Shown: in pieces, positions 1 to 64,000 of the stretch
How the letters are laid out: each line of letters begins with the position of its first letter
Position numbering within the stretch: position 1 is the first letter of the stretch
NCBI RefSeq assembly: GCF_038025025.1
Contig: NW_027117342.1
Span: 496,001 to 560,000 of the forward strand
Direction of reading: 5' to 3'
Source of the DNA: Phyllosticta citribraziliensis
Taxonomy: Eukaryota
DNA: 64,000 bases
The notes under the pieces: model-generated
Told to the model about the DNA's origin: nothing
The model's input: only the letters and a program-made list of their open reading frames with translations
Databases searched by the model: none
Position numbers and translations under genes: made by a program

Positions 1-1719
1 GTCGAACCACTGGAAGGCGGCGCAGACGGGTAAGATGGCGGCAACGACGGCGACGACGTCCGGGTCGTTGGAGAAGAGGTGGGGGATGTAGTTGCGCAGG
101 CTAGACAGCAGGACCATGTTGAAGATGCCAATGACGGCGGCCACGGCGAGCGACACAGCGGCGGCCGTCTTTGCGGCCTTGGACAGCGTGGCGCCGATCA
201 AGTTGGCGATGCGCGTCGATGCTGCAATCGACACGGGGAATGGGAGGTAGTACGTCAGCGCCGAGATGGATGACAGCACGCTCTGCGCCGCCAGGTGCGT
301 CGTCGAGATCCAGCTCGCCGACAGCGTCAAAATTTCAAACGCCAAAAATTCTGTCCGCGGTTAGACACCTGCCTTGCTCGGAGGATAAAAGCTTCACTCA
401 CCTGCTAAAACCATGACGAGCCCCGGGAGCGCGAGCCGAATCATCGGGCCCCAGTTGCGCAGCGCGGCGCGCGAGAAGCCGCCCCAGCATTGCCGGCCGT
501 CGACGAAGCGAACGTACAGAAAGAGGAAGAGGGGGAGTAAATTCTCCGTGATACTCACTGCAATGGGCGCGCCGATGAAGCCCCACTCGAATCGCCACAC
601 AAACAGCCAGTTGAGAAAGGCGTTGAGGGGCGCGCAGATGAGCAGTACGTAAAGGGTCGCGGAGAAGAGACCTTGTGCTTGCACATAGCGCTTTGCGCTC
701 TCAAAGGCGGCGTAGCCTGGCGCGCCAAAGATCAAAACTTTGAGGTACAGCCCAGCCAGCCGGGCTGTCTCTTTTTCTGGAACAATGGCTTCGAGGATCT
801 GGGTTCCGGCTGCCCAGATGATGGCAATGGGGACGGTAATGGCCCAGAGAAAGTAGACCATGCGCTGGAGCTGCAGACCGACCAGCGTCCTTTTTCCGGA
901 ACCGTAGGCTTGCGCGCATAGAGTGTCCAGCGAAGTTGCCAGGCCTTGGTAGACGGCGTAACCCGTAATGTTTGCCGTCATACTGGCCAGACTGACGGCG
1001 CCAAGCTCAATCTTGCCAATGTGGCCGACGGTAAACACAGAGGCGATTGTCAAGCTGTACTGAAGCAGGAAGGTGAGGACCAGGGAACGCGAGTACTTGG
1101 CCAACACCTTGGCCTCGCGCTGCCAGGTCGTTTCAATCAGACCAGCTGCAACGGCCTCTTCCCAGCGCTTGTTGATTTCCTCGGGCGAATCGTGGCCGCC
1201 ATACGGCTTGTTGGAATCGTTGTCGCCCAGCAAAGCGGTGCGCTCGTCTGCTCCCGGACTGGCGTGATCCAAGGCCGCTTCCTCGTCCAAGCTGCGGCGC
1301 AGGCGCGGGATCGAGAATTTGCCCTGCAGCGGGCTGTCGGTGCTCCCTCTGCGCGGATGCTTGGGCGGAATCAGGCTGTTGTCTCGCAGCAGACTGCGCT
1401 CGTCGTGCCACGCCTCTTTGCGTTCGCGCTCTGTCAGATATCCATGCTCTTGCGCGCTGTGAACGACGGTCCCTCGAGGCCCGCTCGTAACGGCGCTCGG
1501 CCGGTGATAGCCTTCTTGGAACGTGTATTCCGACGGCTTGAATGATTCGTCCTCGTCCTCGTCGTCTATGGCGAATTCCGCATCCTCGAGATCCTGGGCA
1601 ATGGCAGCCGCGGCAATGGGCGACGATGCATTGAACGACGAGAGCTGCGACCTGAACGAGGTGCTGAACAGGCCTGGACCTGGCTCGGGAACGCGAGCAG
1701 GCACGTCTTTTGGCCCCAT
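1..1719 (-). CDS. MATE-family multidrug/toxin efflux transporter (ERC1-like); 3' end runs off the window
   Basis: ORF 394-1719 has MATE motifs (GKIELGAVSLASM; GLATSLDTLCAQAYG; FESAKRYVQAQG; GFIGAPIA; PMIRLALPG). Intron 401-351 (GTGAGT..CTAAC..CAG) restores the frame EFLAFEILTLSASWISTTHLAAQS, which continues toward the window edge. Confidence 0.93.
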
Positions 1720-2255
1720 GATGAAAGAAAATTGAATTGCTCAAGTTGAAAGAGACGAGGCAGTCCTAATATGGAGCCTCGGGTGGCGGGACAGTCATCT
1801 TTGTTAGGGCGCGCCGATAGGAAAAAGGTGCCGTTAGGGGACAGGGCCGGCAGCGAGCGACCGACTATCTGATGACTGGCACTGGCGGCCGCTACGCCGG
1901 CGGCTCTCTTCCTTTAACAGCATGTCTACCCGATCCGATGGCGGCGTAGTAACTGTGGTATCTGGCGCAGTGGTACGGCTAGAAAAGGCTCGTCGTGCGT
2001 ATAAACTTTTGTTTGTCCTACTCCACGTCATTGGCTGCGTGCCCTTCGGTTAATGATTCGCGAATCGGATGCCGCCCCGCTGCTTTCTATCTACTGCCTC
2101 GACGACATGAGGTCGGTTTTGTTCGTCCTGAACCGACCACAACTAGCGCTAGAGTACGCATCACGCGTATGCCGTGTTTCCACGCCATTTCCAGACGCCC
2201 CTCAGAAAACACTGCAGCTGTCATGCAGCCTGACCGCCCTTTGGCATCCAGCCAT

Positions 2256-3587
2256 TCATATTGCCCACCCAGACGCGGCCTTGGCTGACTTGCCCTTGGC
2301 AGGCGCCTTGGTTGGGACGTCAAATGCCTCTGGCGTCTCCGTCTCGTCGTTGATTTGCAGCACCGTCATGGCTTGATCCAGCTCGTCGTCGTCCAATTCG
2401 ATTGCTGCTTTTTCTTCAGCCACGGGCTCTTCTTCTTCGTTGTCGTCGTCGTCGTCCTCCTCCTCCTCCTCTTCGTCCTGATCTTCCTGTGCCTCAGCCT
2501 CGCCGTCAGCTCCCACGTCTCTCATGTACGCCTCCAATTCTTTTGCCATTTTCCTGCTAAAGCCCGACGCCTCCACATCGACGTCGATCCGTCGCGCTCC
2601 GGCAGCCTCGCCAACCACCTTGACTGCATCCTTGAAGAAGGGGCCAGGGTCGTCGCTGACAAATTGAAAGCGTCGCTCAAAGAAGCGCTTGATGCAATTG
2701 ACGTCCCTGTCAAAGTAGTACTCTGCATTGGCATGATCGATTGAAACCATTTGCGGGAAATCAATCAAGACTGGACGAAGCGTGATTTTGGGCTCTCCCG
2801 ACTCCGTCGTGTCTTCCTTTTCTTCCACCAGAATGTTGAATTCGTTGAAATCTCCGTGGATGAGCCCGTACTTGACGAGGCGCAGGATGATTGACATGAG
2901 CTTGTTGTACAGCGATGCAGGGTTGGCAACCTTGGAAATGGTCCTCATTGGAAACGCATCAATCAAACTCATGACGATGGTGTGCCTGTTGTGCGCAATC
3001 GGCTCGGGAACAACAAAACCAGTGTCCTTGAGCGCCGACATGAATGCAAATTCCTTGAGAGCGGCCAGGCGCGACATGTACATCCACGATCCCGAAGAGC
3101 GGTTGCGCAGGTAGTCTCGGTTCGCCTTGACTGTGCGAAACGAAATGCGCCCGAGGCGGTGGATCTTGAGCACCCTCTGCACGCCGCCTGGGGAGGCCAC
3201 GACGTAAATGTCAGACTCTTTGCCCACACCGATTTGATTTCCCACGCTGAAAATGTTGTTTTGTTTCCGGTGCGTGTTGAGCGCAAGGTAATCCAGGCCG
3301 CCGTAGGTCAATCGGTATCCGTCGTACTTGGCATTCTTGACTTTTGCAATGAGGCCGACCTTGGCCAGGTTTGAGATGGATTTGTGGACGCCGCTACCAC
3401 CGCGTAGGCCGGAAATGTTGGCAATCAACGGGGTGGGAACGATTTCGTGGTTTTTGCTACCCATTTCCACCTGCGCACTCATCAGTCGTTAGTGGGGGTT
3501 GTTGGAGGGGATTTTGCAACATACAGCAGTGAGGACTCTCCAGTCCTCTGCCGTGAGGTAGCGCATAGCCTTGGTATTGAGCTTCAT
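2256..3587 (-). CDS. RIO2: Serine/threonine protein kinase RIO2 (40S ribosome biogenesis)
   Basis: Exon 1 reads MKLNTKAMRYLTAEDWRVLTA. After intron 3524-3471 (GTATGT..CTAAC..CAG) the protein continues VEMGSKNHEIVP, YDGYRLTYGGLDYLAL, IGVGKESDIY, IHGDFNEFN and IDFPQMVS, then an acidic tail. Confidence 0.97.
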
Positions 3588-3863
3588 GGCGATTGGATTT
3601 GGTGGTGAATATTTGGTGTCCGTCGCGTCCGGGTTGCATCACTTTGGCCGGAGAGGATAATCCTCGGGCGGATCAGTCTCGAGCTAGCGCAGCCATGACG
3701 GGAGCTTCACGCCGCCGACGGACGCGCCTCAGCATCCAAACACCTTCATTCAACCCACCCTCCACAACCACCATCCGCCATCGGGTTTCGAGCTGTCTTG
3801 ACCCTCGGACACTTCCAACTCTCTCCGACACCGACTTTCGCCGCCGCTCACTAATCCGCCACC

Positions 3864-6787
3864 ATGGCGAAAGAGGACGAGAAGCCCACCACCGTCGACA
3901 AGGGCAAGGGAAAGGCCGTGGACGAAAAGCCCAAGGAGCCGAAGAAGGACAAGGACGGCAACATAATCAAGGAAGATGAGAAGCTGGATTTGCCGCCTGG
4001 TTGGTGCCCCGATGGATTGCGAGGACGCCGCTGACAAAAGCAGAGGAGCTGAGTGAGGAGGACCAACAGCTCAAGAGTGAACTCGACATGCTGGTTGAGC
4101 GGATACAGGTGTGTTGGCCATGGGTGGTCCGCGACAGCTACTGACTTGATTAGGAATCCAACACCAGCCTGTACAAGCCCGCGCTCGAAGCTATCAAGAA
4201 CTTTATCAAGACGTCGACATCTTCCATGACGGCAGTTCCAAAGCCCCTCAAGTTTCTTCGCCCACACTACGAGTCACTCGAAAAGACTTATGAATCATGG
4301 CCGGAAGGTGATGACAAGGTATGAATGCGCGAGACGGTAGTTGGCATGTATTGACGGCTATAGGCATCATTTGCGGACGTCATGTCGGTTCTCGGAATGA
4401 CGTCGTCGGACGAGACTCGCCGCGATACCCTGAAATACCGCCTGTTGGCGCCATCCAACGATCTCGGTTCTTGGGGTCACGAATACATGCGCCATCTCGG
4501 TCTCGAGATTGGCCAGGAATTCCAAGAGAGATTGAACGAGGACAAGCCGTCGGATGACTTGATTGAGCTCGCGCTCAACCTCGTTCCCTTCTTCCTCAAG
4601 CACAATGCCGAGGCCGACGCCGTCGACATTCTCAGCGAGCTCGAAATGATCGAGTCGATTCAGCAATACCTGGACCAAGACACGTTCTCTCGAGTCGCGC
4701 TCTACATTGTCAGGTATGTTGCAACAACCACCATCTTTCTTTGCTAACAAAATCAGCATGGTTCCCCTTCTTCCTTACCCCGACAACGACCGCTTCCTCC
4801 GCACCGCCTACAAGATTTACCGCCAATACAACCGATACACGCAGGCCGTCGTGATTGCCATTCGCCTGCACGACAAGGAGCTGATTCAGGATGTCTTCAA
4901 CGCCACCGACGACAGGTCGATCAAGAAACAAATGGCATTTTTGATTGCTCGTCAAAGGATCGTGATTGACTTGCCAGAGGGTGAGGAAGATGGAGAGCTG
5001 GCCGAGTGTCTCAACAACACGAACCTGTCGGACTACTTCAAGGTGCTTGCCAAGGAGCTCAACATTTTGGACCCCAAGACTACCGACGACATTTACAAGA
5101 CGCACCTCGAGAGCTCCCGGACAGCAGGCTTGACCAACACCGACTCGGCAAGGCACAACCTCGCCAGCGCGTTTGTCAATGCGTTTGTCAACGCTGGATT
5201 CGGCAATGATAAGATGATGCTGGTCGAAGAAGACAAGCACAGCTGGGTGTGGAAGACCAAGGACGAGGGCATGTTGTCAACGGCAGCCTCGTTGGGTTTG
5301 TTGATGCTCTGGGATACCGAAGGCGGCTTGGATAAGATTGACCGTTACACCTACCTCGACGAGGACCAAATCAAGGCCGGAGCCATGCTTGCGGGTGGCA
5401 TCGTCAACTCTGGCGTCAGGAGCGACGCTGACCCTGCCATGGCTTTGCTGGGAGACCAAGACAACCTGGAAGCCAAGAGCGTGCCCATCCGAGTAGCATC
5501 CATCATGGGTCTTGGTCTGGCGTACGCGGGATCTAACAAGGAGGAACTTCTCGAAATTCTCCTGCCCATCGTCTCCGACACGTCCCTCGACATGCAGCTC
5601 TCCGCCATGGCCGCCCTGTCACTCGGAATGATTTTTGTCGGCTCGGCGCAGAGCGACGTCAGCGAGGCAATCATCCAAACATTCCTCGACGAGGACCGCA
5701 CGAAGCAGCTCAAGGACAAGTGGACGAGGTTTATGGCTCTTGGGCTTGCGCTCCTCTTTTTCGGCCAGCAAGAAGAGGTCGACGTCATCCTGGAGACTCT
5801 CAAGGCCATCGACCACCCCATGTCCAAGCCCACATCGGTCCTCGCCGAGGTTTGCGCGTGGGCCGGCACCGGCGCTGTGCTCAAGATTCAGCAGCTGCTG
5901 CACATTTGCAACGAGCACATTGAAGACGAGAACGACGAAAAGAAGGGCGACGAGCTTCTCCAGGCCTACGCCGTCATTGGCATCAGCTTGGTGGCCATGG
6001 GAGAAGAGGTTGGCCAGGACATGGTCATCCGCAACTTTGGCCATTTGATGCACTACGGCGAGGCCAACATCCGGAAAGCAGTCCCCTTGGCCATGGGTCT
6101 CCTCAGTCCCAGCAACCCCCAGATGAAGGTCTACGACACACTGTCGCGGTACAGCCACGACAATGACAATGAGGTGGCCATCAACGCAATCTTCGCCATG
6201 GGTCTGCTGGGCGCCGGTACGAACAATGCCCGTCTTGCACAGCTGCTGCGCCAACTCGCCTCGTACTACTCGCGAGACCCCAATGCGCTCTTCATGGTGC
6301 GCATCGCCCAGGGTCTGCTGCACATGGGCAAGGGCACGTTGGCGGTCAATCCCTTCCACACTGACCGCCAGGTCCTTTCCCGCGTCGCCGCAGCGGGTCT
6401 CCTGACGGTGTTGGTGTCGCTGATTGACGCAAAGCAATTCATTCTTGCCGAAAGCCATTACCTACTCTATTTCATGGTGTCGGCCATGCAGCCCCGCTTC
6501 CTCATCACCCTCGACGAAGAGCTGAAGCCGCTCATGGTCAACGTGCGGGTGGGTCAGGCGGTGGATGTGGTGGGCCAGGCTGGTCGGCCAAAGACGATTA
6601 CTGGCTGGCAGACGCAGAGCACGCCAGTGTTGCTGGCGTATGGCGAGCGTGCGGAGCTCGAGGACGAGCAGTACATTAGCTTGGGCAGCACCCTGGAGGG
6701 CATAGTGATTCTGCGCAAGGCAAGTTTCCCATCCCCAAGCAAGACGTCGACTAACATTTTTAGAATCCGGAATGGGAGGAGAAGTAG
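3864..6787 (+). CDS. RPN1: 26S proteasome regulatory subunit Rpn1 (PSMD2)
   Basis: Multi-exon gene with TSTSSMTAVPKPLKFLRPHY, WGHEYMRHL, HNAEADAVD, NLASAFVNAFVNAGFG, GAGTNNARLAQLLRQLASYY and VRVGQAVDVVGQAGRPKTITG. The last intron 6720-6763 (GC donor) gives the C-terminus ILRK|NPEWEEK*. Confidence 0.97.
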
Positions 6788-6980
6788 TCAAAACTAGAGG
6801 TAGCATTGCGGGATAAATAGAGCATTCCAATGATATTGATGTGTCAGCAAGTTTGCAGGGTTTGTCAGTTTTGATAAGCAGTGATGACGAAAGCGGGGCG
6901 CGGGGTATACCCTCGACATGTCTGCTCTTCCACGGCTCCGTCTTGTTGCTCGACAGTTTTCCAGTGCAAATCGATTGAAC

Positions 6981-8084
6981 ATGGCTGTGAGGTCTTTGAT
7001 CCTTCTCCCAGCGTCAGCTAACGAATCAGGCCAAAAACATTCTCAATTGGGTGGATCCTAATGACAAGTCGGGCGAGTTTAAACGCCAGACTTCCGTCTT
7101 TCGCAGCTTCATCTCGGCCGCCCCAGGAGCAGAATTTCCGCCTGAGAAGGGGAGGTATCACTTATACGTCAGCTATGCGTGTCCGTGGGCGCATCGGACG
7201 CTCATTGTGCGCAAGCTCAAGGGATTGGAGGACATAATCGGGTACACCAGCGTACACTGGCACATGGGCGAAAAGGGTACGTCCCATCTGTGAAGCAAGG
7301 CCAAGCTGACAAGACAGGATGGCGCTTTGCAACGGCGGAAGAGCAAAAGGAGGGCCTGCCAGGCGACAACGTCACCGCGGACCCGCACCACCCGTCCTTC
7401 ACGCACATCCGCGACATCTACTTCTCGCAGGACCCCAACTACGGCGGCCGCTTCACGGTGCCCACGCTGTACGACACGGTGGCCAAGCGCATCGTGTCCA
7501 ACGAGAGCAGCGAGATCATCCGCATGCTGTACACCGAGTTCGACGCGCTGCTGCCGGCCGAGTATCGCGCGCCCGCCGTCGACCTGTTCCCGGAGGCGCT
7601 GCGCAGCGGCGTTGACGAAGCCAACGCCTGGATGTACGACGACATCAACAACGGCGTCTACAAGTCCGGCTTCGCGACGACGCAGGCGGCGTACGAGGCC
7701 GCCGTCACCAAGCTCTTTGCCGCGCTCGACCGCGCAGAGGCGCATCTCGCGTCCACCAAGGCGCCGTTTTACCTCGGCGACTGCCTGACCGAGGTCGATG
7801 TGCGCCTCTACACGACCATTGTCCGCTTCGACCCTGTCTACGTCCAGCACTTCAAGTGCAACGTCCGCGACATTCGCAGCGGCTATCCCTACTTGCATGC
7901 GTGGTTGCGCCGCTTGTATTGGCAGAATGAGGCGTTTGGGCCGGCGACGACGCAGTTTGAGCATATTAAGCGCCACTACACGCAGAGCCACGCGCAGATT
8001 AATCCCAAGGGAATCACGCCGGTGGGCCCGCTGCCGAACATTCTGCCCTTGGAGGAGGAGGTGCCGGCCGTTCAGAAGTTGTGA
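6981..8084 (+). CDS. Omega/Xi-class glutathione transferase (glutathionyl-hydroquinone reductase, ECM4-like)
   Basis: The first coding exon is 6 nt (ATGGCT), followed by intron 6987-7029. Motifs: GEFKRQ, RYHLYVSYACPWAHRTLI (CPWA active site), RFTVPTLYD, IVSNESSEIIRM, INNGVYKSGFA, IVRFDPVYVQHFKCN. A second intron lies near 7277-7317. Confidence 0.94.
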
Positions 8085-8218
8085 TAGTATGAATGTATAT
8101 GTATTCTTTCGCCAGAGCTGGCTCGAGTGATGTGAAGCTGGCAAAACGAAAGGTTGGGTGAGGCTAGGAGGATTGCTAAGGTGAAGCGAGGGAGCAAAAA
8201 GAAAAGGCAAAAGAAACT

Positions 8219-8304
8219 TGCGTCGGCCGAGACTCGAACTCGGATCTCAAGCTAATCTACTAAGGAGTGGAAGGCTTGAATGATAACCCCTACACTACCG
8301 ACGC
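8219..8304 (-). tRNA. tRNA-Gly (anticodon TCC) with 14-nt intron
   Basis: The minus strand has acceptor stem GCGTCGG/CCGACGC plus discriminator A, anticodon stem CAAGC/GCTTG around CT-TCC-A, intron 8267-8254 at the canonical 37/38 position and T-loop GTTCGAGTC. T-runs just downstream fit a Pol III terminator. Confidence 0.95.
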
Positions 8305-9143
8305 TTGATGAAAGAAGGGCAAGCCTTTGTGTTTATTTACTGTTTGGTTGCATCCCAGCTGGGATTTACCTTCGCCTGACTCGATCCACGACGACGACCT
8401 CACCTCACTTCCTCGACCGCCTCGACGTTCCCTCTTGCGCGAATTTTTCTCTGCTATAAAGCTGGAACTAACTTTGCGATCGATCATGATAAAATCTGGT
8501 CGGAAATCGCGTTCGACCTGCGCAAAAACTTGCCATTTTGCACCATGTTTGTATCGTGCATCTTTCTGCAACCAAAGTCAAAACAACTGTGACAGGAAAA
8601 CGATGGAACAACCAGGCGACTTGCCTTCCCCCCTTCTCGCCCTCTCTGCAATACACTTGGTGATCTGCAACGACTTTGCGCCTAGCTTTCTCCTTTCTTC
8701 CCAGTAGGCTTTGCCGAATGATGTGTTTTCGGTTCACTCATCCATCCGTTGAGGGCAAACAAGGCCTCGTTGGCCCAGGTTAGCGAGCACAACCAACTTC
8801 CAATGCCTCGCCGCCGCTCTCTCATCATCTCATCATCGGCAAGCATCCCCTCCACAGTCTCCTTCCCTCCAAAGTCCTCTGTTTCTTCAAAATCAGCTCT
8901 TCCACAGCGGGTGCGTGGCCCGCGGACCATGGGAGCGCCTCAACAAGTACCAAAAAGCAAACCAGTGCTCGCATGACTGCGCCGCCCTTTCTGCGCCTAA
9001 CCACGACACCGCGCCAACGTTGACAAATGGTTGAGCCCCGCACTGTACAAAATGCTTTCTTTTCATCACCCGGTCCAGAGGCCAGCCGAAGCCGACCATT
9101 TGTGGGTACTCTTTCTAAGAGCGTAAAAGTCGTAACAGGGCGT

Positions 9144-9300
9144 GGTCCGATGATGAGATTCAAAAAAGCTGATTTGTCGCTTCCGGCGCTGCGTTTCGGT
9201 CGTCTTTGGGACTCTATACCTAGTCGTTTGCGCTCTGCGCGGCGGACGGGGTGCGAGTAACGAGCGCCTGCGTGGCCCGGCTTCATGTTGCTCTGAGGCC
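9144..9300 (+). ncRNA. Putative box C/D snoRNA-like RNA, copy 1
   Basis: Box C ATGATGA at 9150-9156, internal CTGA (D') at 9169-9172, box D CTGA at 9293-9296, terminal stem GGTC/GGCC. Clear paralogue of 9872-10014. Confidence 0.6.
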
Positions 9301-9871
9301 CGAGGAGGTTTGGCTCTGGCGGAATGTTTTGTCTTTTTGCGTGGGAGCAGCTTTTCTTTTGCTTTTCTCAGTTTCTTGACTTTCATTTCGAGGCGATACT
9401 TGTCACTCTGCGATTTGCCGAATATCACGACAACAGAGAATATTGGGGGAGCGCTGCGACGGTGTTGAAAGGCAGGGTTCATTGGTTGATGTACATCCGA
9501 AATACAACGTTTTGCAAAACTTTGAATCCGACGAACCATATGACAACAAGTGACGACCAAACGCCATGCCAACCCGAAGTATGAGAAGAGAAACTAACAA
9601 CCCCAACCACTGTGTCCTAACCCCTGTGTCCCAAAACCGTTATCGTACCGTAACATCGAGCGCAACGGCCGGAATAGGGCGCCATCGAGGAGACATTGTT
9701 GGGATCCAAGGAGCACCTGTGAAAAGTACAAAAGATTGGGGGTCAGCAAAGCTGACCATTTATGGGTACTCTCCCTACAGATAGCAACGAGTTGTATTTT
9801 TCCTCCCCGACCGCAGTCTCAGATATTAATGATCGTCTTCATTGAGAGAGCACCCACCTTGAAGGCAACCA

Positions 9872-10014
9872 AGGCCGATGATGAGAGTCGAACAAAAGAA
9901 AAAGCTGAATCTGTCGCTTCCGGCGCCGCGTCTCGGGTCGTCTTTGGGACTCTGCTCGATGAGTGGAGTAACGAGCGCCTTGCGCGGCCCGGCACTGATG
10001 ATGCTCTGAGGCCT
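9872..10014 (+). ncRNA. Putative box C/D snoRNA-like RNA, copy 2
   Basis: A perfect terminal stem AGGCC/GGCCT flanks box C ATGATGA (9878-9884) and box D CTGA (10006-10009). D' CTGA is at 9905-9908 and C' TGATGA at 9996-10001. Shares the blocks AAAAAGCTGA, TGTCGCTTCCGGCGC, GGTCGTCTTTGGGACTCT, GAGTAACGAGCGCCT and GGCCCGGC with copy 1. Confidence 0.7.
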
Positions 10015-10320
10015 GGGGCAGTCCGAGTGGGAAGACAAAGATGGGAAAACGAGTTGATGAAAAGATGAGACAGGGGAGATCGAGGTAAGTTATATCCTTC
10101 ACTTGCTACAGATGGCTCTTGCTTTGCCATGGGCTTGTTTACGCTTGATCAGGCCACGGGCGAGGCGGACCAGCACGACAGAAACGACGAAGGGGCTCCA
10201 GAAGGAACAACTATCGGTGCAGGGAGCGACCGCACCGAGTCGATTCGGAATTGAGAATGCGCTGTGGACCAAGCGACCCGCAGGTTACTACACGAAGAAG
10301 TTACAGTTTGCTGGCATCGA

Positions 10321-10364
10321 GACGGACGTCGACGGACATCGACGGACATCGACGGACATCGACG
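10321..10364. repeat. 10-bp tandem repeat (GACGGACATC) x ~4.4
   Basis: gacggacgtc gacggacatc gacggacatc gacggacatc gacg, read directly. Confidence 0.9.
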
Positions 10365-11401
10365 ACTTGTACCAACAGCCACCACACAGCAGGAACAGAT
10401 TTCATATAAGAGCAGGAGACACGCAACGCAGCGAGGGAGAGATACTGGGCTCGGCTGAAAGTACGCATTTCATTGCAGAGGAAGGAGAATATCGACGTCA
10501 ACACTTGCCGCAATCGACATGAACCGAGCTTTCCCACGGCTACATAGTTCACAGCGGCTTCGCGAGAAGAAATGAAACCACACTGTTGACACGGAGTAGC
10601 AAAGAATCGCTCAAATGCTCAAAAAAACACTCCACCTGCTTAACCCCTGAGAAACCGCAGCAGAAGCGACCGGGAGTGAGCGCATAGCGGAGGACGAAGT
10701 ACAAGCCCGGGCGCTACCTTCCAAAAAGCACACGGCAAAGTCCCCAATCAGAATATCAAGGGCAGCCATGACAGCGACAGCAACTCTCCGGGAGACCGCG
10801 CCCGCTGCAAGCAGCAGCGTCGATGCTCACCACGAGGGACTCCGACATCCGCCCCTGACGCCGCAAAATGGCCTCGTGCGTTTCGGTCTCTTCATCCAAG
10901 CAAGGGAGGCTCGAACACGCCTGCTCGACCGAATTGCGCTCGCAATCAAACTCGTCATCCCCTTCCTCGCCATGTGCGTTGCTGGAATGGACTGCGCGGC
11001 GGAAAGCCGTCGTCTCAAAACATCGCAATGGACGCATCAGTTTTCGCAGGTGTCACAAGCAGATTTTTTGGGAAAAGCTAGTGATGCCAGAGAGATTTGG
11101 TTTTGCTATGCTACAGCGTACATGCTACAGGGTGGCGATGATTGGTGGTGTGAAGAAACGACGAGCTGACTGTCTGACTGGCTGGCTGATGGCGCACTGA
11201 CTACCGTAGTATTACATGGATATCTCGAAGCAAGTGTGGAGTCGACCGCGGAAAACGGCGAGCAGAAGCAGAAGAATGAGAAGGAAGGGAAATACAGGAG
11301 GAGAGACAGGGTGAAAGCGACCCGGCAATTTAGTCACCTACAATGCACATCGCGCGTGCGTTCAGGGGGCCCAGGAAAGGCAGTGCAGTCGGAGCAGCAC
11401 A

Positions 11402-12354
11402 TCACCCCCTGGCCTCCTTCTCTTTGCTGACTTCGAACTCGCAGTCTCGCTCACTGCCGCCCAAGGTGACTGAATCACGTCCAAGAGCCAGACTCTTGAC
11501 CGAGATGTTGGTGCCTGCGCCCTTGACGGCCTGCACCTCGAAGCCCTCATCCACGGGCTCGGGCTCCCGCATCTCCGTCTCCGTCTTCTTTTCATCCCAT
11601 CCGACTTCCTCCCTTTCAATTGGATGCGCTTCTTTCCAACTCGCGCGTAGCCCGGCGCTCCAACGCCAGCGCCTCGCCGTGCCTCGCGCCCGGTCCAGAC
11701 GCGACACCTCGGCGCCATCGCGAGCCTGCGATCTCCCCAGATCCGGTGCCGACGCGCTGGTGACGCCGCGTTTGCTGCTGCACAGCTCGCGCGCTGGGCT
11801 CCGCGGCGGGACGGGCGGCTTTTGCGTTTCTGTTGGCTGTGGGAGCAGTTGCAGGGGTGCAAACGAGAAGAGGGGCGGGATGAAGGGGGCCGAGGTCTCC
11901 CGCGTAAACGTCGTCTTGTTCCTGATGGTGGGAGTTGCGCTGGCCGAGGAGGAAAAGTCGTCGGTGGTAGCGACGACGGTGCGAGGGGAAGAGGGGGCTG
12001 AGGCTGATGTGTAGCCAGAGGGAGACGAGGCAAATGTTGTTGGGAGGGGAGGGATGGTCGGTTTGGGGAGGGTTTCGATGGCGGCCTTTTGGCGGAGGAA
12101 AGCCTCTCTGCGAATGTGTAAGTGCTGGTCGATACGTTTGATGGGAGACTTACTGCTCTGGTGTCAGGCCTTCAAGTTTGACGTCTAGTCGTCGAAAGTC
12201 GGTTGGCGATTGCTGCGATCATTAGCTTTGATCGTCGACAAGATGTGCAACTTACAATCTCCAACCCCCTTTTCCGTGGTTGGTAACAAGGAAAGATGTT
12301 GGCGGCCACCCCCTTGATATCGGCCAACCTGTCAAGCATCCACTGAGGAGCCAT
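11402..12354 (-). CDS. Hypothetical 3-exon protein (~287 aa), Pro/Ser/Thr-rich, with CRIB-like motif IQSPTDFRR
   Basis: Exons 12354-12256, 12212-12154 and 12107-11402. Both introns are GTAAGT..CAG with matching phases and join into one open frame that ends in ORF 11402-11707. Confidence 0.72.
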
Positions 12355-13044
12355 GATGATGATGAAGCGTCTAAGACCAGCTATGACGTAAAAAGACAAA
12401 CCATATGAGAAAACACGCTCGCTCAAGGACAATCAAAAACGACAAAAATGTTTGTTGGTTGAGATGGGAGCCGGTGGCCGGTGGCTTGATGGAGAGACGA
12501 AACAGGACAGGCTTGCTCGAGACATATAAACGGCCGAGCCTGAGATTACCAGATTCCCAAACCACACCAGTTCAGCGAGTTGCCACGCGAAAGGCCCATC
12601 CATTCCTTGCGTTTTACCCACTCTGGGCATTCTTTGGTTTTGAGGAATAAAGAAAGCGGCCTGCGTGCAATCACAGCCTCGGAAATGTTGGAATGGCCGT
12701 CAGAACTATCGAGCGGTAATGTCTCATCCAAGTGTCGGCTGCTGGACTGAAAACCTTGCCTGTACGCACTCCACACGACTTTAATGCGCACGTCTTGTGA
12801 TGTTTTTGGTTGCTCTGGGCCACACGAGAGTTGCGAGCGAGTTGGCGTGTGCCACCGTTCCTTGCAGCAGGGGCAGCATTCCAGCTTCGACACGCGCATT
12901 TTGAACGCGTTGCTCACTCATCTCTTATCACTTGGCGCGGCGCTTACCGCAAAAATCGGGTCAGGTGAGGACGTGTCGTCGCGTTTCGCAGCACCTTGCT
13001 TTGCACAACAGTCTGCGTCACCCGCAGACAAAGAGATTTATTAT

Positions 13045-14540
13045 CTATTTGGGGTAGTCCTTGACGTGGTAGCTCTTGAGCTTGACGAATAGGTCGAATC
13101 CAAACTTGCTGAGCGATTGGCCTTTGCCCGAGTCCTTCCATCCGACCCATGCAAGGTCCTGTACGAGTCAGCGATTTGAGTCGGTGAAACACGAGAATAC
13201 TTACCGGACTGGGGTAGTCACAACGGTTGACAAAGACGGTGCCAGACTCGACCTCGTCGGCCAGCGCATGTCCCTTTTCGACGTCCTTGGTCCAGATGCT
13301 GGCCGTGAGACCAAACTGGCTGTCATTCATGAGGCGAATGGCTTCCTCGTCGTTCTTGACCTTTTGCACGGGAATGATGGGGCCAAAACTCTCCTCGGTC
13401 ATGACCGTCATGGTGTGGTTGACGTCGACCAAGAGCGTGGGCGGCACAAAGTTGCCCTCTGCAGGTGGGTTCTTGAACGACTCATTCTCTGGGGTAGCAT
13501 CTTTGGCGCCCTTGTTTAGCGCGTCTTGAATGTGCTCGCGAATCGTCTCTGCCGACCTCTTGGAAACGACGGGTCCAACGTTGGTCTTCTTGTCAAAGGG
13601 GTCACCGAGCTTGTAGCCCTTGAGAACGTTTTGGACGTTGGCGACAAAGTCGTCGTAAATCTTCTCGTCCACGTAGACCCGCTCAATGCTGCAGCAGCTC
13701 TGGCCCGAGTTGAAGACGGCACCATCGACAATTTCTTCGGCTGCCCATGCAACGTCGACGTCGGATCGAATGTAGGCCGGGTCCTTGCCTCCAAGTTCCA
13801 GGCCAACCTTGACGCTAACACGGTCGCTGGCAGCACGTTGAACGGCGAGACCACCGGCAACGGATCCTGTGAAACACACGGCCTGGATGGTGGGGTTTCT
13901 GACCAATGTCTCAATCTGCGTGAGAGATCCGCAGTGAAAGTATTGAATGACATTTTTGGGGATGCCCGCCTCGACGAATGCCTTGAAAATGTGCTCGGCA
14001 CTGGTGGGTGTTTGTGGAGAGGGTTTCAAAATGATTGAATTGCCGGCGAGAATGGCGGGTACGACCGAGTTGATGAGGGTGAGGTAGGGGTACTACACGG
14101 TCAGTCGAGGTCGTTGTGGCGTGAGGGGTACTTACATTCCATGGGAAGAGAATCAACACTGGACCAACAGGAGTCTTCTTGATGTACCTCTTGAATCCCT
14201 TTTCAGCCTGTCCATCGGTGGTGCTCAAGGCCTCGTCACTAATCTTGAGCAGGTACTCGCCGCGCATGACGGCTGTCGCCACCTCCTTGGCAGTGTATGC
14301 GATTGGACGACCCATTTGCTCTGTAATCTCCTTGGCCATTTCGTCCTCGCGAGAGCTAATGTTTTTCAGAGCTTTCTTGACAATGGCCTGTCTCTCGGCG
14401 AGGGTAGTCTTTTTGAACGAGTTGAATGCTTCGAGAGCATTGGCTGGAAGAGCCTCGAGGTCGGCGTCGGACAAGCCATTGCGAGTGACGACCGGCTTGT
14501 TGGTGATGGGGGAAATGGTGGTAATGGTTTCGACGGACAT
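13045..14540 (-). CDS. NAD(P)-dependent aldehyde dehydrogenase
   Basis: MSVETITTISP start, with PWN|YP, ILKPS, FTGSVAGG, LELGGKDP, NSGQSCCS (catalytic Cys), EESFGP, FGLTASIW and WVGWKDSG motifs. Two introns. Confidence 0.95.
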
Positions 14541-16800
14541 TTTGAGTTGTTTGACAAACAATTCGAGTCTGGAGGGGCTTGGAGGAGCTTTGGTGTTGAC
14601 AGCTTCAGGCATGACGTCGCGGGGTCTCTTCGGAGCGTCATCGGCGCCGGTATCGCCGACCGCGGCCTATCAACACCATCAGACCATCGCCAGTCATCCA
14701 CATTACTACCTCGTGGTTTCTTTGCTGAATCCGGCACTCAGAGACTGCCAGGACCTGCGTTCGGCTTCCAGCAAAATCCAACGCTTCACCATCCAACCTC
14801 ACCACCGTTGCTTCAGCATCGCCTCCTGTTTGATCTGATTACAACGCACCTCGCCCGGATGTTCCCGGAAGACGTGAACAACACCACCGGCAGGGCTCGA
14901 GTCAGTCTCGTTGCATGATTGTGTGCCTGGATGCCTCGCATGAACATGCTGGACTTCAGCCAAGTCGGTGCGCCGCAGTCGTCCTCAGGACTCAAAACAG
15001 CGAGCGAAACTTGATACACAAAGGTCTTTGAATCTCCACCCTTGCGAAGATCCGCCAGAGGACGGGATCGCTCTCTTCCAACCTGGTTGCCGCCCAGATC
15101 TGTAGGTTGCAGATGCCAGGAGATGCATGTCAAGGTGGACAATTTCGACTTGCACCTCATGTTCCCTGTCAGCCTTGTTCGTGTGCATCTTCCCCGGACC
15201 CTGCCGACTGGCGACCATGGCCTCCTTGCTGTCCATGACACGGAAGCATTCGAGAATATTTCTGTCCGCTCGTCCTTCACACAGCTCACGGCCAGCAGTC
15301 GACCTCCAGTAAGCACGTTTGCTATGACGCAGCCAAGTAACCCCGCCAGGAGGATCCATCGGCTACGCCCCAGCGTTGCACGGAGGACCGGCCCCGGATT
15401 CCAAAATCGGCAAGGCGCGTGGCTCGGGTCGCATTTCTCTTCACCGAACTCCTCCAACAAACGTCAAAACCGCTCTACGCCCCCAAGGCTTGGTCAGGTC
15501 ATGCAATGCGTCTGAAAACGTTTACACCGCCGCCAGTGTCGTCGCGGTCGAAACGGCTGCCCTCCAAGTCTGCCCTCGACGTTCCTGCATGGCTACGGGG
15601 TTCCCAGTTGAAACGCGCAAAACGTGCTGGGTTGATGGCAGAGCTTCATGCTCAGAGTTTACAGGGTGTGGACACGTCGGGTGGGAAGAGGGTAAACCTG
15701 AACAGTACCTTGTAAAGCAAAAGCTTGGCTTCTTCCTCGAAAACTATTCGTTACTAGGCCTGTCGAAACCCCGTAAGGAGGCTTATCAAGGTTATTAACC
15801 GAAGTTGGATTCCCTCCCGGCGTGTCCACACCCTGTACGTGCATTGCGCCGACTGCAGAGGAAAATGGATCCAGTTTGATGAAGCACATGTCGGGGGGAA
15901 ACGGAGCAAGCTGCCCTCCATCGCCGACCGGCATCCCTGTACCACCACCAGCGGACTCGAGGCTGGTTCCAGGTCTGGGCCGCCCCGAGCAGACGTTATT
16001 TCGACTACGTGCAGACGTGACGGAGCGTCATTTTGCTTGCTGCGAATCACGACACCTTCCGATTTTGACCACGCTCACATGGCCTCAGCCTTTTGCAACT
16101 CGTGTGCGCGGATCGACGTCCTCTCCGCATTCCCCCGTACTCGTCCCACCTCTCGTTCTAGAATGGACGGACCCGTTGGGCCTTTGCGGGGAGCGAGCCG
16201 GTTTTCAGTTGCCGACGTAGATTGAGTTTTTGCCCGCTGCCGGTGTGCGCCGGCATTCGCAGCCTTGGTTGTCGGAGATGCCCAAGTGGACCTGGCCGCC
16301 ATGACACAGCAGCTGGGTCCACCCCCCAAAATTCTCACTGAATGCCCGTTGCTCGAGGTCATTTGGTCAGCCAATATCCTCGCTTATTGGTTTGGGCAGG
16401 CGTCTGACAATGGCGACCCTTGGCCTCTAGCCATCTGCCACTCCATCTCGTTTACACCATCCATGCTCCGCCCGTCCCTTATTCCTGATCTAGCGCCCCC
16501 CCGGCTCCTCGACTGCACCGCCGGCGATGACTCCAAACACAGCCAAGCGTCAACTCTATGGCAGTCAGAGGCACTGGTCTAGGGCCACGAGGCGTTTTGC
16601 TTGATGTTCCCTGAGCTGTACCCCGCGCACTCCGCGTTTGCCAGGTATATGGTACCTAGGCACACCGCATATCCCTTTTGACTTTCTATCCTGATATTTT
16701 CAATATCACGTTGTACAGATCCACCTCCCCTCGACGTCGTTCGCCCTCCTCGCATCTCATCCTCTGGATTCGTCTCGGTCTCTCTTCCCCCGAGGCGAAA

Positions 16801-19497
16801 ATGCTTTCCAACGGTCTCCACCAATACCATAATGCCATATCCGCCTTCAACCAGCTGCCGTCGTCCAATATCCTCAGCCCCGAGCAGCCCTTGTCGTCGT
16901 CGAGATTTCCGTCGAATGGTTTGGATGCTTTGGCCTCTACCTCTCAGTATGCGCTGCACCAATATCCCCACACGCCCCAGGTTTTGTCTGATGGCAAGAG
17001 CTTTGTCAAACAAAGACACCATCCGTACATAAATGGACCGGCATCCTCTGCGGCACGCAACAAGTCCATGACGGCCGAACGGTCTGGACGAAACTCGAGT
17101 GCTCCAGTTCGACGGCGAATCAGTAGAGCTTGTGACCAGTGTAACCAGCTGAGGACAAAGTGCGATGGCAAAGCACCATGCGCCCACTGCATTGGTTTGT
17201 TTTTCTTGGGGTTTTCTGGACCTGTGCTGACTGGGTAGAATTTGGTCTGACTTGCGAATACCTCCGAGAAAGAAAGAAGAGAGGCAAAGCATCGCGTAAA
17301 GATATTGCCGCTGCGCAGGCCGCAGCTGCAGCAGTGGTCGCAGAATCCGGCCAACATGGCTCACCTAGGAGGGAAGACCGTCAGGACTTTTCAACCCCAC
17401 AGTCCGCATCGTCCAACTCCATGCCTCTTGGAAACTCTGTTCAGTACGACATGAATCAGAGGTACGAATCGGTGAGCGACACTTCGGACGCCGGCTCTCA
17501 CCAAATGAGTGCGCCTACGGACATTGGATTGGCTACCCCACGACTCTCCAACAATGGGTTTGGCCAGCAAGTAAACATGTCTGATTACGGCTCCATGGAC
17601 GACTTTCGCGCCGTCTCGTCACCAGCCGTCAATGGGACCTTTGTTCTTCCAAGCAGTGGAAACGTGCCACACCACCAGCTCCTCACGACCAATGGCATGC
17701 CGAACTACAATGAGAACTTCATGCTGAGTCCAACGAGTCAACACGGCCAGAATGGGTTTCGTATGCAGGGCGAAAGTCCAATGAACAACTTTTTGGGCAA
17801 CTCCCCCGCCGAGACGTCCCCTGGGTGGATGTCCTTGCCGTCCCCATCGATGGCCACGCTCCAGTCCAACCGGCTTCGATATCCCGTCTTGCAGCCGCTC
17901 GTCCCCCACATTTCAGGCATTGTTCCTGTCGACCTGGCTTGTGACCTTTTGGAATCCTATTTCAAAAGCTCCAAGTCGACCTTTATGCAACCGGTATCAC
18001 CCTACGTTCTCGGGTACGTCTTTCGCAAGCGCTCATTCCTTCGACACAGCAACCCGAGAACCTGTAGCCCTGCCCTGTTGGCAAGCATGCTGTGGATAGG
18101 AGCGCAAACCCACGAATCGGCCTTTTTGACCTCGCCACCGTCCTCTCGCGGTCAAGTTTGCCAAAAATTGCTCGAAGTCACCATTGGACTCTTGAAGCCC
18201 CTCATTCACAACCCCGATGCGAGTACCAACACGGTCATCAACGGCGTCGCGCTTGGCGGCTTTGGGGTGACGGCAGGGAAATTGGACGACGACCAGGGGG
18301 CCACTCCTGGAGCTTCTGGCGCACTGGACGATATTGCGACCTACATCCACCTTGCCGTTGTTGTCTCGGCCAGCGAATACAAGGCAGCTAGCCTTCGGTG
18401 GTGGAATGCTGCTTGGTCCTTGGCAAGAGAGCTCAAATTGAGCAGGGAGCTTCCACAGCGGCAATCTCGCACCGAGGATGAGGACGCCGAGGGAGAGGTC
18501 GACATGGAGTTGAACATTTCATCAACTGAAACTGTTTCGGAGGAAGAAAAAGAGGAACGGCGCCGCATCTGGTGGCTGTTGTACACGATGGATCGCCATC
18601 TGGCACTCTGCTACAACCGGCCACTGTTTCTCTTGGATGTCGAGTGCGAGGAGCTCTTGCAGCCGGTCGACGAGACCAAGTGGCAAGCTGGGGATTTCTA
18701 CGAAGAACCTGACGAATATCGACGACGAGGTCCATCCATTGAGGTGTCGGGTCATTCGATTTTCGGCTACTTTTTGCCCTGCATGACGATTCTTGGAGGA
18801 ATAATCGATTTGGTGCACGCGCGAAACCACCCTCGCTTCGGCAATCGGTTTTCTGGAGATGATTATGCCACCGAAATCACCCAGCAGTTGGACACGTACG
18901 AAAGGAGTTTGAGTGAACTGGGAACGGACTCTTCACCGGAATCTATCATGCAGACTAAAATCGTTGTTGCGTATGCCACGCACCTCGTGCACACGCTCCA
19001 CATTCTTCTCAACGGAAAGTGGGATCCGATTTCCCTCCTGGACGACAATGACCTCTGGATCTCGTCGCAGTCTTTTGTGACGGCCACTAGTCACGCAGTT
19101 TCCGCCGCAGAAGCGTTATCTGATGTTTTGGAGTACGACCCGGACCTGAGTTTCATGCCATTCTTTTTCGGGATCTACCTGCTACAGGGGAGCTTCTTGC
19201 TCCTCCTGATTGCCGACAAGCTGCAAGGAGAAGCGAGCCCGAACGTCGTCAAGGCTTGCGAAACGATTGTGCGCGCACATGAAGCATGCGTCGTGACGCT
19301 CAACACCGAATATCAGGTTGGTCTCTCCGCTCATTGTCAAACCAGGCTAACCCATGTAGCGCAACTTTCGCAAAGTTATGCGATCCGCTCTAGCCCAAGT
19401 GCGCGGACACTGTCAAGATTTGTATCAACAACAGCGCCGACGCGAAGTCCTTGCGCTTTACCGCTGGACAGGCGATGGGACTGGTCTCGCCCTCTAG
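16801..19497 (+). CDS. xlnR: Xylanolytic transcriptional activator XlnR/Xyr1 (Zn2Cys6)
   Basis: [36 protein letters not shown] with an intron inside the zinc cluster; [62 protein letters not shown]-terminus [15 protein letters not shown]. Confidence 0.96.
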
Positions 19498-22400
19498 GGG
19501 CCCATCTTTTACACTTTTGGTTCGTTTACATTCTGCATTGATTGCGCGCTGGCCCGCGAGGCTAGGGAGTTGGAGTCGCATTTGAACGCAGGAACAATTT
19601 TTAATTACGCCTCACGATTAAGCTGCGCGCCACGAGCATAAACGACGCGAAGATTTGTTTTCGTCCCATGATGACGATTCATGTCATTATGACATATACC
19701 CCTCAACAGCTGGTGCTGTTGCAATTTTGTTGGAATGGTCAATTCAACTTTGAATTCCTTTTGTGAACATGAAGCATCTACAGCGGTTTGCCGCTCATCT
19801 CGCCCGACGGCTTGCTGTCACTCCGGCGGAGGTGGTGGCGTTGACGGGAGGCGCAAAGAAGCCCACCAGGCAAGGTGAGCAGCTTTGCACCGCCGCCTCA
19901 ACACCCCGGCCTTCTCACGCTGAGCTTGAACCATGCTTGTATGCATAACAAGTGGACAGCACTCAGCAGTGCTGATTATCCCGCCACCAAGTCTCTGTTG
20001 CCTTTTTCGTCCTCGTTTGCCTTTGACCCGACGGCGTGGACCTTTATTGAAAATAAAAGTAAGTCAGACCTTACTCAGCGGCCCGTTCAGACACGAATCA
20101 ATCCTACAGGGAACCATGTTTGTAGTGGTGTTTGCACGCCAAAGGTCTCGCCTCATTCACGCACGGCATCGCCGCGCTGCAGCACTCTGACTCGACCTAC
20201 ATCATGTAGGGACGGCATCGAAGGTTGAAAGAAGCAGGTTGGAACTTGCCGTGCTTTGCAAATAATGCAGCCCAGAAAAAGAACAACAACTGAAAAGGGC
20301 ATCAGAATCCCAGACAAGGGGCGTCAACCTTGATCGCGCAAACCTCAGGCAAGACAAGCCACTTCGTCACTGCATGTTGCCTGAGGCCGCCACATCCTGG
20401 ACTTCAACGACATTCCCTTTCTCACAAAACTCTGTCGGCGCTACTCGCCACAATCTCCTGTTCAAGAGAGCTTTCGATATCCCCGCCATAGTGTTGGGTT
20501 GGTTCTGCGCTATAAAAGGATCGACAGGGCTCACGGCAAGGATACCTCGAGTTTCGACCGACAGCGAACATTCTACGCTCATTCTCAGCGTTGGCGCTAC
20601 CGGCGTATCCTCAGGCCACACCGATATTTTTAGCGTCATTCACCTCGAGGTCCCAGAGCACAAACGCGCTGGTTCGCTTGACAATGCCAACTGGAAGTCT
20701 CGCACAACCATCGTTCCTGCCAGAAGGTCAAGCCGAAGACGAGGTAAAGGGGCATGTTTGGGCCGATGCTGGTCAGTTTCGGCTTTCCGCGCTCAGTTCC
20801 GGTTGCTAGCAACATCCCGTCTCGTACCGTATCGTACCGGTCCCTTGCGCACTAGTGTCCAGCGGATTGCCAAAAATGACCTAGCCAGCTGTTGCGCGAG
20901 ACGGCATCCCAGCGCGGCAACGGCCTCTACCAAAGCCCAATCACCGGTCGGCAACGACCCAAGGAAAGCTATACACTTCATGCCGCTCTTCTTCTTCTTC
21001 TTCTTCGTGCCTGTCCGTCCGGGTGGAATACGATGCCATCTGGTTAGGCAGAGAAGAGGCGTTTTCGATCTACTCTCCTTCTCAACCCCCTTTCTCCCAA
21101 AGTATGCCAACGGGGCCCGCCCATCCACCCGTCCGATCACTCACAGCTCAGATGGTCTGTGGGAAACTCTGTCTCTTCAAGGTTTCAGTGCTCCCCGCCC
21201 GCCGCATGGTTGCAGGGTGGTCGAGCTGGCGCACGTGTCGCGTCGGGTAGCTTGCCGGAGGTGCGAGTGAGCGGAGAGCGAGGGCAGGGGTGGAGAGGAG
21301 CGGGACGCCGATCGATCATGTTTCGGAGTCTATCTGCCCTCGCACTCCTCCTCGAGACCCTGATCATAGTTGGGTTGTCGGTATGGGATGCGCTCGCGGT
21401 CGATGGCGTTGGATGGCGTCATGAAAGGGCCGTCTCGCCAGCGCGCCCGCTCGTGGGGTCATGCCAGGACGAGCAACAAGCGCGAGAGGCGTCGTGGAGA
21501 TTTGCGGACATGCCGTCGCGATTACGCTTCACGCCTGCTCGATGCGCGCGGCCGCGCAAACCCTCCGTCGCCCGCGGGTCTGGATCGCAAATCGACCTTG
21601 TCGGGAAGCTGGTTGCGGCACAAGGAGGTGGTTGGGTGGGCGGCTGTTGCTGCTGCGCGCGCAGCATGCATCGTTTGTTTTGGGCTAATCGCTCGTCTCT
21701 GTCCCTAGCCCGGAATCGAGGTGGTGCTTCCCCGCCCGCTCGGCGCATATCATGCAACGGCCCACGACATCCCTCTCCCTGCTCCCGTCAAACTGACGGC
21801 GTCAAGCTTCTTCGAGATGCTTCGAGAATCTTCAGGAAGGCTTCGGGCGGCTGGCGATCTCAGGGGTTCAGCTGAGGGTACGCCTGCATCTATGCAGCTT
21901 TGCAAATCGAGCATTGGCATCGTTGCCATTTGTAAATGCTTGATGGGCGACATTTTTTGAGTGGGAGTAGAGCACGGGGAGCCTTGATGTGATGAGTTCA
22001 ATCATGGATGAAGGGAACTCAATTGCTCTTGTGCCAAGATTTTTCCAAATCGCCGACTCTCCTTGATCAGTCATCAGGAACTCCAAGATGATGACTGACA
22101 GGCTCGCAGTGCGCTGTAGTATCGTATCTCAGCTATCTGATCTACCCGGCCCGCTCTGCTCTCAAAGTTTGGCAGCCCTCCCGTTGGGCGAGTAGTCAAA
22201 GAGCTGCGCGCACGCGACTTCGTAGAAAAGACCGACGTGTTTTCCTTCGCCCTTATCCTCCCCAGATACGAGGACAGCGAGGGTCTGATGAAGATAGCGG
22301 ACGAGATAATATGCCGAAACAGGCTCGGGATATATCGGCACAGCGTGAGTGGATGATAGAAAGACCCCGCCTCCCGGCCAAGACCAAAGTGATCCTTCAA

Positions 22401-22784
22401 GGTCATTGAAAGCCTTTGAAAATATCGGCTCTAGACATGCCTAAATGCGTATTCATTTCGCGGACGGGTGCTCAATCCGCACAACAGCTCCTGCTACCGA
22501 CGTTCAACAGCCATGGAGCCGATGAGGAAGGGGGTCGGTTTTTGGTGGGGATGACGTGGAATGCATCAAGGGCCGAATGCTTCGAGGTATCGGAAGCCAT
22601 AGGAGGAGTGTGCGGTTTTGCAAACTGTAGTCGAGAGTTCCCAATTCCGGAGCGGATGCAAGTCGTCCTCTCCAAGGCTGATGACCGTCCGACCTTTGAC
22701 CCTCAAGAACCAAGCCTTCGTCCCAGTTTTTCGTGCTCTCCCCGTCACGCGGAAAAGCGAGCCCATCATGTTAGATGCATGGCC

Positions 22785-24152
22785 TCAATCCCTCAGTTGT
22801 CGAATCCAAGGACTAACACGGCTCCTCAAGTCAACTTCCGACTGCGCTTCCGACATGGAGTCGCAAGTGACGGTAATCTGCGTCGTGCGCGTAACTCGAA
22901 CAGGTGACGTTGCCGGCTCGACGTCTTGCAAGCGGACCTGCGAATCCGACTTGTCGATGCTGGGCATGGACACGCCATCCTCCTGCATTTTGTAGTAGCT
23001 CTCAGAGTTGATCCTCGCTTTGGGGTGGGATCCGGAACGCGTGCCGTAGCTTCGAGGGCCGGTCGACTTCTTTTCTCTTTGATGCTTGATGATTTTGGGC
23101 AGGCAGGGTACGCTGAGGATGAGGAATCCGCAGGTCATCTCGGCGCATGCCCAGAAGAGGAGTGGACCGATGTAGTACATGTTGTCTTGTGTCCGAGAAA
23201 AGATGACCGTGTGAACGAGGCGTAAGCAAGCCGAGATGCAAGCGCTGGTCATGTCAGCTTTGGGAAGTCACAGAATCGGGAATACTTACACCAAGCCCAC
23301 GCTGAAGATGATAGAGATGCCCAGTTTTCTCGTTAAACTCATTTGCAGGCTCCAAATGAATTTGTGCGGAAGCAGCGCCATGATGATATCGGTCGCAACT
23401 TGCACGCTCGCCGACGTCAACATGATGTTAGAAAAGCTGTAGCATTTCTTTTGGAGCCAGAATTCCCAAATTGCTTTGCGCTCAGAGCATTGGCCGTTGA
23501 GAAGTCCAATGCACATGATTCCCCAGACACACTGGAAAATGGAAATGGCCACGCAGCACCACCAGAAGGGATTGTCAGACCGAGAAGAGGGAACGAATAT
23601 TCGACACCAATCGAGCAGAATAGCCGTCTTCAACAGCGGCAGTACGGCAGAGTAGCAACAACCGTAAACGAGAATAAGCTAGGGGTATCAGCGCCGGTCA
23701 GCGGTCAGCTTCTGCAACTCACATAGAGCGGCTGAACGAGGTCCCCGTTGTGGAGATTCCACGTGTGCACGAAGTAGCCCGGCGTCGCGATCAAAGCATA
23801 TGCGGTGTACGCCGTGCCCCAGTAGGCCCCCTATCGCTTGTGAGCCCCTCATAATGAACCAGAAAGGACGACAAACGTATGCGCAAATCATCATGGCTGG
23901 AGCGAAGCAACGTCAGCCACGAAAGACCAAAAGTACGGGCAAGTTACCTTCTTCAACGCCAAACTTTTTCTCCACGAACAGCCGGCCGTACGCGCGGAGA
24001 AGGAAGAACATGGTCGCCACGACCATGCAGAATGTCGTCACGAACCACGCGAGGGCATTCTCATTGGGAGGATTGTCGAAATCCGGCGTCACGCCGTCTG
24101 GTGGTGCCAGAGCCGGTTGACGGAGGAAACCCTCGAGGTCTTCAGATGACAT
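22785..24152 (-). CDS. PTH11-like integral membrane protein (fungal rhodopsin/GPCR-like domain, no CFEM)
   Basis: N-terminal PALAPPDGVTPDFDNPP, then LRAYGRL, VHTWN, KTAILL, DIIMALLPHKFIWSLQM..RKLG and WACAEMTCGFLILSVPCLP. Several GT-AG introns. An alternative start lies at 24164. Confidence 0.88.
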
Positions 24153-25254
24153 GGTCAAGGACATGAGGACCTCGAATCTGCGCCGAGTGCTACATGGAAG
24201 GCGGGCATGCTGCTTTCCAATGGTTGGTGTGGTTTTTCCTCGCGACCCCTAAATTTTTTGTCTGATGCAAGGCGCAGCCAATCCGCGTAGGGAACGACTC
24301 ATGGAGTCTTGTCTGAATCGCCCGAACTCGTGAGAGGGTAGCGGGCTGCGGCTCTGGATATGACGTTGTGACAAACGTCTCCCGGAGGGATTCCAGAGGC
24401 AGACACGACCGGAGATTCTTCCCTCAACAAGACCAATTAGGTGCCTGTGAAACACCTATTCGTCATCTTGGCCAGTTAATTCGCATTTGAGAAAGTCGTG
24501 GCGCACAGCAAAAAGTGGAGCAACAGATAGGAGGCACTCGTATGTTTCAGGAGGATTTTGACAGCATTCGGGCTCCCTGAGCCGGAGCACTCAGAATTCC
24601 ACAATGAGTGATCGGAAGCAATTGGGCTGCAACTCGCGGAATTATGGCCGCGTGCCACGAACATTGTAATCCGGCCTCAATTTTTGAACAACGTTTTCGA
24701 CGAGCAGCAGAGTCATTGTACCAGTGTCCAGGAGGTTTGATGACTCGAGCTGTCCTGAATGAGTGTTGATCGGCTTGCGGACAGCACGGATGTACCCGTC
24801 GTCTCCACAACGACTCCTGGTTCGGGAACGGCATCGCGGGGAGTGGTTCCGCCAATTCGGTCCGGCAATCGGTTGCTGTTTGGCTGGTCGCGGCAAGCGT
24901 CCAGAGTCAGTCGATGAACAGTCTTCAGCAGCGGCGTCGGAGTTACGAGTGGGTCATGTGTAGCTGTGCAATTGGTGAGCGAATGCGGCACAGTAGGTCG
25001 GTACTCGGTGCTCGGTAAACCGGAGCCCCCAAATCACGCGTGTTGTGAGGTAAGATTCGCTCAGGTCGTGGGCGGGTTTTCTTCATTTTGATCTCAATCA
25101 GGGAGATCTTCGTCAGCGGGCCCCATGCTCACCTGCGTGAGACTGATGAGATGTAAAGATGTTCAGAATGTATATCAATCAAGCCTGTGCGAAGCTTGGT
25201 CTTGTAGGCCCGCAGGTTTCGATCCCTAACACCGACTTTTCTTAGTACTACAGC

Positions 25255-27389
25255 ATGGCAATTGGTGAGCTGGGAATCTAGATGGCACATCGCATGAGCT
25301 GACTTGCGCAAAGGTTACGATCAACAACCTCCCAAAGGAGACTTGGCCCAGTTGATGACACAACACTCCTTACCTGGAATTTCTGATGACATTGATCTGA
25401 GGTCCTTGACTGGCGAAGAACCTACGAGACAAGCGAACGCTGTGCTAGCGAAATTCGACAATGCGTTACGCAGTGGCGATCTCGAGGAGCTCCAGAGCTG
25501 CTTTTACCAAAAAGCGCTTTTCAAAGACGAGCTGGCGCTGACCTGGCACATGCGCACCTTTTCGTCTCCTTCGGTGATTGCAGCAGCTTTTTTGGAGCTT
25601 GAAAAATTGAGGGACGTCAAAAACCTGTCGCTCGTCGATAAAGCCGTGTTCAACGACCTCCCTGGCTTTGTAAGAATGCTCGAATTCGGTGGTAGATTTG
25701 GAGACAAAGCTGACAATTGGCGACAGAAGTACATTGATGCCTGTTTCGAATTCAGCACTGAGAGACCAAACGCCGAATGTCGCGGAAGACTCTGGCTTTT
25801 ACCTGTCAAGACCGACGGAGGACATGTCGAGTGGCAAATTTACATTCTCAGTACCTTTCTCACAGGCTTCAATGGGCACTGCGAGGATCAATCTCTGCTT
25901 TCGCGTCCCAAGCGAACGCTGGAAGACGACTTTGAGACTGACGTATTCATCATTGGAGGCGGAAATGCGTAAGTCTTTGAAGCTTGACAGCCTTGGAAAC
26001 GTTTGAGTCTTGGAAGCATTCGATAGTTTGAGCTGACTTCGACAGTGCGGCCTCCCTGGCTGCGCGCCTGAAGGCCAACGGGATAGACAGCGTCATGGCG
26101 GAGCGCAATGCAGAGGTAGGAGATAATTGGGCTCGTCGATACCAGTTTATGAAATTCCACGTGCCGGCGCGCTTCTGTGACATGCCGTACAGGCGTAAGT
26201 CTCCTTTGAGCAAGCGAGAGTGCTGATTCTGAGGGTTTCAGCATACCCGGACCCAAAACGGATACTCACAAGGGATGACTTGGCTAGTCATCTGAAAAAG
26301 TACGTCCAAGACTTCCAACTGAACGTCATTACGTCGGTGAAAATTGAGTCGACGCACTATCACCAGGAGAAGAAGAAATGGGTCGTCAAGTTCAAAATCG
26401 GCAACAATCCGGCCGTGCGAACAGCGGTGTCGAAGCATCTTGTCCAAGCCACTGGTTTTGGATCGCAGAAGCCCTATCAACCCACACTTGCCAATGTGGA
26501 ATCCTACCAAGGCGTCAATATTCACTCACATCATTACAAGGATCCGGCGTGGTTGAAGCATCATGGGGATGCCGATTTCAAGTCTGTCCTCATCATCGGC
26601 TCGGCGAATACAGCGTTCGACGTGCTCGAGGACCTTCATCGCGCAGGCTTAGAAGCGACAATGGTGGTCCGTTCCGACACCTACGTTGTCCCAGTGGAAG
26701 ACGTCTGTCATCCCCTTTGCCTAGGAGTTTATTCAAACGAAGGATTGAGCGTCGAGACTTGCGACAGGAGCTTTTTGAGCCTGCCAAACTGTGTGAGCGG
26801 ACAGCTGGTCAAGCTGGGTCTCACGAAACTGGCACTGGACAATCCGGACAGGTACACAGCGCTCAGAGAGGCCGGATTTCCGGTCTTCGACAGCTCCGCC
26901 AAAGAGGCGTCGCTGATGTATAATCTGCTCGAAAGGGGTGGCGGTCACTACGTAGACATCGGAGGCACCGAAATCCTAGCAAAGAAGGAAGCACGTGTGA
27001 AGAACTCTGAACCGGTAGCGTACACGGAGAAGGGACTCAGGTTTTCCGACGGCAGCGAGGAAGAGGCGGATGCTATTGTTTGGTGCACAGGATATGCCGA
27101 CAAGGATGCGAGAGAGACGGTAGCCGATATTCTGGGAGGCCGAGACGTTACAGAGGAAGACCACACGATAGGACCGGGCCAGATCGCAGACCGCGTTGAC
27201 CCGTCATGGGGTGTCAACGTTGAAGGAGAGGTCCAGGGCATGTGGAGGCGGCAGTCGAAGCTCGACAACTTTTGGGCCATGGGCGGCTTCACGCAACAGC
27301 ATCGGTGGTACTCCAGAACGCTGGCGTTCCAAATCCAAGCAGAGTTGGAGGGTAAACTGCCGCCGGCTTATCTGTCGACTCCGTGTTGA
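25255..27389 (+). CDS. Flavin-containing monooxygenase (FAD/NADPH-dependent) with N-terminal extension
   Basis: Micro-exon ATGGCAATTG plus intron 25265-25313. Motifs: FAD-binding VFIIGGGNA, GDNWARRY, QATG, IHSHHYK (FMO fingerprint variant), NADPH-binding IIGSANTAFD, and DAIVWCTGY. Confidence 0.9.
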
Positions 27390-27992
27390 ATCGACAGACG
27401 ATAAGTATGAGGGACGGAGGTTAGGCAACGAATCTGGAGATGCGCGTCAGCGGCGAGTAGCGCACGAAGTCGGTCGGTCGGTTTGTCAGGTGAGGATTCA
27501 CGTAGGTTTCGCCCCGGAGGTCCAGAGGCACAGAAAACAGCACGAGAGAGCCTCTGAACATCCTTGAAAATACTGAGAGGTGTGAAACGGCGCTCGCGAG
27601 ACGAGAGAGCGCGAAGAGCAGTCAGAGAAGGTTCGGAGGGCAGAGCGATAACGCTGCAGCGGAAGGCGTCAGTAGGAAACTTTGGCGCGTCGTATGAAAT
27701 GCATACCTCTTGTCCTGATGAAAGAAGACGGCGAATGGTGCGGAGATAGATGGTTCGCGTCTCTCAATGTCTTGTGGTCAAGTTTGGTGTTGCTGTCTTC
27801 GTGACGAGCGGGCGGGCGGGAAGCAGCAAGGGCCTGCCTGCACCGCCACTTCTTCGCGCCACCTGTGCCACCTCCACCATACGCCACGCCTCCACACCAA
27901 CAAACAACGTCCGTCGCCAATTCATTGTCCATGAACATCGCCCGTGGGAGCTCCTCGAAATCCAACAGTTGAGTGCTTTCAACCATGATCTT

Positions 27993-28400
27993 TCAGCGGC
28001 CCGTACATTCCTCCGACTTCTCAAGGCTTCTGATCAAGTCCCGTTGCGTCTCGATCAGGTCATCCTGCAGCTTGATAGTATCGTCCTTTTCCTTGACCAG
28101 GTTCATCGCAGCCTGAAAGCGCTGAAGGAGCTTGTTGATGACTTCTGTCTTCTTCTGGGCCCGCTCCTCGTATCTTGCCATCGTTGCCTCGGTCTTCTTG
28201 TCGGACGCATGCAGTTGCTTCTGGGAAATCTTGAGCAGGTGCATTTCCCTGTCCCTCTCGTCGCCAAGACGCGCATTCTCCTTCGACAGCTGCGCCATGC
28301 GCTCTGCAAGCTTCATGTTTTGCTCTGAGAGGGTCTCGCCCTTGTCTGAGAGTGTTGGCAATGCGTTAAGTCTAGAGCGTTTGGTACTTACCACAGACAT
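27993..28400 (-). CDS. Small coiled-coil hypothetical protein (~135 aa); 5' structure uncertain
   Basis: Heptad-rich open frame LSEQNMKLAERMAQLSKENARL...LLQRFQAAMNLVKEKDDTIKLQDDLIETQRDLIRSLE. Confidence 0.55.
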   Translation of the reverse strand: MSVVSTKRSRLNALPTLSDKGETLSEQNMKLAERMAQLSKENARLGDERDREMHLLKISQKQLHASDKKTEATMARYEERAQKKTEVINKLLQRFQAAMNLVKEKDDTIKLQDDLIETQRDLIRSLEKSEECTGR

Positions 28401-28823
28401 TGTTCGGCCGGTGCGGCGACATGACAGGAGGGCGGAATCGAGGCTCTGCTGTCCATTTAGTGAGATTTTTGTCTGTCTGAAAACGCGTTCTCGCTTACCC
28501 CGCGAGCGGCTTGGGAGATGCCTGAGCCGCAATTTCGTGCGGTGAGATGTTGCAGTGCTGACGCAGCTGTGTAGTTGTGTAGGGGTGTCGAGAGTAAGCC
28601 TGTGGCCAGGAATACCCGAATGGCCACTGCACAAGCCGTTGACTCACAGCAGCATCGTACTTCACACCGGCAATAGAACCAGTCCAGGCTCTTGGATCCT
28701 GACATCATCACGTCTTTCAATGTAGGCTCAAAGCAGCAATTTTCGTTCCAATTTTGTATCTGCTCAAAGCCCTCCCCAACCTAATGAGCTGCGACCCCGG
28801 CCCACTTCTTCCCATAACTCGAC

Positions 28824-30121
28824 CTAGAAACGCCTGAAGAGTGCCTGAAAATTCGACCGATGTTCGACCAGTTGGGCCAATTCCTCCCTGGAGAATCTCA
28901 ACGGCCATTGGGTATTCCAGTCACCAGTAACGCTCATGCCGAGAGTCGTACTTCCATCCCCCCAGTCAAAGATGACGCGCGTCCCAAGTTTAGTACGGTA
29001 TACTCCACCGACCCATCGAACGCGAAAGAAGACTCCAGATCCATCTGGGCATCTCATGGGCACCGAGAAGCCTCCGTCTGGGAACGCGTACAAATCGGTA
29101 CCTCTCTTGACATTGATTGTCAGGTAGGTCGGAGTGGTGTTGTCAGCGACGCACGTCTGGATTGATTGCGCGTTGACATTGGAGCCTAAACCAAACGTTG
29201 GAATATTCACCGGACCGAAGCTCTGATCGAAAAACTTTTGCCACGTTGGGGCATTCTATTCCACATTGGCCCACCAGTGATCGGTATGGAAGTATGGCTG
29301 TAAGACGCAAAACACATCAAGGCGATTGGTCAGCGTGCCGTAAGTGCCCCGAAATCGACCGTTCTGCGTTAGGGGAATCCACCGGTGCCTGGCTTTCAGT
29401 TGGCTCCTTTTGCCGCGGAAATAATCATCGCAGAGTATGACAGCGGGGTGAGTCGGACTGAGATCCCAGGCTGGGCCTCTCTGATTCGCAAGCGCCAGTA
29501 GGTCGTCCGGACTGGCGATGAATAAAAGCTGCAGCATAGCTGCCAGCAATATGTCCTTGTGGTCAGAGAGAGATATGGGCGGGACTGTTTCTTGTTAGAG
29601 TCTGCTGTTCTTCTCGTGAGGCCACGTACATGTCTCGCTTGAAAACCCTGCTCTTGCGCGACGTTCGGCCCAAAGAGACTTCATCTGAGGATCGAGCGGG
29701 AACAGTTGTGGATTCTTCAGAGTGTATCCCTCATCATGGACCAAAGCTTCAAAAATGTCTGAATCACAATCGTCCCAGAACTTCCGAATCCAAGCCTCCC
29801 AATTGGCTCTATCCACACGCTTGTGCTCCACAGGCGCGCCTATGCAGCCGCCCTTGCCATAATCGGGAAGGAAATTCTCATCAAAAGGAATGACTGCTCT
29901 GAAGTCCTTGGCACCGTTGGCGATGAACCGGCGCCTCTCATGGTCCTTAGAGACCTCCCCGACCTGATTGTGAGGCGATTTCTCTTCAGTGGACTCCAGT
30001 TCCTGGAGAAGCCTCTGGTTCTCTTCGCGCAGAGTTACGCACTCGTCTAGAAGTGTCAGGAAGACGTGCAGACGAGAGGGAGGCGCTACTTACTGCAGGC
30101 GTTTTCTTGAGTGGACGACAT
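28824..30121 (-). pseudogene. Cluster family copy A: coiled-coil N-terminus plus USP-like domain; one in-frame TAG
   Basis: Exons 30121-30094, 30046-29630 and 29584-28824 join in phase: MSSTQENACNECVTLREENQRLL...LWAERRARAGF..F|PPI..MLQLLFIASP..WQKFFDQSFGP..TPTYLTI..VRWVGGVY..IFDWGD..LFRRF. Premature TAG at 29258-29256. Confidence 0.8.
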
Positions 30122-30479
30122 GGCGGAAAATGTGGAAAGTAAAGAGACTGAATGAATGGTAGAGATGCGTGCTGCTGAATACGTTGCGCGAAGGCGTGTG
30201 TTGATGTTGTTGTGATGGTGGCGGTGGTGGTGTTAAAAGGTACATGTAGGCGGGCGCGAGGGCGCAGGTCAGAATGGCCAACGGGAAGGCGCTGGTCCGC
30301 CATCGACAACACCGGAGCCGACCGCAAAACCAAAAATACCGACAAGGGCAGCAAATTTCTGAGCGGGACAAGGATTTCTCTCCCCTCTGCCACATCCGCT
30401 CTCTACAAATCTTGTCGAGGTCAGCCTCTTTGATCAGCACTCCGTGTCAACCACGATACGCATCCCAGCGACGTGTTCT

Positions 30480-31753
30480 CAGCAGTTGAGCTCCGACAGC
30501 TCTTTCGGTCGGCTTGGGAGAAGAGAAGCCTTGAGGCCAAGGTGGAGCTCCTTGAGGCCGAAGTGGAATCGCTAGATGTTGAGCTGCAGGAGGCAAAGAA
30601 CGTGTAAGTGAGTGCGCTTTTTACAGGGACTTGAGATGATTTCACCGATATAGACTGATGTAATCCAAGCGAAGCCAGCTAGTACAGATGACAGGCCAAT
30701 TGGAAAGCCTTTGAACCTCGACTATGTCTTCTTAAGAGCCTGGATGAAAAGGGTCACGGGGACTGCTCATCGCAAGCACCCGCCCCCGGATGTCTTCGAT
30801 CGAGATTCACTTGTGGCGGGTCTCTGGAATGCCCGTCGTAGTCGAGGAGGATTTTCGTGGGATTTGCATAAGCAGTGTAAGTGCCTCTCGCGAAAGAAAG
30901 TCATGTTCTGATCTGACGAGTGAAAGTTCCCCCTATCCAAAACTCTGGCTGTAGCCGCCGAATTATTGTCGGCCTTTTGCTCCAACTGCTCTTCATTGCC
31001 AGTCCGACCGATCTTCTGAGACACGAAAGTCTGGTCGAACCAGCCTCGGAGCCCGGTCCCGAACACCCTGCCGCAAAGCTCTATGTAGCCTGCGATGTTA
31101 CTCGTGATATGGACTCCGGCCATCCTTTGTTTGTGGTATGGAAGAACATCGCACAAAGTCAGTTGTTCCAAGGAGTTTTTGGAACCCTGCAAAACCGCGA
31201 AGGTGGCTTCGAATTGGTTTCTTCAGAAACGGTCGAGATCTGGAGGGCAGATATCTGCTTGAGCGCGTATTTAGACACTACAGACTTTGTTGATTTGGAC
31301 TCTTCTATCCGCTGTCAGCAGTTTCAGACCTGAAAAGATTTCTTTGTATGGAGCTTTGGCCCTCAAGATATACAGCTGTCATGCAGAAGTTCAGTTTTGT
31401 CTCAGCAAATGTTCGTGTATGGACGAATGCTGCCGATGTACCTCACGGTTCTGGGCTGGGCAGGGTCCCAGATGTTCGACCACGAGCTGCATAAGTTTCC
31501 GCAAGACGAAACTATGGTGACACTTCGGTGTCAGGATGGCTCTATCGCGTCTGTTTGCGTCCGCTGGGTCGCCGGAGTCTACAAAATTTGACAAGGACGC
31601 CGCGTCGTCTTCGATTGGGCCGACGGTAGTGACGCCGTGGGGATGAGCATAAGTGGTGACTGGGACAAGGATCCGCCAATCAGGCATTCGAGGGAGGAGT
31701 TGGAAAAAGACACAACATTGGAGGGCATTCTCATGCTTTTCAGGCGCATCTGA
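30480..31753 (+). pseudogene. Cluster family copy B; two in-frame TGA stops, start uncertain
   Basis: A coiled-coil exon (~30480-30604) precedes LWNARRSRGGF. After intron 30877-30926 the frame reads F|PPIQN..LLQLLFIASP..T*KDFFVWSFGP (TGA at the conserved Trp, 31331-33)..LPMYLTV..VRWVAGVYKI*QG (31589-91)..VFDWAD..LMLFRRI*. Confidence 0.8.
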
Positions 31754-32534
31754 ACCGACCCGCTAGGGAAATGGACTCGCAATGGGCCTTCGAATTCGAC
31801 CTTCCCCCCTTCTGAGCATTCACCTCCGGATATACTCTTCTGGGAGATGACTACGCCTCAAGCAAAAGAAACCCGCCACCTCTCGAACAATCGAACCACC
31901 CGCAACGAACGCTACCGGAACAGGCCGTCTCCATGCGGATAGACCCAAAGTCTTTAACTCCGTCTTACTCGCGCTTTTCAAGGTTGTCGGCAACACCTTC
32001 CAACCGACGGTAGCCATTCCTCGAACGACCCCAACAAAAGCCTTTGAACGCAAGTCTTAGCCGCCCTCAGAGGTCACGTAAGGGAAGAATGTGAGGGGAA
32101 TTATCTTTTGGTAGGAACTGAGCTGTAAAACATTAAAGAACACTGAAAAATCGATAAGATAACGCGCTTGCACACTTGGAGCATCACACAATCCTAGAAT
32201 ACAGTATGTGAAGTAGTGTACCGTGGAATTGCAGATTTCCAAACAGATTCTTGCTCGTCAATTGATGCGATGTTTTCTTGCCGAGAGACAGCACCAGCGC
32301 CGCTGCGCCGAGCCACAAGACTGAAATCACCCCACCACCTTTCATTCAAATCTCCAATTTATTTTCTTCCCAGACACACGCAGACAGCTTCGCACCTAAT
32401 CGGCCCGGATAGCCGACAACTACGAAAGCACTCCCATTGCAGCCATGTCTCACTCACCTTTCCATCCTCATCGATTCTCTGCACGTACGCCTAGAGCTAC
32501 GGCACCCTCAGGACCAGAAAACACTTCCCAAAAC

Positions 32535-32928
32535 ATGGCGCCGCCGTTCCCAAAGACCTCAGGTAAGTAAACTGGAATGTTCTCGTGACTTGAGCTTCCC
32601 GCAACCTGCCTGTCTACCATAAACTGCCGACAGGAGGCTGACCTTTTCAGTAAACTACAAGGCATACATGGAAGAGTTCTCCAGGCTGTGCAACGAGAAC
32701 ACCAGGCTTTTGGAGGCCGTCGACCAGTACAAGAACGCGATGGCGGACCGCATCCAGAAGGGCAAAGCGGCGCAGAGCAGCTTGACGTTGTCGCCAATGG
32801 AGCGCGAGGAGCTCATGGCAAAGGGCAAGGCCGCGGAGGAGGAGTACAACAAGGCGGTCAAGGACCGTGAGGGACTTCTGAAGTCCAGGGCAGAGCTGGA
32901 GGCCCTCATCGCCGAGCACTCGAAGTAG
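32535..32928 (+). CDS. Small coiled-coil protein (101 aa), 2 exons
   Basis: Exon 32535-32562, intron 32563-32650 (GTAAGT..GCTGA..CAG, phase 1), exon 32651-32928: VNYKAYMEEFSRLCNENTRLLEAVDQYK...RAELEALIAEHSK*. Confidence 0.72.
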
Positions 32929-33626
32929 TGTGCGTCACTTGAACGCTCCTTGCGAGCAGGACTAGAGAATCGTCCAGACATTTGGATTGGGTAGAAATCA
33001 ATGGGGACAATATCAGTCAAAGCTGTTCAATTGCTGCCATGAAGAAGCCTTATCAACCGAGCACAAATGCCTAATCATCTCATCTGTGCATGCATCTTCC
33101 CACACGTGAACCCCCAAGCTCAAGCCTCTCCCATGTCGTTATCTTCTTGGCCGCCTCCCATGTTCAGTGTCTGGCCTGCACGTGGGGGCACTTGTACCAA
33201 ATTGCGGCATGTATTCCTCAAGCTGATGGAGAGGTTGTGGAGGGGTGAATAGGTCAGCACCTGCTTGTCAAAAACGGATTCAGCTTCGGTCGATGGCGGA
33301 GGTTGGTGGAAAGTCATGTCGAGTGGTCTGCGCCGTGGAATAAAACAGGCGCCTCGGCGAAAAACCCACCTCCGGCATGCCACCACGCGGACCAACTTCT
33401 GTTGACGCTGATCTTGCAAAAGGACACCGACTGTCCTGCGCACCGCTGCAGCCCGGCTCCTACACAACACAATCAAAACTCACCCGCAAAATCCGCAACG
33501 CCAGTCCCACGCTCTCTACTGGCCCAGCCTGGCCCTCCCAAAGCATCACTGCACTCATCTCATACCAAACTCGAATACCTCTCACCTCCGACTTGCCATC
33601 CACTCAAAGCCCACTACGACAAAGCC

Positions 33627-34858
33627 ATGTCGCCAACCATCGACATGAATCCCGAGTACAATGGACTCTTCCTTGCTCCCCTCGCTCAAGGTCCCTCGGT
33701 TCCAGACCTCCACCATGTCTCATAGGCATCGCTTCCTCAAGCTGCCGTTGATGCTCAAGACGAGACGGCCGAGCCGCACATTTCGCTCTTTCACACCGGA
33801 TACAAATACTTGCTAGAGAGCCTGTATCCTCCAGTAGGCGGCGCGAAATACATGTTCATGCGAGAAGGCCGAAACATTCTGGCGGGCATGGGCGAGGAAA
33901 TGGTCTTCAGCATCATGGATGGTACACTCCCGCGAGTGCGCTTCATCGACAGCAAGCCTCAAGCTAAGCGCTTCATTGAGAAAGCGGAAGAGTAATGGAA
34001 GCAGGAGAGCTTAGAACATTCCTACCAGCCTGTTCTTTACGGACAGTACCTTGTGGACTGCCAAGGACGGCCACCCACGGAATCTGAGCTATCCAAGATT
34101 GCTGCGCGTGTGGAGGTTTACATCTCTTTCGATCCAGAAGACATCACGTTCGCAAAGAAGATTGACACCGCTGTGGCTCCACTGGAGGAAGAGGTAAACT
34201 GGAAACGTGGCCATCGCCGATACGTGGAAACAATGGAAGACAAGACAACGATTATCCGATTCATTCGCGCTGTACGCGAAAGTCTGCCCAGCGTGCTCAG
34301 TAACTCTGAGCGCCCACGCAGTCTCGCACAATTTGCCGCTACCAATAATGCGCACCTGTGCTTCAACAACCACCAGCAGCACAAGGGCGGTAGCAAGCTG
34401 ATGTATCTTGTTGAGGCAATCTGCAAGGTCCATTATCCGACATACAAAATCGAGCGGTTCGTCGTGTTCCGGATCTGGGACCAGCAGCAAGTCTGGGTGG
34501 GCGACATCCTGCTCAACAAGATTGGATGGGGCTATGCGTCTTATGGTTTCGGCTTCGATGTTCGTTCGAGGTTTCCTTGTGCCGCAGATACAATCGGAGA
34601 CTTGTCACTTCGGCACTACTGGTGCTGGGAGAAGCAGCCAATCAAGTTCACTCCGCTCTACGGTACGACCAAGAAAAACTCCCCGGCATGAAGCAAACTG
34701 ACTTTTGGATAGCAAACTACGAAAAACAGATTCAGCTGCTGGCTGAATACGTCCGTATAGCCGAAGGTGACTTGACTGTCTTGGAGCCATACTTGAAGGA
34801 GACTTGGGCGTTGCAGGAAGCGAGGGCGGCCAGGGAAGCGACGGAATCTCTGCCATAA
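33627..34858 (+). pseudogene. Disrupted gene of an uncharacterised fungal protein
   Basis: ORFs ending at 33725, 33995 and 34691 are all in one frame, separated only by TAG (33723-25) and TAA (33993-95). The sequence is globular and protein-like (QPVLYGQYLVDCQGRPPT; HRRY; HQQHKGGSKLMYLVEAIC; FVVFRIW; GYASYGFGF). A probable frameshift leads into the frame ending at 34858. Confidence 0.65.
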
Positions 34859-35191
34859 GTACAGTCACTGTACAGTCACTGTAGGTACGGCAGCTTGGTG
34901 GAACAGAGGAGCCACAAGATGAAAAAGTCGAACGTCGATGCGAATGCTGGGCAACACCTTGCGCGAGCGTCGAAGCAGATCAATCACCAAACACGGTATT
35001 AGCGAACGGGAGAAATTTCAAGGGCAGGCCAGAAGAACCCAAAAGCCCACAATGATTTGATTGACCGAGCCGTAGTCCTCCTTCCAGCAGGCCCCTTCCC
35101 CACCCAGAAATGCCAGCCCCAGATGCCGAAATTCATTCAAGCGCCTGTGTCCGCGAATGCGTGAAAAGCAGATGGCTCCATGCGTACCCGT

Positions 35192-36182
35192 CTAGACGCG
35201 CCTGAAAATCATGAAAAACTCCGTCATCGGCCCGCTCATCTCCTGCTCCACCTCTTCCCTTGAACGTCTCGTTGGCGGGTCTGTGGACCAGTTTCCTGAG
35301 TTGCTGCAACCAAGTGAACCTTCCTGATCGCCCCAATCGAACACCAGCCTCGAATCGACCGACGGAGTTGAGTAAATGCCTCCAACCCATCGCACTCGCG
35401 TACTGGCCAAAAGGTCGTCTTCTCGGCGAAATGTCAGGAGGAAGTCGTTCTGTGGAAATTTGTCCAAGTTCTGGTCTGATTCGACATGACAAGAGACGGT
35501 CAGATACGGCGGTAGGTTTCCATGTTCGAAAAAGGGCTGAATCGACTGCATTGATTCGATCCACGGCAGTTTGAGGTCGTATGGGCCCAAGCAACCGTCG
35601 AAAACATCCTGCCAGCAGTCGTCGAAGGAATCTCTCGAGTGGATATCGCACAAGTTGAGTTGGGAATCATCAGGGAGTTTCCTTGGCTTGACATCGAAGT
35701 CCTCGTTGTGGATCAACAAGCCATTCCTGCCACGGAAAAGTCTTCCTTTCGCGACTGCGGGCCAGCACATGTGGAGTGAAACGAATGCCGTGTATTCACA
35801 GCGTTCTTCGTAAAAGAAATCCGGAAGCTCGAGTGTGTGATGTTTCTCGTCGAAAGTCCAGGTTCCTTCCTTGAAAGGGCCGGCTAATTCGTACAAAGCC
35901 TCTGGCGATGCAACGAACAACGATTGAAGCGCGTAAGCAAAGCCTTTGTCCATTTTGTCGACATCGATTGGTGGGACTGTTGACGGTTAGCTTATTCTAC
36001 AATTCACGGTGAAGACACGTACAAGGCTCATCAAATCCTCCACTAGTGACTCTTGCAGCCCACTGGCTCTCCGTGTGCTCGTCTGGTGAGATCAGAGGTG
36101 GATGATCACGCTCGTTCTCCAGGCGGTTCTCTGAGACACGTCTACGCCATTCAGTCGCATATTTGGCCAATATTTCCTCCAT
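35192..36182 (-). CDS. Cluster family copy C (open from 36182; may have further upstream exons)
   Basis: Exon 36182-36023 (..SQWAARVTSGGFDEP), phase-1 intron 36022-35977, then F|PPIDVD..ALQSLFVASP..WQDVFDGCLGP..LPPYLTV..VRWVGGIY..VFDWGD..MIFRRV*. Confidence 0.82.
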
Positions 36183-37440
36183 TTTAAGACGAAGTTAGAG
36201 ATTTTAGAGGGCCTACACTGCTTGCGGATCAAAGCCGAGGGACGATGCTGGATTTAAGTAGGAAGCAGTGGTTTGCGCTCACCAACGTCTGCTCGCAGCA
36301 CAAGCAACTCCATCAAGCACTACAAAGCAAACATTCAACCTTGTAAAGCCGGGAAACTCTGAACTTGAAAAGCAAAAGACTGAAATCGGATCACTACGAG
36401 CCCATACCGTAGTCAAGTTTGTGGTAGATCGGCCTCAGACTGTGGTGTAGCTAGCGGAAGAGTTTGCCAGAAATTGCTGCATAGAAATCCCTCGCAGCCG
36501 ACAAACATTGAGCCTGGCAGTAGTTGCCCGGATTGTCTCCCTGTTTCGCCGCCCCCGGCGGGAAGATTCTGAGATGCTTCCTTCATGGCTGCACCTAGAA
36601 CCTTCGCAGCTTATGTATTGCTCAGCTTGACCTTCCCATTACGCAGCTCGGATAAATGTACAGACTGCAATACGAGAGGTGCGCTATCTTCAGGAAGGGT
36701 GGATGCAACATGAACATTGCCTTCCGTTTGTGAGAGCCGCGCTCTTCGCTCGCTTAGCTCCATCCCGCCCATCCTGCCGGCAGCTCTCTCCTCACGGAAC
36801 AGCACCCATATCCCAATGATTGCATCCATTACAGCCTCAACCTGAAATAAAATGTCAAAACGGTGTATCGAAAGCTCTCTAACTCTTGGCCATCAACGCA
36901 AGGAACGAAAGACGCGCCTCCTTGGCCGCCCGAGAGCAACGCCGCGCTCGACCCGCGAAGAGACTCTCAGGCTTCAGTAGCTGTCAACACACCTGTCAAA
37001 TTTTCGACCGACCTTCTTGCGACTGCAGTAGCATGTCCACAGCAAATACTAAGATAGCTGGCAAAATCCACGCATCCGAGGGCTGCAGTCTCCTGCGCAA
37101 GGGCCGTCGCATCCGCGTCTCCACCGCTGATCCCTGCAAACTGCCTTTTGGCGTTAGATTCCCCCGTCGCTTAGCCCAAGCCAGCAGTTCCAAGCCCCTT
37201 GCTTCCGAACCCAAAGTTGACTGCCATCGTGACAACCGGTCGTGGATAAGAAGATGCGCGGTCTTCAAACGTAGAATTTTTGGAGACTGATGCATCGTCG
37301 CTCTCCAGGCGCGTGCAGGTTGTTTACTGCCTTTGTGGCGACGGATTTGGCCGAGAGTGTCGGTGGTATGGACAAAGACCTGCAGGCCGGCAATTTTGCG
37401 GACGGTGCGAAGTGCTGTGGGCTTTTAGACTGGGGTTTGA

Positions 37441-37510
37441 GCGGCTTTGAACTTTTGCGGCTTTAAACTTTTGCGGCTTTAAACTTTTGCGGCTTTAAAC
37501 TTTTGCGGCT
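37441..37510. repeat. 16-bp tandem repeat (GCGGCTTTAAACTTTT) x ~4.4
   Basis: Read directly; the first unit has one substitution. Confidence 0.92.
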
Positions 37511-37519
37511 CTGGTATAC

Positions 37520-38035
37520 CTTTCGAGGATGTCGTGAATGCGGTTCAGTCATTCTGCGTCAAGGTATGAGGTTGTCTGGCACCTGGGCATGGGCTCTGGC
37601 TATTCGAGAACTTTCACAATGAACTTGTTCAGAGATGGGGCAGGTCACGGAAAAGCATGGCGAGTGATCAATTGGAGCTACCAAAGATTTGAGTTTTGAG
37701 ACGAGCTACTCGTGGTCCTGCTCTTAACAGAGCTCCTCCTTGACATCCTCCTTGAGTTATTCCTTGCCTTGGAGCTTTTTTTCGAGCTCGTCGATCTCAG
37801 CCAGGAGTTTGGCTTGGATCTTGAGGTAAAATACGATCTGCTGATTGATGAGAGCCTTGCGCTCCTCGAGCGCGGCCTGGAGTCTTTTGATCTGGTACAG
37901 CAAAGCCAGCCTGGTCTTGGTCAGTTTGTGTCTTTTGGTGAAATAAAGAGGGTGAATCACTCACATCGCAGGATTATCATTGAGGTTAGAGGCAAGAAAC
38001 TCCTGCTCCTGGCGTGAGTGCATGTTGCACATGAT
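37520..38035 (-). pseudogene. Decayed coiled-coil reading frame
   Basis: After ORF 37757-37960 (..LLAEIDELEKKLQGKE) the charged frame continues through TAA, TAA and TAG (*LKEDVKEELC*EQDHE*LVSKLK). A short upstream exon ends in GTGAGT. Confidence 0.5.
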
Positions 38036-38538
38036 GGGTAGGTAGAGTAGGTAGTTGTGAGAGTTGGTTCGAGGAGATGCTGTCCCTGCCCAAAATTTCA
38101 GTCAGTCCAGTTATCATGGGCTGCCACAGTGGACGAACGTACGAAGGATGGAAGCGCCGGGGTTGAAGAGGAGAGAGTCATGGCGGCGTCGAACGAGGCT
38201 TTATACGGCGTTGTAGGCGCTGTGGACGTCGGAGGCCACGGTTTATCCGGTGGCCGCATGCGCTTGTTGTTGTCAATGAGGAAGGTACGGCATGCCGCCC
38301 ACGTCCGGGTGAATAAACAGTGACTCTTTGCTCTCCCCTGCGCCTGCGCATTTCAACCTGAACTTCTCCACCATCCACTCAACCAACTTCTCCAGAGTAC
38401 GCATGAATGCTCCATGTACAAAAGTCTATACTGATGACTTTGGAATAGTCTGCTCCAGCAAGTCTCGCCGCCTCTTATATCGCCAAGCTGCTGCCCGGAT
38501 TGCTTCTTCAAACACGTACGACACTTCGATTGTCTGAC

Positions 38539-38991
38539 ATGGAAGTTTCTGCTGATGGGTTTAGAATGTCTTCGTCCGACTTTGCCAATCAGTCTGGTCT
38601 TGGCGCTAGCTCTAGTTTGGGAAACCACGGCCGGCGACTTGTCATCAGCACCACAATCATCACCATCGTCACAACAATGGACTTGGATACGGGTCGCACT
38701 CAGGCGGCGAGTACCACCACCACGACCGAAGAGCGCAAAGTCACCTTTGACGACGGTTCTGGAAGTAGCGACGGCAGAAACAAGGACAACAGCGCCACCA
38801 CGGGCCTCGATGGCCAGGAGCCCCTCGTCGAAGACGGCGGCGCCGACGCCAACAACGACGGCAACGGCAAGGTTGAGACTACCAGTGCGAAAAAGCGCAA
38901 GCGAGACCGCTCTAGGAACAGTGCACGCAAGAAGGCCAAGACGTCGAGGAAAGAGATGCGCGACCTCAAGGGCGCCTGGGACTGGATGTAA
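38539..38991 (+). CDS. Low-complexity acidic/basic ORF with NLS-like KKRKR..RKKAK; possibly an upstream exon of copy D
   Basis: The open frame has coding-like GC3 and a possible GT donor at ~38988. The link to copy D is not resolved. Confidence 0.4.
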   Translation: MEVSADGFRMSSSDFANQSGLGASSSLGNHGRRLVISTTIITIVTTMDLDTGRTQAASTTTTTEERKVTFDDGSGSSDGRNKDNSATTGLDGQEPLVEDGGADANNDGNGKVETTSAKKRKRDRSRNSARKKAKTSRKEMRDLKGAWDWM

Positions 38992-39534
38992 TTCCTGACA
39001 TCTGGCCGTTTCTTCCTTTTTCTCCGCGGCAAATTGTGCAAATACAAATCTGTTCTTCCGCTGAGCTCCTATCACTCAATCTGCCCACTTGTTTAATGGT
39101 TTCGAGGTTGTTGATGACAAGCACTCGTCGATTCGAAATTCGTGACTCCGGCGGGAAATGAGCACTTTTCTTTGAGGTTTTCCACTGCCTCTGACTGCAT
39201 CTGCTATACAGCTTGATACCCCCAAGGTGTCTTGCTGTGTGCATGTCTTCTTTAATTTGCTGATAGTGCATTTTTTCACAAAGCTGAATGCTCTCACGTT
39301 CTCTAGTCCCAACCCGTTCTCTCCGGGTTCCCAGTATTTTCCAAATAGGTGAATGCTCCCAATCCGACGCCGCCACTCTCGCGCCAATGTTGTTGTTCTC
39401 GCCGCCGGCAACGCCGCTGCAGCCTATGGATCGAACTTTCTCTCCTGCTCTAGACGCGACACCATCCTTCGGCTCAATCCTCATTTGCCTCTGGGTCTTT
39501 CTACAACCGGTGGTTCGCCAAACTCCATCCGACC

Positions 39535-40517
39535 ATGGAGCACGCCATGGGGGAGCAAAAGTGGAAGGTCTTTGTCTGGAGCATTCGATTGTCTTCCATC
39601 GCCCGCGTTATCGACCCCGAAGCCGAAAGTCAGCTAGACTTCAACCTGCGGGTCCGCAATGGTGGACTCCTAAGTTGTGAGCGAGCATCTTGAAGCGCTT
39701 TGTCTTCGTAGCTAACAAGACAGTCCCCAAAATTGAAACAACGACGGAAATCCAAGCCGAACTTGAGGCAGCTCTCCAGCTTCTTTACGTCGTCGCCCCT
39801 AACGTGGCTGTGTGGTTCCGCGGTGCTGATTTCAACAATCCCTGGAAGCTCGATGCGGACCACCCGGCCGACAAACTGCTCGCCGATGAGCCTCTCATCG
39901 GCAACAACTACATGATGCAGGCATGGAAGGCGGTGACCCACAACTTTCGCTTCGCTGGCAAGTTCGGTGTCCTTGTCAATCACCAGCACACAAACCAAAA
40001 TCCCGCGTCCAGCCTTGTGGCCAACCCGGATACCATCGGTCTTTGGGAGACCTCCGGTACCTCCAGGGCGCTCTTTTGGCAAGAGTTCTTCGACAGCTGC
40101 TTTGGTCCGGTCAACGTCACTCTCCCGTCCAATCCGACGGTCGTCTCAGTCCAGTCCTACGTCACCGGCGGCGAATACCTCCCGCCGTTCCTCACCATCG
40201 ATGCCTTTCGCGGCCGCGTACCCTTGCAGCAGCTGTTCCCGCACGAGATATACCCCATCGTCATGCGCACCATGGACGACAACCAGTTGATCAAGACGTA
40301 CGTCAAGTGGGTCGGCGGCGTGTACACGATGACACTCGACGAGCGCCCGAGGCTCGTCACGATTTTCGACTGGGCCAACGGCAGCGGTGACCTGGGAGCT
40401 AGCATCTCTGGCCACTGGAACATGGCTCTGCCCACCAAGTGGAAGCGCAATGAGTTCGCCCGATTCTGCGCTGCTCACGGAGCGCGTCCGCTGCTTATGG
40501 TGTTCAGGCGCGTCTAG
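39535..40517 (+). CDS. Cluster family copy D (intact; true start may be upstream)
   Basis: An exon ends ..LDFNLRVRNGGLLS, followed by phase-1 intron 39677-39723, then F|PKI..ALQLLYVVAP..WKLDADHPA..WQEFFDSCFGP..LPPFLTI..VKWVGGVY..IFDWAN..LMVFRRV*. GC3 is strong. Confidence 0.85.
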
Positions 40518-41080
40518 CGCGGGAGTTGACACTTGGTTGGATGGACTTGGTAGAGCACAGCAGAAGTGATGAGATATCGGGAGCATTCAATACAACATGC
40601 ACACTTGGAAGTCGCGTTGAGGCACAGAAAGCATCCATCGCGGATGCCTAGAGCTTTTGACAAGGCATTGAGAGCGTTCATCATGGCATGGAATCATTTG
40701 ACTTGGATTGAATACCCAACTCCATGAGGTAGACCTGCTGTTACAGTAGCAATCACCTCATAACCATCCTTTGCACAGAAAACCGCGTCCGCCTTTTGGC
40801 GAACCGAAGGTTTTTTTTAACACCTGCAAGTCCGAACGTTTTTCTTGCATTCCCTCAAAGCCCTGCTCCGTTGTCTTCTTCCTCGACTAACCAGCAACTT
40901 TGTAGCCTGCATGATTCATACCAACGAGTGACCAAAGCCGGCATGTTCGACTTCCTCAAGTCCCATCACTACGCCGCGGGTATTTGACCCGTTGTACTCC
41001 AATTCTGCTTTGTCTGAAAGAAGTCGATTCTGTGTGCGAATATCGTGGGGGATGCTCGAAGGTCAGAGATTTTCGAGGCC

Positions 41081-42141
41081 TCAGCCGTGCGCAGAGTGGT
41101 TCAGGCCTTCTGTTGGGCCTGTCTCAACGCGCCTGAAAATCATCAGGTCGGCCGCGATCGCAACACTGCGGATCAGACTGTAGAACAACGGCCTGCTGTA
41201 TCTCTGAGGAGGATGATTGGCCCAGTCTGCGTTGAAGCTCTTGCCCACACTTCGGTCACTGTCGCCCCAATCGAAGATCACACGAGGAGATCCTCCGCCG
41301 ATTCGATAGATGCCGCCAACCCAGCGCATGCGGGTCACCGCCAGAGAGCCGTCTTCGGTGAGGAAACGAACAAGGTAGTCTTTTTCCGGGAAAAGTTGGC
41401 AACGTAACGTTTGACCGACCAAATGGGGCATTCCAATCGTGAAGTATGCCGGGAGCTGGGTGGGCTTGACGAATGGCTGCGAAGCCGTAATGCAGGCGTT
41501 TCCTGTGATGGACTGGAGCTCTGGGGCCATGAGAAGTTCGAAAAATTGGTCCCAGCTAGTCCAGTTTCTGTGGATGCAGGCAGAGCTCCAAAGCTGTGCA
41601 TCTTCGCTGTCGACTGCGATCTTGGACTCGTTGTTTCGGAGGTGGATCATGACACCAAAGTGGGCGCGAAAAAGCTTGCTCGTCGCAACAGCATCCCAGG
41701 GCACAAGCTGTGGAATTGGTGGTTGATGGTTGTCGACGGCGCGCTGAAATCTGACTGCCGGATGGTCCTCATCAAGGTCCCAGGCACTTCCGTACGGCTT
41801 CGCCAACGAGAGGCATTCTTCTGGAGATGCAATATAAAGCAGTTGAAGTGCAGCGGCGAGGTGAGACTTGCAGTTGATAGGAGGGACTATGAAATGTTAG
41901 ATCATGCGCATAACATGACGATCAAGCACTTACACTGCTCAGACTTGAATCCATCTTGACCATTCCTGGCGGCCCAGAGGTCTTGCGCGTACTTTTGAGG
42001 CTCAACAGGCTTTGCGGTGATGATTCCCTGCTGGCGCTCATGCAGAATCATTTCTAGCCATGAGAGCACGTTCTTACAACCAGGGTTGCCATGATCTTTT
42101 TTGTCGCTCATATTGTCGCCGTGAGAGGGTAGATTGGCCAT
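41081..42141 (-). CDS. Cluster family copy E (open; start uncertain; 14-aa C-terminal extension)
   Basis: ..DLWAARNGQDGFKSEQ, phase-1 intron 41933-41887, then F|PPINCKSHLAAALQLLYIASP..WDLDEDHPA..WDQFFE..LPAYFTI..MRWVGGIY..IFDWGD..LMIFRRVETG.. Confidence 0.82.
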
Positions 42142-44989
42142 TCCGAAAAAGACTGTGTGGTGTGTCGGCGGAAAGAAAATGGGTTGTGGTTTAAATACTG
42201 GCGCCGGGATGCACCATAAGGCAATCTATGATCTGGCCGACCTTGCGCCTGCAGCTGCATTAACACTCCAGCATGTTCAACAAGTGTTAATTCAGGCAGC
42301 AGATACTTTCTCTCTTCATGAAATTGACCCAAGCCATTGAAGACACAAAACAGAACTCAAGGGGTAGACCAACAGTCAGCCAGCTAGGTGCGGTCAAGCA
42401 GGCAAGACTATCAACCCGAGTTTCCAACGGCATGTTCACTGCTTGGAAGATTTGTATGTTGTGATTTTGGAGCCCAACACACGCGCGGGTAGAATGTGTA
42501 GAAAGATGTGCGAGCGGGTAGTATAAAAAGCTGTTTGAAGATGTCTTTGCAGCCGGTCCTGCAGGTCATTTATAGGCTCTCCGCCAAATCTCCACTGAAA
42601 AAGGCCAAACTGCGAAACGAAGATCAATTCAACAAAGAAGGGCACTGTTCTGACAAACAAAGGTGCCCGTTGTTTGTGTTGACAAGGACACAACAAACTC
42701 AGCTCCCCTCAAATATTTGCACTGAAAGCTGTGAAACTCGTAAAATCCTCGTTATGTGTTTCTTTCTTACCATTCTCTTCCTCAATCTTCTCTCCAACTT
42801 TTTATCCATCTTGGTGGCCACCTCCGGGTCGACCATCTGCCAAAACGGGCAAGTTCCCTTTCATTTGCTTCCATTTTGCGGCAACCATTTCATCTTCTTC
42901 CTTCATTGCTTAAGCCATCTTGTCATATTGGGTCTCCCCTCCAATGAATTCGCGTAGGCTACAGTTTTCTCAACGAGCGAGCGGGAGGGACGGCGACATC
43001 ATTGTCAGCCTCGTTGGTTGCGGCGTCTTTGACACTGGGCTTGTCGGCGGCGGCCGAGCTTGGCTTCGAAGATATGGCTGGAGATTATTAGTCTAGGACT
43101 CACACAACCAAGCGAAACATGTCGTAGAAGATGATGCTAGAAAATTTGGAAAGATGGCTGGAAGTTTGGTGGAGAGTCGAGGTTAGAGTGGAACGCAAGA
43201 TTGAATGGTGTGAGCTGCAGCTCCGAGGCAATATCCGCGAAACCACAGGTGATTTAGTCGAAGAAGCTCATTGTGATTGGAGTCGATGAGAATAGTGAGT
43301 GGGCTGACTCTGCTGACGCGCTTTGAGAAACCTCGTGGTCTACTTGGGTTCTTCCTCCCCCACATGCCCGAAGCTCCCCTTCTGGACCGCAACGCCCTGG
43401 TAGCAGCTGCTGCTCCCAGTTTCTTCTTTTTTCTGATTCAAGCACACAATTTGGTGGCATCCATCTCGCCAAGTCACTTCCACTGTTACTCGGTCTCGAC
43501 GTATTTCCTCGCAGAGTTTGCGTAACTCCTCGCAGAATTCGCGCGACTCCTCACACATCTCTTGAACCTCTTTGATTGTCTTGTCTTCTACAAATAAGCC
43601 TTGTGAAAACTTCACGAGCCATGCTTCGAACGGAGTGAAGTCGTCCAAGCTACGTGTGTCAGCGGTTGTGGCCAGAGATGGAAGTATCGACGTGCAGCTT
43701 TGGAGTTCTCTGCCGAAATTCCTGGATGCCGGCCTCAATTCCGCTCGGGAGCGACATGCTTCTTCAGATGTCAGCCAACGGCTTGTAGCAAACAGTACAT
43801 CGACTTACTTGGTGGTTGGAGTAGTGCGTGCGCGACGCGGGTGCAAGAAATGTTGGAATACAGACTTGATTTGGAGCCGGCGCTTGTCGAGCTTGCTGAC
43901 TCTCCAGTTTCTGACGTTGCGCCTTCTATACAGACAAAATAATGTAATGGGTGAGTTGGAGGGGACGAAAAGTGTTTGCAGGCGGTTTGGCGTCTTCGCT
44001 GGAAGAATGGCCCTCCAACGCTCCTGCCAGGCAGGCGCTCTGCTCCTCACCGTTGGTGCAGTGCGGGGACTCCCTCTCAGGCTCAACACCAACAACAAAA
44101 CTCACCACGCGTACATTTTTCTTTTCTGATCTTGTCCCCTCGAGGTGCGCATTGGTCAGACTCTGACAGATGACGAGGTCGGCTTTGCTCGTCGTCCCCG
44201 TCGGCGGCGCTTCACCGCTGGCTTTGGCTGCGCGCCTTCTCGACGACTCGGTAAGATGATCATCTTCAACGATGAAGCCGACATGGATGCTGAATTTCCC
44301 TCTCCAAGCTGCTCGACACGGCGAGCCCACCAGACGCTTCCCTTGCCGACGAACGGGCGACAACATCGACCCTTTGTCGCAGCTGCCTCAGTTCTCTTCA
44401 CAGTCACTTGCGCCCAAACGCGGTATCGACAGAGGTAGACCCGGACAATATCCAAATCATCGGTGAAGGGAGGGCGCAAAGTCCCGAGGCTAGCCAGAAA
44501 GGTGAATGCAACTGAAGATGCTTCATTTCCTGCACGAGCTGCAAGCCGTGAGCAAGAAAGCTCTGCCAGCTTCGGACCTTCCTTTTCGGACCATCTGTTT
44601 CCTCTTCCTGTTGTGGCCACGGACAGGCCAAAAACACCGGGAACACACTAGAGTAAGTAGAGGAAGGACGTCGTTGAATTGAGGTCGACAAGAAATCGCA
44701 TGAGCCATGTTCAAGAGCTGAGGACGCAAATGGAAGACTGCGGAACAAGGATTTTTTTTGGCTCCAACCGGCTCAGAGATGAGTCCTTTGGGTTTCTACG
44801 TAAGCCAAACCTTCGACCTCGCCTCGCCGGACTCTCGCTTCAAAGTGACAATCGCTTGCCACGTGCGCCACATTCGACATCTCTGCAGTATTCTGACGAT
44901 TGGAAAGCCACCTGGAATCCGGTCAACCAACAAAAAAGACGCGCCGAACCGTCTTTTCCGGGCACCACTGCTCCTGATAATGCCCTGGC

Positions 44990-46715
44990 TCAAGGTTTCC
45001 ACACCCGACTCAGCACGACGTAGACGACGAAGCTCGTCAGAATACCGTACAAGTAGCCTAAGCTGTAAATGTGCTTTGCGCCGCTCGACATGCTACTGGA
45101 GCTTGTCGCAGCAGCTAAGCCAGGGACGAGCGGCACCCAGCCAATGGTCCAAGCGACCGCAGCGCGCCAGTTTGTTCCCCAGCGATTGTAACGGTAGCGA
45201 CCTTTGGGAAGATAAAGCTCATGCACATCGTAGTGTCGATCATGGATGAGCCAAAAGTCGGCGAGCAGTACGCCTGTGATTGGGGCAAGCCAAATGGTGT
45301 AGCCGTCCATGAAGTTGAGGAGTGCTTCGGCAGAAGACAGGATGTTCCAAGGTGTCAAGGCCCATGCACCGATGAAAGCAATCACATATTGTCCTCGTCG
45401 GAGGTTGATGTACTATCCTCGTCAGCGGTTACCATCTGGGAGGCTCCCACCTTTGACCTACTTTTGGAAACATGGCATTCAAGTCATTCGCCGCGGAGAT
45501 GCAGTTTGCACCAATGTTCTGTCCCGTCAGCGCCGAAGTTCAAAGACGGAGGGTACTTACGGCTCCCATTTGCCCAAGCAACAGCGCAGCAGCCGCAAAG
45601 ACGGCCCCGGCACGAGCCTGAGATGACCCGTTCCAGTTGTTCATGATCTTCAAGGGATCCCACTGCAGTTCGCCGTATAAAACGTTCGCCGAGCCGACGA
45701 TTATCATGCCCATCGCGGCCATGAAGACGAAAATGGCGGGAATGATGAAGAGCTGAACGTAAGTCATCCTCGGGCTCTTTGCATAGCGCGTAAAATCATT
45801 GATGTTGACTGCCAGGGTTCCGTAATTGCCCATCATAGCATTCATTCCGCTCATGAAGGTCCACCCAAGCGCCGCTCCCTTGCTCGTATTACCACGGTTG
45901 AATACTGGATTATCGGTTCCTCCGCCGGTGTTTGTACAGGCCCAAATTACCATGCCGAGGATTGCAGGCAAGACGAGGAGAGACTTTAGCGCAAAGAACC
46001 AGCGCAAATTCCGAGGATGGATCCAATGAAAGGGGAGTATGACGACAAAATAAATAAAGTACGAAATCATCATCTCCGTGGTAATGTTGGCCGATTCGGG
46101 GAGGTGGTTTGGTATGTTGGCGAACCTTGGCCATATTGCCCGGATGATTGTGTCGACGCACTCGGCACCGGTATACGTGTTGATGCCGTACCAAAATGCG
46201 GCGACAATCATGCGCACAATGACCATGGCGAAGGAAAAGTAAAAGCCAAAGGAAGCTCGGCTTTGAATCGTGTACGGGATGTGGAAGCGCGCGCCAATGA
46301 CACCATTGAAAGTGAGGGCGACGGTCATGATTGCGTGGCCGAGCGCAATCGTTAACAGTACCAGCTTCCAGGACAATCCCATGGACCATAGGGAGCTACC
46401 AAGGCGCAAATTGCCCGGGGCCGTGGCATCGTTCGTCCAGTAAAAGACATCTGTCTGTGTTAGACGCGCGACAGCGAAAGGGACAACTTACAATTCCAAG
46501 TGGTCCAATTTCTCTGCTCCGGCGGCGTCGGATCGAGGTCTAAAAGTCAGCAAAGCCTCGAAATTCTGAGCCCACTTACCAGCGTTTGTCCATTTGCCCT
46601 CGCTTCCTGGCTGCGGCTGCAGCTGGATCCTCTTAATCAGTCGCCCCCAAGTCGTCTCCTCGCGCAAGTCCGCAACGCTAACGTTCCCGTGCGGTTTTGC
46701 CTCGATGTCCGCCAT
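44990..46715 (-). CDS. NCS1-family nucleobase/allantoin/uracil permease (Fur4/Dal4-like)
   Basis: WTNA|DLDPTPP..W, GARFHIPYTIQSRASFG, WYGINTYTG, NINDFTRYA, NPRRGQY, PWNIL, LADFWL and GTNWRA motifs. Multi-exon. Confidence 0.93.
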
Positions 46716-46867
46716 TGCATTGCGAAGTCATCGCAGGCAATCGACTCCATTATCTACTTTTTCACTTATCTGCTATCAAAGAAGTGTCGTTGTAGATGGT
46801 CGGCAAGAGTGGGGCGACATATAACCTTGATAAGATCCCGCCCTCGACAATCACACACACTGCAACA
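46716..46867. promoter_or_regulatory. 152-bp bidirectional intergenic region with four HGATAR (AreA/GATA-type) sites
   Basis: TTATCT 46750-55, TTATCT 46766-71, CTATCA 46773-78 and TGATAA 46828-33 lie between the NCS1 and dioxygenase start codons. Confidence 0.55.
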
Positions 46868-48153
46868 ATGGCTCCCTCACCCCTCCGCGTTGTCCCACTA
46901 CCCGACGAGCTCCGCAAGAGCTCGCAGATCGGAGCAGAGGTGGTCCTGCCGTCGGGAATGAGATATCTTTCGCTCGAAAACTTGACAGAGCAAGAAAAGA
47001 CGACGCTGCGGGATGGTTTGTACCAGCATGGCGTCTTGGTCGTTCGCGACCAGCTGGGAATTCATCCGGGGGTAATGCCGCAGCTTGGAAAGTTCTTCGA
47101 CGAGACTGCGGGGGAAACTCACTCGGCCGGGCGCAAAATGGTAACGGACAAGAGGAATATTCTGTCTGAAAACCGAGGCGCCAGAAACCCGCGAGCCACG
47201 CAAGTTGGCATCATCGGCAAAGGACGTTTCGAAAATGTCGAAGGATGTCTCAATCTGGACCTCAAGCACGTGGTAAGTCGGCCAATTCTTGGAAGCGCGC
47301 CTGACGTATCTAGGATCACACCGAGTTCCACGAAAACCCTCTCTCCGCAGAAGAGATTGCACTCGGCTTCACACGTCCATACCGCTGGCACATGGACATG
47401 CCGTTGAATGGAAACTTGCCGGGATTCGTGACCACAATTCACTGCGTGCAAGCACCTGATCTGCCGGACCAAAAGATCAAGTTTCCGGACCAAGACTTGC
47501 CCATTCCGGCTGCATCGACTGCATGCAAGTATTCCATCGATGTTCAGATGAACTTAACTGACTTGATAGTCCTCTCCGGGGCGCGTGCCTTTGAGCTTCT
47601 GACGCCGGAGGAAAAGGAGTTTGCCCTCAACACGACCGTTCTTTATGCTCCTCGAGCATATGAGTGGATGCGTGAATGCAAAGCCACCGAAGACGGCATG
47701 ACTATTGCTAAGGTGGGAAAAGAAAGGCCTTTGGGAGAGTTCCACGACAACCTCACCTATCCAGTACGTGTTCCCATTCCTTCAAATTCCAGGCTGACCT
47801 CTCAGATGGTGTGGAAAAATCACGGCACCGGCAAACCGCACTTACAAATCTTGGGATGCTGCGTTTACTCTTTGCGGACGACAGACCCCAAGACCGGACA
47901 AGTGACGGAGATGACGGACCTGGTAAGCGTGAGAAAGACGTGCCGCCGTCTCTTGAGCCACGTCTACGCCCCTGAGAATATCTATCCTCACCGCTGGGCC
48001 GAGGGCGACTTTGTCATTTTTCACAACCGCGGATGCCTTCACTCCATCACCGGAACTCTGATGGGGCCGACTGATGGAGACGATAAAGAGAAGCGACTCT
48101 TGTGGCAGTGCAACATGATGAGTGGCACTCCTCCTGAGCCGTTCAAAGCGTAA
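46868..48153 (+). CDS. Fe(II)/alpha-ketoglutarate dioxygenase, TauD/TfdA family, XanA (xanthine dioxygenase)-like
   Basis: DHTEFH..FTRPYRWHMD (HxD), LSGARAF, YAPRAYEW, P|MVWKN..TGKPHLQI, HRWAEGDFVIFHNRGCLHSITG and RLLWQCN motifs. Three introns. Confidence 0.88.
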
Positions 48154-48670
48154 ATTCGCACGTTCTTAAATTGATGTGGACAGCTCGTACCAGGACAGCA
48201 ACGAATGGATTATCCAGATCTTGATACAGCAATTATCTATGATCGACAAGAATGTTCTTCAGATACATTGATGATCGCCAGATTTTGCGCTTCAAACGAC
48301 ACTCTGTGACACGCTTTTACTTGCCAACTTCGTTTGCACAGATGTTTCGTGTGAGTAGTCATCACCCGCTGTGGTACAAGCGACGTGTGAGGAGACTGGC
48401 AGCCAAGTTCGAATCTCAAAAACGCTTCACGCGTTTCAGGTGTTCCAGGCGCCAAACAGACAGAGAGCTTTGAATGCTGGGAGCATCGCGAGGGGCTATT
48501 GGCCACGGCGTGCGTCTGCTGCGCGCGTCTACGAACAAACATCCGCTTGTCTATCCAATCACGACCAGAGCCACCCATCCATGCCACCTCCTTGCATTTG
48601 GACGGCGCTTATAAGCAGCCGCTGCTTCTTCAGATTCCATTAACCAACTTAACACGCTCAACTCTACAAC

Positions 48671-50251
48671 ATGGGAAACCTGGGAAATGACATGCAAGAC
48701 GACCAACTCGCATGGGACACAAGCACCCGGATCAAAGACGCATGGGTGAGGAAAATCCGGAATTCCCTGAGAGAAATTGGATCCTTTGCCCTCAAACAAC
48801 TCAATGTGCAGACTACAGGAGGTGACATCAAAGTCCCTCCACAAGGAGCATTCCACGCGACCGTCGGTATCATCATCGATGGTGGGGGAGAACTGATCAT
48901 TCGGATTCCAAAGCCGGCATGGGCCATGTTCCCCGAGGAAAAGACGCCAATCGAAGCCGCGACAATGCAATTTATCAAGGCGAAGACAAGCGTCCCGGTG
49001 CCCAAGGTTTTTGATTGGGGCACTAGGGAGCAAGGCCCATGCAACTTTGGACCTTTCATCATCATGGAGAGAATTGGCAGTGAAAAATGCTTCCACGAAG
49101 TCTTGCAAGACCACAGCAGAGAGAAGGGGACTGGCCATAAGCTAGATCCAGATCTTCCAGATGAAACATTGCGCAAGAGCTATAGCCAGCTAGCGGGGAT
49201 CCTTGTCGAGCTGTCGAAGCCAACAGCAGAGCGCATCGGGTCACTTGTCAAAGTTGGGGACGAGTGGGAGGTGAAACATCGGCCGCTGACTTGTGATCTG
49301 AACGACCTCGTCCACCTGGGAGGTCTGCCCCGGGCCAAGGCCGAATCGGAGACCTTTTCCAGCTCCACGAGCTTTTTTCAATTCCTCGCCCATCTTCACC
49401 TCGAACACTTGATTCACCAGCGAAACGACGCCATCAAGGACGCCGAGGACTGCCGACGCAAATATGTCGCGCGCAAGCTCTTCATCAAACTCGCCGAAGA
49501 GGACAAGCTTTCCTGGCCTGACAGTTCTACATTTCGGCTCTGGAACGACGACCTGAGGCCGCACAACGTACTCACGGATGACGAATTGAACGTCAAGGCC
49601 GTCATCGACTGGGACTTTACCTATTTCGCCCCTCCTGAATACACATACAGTCCGCCGTGGTGGCTGCTACTCGACGTACCCGAGTTGTGGGACAACGGAG
49701 TCGAGGATTGGACCGCGCACTACGAAGGGAAGCTCGAAATCTTTCTGGACGAGCTGCAAAAGGTGGAAGATGATGGCATTGCAAATGGACAGCTCGAGCA
49801 TAGCCAGCGTTTGTCAGAGCGCATGCGCAAGTGCTGGGAAGACGGCGACTTTTGGGTGTTTTATGCCGCGAGGAAAAGCTTCGCCTTTGACACCATCTTT
49901 TGGTATAAGATCTGTCCGCGCTTCTTTGGCTTCGGTGCCGATGAATGGCAAAAGGGGGTGGAACTGCTAGGAAACGAGCTAAAAGGCATGGAAGAGGTTG
50001 TGGAAAAGAAGGTCAAGGAGATGGAGACGCGAGAGCTGGTGTGGGATTATGATGGGCCGGACCTTGATGAACCGGTCGAGGAGGAAAAGGACGACGCTGT
50101 GTCGCGCGCCGAGTATGACGCTCTGAGGAAGGAGCATGATGATCTCAAACAAGAGCATGACGTGCTCAAGGCCCGTGTGGAGAGGTTGTTTGGTCACCTT
50201 GGCCTTGAGGATCCCGATGAGCAATCCGGATCGAAGACTGCAGAGCCGTAA
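48671..50251 (+). CDS. APH/choline-kinase-like phosphotransferase family protein, single exon, C-terminal coiled coil
   Basis: GAFH, IIRIPKP, EAATMQFIK..TSVPVPKV, FIIMERI, LWNDDLRPHN (Brenner-like), IDWDF and SPPWWLLL motifs. Confidence 0.9.
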   Translation: MGNLGNDMQDDQLAWDTSTRIKDAWVRKIRNSLREIGSFALKQLNVQTTGGDIKVPPQGAFHATVGIIIDGGGELIIRIPKPAWAMFPEEKTPIEAATMQFIKAKTSVPVPKVFDWGTREQGPCNFGPFIIMERIGSEKCFHEVLQDHSREKGTGHKLDPDLPDETLRKSYSQLAGILVELSKPTAERIGSLVKVGDEWEVKHRPLTCDLNDLVHLGGLPRAKAESETFSSSTSFFQFLAHLHLEHLIHQRNDAIKDAEDCRRKYVARKLFIKLAEEDKLSWPDSSTFRLWNDDLRPHNVLTDDELNVKAVIDWDFTYFAPPEYTYSPPWWLLLDVPELWDNGVEDWTAHYEGKLEIFLDELQKVEDDGIANGQLEHSQRLSERMRKCWEDGDFWVFYAARKSFAFDTIFWYKICPRFFGFGADEWQKGVELLGNELKGMEEVVEKKVKEMETRELVWDYDGPDLDEPVEEEKDDAVSRAEYDALRKEHDDLKQEHDVLKARVERLFGHLGLEDPDEQSGSKTAEP

Positions 50252-51168
50252 CGGAGAAAGCGAACAAAGACAACTCTGAACATGCCCGCAAAGAAGACCG
50301 TCCGATTGGCGCGTAGAACGCAATAGGTAGAAGAACAGTTCGACAAAGACTGCCTCTGAGATTTCAATCCTTTCAGCCTTGTCGTGTTGGAAGCAAGGCC
50401 TCTGATTGGTCGACGTCTAAGGATGTAGGAACCGTCCGAGCCTCGGAGCCAGAAGTCGCAGCACACAGCGGAGAAGGACATTCGTTTGCTGTAAAAGGTG
50501 GATTACAAGAGTTCTCTAATGCCGTTTCGCAGCCAGAGTCCTCCCATGCATTCAGCCCTTGTGCACTGAGCACTCGATCTCCCCACGTCGTCTACCTCGG
50601 TCCGTAGCATTGTCTATTCCCGTCGATCGAGGCCATCCAACACTGCAACAACAGTCAGATGGCGTCACAAAAGACCAAAAGAATAGGCGGTGAAGGGGTT
50701 GCCGTGGAAAGCTGAGTAAGACGCCGTTGCCGGCTGACTGTTTACCGGCTGACACCGTTTCGGAGTGCAGTAAGCCGGGGAATCGCAACCCAACAACGAC
50801 AACGAATATATATGACGGACGCCTGGGACGGAGAAGAAGGGTAGTTGTGCAGGAAACAATCAAATCTCTTCTCCTCCGTGCTGGATCACCCCTTGGATTG
50901 AACGTGCTGGCACCTCCAACTTTAATGACCTTTCAACATCAAAGCAAGGTACGCTTTCTATATGACTCGGCAAAAACGACGCTAACCTAAACAGATGTCT
51001 ACCTCGCTCGTGTTTGGCTTTGCAGGCTCGTTTCTTCTCTGGCGACTCAACAACATTTTCGAAGCGTACGCGACGGCGGGGGAGCCTGACGGGGAGGAGG
51101 AATGAAGCCCGAAATAGCTCGGGGACCGAAAATAGACGCTAGTCAGCACTACCACCACCACAACAATG

Positions 51169-52793
51169 CTATGGCCTCCACCTGAACCCGGGATGCTTCC
51201 AGTCCAAGTCCTGGACCTGCTTGGTCGACAGGCCGACCAGCTGTGAATCCACGTCGCGCCCGTCGCGCTTCTTGTTGTCGTACTTCATCCACAGCAGCAG
51301 CAGCACCGAGCATATCAGCGTCAGGGTGGCGCTGGCGCAGTTGAGCCCGTTGCCGATGTGGTAGTTGGGCGCGTCCCGGTCGAGGTACGACCAGGTCGAG
51401 ATCATGCCGCCAATGTTGCCTATCATGACATTTGTGCCAATGGCCGCCGAGCGCGCCGTGTCGGACACGACGTTGGCCGAGACGTGGGCGTTGCAGAGGG
51501 CCCCAAAGGCAAAGGCGCCGCTGGCGACCAAGAACGTTGCGCCGTACCGCACGTTCGAGTCGATTGACCCGAGGAACATGGCGTAGCCGGCAATCATGAG
51601 CGGCGAGCTGGCGATGAAGAAGATGACGCGCCGGTCGAAGCGCCAGCTCAAAAAGGGAAACATGAGGGTGAAAAAAGCGCCGACTACGTACGGCGGGGCG
51701 GACCGCAGCTGCTGCGAGATGACGGTGCTGTCGGGATAGATGGAGCGCACGATCGTTGGTAGGAAGAAGGACATCCCTTGGACTGTTATGTTATTCAATA
51801 GAAAGATGAAGCCAGTCAGCAGCGTGACGGGCGAGAAGATGCCCTTGAGCGTCTTGGGCACGTCGAGCTTGTCGAGCACTTCGGTCGTGCCAACGCGCTC
51901 CGACTTGACTCGAGCCACGGCAAGCTTCTTTTCCTCTTCGCTGAGCCACCTGGCCGTCTCGGGTCGGTCCGTGAGGACGGCAAACGCGACAAGGGCTATC
52001 CCGCAAGTGATGATGCCTTCAATGGCAAAAATCATTCTCCAGCGGTGGAGGCCGCCAAAGTGGGAGAGTTTGAGAATCGCCGATGCAAGCAGGCCGCCAA
52101 ACGCGCCGCCGAGGGGCGCCATGGTGATGTACTGACTTGTCAGTGACTTGGCGTTGGGAAAGCGGCGGCACTTACAAGTGACAGTCGAAATGCCAGCTCG
52201 CCTCTGCGATACCACCTGGAAAAGTAGTAGGCGATTCCAGGCAGCATGCCCGCTTCGAACAGACCTGCTACGGTCAAACAAGGGACAGACTTGGTCAAGA
52301 GTCTTACCAAGCAAAAAGCGAACGCCACATGCAGCCCCCAAACTATGTACAAACGCTGTTCCGATGGAGCAGATGCCAAAGCAAAGCGCGAGGAATGGCA
52401 AGAACCAGCCAGGGCCGATCAATTTGCAAGCCATGTTGCAGGGGATTTCGAAGATGATGTACGAAATGTAAAAGACGGTCAAGAGGACATTGTAGTCGTA
52501 GCCCTCGAGGCTGAGGTCTTGTTTGAGGCCGGCGAGTGCAGCATTTCCTACAAAGTTAGCGGGGAATTAAGCATAAAGAAGAACTTACCAATGTTTGCAC
52601 GGTCAATAAAGCAAAAGAGGTACAAAAGACAAATGATGGGGGTAATTACGAGATCAATCTTCCACCTCAACCTCCTCTCGGCAGCGGGATCAAACTCGAC
52701 GAGCGAGTGGCCATATTGATCCGTGGCAGCTTGACCCTCCTCGGCCGCAGCCTGGGCAAACTCGAGATGCTTGATGTCAACCTTGTCGGCCAT
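51169..52793 (-). CDS. MFS transporter, anion:cation symporter (allantoate/nicotinate permease-like)
   Basis: ERRLRWKIDL..LFCFIDRANI|GNA, FEIPCN, GPGWF, RFLLG|LFEAGMLPG, WYRRGELAFR, WRMIFAIEG, PETARWL and HPGFRWRP motifs. Confidence 0.94.
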
Positions 52794-53600
52794 GATGAGG
52801 AAAGCGAAAACAAAGTTTGGCCAACATTCTTATGTAGTGTTGGCTTCTACCCCGCAAAACGATGTGCCCCGGTCGGAAAAGCCGCCAAGTCTGTGGGGAA
52901 GCGCTCGGCATTGCCCTCGAGTCTGGGGAACCCGGAATCAGTCAGCTCAGGGCGGAGGGTTTGCGGCGAATCGGTTCAAAGAGTGCCGTGGGACATCCGA
53001 CTTGACGACAGCCGCGTGTTTGACGATGGTGATGGAGTTGAGGAGGTGGTTGAGATGGAAACGACGTGGTGGAAGCGAGGTGAAGCGAGCTAACCGACAT
53101 GCGGGACGACGCAGGACACCACTGCACCACATTTCAACATATTTCTTTTGTGCCTTTTTCAGCCTTGTCTCTGTACTTTTTTTCTCTCACATCATTGTCA
53201 TCATCTTTCTCTACTTTTTCCCACAAGTCAACTCCATCTCAGTCTCGTGCTTTGGCCAGTCCATCTCATCTGTCTTAGTCAACAAGGTTGCATCCTGCAC
53301 TCCTGCGTCGTGTAGCACGCAAGATGCAAACACGGCAGCTCCAAACCCATCCCCCGATGAACGGCGACGATACGGCAGTCTCTGCAGCAAAATGCAGTCG
53401 ACGCAACACCGTGCGTGACCAAAAATACCAGAAAATGTGGGCCTAGTCGTCTAGCCCCCATTTACGCCTCCTCGAACAGGAAGGTACATGGCCTGTCTCA
53501 AACCACTGATAACCACGGATCCACCGAATCCTCCAGATGATGGGACTACATATAGGGGCGGCGGCGGCGGGCTGGCCCGTAGGAATCGTCAGATTGCAGA

Positions 53601-55319
53601 ATGAGAGGCTTTTTGTTGTTGTTTGCGGGTGCTGCCCTGGCCAATGTCGTACCGAGAGGGTTGTCCTTGAACCGCCCTCCACGACTTCAGGATGTGTCCA
53701 TCAGCGCGGCGAATCTCGGCTCTTTTGAACAGCTGATTGATCATGGGGATCCTTCGCTTGGAACGTTTTCGCAGCGCTTTTGGTACAGCGATGAATATTG
53801 GACGGGTCCAGGAGCTCCAGTAAGTGCGCGCCAAATTTGAATTCGTTTCTGACAGAAGTAGGTCGTTTTCTTCACTCCTGGCGAAGTCGAGGCGTCTGGC
53901 TATACGGGCTACCTCACCAACAAGTCCATCACCGGGCTCTTTGCCCAGGCGATTGGCGGAGCCGTCGTCATGCTGGAGCACCGTTACTGGGGCGAGTCGT
54001 CCCCATACGATGAGCTCACCACCAAGAACCTGCAATATTTGACCCTGGAAAATTCAATCAAAGACACGACGTACTTTGCCAAGAGCGTCAAGCTTCCGTT
54101 CGATACCAACGGGAGCAGCAACGCAGCAAACGCGGTAAGAAAACAGCCCTGCCGATATTCTTAGCTGACCATCAGCCCTGGGTGTTTTCTGGCGGCTCTT
54201 ACAGCGGCGCCCTCTCTGCCTGGACGCAGGCCAAGGATCCCGGCACTTTCTGGGCGTATCACGCATCCAGCGCTGTGGTGCAGGCCATTGATGATTTTGT
54301 AAGACTCCAGCCCCCAACATATCCACTCGCTAATGACGTAGTGGCAATACTTCGCCCCCGTGCAAAAAGGAATGCCGCAAAACTGCAGCGCCGACGTGTC
54401 GCTCGTCGTTGGCCACATCGATGGCGTGTTGAAAAACGGCACGACGCAGCAAAAGAGCGACCTCAAGGCGCAGTTTGGCCTCGCTGGCCTCGAGCACGAC
54501 GACGACTTTGCCAGCGCGCTTGAGAATGGCCCGTGGCTGTGGCAGAGCAACTCGTTCTACAGCGGCTACTCGTCGTTTTATCAGTTCTGTGACTACGTCG
54601 AGAATGCCATTAATGGCAGCATCCCTGACGCCTCAGGGGTAGGCCTCGACAAGGCGTTGGCGGGCTACGCCAAATGGACCAAGGACGTCTTGGTGCCTGG
54701 ATGTGAGTCGACCCTTTGAGAAGCTAGCAGAGCTGACAGATTAGATTGCGCTTCGTACGGCTACTGGACTGATGATGGCGACCTCTCCTGCTTCGACACG
54801 TACAACGCGAGCAGCCCGCTCTTCACCGACGTGTCAGTCGACAACGCCGTCGACCGCCAATGGCAGTGGTTCCTCTGCAACGAGCCCTTTGCGTATTGGC
54901 AAGACGGCGCGCCATCGGATCGCGCAAGCATCGTGTCGCGGCTGGTCACGGCCGACTACTGGCAGCGGCAGTGCAGCCTCTTCTTCCCGGCCGAGGGCAA
55001 CTTCACGTACGGCAGCGCGACGGGCAAGACGGTCGATGACGTCAACGCCTACACGGGCGGCTGGTTCATGAACACGACGCGCCTCATTTGGGTCAACGGC
55101 GAGTTCGACCCGTGGCTCGACGCGACGGTATCGTCGGAATTCCGGCCAGGCGGCGCGCTCGAGTCGACAGCCACGGCGCCCGTCCAGGTGATTCCGTCGG
55201 GCATCCACTGCTCGGACCTGATAGCGCAAAACGGCGTCGTCAACGCGGGCGCGCAAAAGGTCATCGACACGGAGGTCGCACAGATCAAGGCGTGGGTGGA
55301 CGAATGGCCCGGATATTAG
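53601..55319 (+). CDS. Secreted serine peptidase family S28 (prolyl carboxypeptidase-like)
   Basis: Signal peptide MRGFLLLFAGAALA, then FEQLIDH..TFSQRFW, EHRYWGESSP, GGSYSG (catalytic Ser), QWQWFLCNEP, NGEFDPW and HCSDL. Confidence 0.94.
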
Positions 55320-55345
55320 ATTTATGTACAAATGTTCATCATTGA

Positions 55346-56678
55346 TCAAGGCACTCGCTGAAAGAACCGCCGCTCGCTCTCACTGACGCTGGCTGCGTCT
55401 GACGCCTGTGCTGAAAAATAGCTCGACGCGTTGCGCTCCTGCTGCTGCGACATGACTGTCGTCACCTTGATGCCCTCGTCCGAGCTTTCCGACGCGTCGT
55501 CTTGCGAGCGCGCCTTTGCGATTCTGGTCTGCACGGCGCTCTTGCGGCGATCGTGCGATTTGTTGTTGGAGTCGAGCGGCTTGAGCCCATACAACTCGCC
55601 AACCTCGCCGCGCGAGCGCCAGCTACGACTATGGTAGCGGCCGGAATTGGGGTTGGAGCGGCTGCCGGAGCCAATGGTGGACAGCAGGTGCGGAAAGTAG
55701 CGCGAGATGAGCACCTTGAGCGAAGGCAGCGAGGCGCACATGATGGCGACGTTGCATTCGACCGTCGACCAGAGCAGGGCGCCCGTGTTGTCGTACGTCA
55801 CGTCGTTGGACTTGCTGACCTTGGCCAGCGATTTGAGACGCAGAATCGCCGTGACACCGCCGCTACAGCCCCTTTGTCAGCTTATTTCATCGTCGTGGTC
55901 ATGCCGACTCACAATGATCCAAACGCAAAAATGGCCATCAGCGCAATCTTCTGCCGCTTGTGTATCTTGAGTGATTTGAGCACCGGCATCGGTAGTACAA
56001 TCACCAAAAAGTCGGAGAAGATGTTGATGCCCGCGTGCGTAAACCACACTGCCTCAAAATCCAAGCAGCTGCCGCTTGTTGGATCCAGGGCGCGGCTCCA
56101 AAAATAGTGGATCGGTTTGCAGTTGAATATGTTCATAAAGCCAGCCACAAACGTGTACGTCACGACAAAGGTAATCGTCGCATAGCACGCGATGCGCATT
56201 GCTTGCTGCGTGCCAAAGATTCGGAGGTATTGGAGGAGAATCGAGAGTTTGGTGAGGCAAAGGGAGACGAGGTAGATGAGGATGCTTGCAAAGACGTACT
56301 GAAAGGTCAGCGGGGTCTTGTTGAATGGAGAAGACTCACTTGAAAGACTTTGGCCGTTTCGCTTGGTGGGTTCTCCCAGACATGATTTCCCAATCCATGG
56401 CGAACCTCTGCTTCAATTAGCACCAGTCGAACTCCACTCGAATAAAAACTTGCCTTGACTTGCTACCACGGCCAGCACAATGTTGAGTATCTAAACAGTT
56501 AGCCACGCCTTTATTCGACATGTCCACATACCGATGACGAGGATATAATGACATCGTCCCACCCAACGCCTCCCACCAAAACGAGCCGACTATACAGCCG
56601 CAGAGCAACCACAATCGACGCAACAACGGTAACAATGATGCAAGTCACCAGCGTCTGTTTGCCCTCCGCCGTGACCAT
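55346..56678 (-). CDS. PTH11-like integral membrane protein (no CFEM)
   Basis: VALRLYSR..GWDD, GLGNH, KLSILLQYLRIF, CKPIHYFW, NIFSDFLVIVLPMP..QKIAL and WSTVECNVAIMCASLP motifs. Multi-exon. Confidence 0.9.
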
Positions 56679-57586
56679 GTCGGATATTGGGCAGGGGGAC
56701 AGAGAGACGTAAGAGCAGTAAGTCAGGTCGAATACAGGATAATATAGACCCAGCGGGCGGGCGGGAGGGAGCTTGGCCAGCAGCCAGGATGCTCCCGTCC
56801 GGGCCTCAGTCCAGCAGTGACTTGCCCTTGGTGCGACGCGTAGTCGATAGTCTTGTAGTTGATCAAGTCCATCAACAAGACTACGCCGCTTGATTGGCAA
56901 ATTCAATCACCGTCTGCTGCTATTCGAGTCGGCTGCGCACTGCGGAGATTGTTAGCGGCTGAGGTTGAGCTGGCCATACCGAGTGCACGGTGGCTGAGCT
57001 CCTCACTTTCCTCGAGGATATCCATGCTTGGACGGTGTGAAGAAACAGGGCAGAATGCAGCATCCAATCGACTCGGGGCGGATGATTCTCCCGACGGGAG
57101 CTGCTGGGGTGCTCCCTATGGCTGCCCCTTAATTGTTTGATCTACGAGTTCCCGCCCTCTTTCCCAGAGCGATCGAGCTTTGTCGCTTTGTAAATCAGCG
57201 ATCGTCGAGAGTCGTCCTTCTTCGAGGTCGACAGGACGTGACGCCATTGCGCAGAGAGCCCTCACGTTGGGCGGCAAAAAATGTAGTGCCGTATTCTCCT
57301 CGGTTCAAGAAACACCGGCTGGAAACACCAAGACACTCCAAGGATCGGCGTCTCCGGGTGGGGCTACCCCAGATCCACACACGGCTGACGTCCGTGCCGG
57401 GAACGTGATTAGCACACTGTCGCTTCACTCGTACCCAGCCGTGACAATCTGTATAAATGAACAACGTGTAGAGGCGTTCAATAGTTCGAGTCGCCAAAAA
57501 CGGCATGGATGCGGAAAAGGCCGAATCGATTCAGGAATACAATCTAACCAACGCTATGCCAACTCCAACTCCATGAATGCAGGTCT

Positions 57587-59202
57587 CTATACGACGTTCT
57601 TCCTCGCCCAAACGGCCTGCAAAAAGGCCCCGTAGCTCCAGGTCAAGTCTGTCGCTCCACGTTCAAATCCAGTATACCGATCAAACTGTTCGCTCAGAGC
57701 GCCATCGGCATTGGCGTGCCCCTTGACCACATCAAGAAAGCTGTCGCCGACCTGGATCAGTCTCTCCACAGCAGTCTCAAAAACGTTAGTGTCGTCAGAG
57801 GCAGTGTAGGAGTATGACGACTTGGTTGCAGGAAGAGGACAGGCAGAAGAGGAAGGCTTGCCCCCACAGACCAAGGCGTTCCAGAACGAAGCGCCACGTG
57901 CGGAAAAGTCGAGGCGACCCGTAGAGTTGAGGTGGGCTGCGGTCCGATAGAGAATCTCCGAGACGGACGACGTGCAGAGGAACCACGGGTTTCCACCGGC
58001 AGGTTTCGCCTCGTAACCGTCGTACATGTCTTCGGGGTAACGGCCAACACCGACACCGCGAAGAGGGTCTGCATCTTGGCTGCCAGTGTTGACAGGGAAC
58101 CGGTCTCGCTGGTCACTGACCAACTTGAGGAGCGAGGCAAGGACGGCGTCATCGTGAGGTGGAAAGACGGCAGGCCAGGTTTGGTCGGCAGCCTGGCCGT
58201 GTAGAGAACCCAACAGCACGCTGCAGTCCATGCCCGAGCGCTGCCACTCGGCATCACTGCCTCGGGTGGCCCGAATGTAGCCACCTTCTTCGTCCCAGAA
58301 TTCGTTGCGGATGCTTTTTTCAAGCTTGTCCGCCTCGGCGGAATAGTAGGCGGCGGCCCCAGGGTCCTGGAATACTTTTGCCAAGTTGGACCCTTGACGT
58401 AGGGCGCGGAGCTGCGTCATGCTGGTGAAAAAGTGGCGACCCTGGACCTCTTCCCACACGTCAAAGCCCGAGTCGGGCCAGTGGCGCGCAACGTACTCCA
58501 AGTCTGCCTTGACAGGGCTGAGGGCGGGTAGTTCAGCCTTGTAAAATCTCGTAAACCAGTCGTCATTGCTCGCCTCCCAGAGACCGGGGTGAGTCGTGTT
58601 GTAGGCTTGCAGATAAGAAATAAGGGCCGAAGCGCGCAGGGCTGGACCGTCGCGTTGGGGACGACCCCAGTTGCCGGTAAACGGAGAACCATCGACCTCG
58701 AACTTTGGCTCTCCGAGTCCAGAAAGGTCGGGGAATGAAAAGTCGCCAGAGGGGTTTGCAGTGCGCTGAATGTTGCGAGACAGGGCGGCGTACGATTCAA
58801 AAGTTGGCAGTAGAATTTCAGTCGCCTGCTGCGAGGTGGGATCCAGGTTGTACAAGTCGACTACGGTAGCCATGGTTATGCCAGCATCGCGGATCCCTGG
58901 GTCGTTAGTGATAGTCTTGGGAGAATAATAACCAACTTACATTGGTAGTAGTAGTTGGGATGCTCTCTCGACGGGCTGGCCAAGACAGTGCCGGGCGCAG
59001 CACCCTGAGCATTGCGCCCAAAAGGTGCAATGTTGGCGAGCAACCGGTCTACTGCAACGTCCTCTTCATCCTTCAACCACGACTCGAGGGCAGTTGTGGA
59101 TTGCGGCGCAGACAGCAACTTTTGAGCATCTTGAAGGGAGGGAATGTATAGGGCCAGAGAGGTCGACGTCAAGGCGCCGAGCAAAACAAAATCAATAAAC
59201 AT
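57587..59202 (-). CDS. Glucoamylase, glycoside hydrolase family 15, without a CBM20 starch-binding domain
   Basis: Signal peptide, then ASPS..PNYYYQ|WIRDAG, GLGEPKF, WGRPQRDGPALRA, FDVWEE, GRYPEDMYDG, GNPWFLCT, LSEQFD and LTWSY. The protein ends directly after the catalytic domain. Confidence 0.95.
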
Positions 59203-60436
59203 GATGGGTATCTAGGAAGAAGCAAAGTGGCTGTCTGGTCCGGTGAGCAGACATGGCAGTTTATAAACGGAACAAATGACAGGAAACAAAAAGGGCGGCA
59301 GCTGAGACCGCACGAGGCAGCCATGACAGTCCAAGCGCGGCAGGAGGCGGTCCAGCGTCGAAGGCGTAGAATCATTGCAAGCTGAAGGCCTGACGTGTGT
59401 CGCATGACGGACAAAGGCCCGCGTGTCACATGCGGACTGGCTCTCGTGTTCCTGCAGCGGCCCTGACAGAAAGCGGGAGACAGGGAGTAATGCAATCACT
59501 CTGAGTGTGTCCAACAGTCGAACAACAAGCCCAGCGACAAAGTTCAACGGTGAGTGGTCGTTGTTTGCAGCAACAACAGCAAAACATTCGTGGAAATGGC
59601 TGGCGGCGTTTCAGCAGCCAACGGCGTCAAACAAAATGACTGCTCATCTCCTGTTCATATGACGTCGCTGCTCACGAGGGACAGCCCGGGGCGTCAGCCA
59701 AGCACGAGGCGGCTACCACAGGACCGAAGCCGAAGAGAGCCGACTTTGGAAGCCTCGGGACGACTCTCTACTCCTCTTGCTCCACGTATGCCGTCAAAAT
59801 GCTGTGACCGGCTGCAACAAGACTGACTCGTGTGGCCCGATTAGGTTGGGAAGAGTCCCTGAGGCAGCCAGAATGACGAATGGACGGCGCCACGCCGATT
59901 GCGCCACGTCAAACGTCTCGTGCCTCTTCTTCTCACAGCTTGGCTTCCTTCTTTTTGTTATTCGTCTCTGAAATGTAACCGTGGGCAACCGGGTTCAGCT
60001 TGTCGTTGGCGGCCAGGGCAAAGGGCGGTTTGAAGAGGGCACGAGAGAAGAAAACCGGATGACGGACGGCGCAGTCATAGACAGGGCTCGCCACGGGGTA
60101 TGTGTGTTGCTGGTGCTGGGGCGGGAGCTGCAACGGTCGGGTCAGCGCCGTCTGCTGCGAGCGACTCATCGACTCGACGAACCTTGGGTCTCGGAGGCTG
60201 GAGAAGCGGTAACATGACGGGCGGAAGAATGGCTGGAGTGGTGTGGACGGTGTCAGAGGAAGTCAGCTGGATAAGTAGACTGGATTCATGTCATGATCAA
60301 GGAGCAGACATGCGCATTGCGGGGAAGCGAAGCGGAGCAGCGGAGGGGAGGCCAGCCGCTGACTAACCCCGTCGTCCCGTCATCCCAATCCTTCCCGCTG
60401 TCGCAAAATGTCGCCCTGCCGTGGTTCTTCATCACC

Positions 60437-63271
60437 ATGCGCACCCTGGCCACAAAGCCCCTTCGCCGGCCTCCATCCACTCGGCGATTACACACCCTCC
60501 CGTTGATTTCCATACATCATGCGCCCACCTTTTACCGTTCGGACCCGAACTCCACGCCATTCGCTGCTAATCCGCCACTCTACCCGCGCCTCGACTTTAC
60601 TCTCCCATCCGAACGTGGGCAGAATTGGGCCATACTCAGCCCTTCGTCGGTCGCCCGAAGTACCTTTCTCGACATCCTCCGCGGCAGACATTATTGTGTC
60701 CCTCCCAACGCCCGATCGTACCCGTACCTGGCCTCGGAAGAGCTGGCCTGGAAACGCCCCAAGAACAAGAGTTTGAGTCGCGCAATACAGTATGTCGGCA
60801 CCGACGCTGACAGGGGCGGGCTGGGGGGTACCAAAGGAGCCTACATGAGCGCAAGATATGAGAGCTTGCGCGAGCCCACGGACTGGAGCTTGCAAGACTA
60901 CCTCCTAGGCAAAACCCAACTCAATGCGTCAGAGGAGCTCACGGACCACCCATCACTCAAGCAGGTCCAGGCTGTACTGCATGATCTCCATCTGACGCAC
61001 TGCTCCCACCTCCCAGTGAGCAACCTGAGCAATGGCCAGACGCGACGCGCGCGAATTGCCAAGGCCATCCTCGCCCAGCCCGAGCTCCTCCTCATGGACA
61101 TGCCCTTTCAAGGCTTGGATCCCATTACTGTCAACACTGTATCCAGAGTCTTGTATCGACTTTCCAATTTGGGTGACACTCGAGTATTTCTTGCCTTGCA
61201 CCCACACGACTACATTCCCGACTGGGTTACCCACTTTGTCATAGCCGCAGATGAGCCCCGAGCAAGACTGATGGGCTCGAAAGAGCACACATTTGGAAAT
61301 TTGGCGGAACATTTCAAAAAGACCCAAGGGCTGCTGTACAACGTCAAGCCAGCATACGAAAAAATAAACAAGGCCAACGTGATGTTGAAAACCCATGAAT
61401 ACCTGCCTCAGTCGGTTGATGTGTCAGGCCAAAACGTCGACGACTCCATGGCCTTGCGTGAGATTGCTCGGGTGCTCGAAAGTAAGGGCGACATGGACTT
61501 TTTGGCACCAGAACCTCACGAGATAGAAACGGTTCGGAGTAGAAGACGCATGTTCCCCGAGCGCAATTCCGAAATCCACGTCACTCGCGACGGGATATTT
61601 TGCACCAGAGAGTCTAGCTTGGAGACGCCCCGCACCCGACGCGGCCTTCCGTTTCTCAGGAGGATCCCCACTGGAGATCCCGTCGTGGAGATGGAGGGCG
61701 TCCAGATTCGCTACAAGCCTGGAGAAGCCGCAGTCCTAGGAGACTGGACGGAGGAGGTGGTCACGAGTTATGAGGAAGGGGAGTCTGTCATGTTGGGACG
61801 TGACGACGTTGACTCTGCTGAGCGAAAAGGCCTGTGGTGGACCGTCCGCCAAGGCGAAAGATGGGGAGTGTTTGGGCCCAATGGTTCTGGCAAAACCACC
61901 CTCCTATCTCTCATCACATCTGACCATCCACAAACCTACTCTGCTCCCGTCAAACTCTTTGGCCGCTCACGCCTACCTTCACGTGGTGAACCAGGAATCA
62001 GCATCTTTGACATCCAAAAGCGCATCGGCGTCTCGTCCCCCGAAGTGCATGCATTCTTCCCCAAGCATCTCAGTTTGCGGCGCGTGTTGGAGTCTGCGTG
62101 GGCCGACACGCCTCTAACCAAGCCCAAGCTCACTGCCACAGACGACGATCGGGTCGATATTTGCCTACGATGGTTCCGAAAGGAGCTGAATCCAGCCCTC
62201 GGCGACGAAACCCTGGACCGCCTCGAGCGCTACCGCAACGACCGCACCACCACCTCAGACGACGAGGAAGCTCCATTCAAAATCAAAATGGTTGGTAAAA
62301 AAGGGGGCTCGACGTTGATAGCCAGATACCTGACGGTAGTCGAGACGCGCATGGACGACGAAAAGGTCGTGGGCGCCGAGTTGGACTGGGCGGATTCGAT
62401 GAAGTTTGGCGACCTTTCCTTTTCCGGGCAGCGCGTGGCCCTGTTCCTGCGCGCCATCATCAAGCGGCCGGACCTGGTGGTGCTGGACGAGGCCTTTTCC
62501 GGCATGGACGAGTTTGCGCGCGAAAAGTGCATGCTGTTCCTGCACCACGGCGAGCGCATGAGCCTGCGGTGGACCAACCTGTCGCGGCGGCCGCACCCGA
62601 GCGGGCCCAAGGCCATCGAGTCCGACCGCTCCGTCCTCAAGCGCGTCACCGTGTCGGGCCTGTCGGACCGCCAGGCGCTCATCGTCGTGGCGCACAAGCG
62701 CGAAGACGTGCCCAGCAGCGTCCGCAAGTACCTGACGCTGCCGGAGCCCGGCACGGGACAGCCACCCCTCGTCGGCGACCTGGCGGTGCCCCTGCGCACC
62801 GAGTACCGCCTGTGGCCGGCCATCTGGGGCGTCTCCAAGTTCGAGGACTTGCACGCCCCGCACGGCGCCGCCTTTGGCTGGAAGGGCTCGCCGTTTGAAA
62901 ACTACGCCGCCGGCTGCCAGGAGGAGATTTTCAGGCTGGCGCCCGAGCGCAGCAGGCGGTGGAAGCGCACAAAGCCTAAGCCGAAGGTTCCGGACGAGGA
63001 ACGCCGGCCGCGGGGCAGACCGCGCGTCAAGTCGGGCGTCGAGGAAGAGGTGCCGTCCGAGTTTGTCGACTTGGACGACTACATGGAGAGTTTGGAGCAC
63101 CAGCAGGAGCCGGCGTGGAAGAAGAGGAGGGAGGAGGCAAAGGCAACGGCGATGGACAAAGATAAGAATGAGGCGGAGGAGGACGAGGAGGATACGCATG
63201 AGGCGGAGAAGGAGGACGAGGAGGATACGCATGAGAAACAGGAGAGCAAAGATGAAAAGACGCAAGACTAG
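60437..63271 (+). CDS. Soluble twin-domain ABC ATPase (ModF-like), no transmembrane domain
   Basis: Domain 1 has a degenerate Walker A, LSNGQ and LLLMD. Domain 2 has GPNGSGKTT, LSFSGQR and VVLDE. The Arg-rich N-terminus resembles a mitochondrial presequence; the tail is acidic. The start is placed at ATG 60437 within ORF 60293-63271. Confidence 0.85.
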   Translation: MRTLATKPLRRPPSTRRLHTLPLISIHHAPTFYRSDPNSTPFAANPPLYPRLDFTLPSERGQNWAILSPSSVARSTFLDILRGRHYCVPPNARSYPYLASEELAWKRPKNKSLSRAIQYVGTDADRGGLGGTKGAYMSARYESLREPTDWSLQDYLLGKTQLNASEELTDHPSLKQVQAVLHDLHLTHCSHLPVSNLSNGQTRRARIAKAILAQPELLLMDMPFQGLDPITVNTVSRVLYRLSNLGDTRVFLALHPHDYIPDWVTHFVIAADEPRARLMGSKEHTFGNLAEHFKKTQGLLYNVKPAYEKINKANVMLKTHEYLPQSVDVSGQNVDDSMALREIARVLESKGDMDFLAPEPHEIETVRSRRRMFPERNSEIHVTRDGIFCTRESSLETPRTRRGLPFLRRIPTGDPVVEMEGVQIRYKPGEAAVLGDWTEEVVTSYEEGESVMLGRDDVDSAERKGLWWTVRQGERWGVFGPNGSGKTTLLSLITSDHPQTYSAPVKLFGRSRLPSRGEPGISIFDIQKRIGVSSPEVHAFFPKHLSLRRVLESAWADTPLTKPKLTATDDDRVDICLRWFRKELNPALGDETLDRLERYRNDRTTTSDDEEAPFKIKMVGKKGGSTLIARYLTVVETRMDDEKVVGAELDWADSMKFGDLSFSGQRVALFLRAIIKRPDLVVLDEAFSGMDEFAREKCMLFLHHGERMSLRWTNLSRRPHPSGPKAIESDRSVLKRVTVSGLSDRQALIVVAHKREDVPSSVRKYLTLPEPGTGQPPLVGDLAVPLRTEYRLWPAIWGVSKFEDLHAPHGAAFGWKGSPFENYAAGCQEEIFRLAPERSRRWKRTKPKPKVPDEERRPRGRPRVKSGVEEEVPSEFVDLDDYMESLEHQQEPAWKKRREEAKATAMDKDKNEAEEDEEDTHEAEKEDEEDTHEKQESKDEKTQD

Positions 63272-64000
63272 ATTTGTATGACCACCCACTCCAATCAAAC
63301 GAACGAATAGTCCAAATCGAGTTGCAACGTGCTGAATCACCCTACCCGAGCAAAGAGACTAAAGAGAAATAACCAAGGTCGTGCTGCCGACCGACTGCTG
63401 TGCGCAGCTCCTCTGCAAAAGAAATGCCCGCCACTGCTCGCAAACCAGAAACTGATGGAAGATGTCCACCCACTCATCCAAAATTGACTCACTGTTTGTC
63501 CCTCTCCGTGTGAGTCCGCAACCATTTTTCGGCTGTCCGTTCAGTAAAGCAGAAGCAGAAGCAAAAGGAAAAGGGAAAGGAAAGGCAAATCAAAAAAAGG
63601 TAGAGCAGTAAAGCAGAGCAAAGCAAAGCAAATGCAAGAAAGTGAGAAATGAAAAAGCCACTGCAGTGCAAAGAGCGTCGTAGCTGGCCGCTGGCCGCTG
63701 GCTCTTGTACGCAGCAACGGTAGCAGCAGTATCAAGTGGGTCGTAAAACGCACCCCACCGCCGTAGGTAGATTTGCACCGTCGTCGTCGCTGGGTGCAGT
63801 GTGTGCAATGGTTGATGTGCCGGTTCTGCTGTATGTACTGCGACTCAAGACCAAAGCCAGCCGAAAATGCCCTTGGTGTTGCCGTTGCTGTTGTTGGCGG
63901 CCGACGCGTGCGCTGCGTTCGCTTTGGCGGCAAGCTGCATCTGATGGTCTTGCTCGTCGTTGCCATCGTACGTGTGCATTGCGTTGTGGCCGTGGTCGGG

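Follow-up and report, generated by a model that had tools for sequence, protein, structure and literature searches.

Ubiquitin-specific proteases (USPs) constitute peptidase family C19 of the MEROPS classification. Among proteins related to them, Pan2 and Sad1 are fused to other domains, Pan2 combining its USP-like part with a WD40 domain and an exonuclease and Sad1 carrying a zinc finger. A review ascribes non-catalytic scaffold roles to both Pan2 (USP52) and Sad1 (USP39) (PMC10919355). Here we describe an array in a 64,000-nucleotide stretch of the Phyllosticta citribraziliensis genome (the window). We consider it reasonably probable that it comprises five tandem, Phyllosticta-restricted paralogues, three intact and two with premature stops, whose predicted USP fold no longer carries the catalytic Cys and His, which would make the family one of pseudo-deubiquitinases.

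The five loci occupy 28.8–42.1 kb of the window in alternating orientation, at the coordinates proposed in an earlier note on this DNA (Table 1). That note had set the start of locus B near 30480, and the annotated start is 30576. Loci A and B are arranged head-to-head with their start codons 454 bp apart. For locus E, start codons at 42111 and 42141 are both possible, and its product has a 14-residue tail beyond FRRV, the usual C-terminus of the family. A flavin monooxygenase (FMO) gene flanks the array, and an exon of an NCS1-type permease forms the other border named in the note. Contigs from P. citribraziliensis sequencing runs match the window sequence, and sequencing-run contigs of one relative span the array, mostly at 90–95% identity.

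Table 1 Features of the array and its flanks (window coordinates).
Feature	Position	Strand	Description	Protein
FMO gene, flanking	25298..27386	+	flavin monooxygenase, 634 aa	P0057
Locus A	28824..30121	-	one in-frame stop; N-terminal extension of ~150 aa; publicly annotated as a truncated protein of 257 aa	P0016
Locus A, predicted USP-fold exon	28824-29584	-		
Locus A, premature stop	29256-29258		in-frame TAG	
Locus A, intron	29585-29629	-	45 nt, phase 1	
Locus B	30576..31753	+	two in-frame TGA codons; publicly annotated as a truncated protein of 213 aa	P0015
Locus B, intron	30877-30926	+	50 nt, phase 1	
Locus B, first premature stop	31331-31333		in-frame TGA	
Locus B, second premature stop	31589-31591		in-frame TGA	
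Locus C	35192..36182	-	intact, 314 aa	P0001
Locus C, exon 1	36023-36182	-		
Locus C, intron	35977-36022	-	46 nt	
Locus C, exon 2	35192-35976	-		
Locus D	39535..40517	+	reading frame intact	
Locus D, exon 1	39535-39676	+		
Locus D, intron	39677-39723	+	47 nt	
Locus D, exon 2	39724-40517	+		
Locus E	41081..42141	-	reading frame intact	
Locus E, exon 1	42111 (or 42141) down to 41934	-		
Locus E, intron	41887-41933	-	47 nt	
Locus E, exon 2	41081-41886	-		
NCS1-type permease exon, flanking	45543..46487	-	Transp_cyt_pur, E=9e-54	

The loci are paralogues of one family. The array paralogues are 30–40% identical to each other, and pairwise and multiple alignments, in which the ordered short motifs listed by the earlier note are all found, are significant: C and D match by BLASTP at E=1e-30 (30% identity across 274 columns), C, D and E are 31–35% identical with 49 invariant columns, and 31 columns are invariant when A–E are aligned with one orthologue. 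A family HMM compared with all 1552 six-frame ORFs of the window (at least 25 aa) matched only the 8 ORF pieces belonging to the array, at E-values between 1e-119 and 2e-24; no other ORF scored better than E=0.32. All five loci also have in common a phase-1 GT..AG intron, 45–50 nt long, that interrupts the F codon of the F-PPI motif. The coiled-coil ORFs of the region yielded no second repeated family, their pairwise similarity being significant only at the motif of the array family itself. Another gene lies at 33996-34688, between loci B and C; a Pfam search with it gave no match, a homologue search yielded none longer, and its Atlas neighbours were uninformative (best score 0.88).

Loci C, D and E are open; the earlier note had overlooked the single stop in A and the two in B. 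The TAG in A breaks off the predicted fold after its helical half, and the first TGA in B replaces the invariant W of WxxFF. Downstream of their stops, A and B retain every family motif without a frameshift. This retention, together with the position of the first TGA of B exactly on an invariant W, would suit a scenario in which locus A, and less plausibly B, is alive, its stop being recoded to Trp by A-to-I mRNA editing in the sexual stage; A would then work in sexual development only, like the restoratively edited pseudogenes of Fusarium. The stop in A is a TAG preceded by T, the codon that PMC10776026 describes as corrected by mRNA editing in Fusarium and Neurospora. The same paper, however, describes editing for UAG only, whereas the stops of B are TGA, and it assigns the system to Sordariomycetes, with an independent origin in Pezizomycetes, and does not extend to Dothideomycetes. 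The RNA folds around the three premature stops are not more stable than shuffled sequence (z 0.35, 1.87 and -0.06), and chance alone would be expected to place stops at W, since no codon turns into a stop by a single step more commonly than that for Trp. We regard such recoding as highly improbable and continue to read A and B as interrupted members of a pseudo-deubiquitinase array.

Sequence comparison placed the family in no described group, consistent with its having been called unrecognised in the earlier note. Pfam returned 0 families for the 8 window ORF pieces at E<=1, the UCH profile (PF00443) was unmatched by 22 family members at E<=10, and a PDB sequence profile search with the family gave 0 matches at E<=10. 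Profile–profile comparison by hhalign reached probabilities of 0.2–0.3, whether the family was set against one giant-virus USP, set against an 8-row USP alignment or aligned globally. Apart from C, the only protein recovered by a word-based homologue search with that sequence was one P. citrichinensis orthologue; the corresponding search for relatives of the giant-virus USP that we fetched returned that USP alone. Public records label the family proteins 'hypothetical' or 'uncharacterized'. Titles and abstract openings contained nothing related in the literature on Phyllosticta deubiquitinases and made no mention of the family in that on the P. citribraziliensis genome.

The family profile matched 16 proteins among 1.84 billion representatives, and all 16 are from Phyllosticta, as expected of the lineage-restricted family that the earlier note had suggested and proposed to delimit by HMM search. 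The same collection is rich in other fungi, including Botryosphaeriales, as judged from a search with the FMO. Scans with a pattern from the C/D/E alignment gave 414 pattern matches in JGI metagenome contigs, of which 0 were confirmed, and 22 in IMG/VR viral contigs, of which 0 were confirmed as relatives.

Unrecognised by sequence, the family is recognisable by predicted fold: its domain of ~265 residues is modelled as a USP without the catalytic Cys and His. The USP catalytic-domain fold appears in both predicted models, an AlphaFold2 model of C built from a 22-row alignment (pLDDT 85.2, pTM 0.87) and an AlphaFold model of P0005, the P. capitalensis orthologue of locus D, which is 30% identical to C (pLDDT 81.7, pTM 0.86). 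Foldseek found 282 PDB matches to the C model at E<=0.001, and among the matches listed all are USP or Ubp8 chains, the best being USP35 (E=4e-9, probability 1.0). VIA-align against 48,161 chains aligned the C model with USP35 at Z 12.6 (rmsd 4.2, 236 residues); ranks 1–35 are all USP-fold chains, inactive Pan2 and Sad1/USP39 included, and the next group, coronavirus PLpro, reaches Z 8.1 or lower. The match list of the P0005 model was the same, USP35 reaching Z 13.4 across 234 aa. Giant-virus USPs headed a BFVD search (best E=1.4e-8, TM 0.54/0.59), and UCH (PF00443) clusters were among the results of an alignment-free language-model search (scores 0.89–0.90), in which the nearest clusters were giant-virus proteins.

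Both models rest on one shallow alignment of 22–23 rows from a single genus and are not independent of each other. This, and the failure of every sequence-based comparison with USPs, would be expected if the fold were an artefact of the shallow alignment and the family either represented a truly novel fold or belonged with unrelated papain-like proteins. Yet pTM values of 0.86–0.87 recur in the models of two proteins only 30% identical, ~235 residues align with more than 35 different USP chains at Z 10–13 with the next group at Z 8, and UCH clusters were likewise among the results of the language-model search, for which no alignment is needed. We consider an artefact very doubtful, and a USP fold remains the structure predicted for the family.

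To locate the catalytic Cys, we used four entry titles (USP35 C450S, PLpro C111S, MHV PLP2 C1716S and IBV PLpro C101S) together with the aligned ranges, a mapping that presumes gap-free first 10–14 aligned residues. The equivalent position is residue 64–65 of C and 73–74 of P0005, and in locus C it is predicted to hold K64. It coincides with the start of the helix bearing the LQLL motif, 7 residues ahead of a conserved Q; genuine giant-virus USPs have an invariant C30 and Q37 at identical spacing. Across the family, the residues at this position are K,K,R,E,E,N,G,D,T,Q,A,S,S,E,I,I. Cys or His occurs in any column in at most 7 of the 14 near-full-length rows, and the His column that reaches this count (residue 99 of C) lies in the helical N-terminal part, outside the sheet; for His, the evidence is the absence of a conserved residue in alignment columns, not a mapped structural site. 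As aligned, the family has no conserved Cys or His. The Cys box and His box that mark USP/UCH proteins are missing from the modelled domain, which would instead combine a USP fold with the absence of a catalytic triad in the manner of Pan2/Sad1-type pseudo-USPs.

The loss of these residues does not prove the family 'dead', because USP39 and USP52/Pan2, formerly deemed inactive, may cleave ubiquitin via non-canonical residues, according to a review that reports claimed activity for them despite the missing triad (PMC10919355). The array proteins could likewise be active hydrolases with a non-canonical site formed from family-conserved residues such as Asp and Ser, and several polar positions are conserved (D267 in 13/14 rows, D240 in 12/14, S278 in 12/14 and D270 in 10/12). 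Against this, Cys and His are conserved nowhere, the residues at the nucleophile position are chemically unrelated, and we know of no precedent for a Ser/Asp USP. We think hydrolase activity quite unlikely and favor pseudo-deubiquitinases.

In a phylogenetic tree, each window paralogue clusters with orthologues of other species, which indicates that the duplications are old. The array lies next to the FMO gene and is syntenic in four Phyllosticta species, as judged from accession order, so that this gene serves as the syntenic anchor for the comparison among relatives that had been proposed. Copy number varies among Phyllosticta species, several of which carry truncated or broken copies. An old array that keeps its synteny in four species while copies disappear or are cut short fits birth-and-death evolution, and on these points the earlier note's description of an old expansion evolving by birth and death agrees with the data. 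The encoded proteins appear to diverge faster than the flanking FMO: identity to P. citriasiana is 81–82% for FMO, 56% for D and 45% for E, and identity to P. capitalensis is 71–72% for FMO, 46% for D and 37% for C. The exception is E relative to P. citrichinensis, in which E and FMO are both 85% identical and E has evolved no faster.

The earlier note had likened this pattern to allorecognition, meiotic-drive or other conflict loci. On that reading, which is compatible with a pseudo-USP fold, the array encodes allorecognition, meiotic-drive or antiviral decoy proteins diversified in an arms race; such a history would suit the tandem arrangement, the restriction to a single genus, the divergence above that of the neighboring FMO and the repeated truncation of copies. 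Among five P. capitalensis strains, four array members differ at 2.3–6.1% of amino acids and FMO at 1.6%, part of the differences being due to differing gene models. The ratio to FMO is only 1.5 to 4, and members of 90% identity clusters, a grouping that files more distant alleles elsewhere, range from 0.3 to 6.1%. These strains show no deeply diverged allelic classes within such clusters. Orthologous lineages are stable across species, unlike typical drive genes, and a Pfam search of the 8 ORFs and 22 family members found no HET, NACHT or other incompatibility domain, nor any other Pfam domain. None of the analyses gave evidence for allorecognition, meiotic drive or another conflict role, and we judge this reading unlikely. 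A more elaborate version seems to us no less unlikely: the array might consist of genus-specific decoys for ubiquitin or ubiquitin-like proteins, catalytically dead USP 'hands' whose copies are gained, diversified and lost in a conflict with mycovirus or transposon proteins exploiting the ubiquitin system, or in a self/non-self or spore-killing module, with one copy perhaps switched on sexually by stop recoding.

The intact copies are probably intracellular proteins, because no signal-peptide-like N-terminus was seen. If they are pseudo-deubiquitinases, as we favor, they would, by analogy with known pseudo-USPs, probably act by binding and not by cleavage, their partner being ubiquitin, some ubiquitin-like protein or a different molecule; a complex prediction of C with giant-virus ubiquitin scored 0.00, and this value, obtained without alignments or controls, is uninformative on binding. 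Within the array, copies would arise by duplication, diverge fast and be lost. The predicted fold gives a structural identity to uncharacterized proteins in a genus that includes citrus pathogens and endophytes, and it may exemplify a USP fold that drifted too far for profile methods to detect, shed its catalytic residues and afterwards expanded into a rapidly evolving tandem array. The array offers a concrete test case for what pseudo-deubiquitinases bind, and its interspecies differences in copy number could make it a marker for comparing Phyllosticta species.

The family shares with USPs (PF00443 UCH; for example, USP35, USP1, USP2 and USP18) the same fold, as predicted, over ~235 residues at Z 12–13 and a helix whose conserved Q stands 7 residues past the nucleophile position. 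It differs from them in having no detectable sequence similarity and neither the catalytic Cys nor a conserved His, and in being confined to Phyllosticta in a tandem array. Short giant-virus USPs (Nucleocytoviricota, 259–284 aa) are alike in size and fold and end in a similar last strand with a basic pair, YKRV in the viral proteins and FRRV in the family. However, they match Pfam UCH (E ~1e-26 to 1e-45) and retain C, H and D, and they are structurally no nearer to the family than cellular USPs are. The UCH-like domain of Pan2/USP52 and Sad1/USP39 have the USP fold without a canonical triad, as predicted for the family, and structural matches include Pan2 (4czw, 4q8g, 4xr7 and 6r5k, Z 10.5–11.9) and Sad1/USP39 (4msx and 6ah0, Z 9.8–10.9). 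The family is not orthologous to either by the features examined, as it contains no other Pfam domain and all its profile matches are from Phyllosticta. Known pseudo-USPs such as Pan2 and Sad1 are single-copy, ancient, pan-eukaryotic and embedded in conserved machines, whereas the Phyllosticta proteins form a multi-copy, fast-evolving set in one genus, which suggests that the fold is put to a different use.

The ordered motif series of the five diverged paralogs proposed in the earlier note was present at all five loci, both in stop-to-stop open reading frames (ORFs) from the two strands at 28–43 kb and in three-frame translations. Alignment of the large exons from C, D and E covers their entire length, with 31–35% identity and 49 invariant columns, and BLASTP of C against D gave E = 1e-30. 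Aligning A–E with one ortholog, with the stops of A and B entered as X, left 31 invariant columns. An HMM built from this alignment matched eight pieces among all 1,552 six-frame ORFs in the window, all from loci A–E (E = 1e-119 to 2e-24). The best match outside them had E = 0.32 and no further member was found among these ORFs, so membership in the window is exactly five, which bears out the original observation. A GT..AG intron of 45–50 nt with a CTAAC/CTGAC branch-like site is common to 5/5 loci; it lies in phase 1 and splits the F codon of the F-PPI motif. Our gene model of C is identical to a public 314-aa protein, and the C protein matches one from Phyllosticta citribraziliensis at 100% identity. 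Upstream of D, one ORF encodes a basic KKRKR-type stretch and shares 52% identity across 58 aa with the annotated N-terminus of P0045, the 428-aa P. citriasiana D ortholog. Judging from this sequence likeness, D may have extra upstream exons with a nuclear-localization-like signal, or a small conserved gene may sit there.

Features in and around the array
Feature	Position	Strand
Fungal rhodopsin domain (PF20684) gene	22788-23678	-
Flavin monooxygenase (FMO) gene	25298-27386	+
Coiled-coil-like ORF, 216 aa	27996-28643	-
Locus A	28824-30121	-
A, in-frame TAG	29256-29258	
Locus B	30576-31753	+
Mid-B segment swapped in a related organism	30721-31475	
B, first in-frame TGA	31331-31333	
B, second in-frame TGA	31589-31591	
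Multi-ORF gene between B and C	32623-34858	+
ORFs of that gene	32623-32928, 33726-33995, 33996-34691, 34415-34858	+
Locus C	35192-36182	-
Segment missing in the related organism	37366-38198	
ORF upstream of D (especially 38788-38940)	38449-38991	+
Locus D	39535-40517	+
Locus E	41081-42141	-
Fungal rhodopsin domain (PF20684) gene	55349-56412	-

In a single pass over 1.84 billion representative proteins, the family profile gave 16 matches at E ≤ 0.001, 13 of them at E ≤ 1e-30. All 16 are Phyllosticta proteins (P. citrichinensis, P. capitalensis, P. citriasiana, P. paracitricarpa and P. citribraziliensis), one representative being assigned through its cluster's other members, from P. capitalensis. 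The FMO search shows that this collection contains many other fungi, including same-order Neofusicoccum and Lasiodiplodia, and pattern scans found no relatives in metagenome and viral contigs. The profile matches thus uphold the proposed lineage restriction.

Neither Pfam nor a sequence profile search of the PDB gave a match for the family. An AlphaFold2 model of C, built from a 22-row alignment (pLDDT 85.2, pTM 0.87), had 282 Foldseek matches in the PDB at E ≤ 0.001; all among the matches listed were ubiquitin-specific protease (USP) deubiquitinases, with USP35 the best (E = 4e-9). VIA-align, which works without Foldseek, also ranked USP35 first among 48,161 representative chains (Z 12.6, rmsd 4.2, 236 residues), followed by 34 USP-fold chains (Z 9.8–12.3), including inactive Pan2 and Sad1/USP39 domains, and then by coronavirus PLpro (Z 8.1 or lower). 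The ranking was the same for the model of P0005, a P. capitalensis D-lineage ortholog 30% identical to C (pLDDT 81.7, pTM 0.86), with USP35 at Z 13.4. In a viral structure library, giant-virus USPs scored similarly, no closer than cellular USPs, and a language-model search that used no alignment listed clusters of the Pfam UCH family (0.89–0.90). In the C model, exon 1 (residues 1–49), which carries the WxxRxxxxGF motif, is predicted to fold as a pair of helices not included in the USP-aligned core. Profile–profile comparison of the family with the fetched giant-virus USPs failed (probability 0.2–0.3), so the evidence for USP homology comes from fold and from a few motif echoes rather than from sequence statistics.

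We mapped the catalytic Cys through four matched entries whose titles name the mutated residue (USP35 C450S, SARS-CoV-2 PLpro C111S, MHV PLP2 C1716S and IBV PLpro C101S). Counted from the first aligned residues, and presuming that the first 10–14 of these are gap-free, the four map to residues 64, 64, 65 and 64 of C and, in the second model, to residues 73, 74, 74 and 74 of P0005. In both proteins, the LQLL helix starts at the mapped site and has its Q 7 residues further on. Giant-virus USPs that match Pfam UCH (E about 1e-26 to 1e-53), our reference USPs, have an invariant C30 and Q37 at this same spacing, whereas the family column at the catalytic-Cys position reads K,K,R,E,E,N,G,D,T,Q,A,S,S,E,I,I. 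Cys or His reaches no more than 7 of the 14 near-full rows in any column; conserved Asp and Ser residues in the sheet are D267 (13/14), D240 (12/14) and S278 (12/14). Three giant-virus USPs (L133, L139 and L141; 271–284 aa) end in ...LLIYKRV, ...LLYKRC or ...LLFKRV, resembling the family's terminal LMxFRRV, a motif echo without statistical support. On the predicted models, the family is best read as a branch of the USP fold that is confined to the genus and catalytically dead. The earlier note called the family unrecognized; Pfam and PDB sequence searches gave no match, but the predicted fold is recognizable.

A 19-row maximum-likelihood tree places every window paralog with orthologs from other species or with its sister lineage. 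C groups with P. citrichinensis and P. paracitricarpa (support 100/99), E with P. citrichinensis and P. citriasiana (99/98), D with P. citriasiana and P. capitalensis (96/96) and B with P. citrichinensis (100/99), and A is the sister of B (90/93). The five P. citribraziliensis rows require five label changes across the tree, and the duplications are thus older than the radiation of these species. Gene order in the window matches that of the GenBank accessions (FMO KAK7538212, A ...213, B ...214 and C ...216), and by accession order the array is next to FMO in another three species: P. citrichinensis (FMO ...012, B ...010, C ...009, E ...006), P. citriasiana (FMO ...877, D ...881, E ...882; in a second strain, D adjoins FMO) and P. 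capitalensis (members ...147, ...152, ...153 and ...154 around FMO ...149). We infer that accession order reflects physical adjacency in these assemblies. Some orthologs are truncated (P0007, P0012/P0045 and P0014), and contigs from a related organism span the whole array, mostly at 90–95% identity, with the B region replaced. Together, tree, synteny, truncated orthologs and these contigs support an old array evolving by birth-and-death, as first proposed. In the related organism (run X3), one contig has 737 other letters in place of the mid-B segment, and a second, shallower contig matches the window there; the run also lacks 831 bases between C and D.

Full-length FMO orthologs are 85% (P. 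citrichinensis), 81–82% (P. citriasiana) and 71–72% (P. capitalensis) identical to the window FMO. The corresponding family values are 85% (E), 72–76% (C) and 72% (B) in P. citrichinensis, 56% (D) and 45% (E) in P. citriasiana and 46% (D) and 37% (C) in P. capitalensis. The family therefore outpaces FMO in divergence, E in the closest species being the exception. Between P. capitalensis strains, four array members differ at 2.3–6.1% of residues and FMO at 1.6%, part of these differences stemming from differing gene models; two members away from the FMO-side cluster differ at 0.3%.

Loci A and B carry one and two in-frame stops, respectively, and we found no plausible intron covering any of the three. 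At B's first TGA, the WxxFF motif has lost its W, a residue kept in the other five alignment rows and in P0007, B's P. citrichinensis ortholog. The public A (P0016, 257 aa) and B (P0015, 213 aa) proteins terminate at their stops. Because the truncated A protein is recorded in two assemblies, a read error in A is ruled out. Beyond the stops, both frames are still open and retain all motifs, which indicates that the breaks are recent or read through. Restoration by A-to-I editing is a long shot: restorative editing is described as acting on UAG codons alone and as belonging to Sordariomycetes (PMC10776026), and local RNA folds around the stops are unremarkable. The annotated ends of P0007 and P0012/P0045 (P. 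citriasiana, D lineage), at ...VFD, directly precede the FDW motif's invariant W; with B's TGA at WxxFF, three breaks may mark Trp codons. This coincidence could be chance, as Trp codons are the easiest path to a stop.

Other genes lie around the array. The gene between B and C occupies slot KAK7538215 by accession order; it matched no Pfam family, had no homolog in the set of longer proteins and lacked an informative language-model neighbor. The coiled-coil-like ORF between FMO and A had no Pfam match and no similarity to the region's other coiled-coil ORFs; a second assembly's accessions leave one gene slot between FMO (...475) and A (...473). Rhodopsin domain genes flank the array, one per side.

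No result supported the conflict-locus role that had been suggested for the cluster. The intact copies are most plausibly pseudo-deubiquitinases, USP-fold proteins unable to use the Cys–His mechanism. A review describes known pseudo-deubiquitinases as scaffolds or allosteric partners (PMC10919355), and by analogy the family proteins might, tentatively, have a binding partner, which could be ubiquitin or a ubiquitin-like protein. The same review cautions that ubiquitin cleavage through other residues may persist in USP39 and USP52 (PMC10919355).

Follow-up and report, generated by a model that had tools for sequence, protein, structure and literature searches.

The window, a stretch of 64,000 nucleotides of Phyllosticta citribraziliensis (contig NW_027117342.1, positions 496,001 to 560,000 of the forward strand), holds five paralogues, A to E, that we call a new, genus-restricted and tandemly expanded family of putative pseudo-ubiquitin-specific proteases (pseudo-USPs). 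This identity is supported by predicted structure and not by sequence, and the proteins are most likely non-catalytic binding modules. Our best explanation overall, to which we give a probability of roughly three in four, is that the family consists of stand-alone, compact pseudo-deubiquitinases that have lost catalysis and would serve for binding.

The five paralogues were found by tblastn using the three intact ORFs as queries, and no further loci were detected in the window. Their pairwise identity is 28-35%, with tblastn E-values of 8e-20 to 2e-34. A family HMM searched against the 1552 stop-to-stop ORFs of the whole window reached E <= 1e-4 solely for fragments of loci A to E, and one phase-1 intron is common to all five copies. 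The sequence-only reading had placed the cluster at 35192-41886. These coordinates do cover C, D and E, but they exclude copies A and B and exon 1 of E; the span opens at the stop codon of C, closes where exon 2 of E begins, and includes about 3.3 kb of unrelated DNA.

Using a splice check, we found C, D and E to be intact two-exon genes with a canonical intron and open frames. Copy C lies on the minus strand. Its exon 1 (36023..36182; MEEILAKY...WAARVTSGGFDEP; family HMM E 9e-5) is followed by a 46-nt phase-1 intron (35977..36022; GTACGT...CTAAC...CAG) directly 5' of the FPP motif, and exon 2 (35192..35976; open frame, family HMM E 7e-102, splice check) encodes the entire USP-like domain (FPPIDV through the C-terminal FRRV) and the stop codon, giving a spliced protein of 314 aa. 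Copy D, on the plus strand, has an exon 1 (39535..39676; MEHAMGEQ...RVRNGGLLS) that scores only E 0.24 with the family HMM, a 47-nt phase-1 intron (39677..39723; GTGAGC...CTAAC...CAG) whose position matches that in the other copies, and an exon 2 (39724..40517) encoding the USP-like domain, as judged by its open frame, the family HMM, AlphaFold2 and Foldseek; the spliced protein has 311 aa. By eye, exon 1 of copy D resembles the N-terminus of P0011. Copy E is again on the minus strand, with exon 1 at 41934..42141 (splice check, identity to P0001), a 47-nt phase-1 intron at 41887..41933 (GTAAGT...CTAAC...TAG), and exon 2 at 41081..41886, which encodes the USP-like domain and a 14-residue C-terminal tail past FRRV. 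Exon 2 corresponds to residues 71-337 of P0001 and residue 70 is encoded by the split codon at the exon junction. The spliced protein of 337 aa is 100% identical to P0001, from Phyllosticta citribraziliensis.

Copies A (28824..30121, minus strand) and B (30576..31753, plus strand) each have three exons and lie outside 35192-41886. In copy A a TAG (29256-29258) interrupts the reading frame midway through the domain; copy B has two in-frame TGA codons (31331-31333 and 31589-31591). P0015, the database model of copy A, ends at the TAG, downstream of which 143 codons remain open and conserved; that of copy B, P0014, ends at the first TGA. Introns as an explanation for these stops were considered and rejected, because the alignment continues unbroken across the stops without added length and because the database models end there.

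Searches for a known family were negative. Pfam hmmscan gave no match for any of 10 pieces at E <= 1, its UCH models matched none of the 22 members at E <= 10, and family profiles searched against PDB sequences gave no hits at E <= 10. The C19 signal that the sequence-only reading led us to look for (Pfam UCH PF00443, UCH_1 PF13423) was therefore not found at the sequence level, either in Pfam or with PDB profiles. Neither the 22 rows of the alignment nor the long form P0019 contained a Pfam domain. One member apiece matched PF18352 (E 0.0027) and PF14197 (E 4.2), which was judged to be chance. The motif series of the sequence-only reading was confirmed: in an alignment of the copies, all five have every motif in the order described. 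The motifs are (A/L)LQ(L/S)L(F/Y)xxxP, LPxY(L/F)T(I/V) (with the variant TPTYLTI in copy A), FP, (R/K)WV(G/A)G(I/V)Y, and the C-terminal (M/L)xFRR(V/F/I).

We modelled copies E and D, which at 28% identity are the pair furthest apart, using AlphaFold2 without templates. The models reached pLDDT 83.3 and pTM 0.83 for E, and pLDDT 88.2 and pTM 0.87 for D, and within each run the five models agreed to about 5 pLDDT points. Foldseek against the PDB returned 268 (E) and 366 (D) matches at E <= 1e-3. Among the matches listed (44 for E, 43 for D), all were USP-class, including USP46, USP7, USP12, USP35, USP36, Ubp8, Ubp6, USP1, USP30, USP18 and USP54, and the "pseudoubiquitin hydrolase" of yeast Pan2 was also among them. 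The matches listed had a best E-value of 2.1e-8, a probability of 1.00 and TM scores of 0.34-0.55, the highest belonging to 6jlq_A (0.55/0.50); 5l8h_A matched with E 2.2e-8 and TM 0.46/0.49. Against the viral models of BFVD, copy D gave 29 matches at E <= 1e-3, with giant-virus ubiquitin carboxyl-terminal hydrolases first (for example A0A5J6VHZ4, E 1.1e-8, TM 0.50/0.47) and several coronavirus ORF1a fragments also matching. In both databases the alignments span about 250-350 columns, with TM mostly below 0.5, rmsd of 7-25 Å and identity of 6-15%. A USP-class fold is thus predicted for D and E, the opposite of a non-papain-like fold, and the models place the family within the overall USP catalytic-domain fold of thumb, palm and fingers.

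The resemblance to USPs could be an artefact if AlphaFold2, working from a shallow alignment, had drifted towards a widespread alpha/beta architecture unrelated to the true fold. The low TM scores and large rmsd fit this explanation, as do the missing C19 profile signal and the single 22-row alignment, several rows of which are fragments, that underlies both models. A single-sequence ESM Atlas model of E was also poor (pLDDT 0.31), with no usable match by features and structural TM <=0.30. Nevertheless, we consider an artefact unlikely given the high pTM of both models, the agreement of the five models in each run, and the consistency of the matches, with every PDB match listed being USP-class, the leading named BFVD matches being ubiquitin hydrolases, and the probability being 1.00. 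In addition, the sequence-only reading had foretold the fold before any modelling, from how six motifs are ordered along the sequence; this evidence is independent of the models.

An exhaustive scan of 1.84 billion representative proteins yielded 17 hits, all of 193-403 aa except for one repeat protein of 703 aa (P0018, E 8e-7, five short stretches), which was dismissed as a spurious low-complexity match. The named members are all from Phyllosticta, and the genus restriction is drawn from the five named clusters P0001, P0002, P0013, P0017 and P0019; the named relatives are annotated just as "uncharacterized" or "hypothetical". A word-index homology search, which supplied the species names, was nearly blind to the family (two matches for E, three for the alignment and two for P0013). 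Truncated database models occur among the relatives (P0007, P0011 and P0016). Closer relatives outside the window share 70-85% identity with B, 76% with C, 56% with D and 85% with E, with strong tree support, whereas identity to neighbouring copies is about 30%. Because B to E are closer to outside relatives than to their neighbours, the copies are old and have been retained since before the species split. A transposon origin was rejected, as no direct or inverted repeats flank the copies, and so was an origin by RIP, as the RIP indices resemble those of the rest of the window and show no RIP-like dinucleotide bias. In the genomic context (ORFs of at least 75 aa, 27.2-45.6 kb), we scanned 59 of 115 ORFs and found a Pfam family solely in the bordering permease, so that the neighbourhood offered no hint of function; the other 56 overlap family copies or are overlapping alternatives.

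Among 14 full-length members that are about 30% identical, the alignment has 14 invariant columns and about 30 others with conservation of 75% or more. This pattern bears on the proposal that the family is functionless or dispensable, a set of decaying lineage-specific duplicates in which C, D and E have simply escaped nonsense mutations so far. Decay would account for the in-frame stops in two of the five window copies, the truncated relatives and the tiny size of the family. It sits poorly with the conservation of so many columns at this level of divergence, with retention of the copies since before the species split, with the intact frames and canonical intron of C, D and E, and with the lack of a RIP-type dinucleotide bias. 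We therefore hold decay to be very unlikely.

The loss of catalytic residues that the sequence-only reading had described was borne out. The quoted strings were found, KSHLAAALQ in E and DILLAAMLQ in A, and the position seven residues before the Q of LQ, where the catalytic Cys was expected, is S in E, K in C, A in D, and I in both A and B. Ahead of the ALQLL helix lies a stretch in which both length and sequence vary. No column of the alignment resembles a His-box, and inspection of the triad found no conserved Cys or His column among the 14 full-length members: Cys occurs in at most 7 of 14 members in any column and His in at most 8 of 14, the latter in the helical part. In the GG-x-Y element, 18 of 18 alignment rows have I, V, L, G or F at x, and none has His. 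As the columns of the family contain no conserved Cys or His by themselves, the catalytic loss is supported independently of any alignment to USPs. The Asp of FDW, placed by motif order and not by residue-level superposition, is kept in 13 of the 14 full-length members and could be a surviving triad residue. The best-conserved region is formed by the C-terminal palm strands (RWVGGxY, FDWGD, GxSxxGxW and FRRV), which we take, by motif register, to correspond to the His-box, the Asp-box and the last strand lining the USP ubiquitin-tail cleft; likewise, our placement of the former Cys, His and Asp sites assumes the C19 motif register and not a superposition. With nucleophile (Cys) and general base (His) both lost, the proteins would be unable to act as clan-CA cysteine proteases, and no clan-CA enzyme is known to work without the Cys-His pair. 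We regard it as most unlikely that hydrolase activity survives, towards ubiquitin, a ubiquitin-like protein or another substrate, at a non-canonical site of invariant polar residues: D275, S286, D248, Q206, Y263 and R301 (P0001 numbering) are conserved in 12-14 of 14 members, and deubiquitinase activity through non-canonical residues is claimed for USP52 and USP39 (PMC10919355), but a conserved Cys or His is found nowhere and the USP nucleophile loop varies in length and sequence across the family.

The pseudo-deubiquitinase explanation can be summarized as follows. Each protein would comprise a single domain of about 250-260 residues extended at the N-terminus by about 50-150 residues. This domain would keep the USP (peptidase C19) fold, with a helical thumb, a beta-sheet palm and probably reduced fingers, after losing its nucleophile and general base. 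The family would have arisen in or before the genus Phyllosticta through repeated tandem duplication and would evolve by birth and death, as the three intact genes and two genes with nonsense codons in the window suggest, and the intact proteins would act as non-catalytic binding modules. As for what is bound, the fold may have been re-used to hold some other partner, by analogy with Sad1 or Pan2, a possibility to which we give a little less than even odds. A ubiquitin or ubiquitin-like ligand, with the protein as reader, decoy or shield, is a more tentative suggestion, and a ubiquitin-binding decoy role, which the sequence-only reading had raised, is one that we purely infer. We also considered that the fast-diverging, genus-restricted array of stand-alone pseudo-USPs forms a conflict module with the paralogues as decoys or sensors, which we find unlikely. 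The ligand of the disabled cleft would here be ubiquitin, a ubiquitin-like tag or a ubiquitin-system protein of foreign (mycoviral, host or non-self) origin, and an arms race would drive birth-and-death turnover similar to that of allorecognition or immune gene clusters. If true, this would be the first fungal pseudo-deubiquitinase family in such a role.

Known pseudo-deubiquitinases are mainly single, deeply conserved subunits of large machines. The Phyllosticta family would present the same fold as a small stand-alone protein, with both Cys and His gone and beyond detection by sequence, expanded in tandem and confined to a fungal genus with citrus endophytes and pathogens among its members. 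Proteins until now annotated without a function gain a predicted fold and a testable hypothesis, and the family suggests that lineage-specific orphans can conceal pseudoenzyme families. The diverged paralogues could also serve as a natural set for probing the USP scaffold without catalysis.

Among known systems, the giant-virus small USP-like proteins and the coronavirus papain-like protease resemble the family through the BFVD matches of the copy D model. These viral matches are annotated as hydrolases, unlike the Phyllosticta pseudo-USPs, and nothing points to a viral origin, given the canonical fungal introns and the lack of flanking repeats. The minimal active USPs (USP46, USP12, USP7, USP30, USP18 and USP1) are the best overall structural matches listed, and the conserved elements follow the same chain order as in these enzymes, judging from the C19 consensus and not a computed alignment. 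Active USPs carry a Cys box and a His box, whereas the Phyllosticta proteins have neither, and the Phyllosticta domain is shorter, at about 250-260 residues compared with 281-343 in the shortest matched USP chains. Going by the motif register, BL2, the loop joining the two strands of the His-box, also appears shorter, by about 4 residues.

Pan2 is longer than 1000 residues and occurs eukaryote-wide, with its domain flanked by a WD40 domain and an exonuclease, whereas the Phyllosticta proteins have 311-337 aa and no other domain. The likeness to Pan2/USP52 comes from its place among the top structural matches listed for copy D (4xr7_G, E 2.8e-8; 6r9o_A; 4q8g_A). By Pfam, neither orthology nor architecture is shared with Pan2/USP52 (WD40, USP and exonuclease) or with Sad1/USP39 (ZnF-UBP and USP), and at the sequence level no relationship to either was detectable. 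Both are known pseudo-USP scaffolds (PMC10919355, PMC3988567, PMC4158885), and the Pan2 UCH domain is described there as an inactive USP-fold module within the Pan2-Pan3 deadenylase complex (PMC4158885). Sad1 retains His and Asp (DHD), has an N-terminal ZnF-UBP domain and is recognisable as a USP from sequence, whereas in the Phyllosticta proteins Cys and His are both missing and Pfam detects no domain; Sad1 is also an essential single-copy protein whose conservation spans yeast to man, whereas the Phyllosticta family is tandemly duplicated within one genus. [quoted passage not shown] The family resembles Sad1/USP39 in its predicted USP fold and in a catalytic triad that is not intact, and Sad1 acts non-catalytically (PMC3988567).

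Using the three long open frames at 35192..41886 as tblastn queries against the whole window, we detected five paralogous copies: copy A (28824-29594, minus strand), copy B (30917-31753, plus strand), copy C (35192-35986, minus strand), copy D (39681-40517, plus strand) and copy E (41081-41896, minus strand). No sixth locus was found by this search, and when a family HMM derived from the alignment was scored against every one of the window's 1552 stop-to-stop ORFs, only pieces of A-E came back at E <= 1e-4. The copies are 28-35% identical to one another in pairwise comparisons, with tblastn E-values of 8e-20 to 2e-34. Translated, copy E matches a 337-aa "uncharacterized protein" of Phyllosticta citribraziliensis (P0001) at 100% identity and another from P. 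citrichinensis (P0002) at 85%. The sequence-only reading had listed a series of motifs resembling those of ubiquitin-specific proteases (USPs), and our alignment recovered these motifs and their order in all five copies: ALQLL(F/Y)xxxP, LPxYLT(I/V), FP, RWVGG(I/V)Y and a C-terminal (L/M)xFRR. The alignment also revealed LFxGxFG, WxxFFxxxxGP, SxQxFV, FDWGD and GxSxxGxW, which were absent from that list.

Searches for a known family by sequence gave no name. Ten pieces of the copies had no Pfam match at E <= 1, the UCH/USP Pfam models matched none of the 22 alignment rows at E <= 10, and family profiles matched no PDB sequence at E <= 10. The ESM Atlas entry for copy E, a single-sequence model, was poor (pLDDT 0.31) and gave no usable match. 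We modeled copy E (P0001) and the domain of copy D with AlphaFold2 without templates, using the 22-row family alignment as input. The model of E had a mean pLDDT of 83.3 and a pTM of 0.83, and that of D a mean pLDDT of 88.2 and a pTM of 0.87. In both, a helical N-terminal part, in which ALQLL marks the first long helix, is followed by a beta-rich part that ends in the FRRV strand.

A Foldseek search of the PDB with model E returned at least 500 matches, 268 of them at E <= 1e-3, and all 44 matches listed were USP-class chains. Among these, USP46 (5l8h_A) was at the top (E 2.2e-8, TM 0.46/0.49), followed by USP7, USP35, USP12, USP36, Ubp8 and Ubp6. Model D gave 366 PDB matches at E <= 1e-3, and USP-class chains again accounted for all of those listed (43/43). 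Here the matches listed included Ubp8 (2.1e-8) and the yeast Pan2 "pseudoubiquitin hydrolase" (2.8e-8), then USP1, USP30, USP18, USP54 and USP7, and the best TM among them was to USP46 (6jlq_A, 0.55/0.50). Against BFVD, model D had 29 matches at E <= 1e-3, with ubiquitin carboxyl-terminal hydrolases of giant viruses on top and fragments of coronavirus ORF1a/ORF1ab also present; the fold of the papain-like protease of coronaviruses is USP-like. The structural matches have TM values mostly below 0.5, large rmsd and 6-15% identity, and the two models rest on one common shallow alignment. Taken together, the predicted structures bear out the papain-like, USP-type fold proposed from motif resemblance, with no non-papain-like fold emerging for either E or D, and we put the probability that the family domain has a USP fold at about 0.85-0.9. 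As modeled, it is structure prediction that decides the USP question where sequence searches gave no name.

PMC3988567 describes active USPs as carrying a Cys-His-Asp/Asn triad. Among the 14 full-length family members, no alignment column holds a conserved Cys or His: Cys occurs in at most 7/14 and His in at most 8/14 in any column. The case for a catalytically dead domain does not need any alignment to a USP. The motif register of the sequence-only reading, which we adopt for what follows, agrees with the C19 consensus but does not come from a computed alignment. In it, Cys is absent from the position counted back from LQ in all five copies, the residue seven ahead of the Q of ALQ being S in E, K in C, A in D and I in both A and B; the loop before the ALQ helix varies in length and sequence. 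Nor is a His-box seen in this register: all 18 rows have I, V, L, G or F between GG and Y, where USPs have the catalytic His. The Asp of FDW is present in 13 of the 14 full-length members and may or may not be the former third triad residue. The alignment has 14 invariant columns (P0001 numbering: F142, G147, W181, P191, Q206, P215, P236, W258, G261, Y263, G284, R301, R321 and V323). Most of the invariant and nearly invariant columns belong to the beta-rich part, with the highest density in the C-terminal half of that part, which in this motif register would correspond to the strands lining the ubiquitin-tail cleft of real USPs.

All five copies have one phase-1 intron position in common, just before FPP (FPK in D). 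In C (35977-36022), D (39677-39723) and E (41887-41933) the intron is 46-47 nt long, has the canonical GT...CTAAC...AG form and ends directly at this motif; similarly short introns lie at about 29585-29629 in A and about 30877-30926 in B. Because an intron precedes each of them, the open frames of the family start right after a stop codon, and the range 35192..41886 therefore covers exon 2 of C, D and E only. Splicing gives proteins of 314 aa (C), 311 aa (D) and 337 aa (E, identical to P0001). The short 5' exon encodes a weakly conserved LWxxRxxxGGF segment, which is packed as helices in the model of copy E (pLDDT about 80-90).

Copies A (28824-30121, minus strand) and B (30576-31753, plus strand), both outside that range, are interrupted by in-frame stops: a TAG at 29256-29258 in A, and TGA codons at 31331-31333 and 31589-31591 in B. 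P0015, the public gene model for A, terminates at the TAG, and P0014, the model for B, at the first of its two TGA codons; downstream of the stops the frame is still open and the sequence still conserved. We rejected introns at these sites; the alignment passes through them without added length, and we therefore conclude that they are nonsense codons. The first TGA of B corresponds to W in the related protein P0007. Copy A also has an N-terminal extension of ~100 residues (29631-30121, minus strand) with a heptad-like stretch, REENQRLLQELESTEEK, that none of the other copies shows.

We scored the five-copy profile against all 1.84 billion representatives of ~15 billion public proteins and obtained 17 proteins at E <= 1e-3, of which 15 reached E <= 1e-30. 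One match, P0018, a 703-aa repeat protein with five short matched stretches, was judged spurious. The others are 193-403 aa long, and there are thus no fused forms within this library. The five named clusters all come from Phyllosticta: P. citribraziliensis, P. citrichinensis and P. capitalensis (three clusters). A maximum-likelihood tree gave each of B, C, D and E a strongly supported partner protein that lies outside the window. Identity to these partners is 70-80% (B), 76% (C), 56% (D) and 85% (E), whereas neighbors within the array are about 30% identical, which argues that the duplications predate the splits of the sampled species and that the intact copies have been retained. Two P. capitalensis relatives have longer models (P0019, 475 aa; P0017, 403 aa) with ~145-165 additional N-terminal residues, and no Pfam domain was found in either. 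P0017 is the most divergent member, with ALVLL in place of ALQLL and no FDWGD.

No Pfam domain was recognized within the ~17 kb around the array (27400-45000); of 115 ORFs with a length of 75 aa or more, 59 were scanned, and the sole match was a bordering purine/cytosine permease. This "dark" block is set between ordinary metabolic and transporter genes, the flanks encoding a flavin monooxygenase, a TauD-type dioxygenase, an APH-type kinase, an MFS transporter and a Zn-cluster transcription factor. No transposon-like repeats were found beside the copies. An ORF adjoining copy A (27993-28634, minus strand) is, like the heptad-like stretch of that copy, coiled-coil-like, without a Pfam match. 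Between B and C lies a 212-aa ORF (34053-34691, plus strand), also without a Pfam match; the PDB gave nothing convincing (bS6c, E 0.011; baeRF_family11, E 0.14), and its language-model look-alikes were bacterial TIR/SEFIR clusters scoring 0.78-0.80, below the meaningful level. An immune-type domain inside the array is only a lead. The gap between C and D holds a tandem repeat of about five 16-nt units, GCGGCTTTAAACTTTT (37441-37520), and a Thr/Ser/Asp/Gly-rich ORF (38449-38991, plus strand) with a basic KKRKRDRSRNSARKKAK stretch at its end and no family match, which overlaps long ORFs on the opposite strand and so may not be a gene.

Inspected by eye, the N-termini lack a hydrophobic stretch of the signal-peptide kind, so an intracellular location is probable. 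The analysis shows a USP-like predicted fold, the lack of a Cys/His pair and of a second domain, tandem duplication with a common intron, and the retention of old paralogues beside two broken copies. We infer that the intact proteins would act as non-catalytic binding modules. Their putative ligand could be ubiquitin or a ubiquitin-like protein or, slightly more probably, some other partner. The closest known cases, Sad1 and Pan2, caution against presuming that ubiquitin is bound: PMC3988567 describes Sad1, whose USP domain is inactive, as not binding ubiquitin through that domain in vitro, and PMC4158885 describes an inactive UCH domain in Pan2, inside a deadenylase. Residual catalytic activity, of which a review (PMC10919355) records claims for USP39 and USP52, has a low probability for this family.

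Orthology to the known pseudo-USPs was rejected, because the architecture differs and a sequence link is absent. Our full-text literature searches found no description of the family; a mention within Phyllosticta genome papers or their supplements is possible. The family may be likened to USPs in its working and very probably descends from them; it lacks three defining features of USPs (peptidase C19), namely the Cys, the His and a match to the sequence profile. What we rate as new is a pseudo-USP that is stand-alone, sequence-cryptic, genus-restricted and tandemly expanded.
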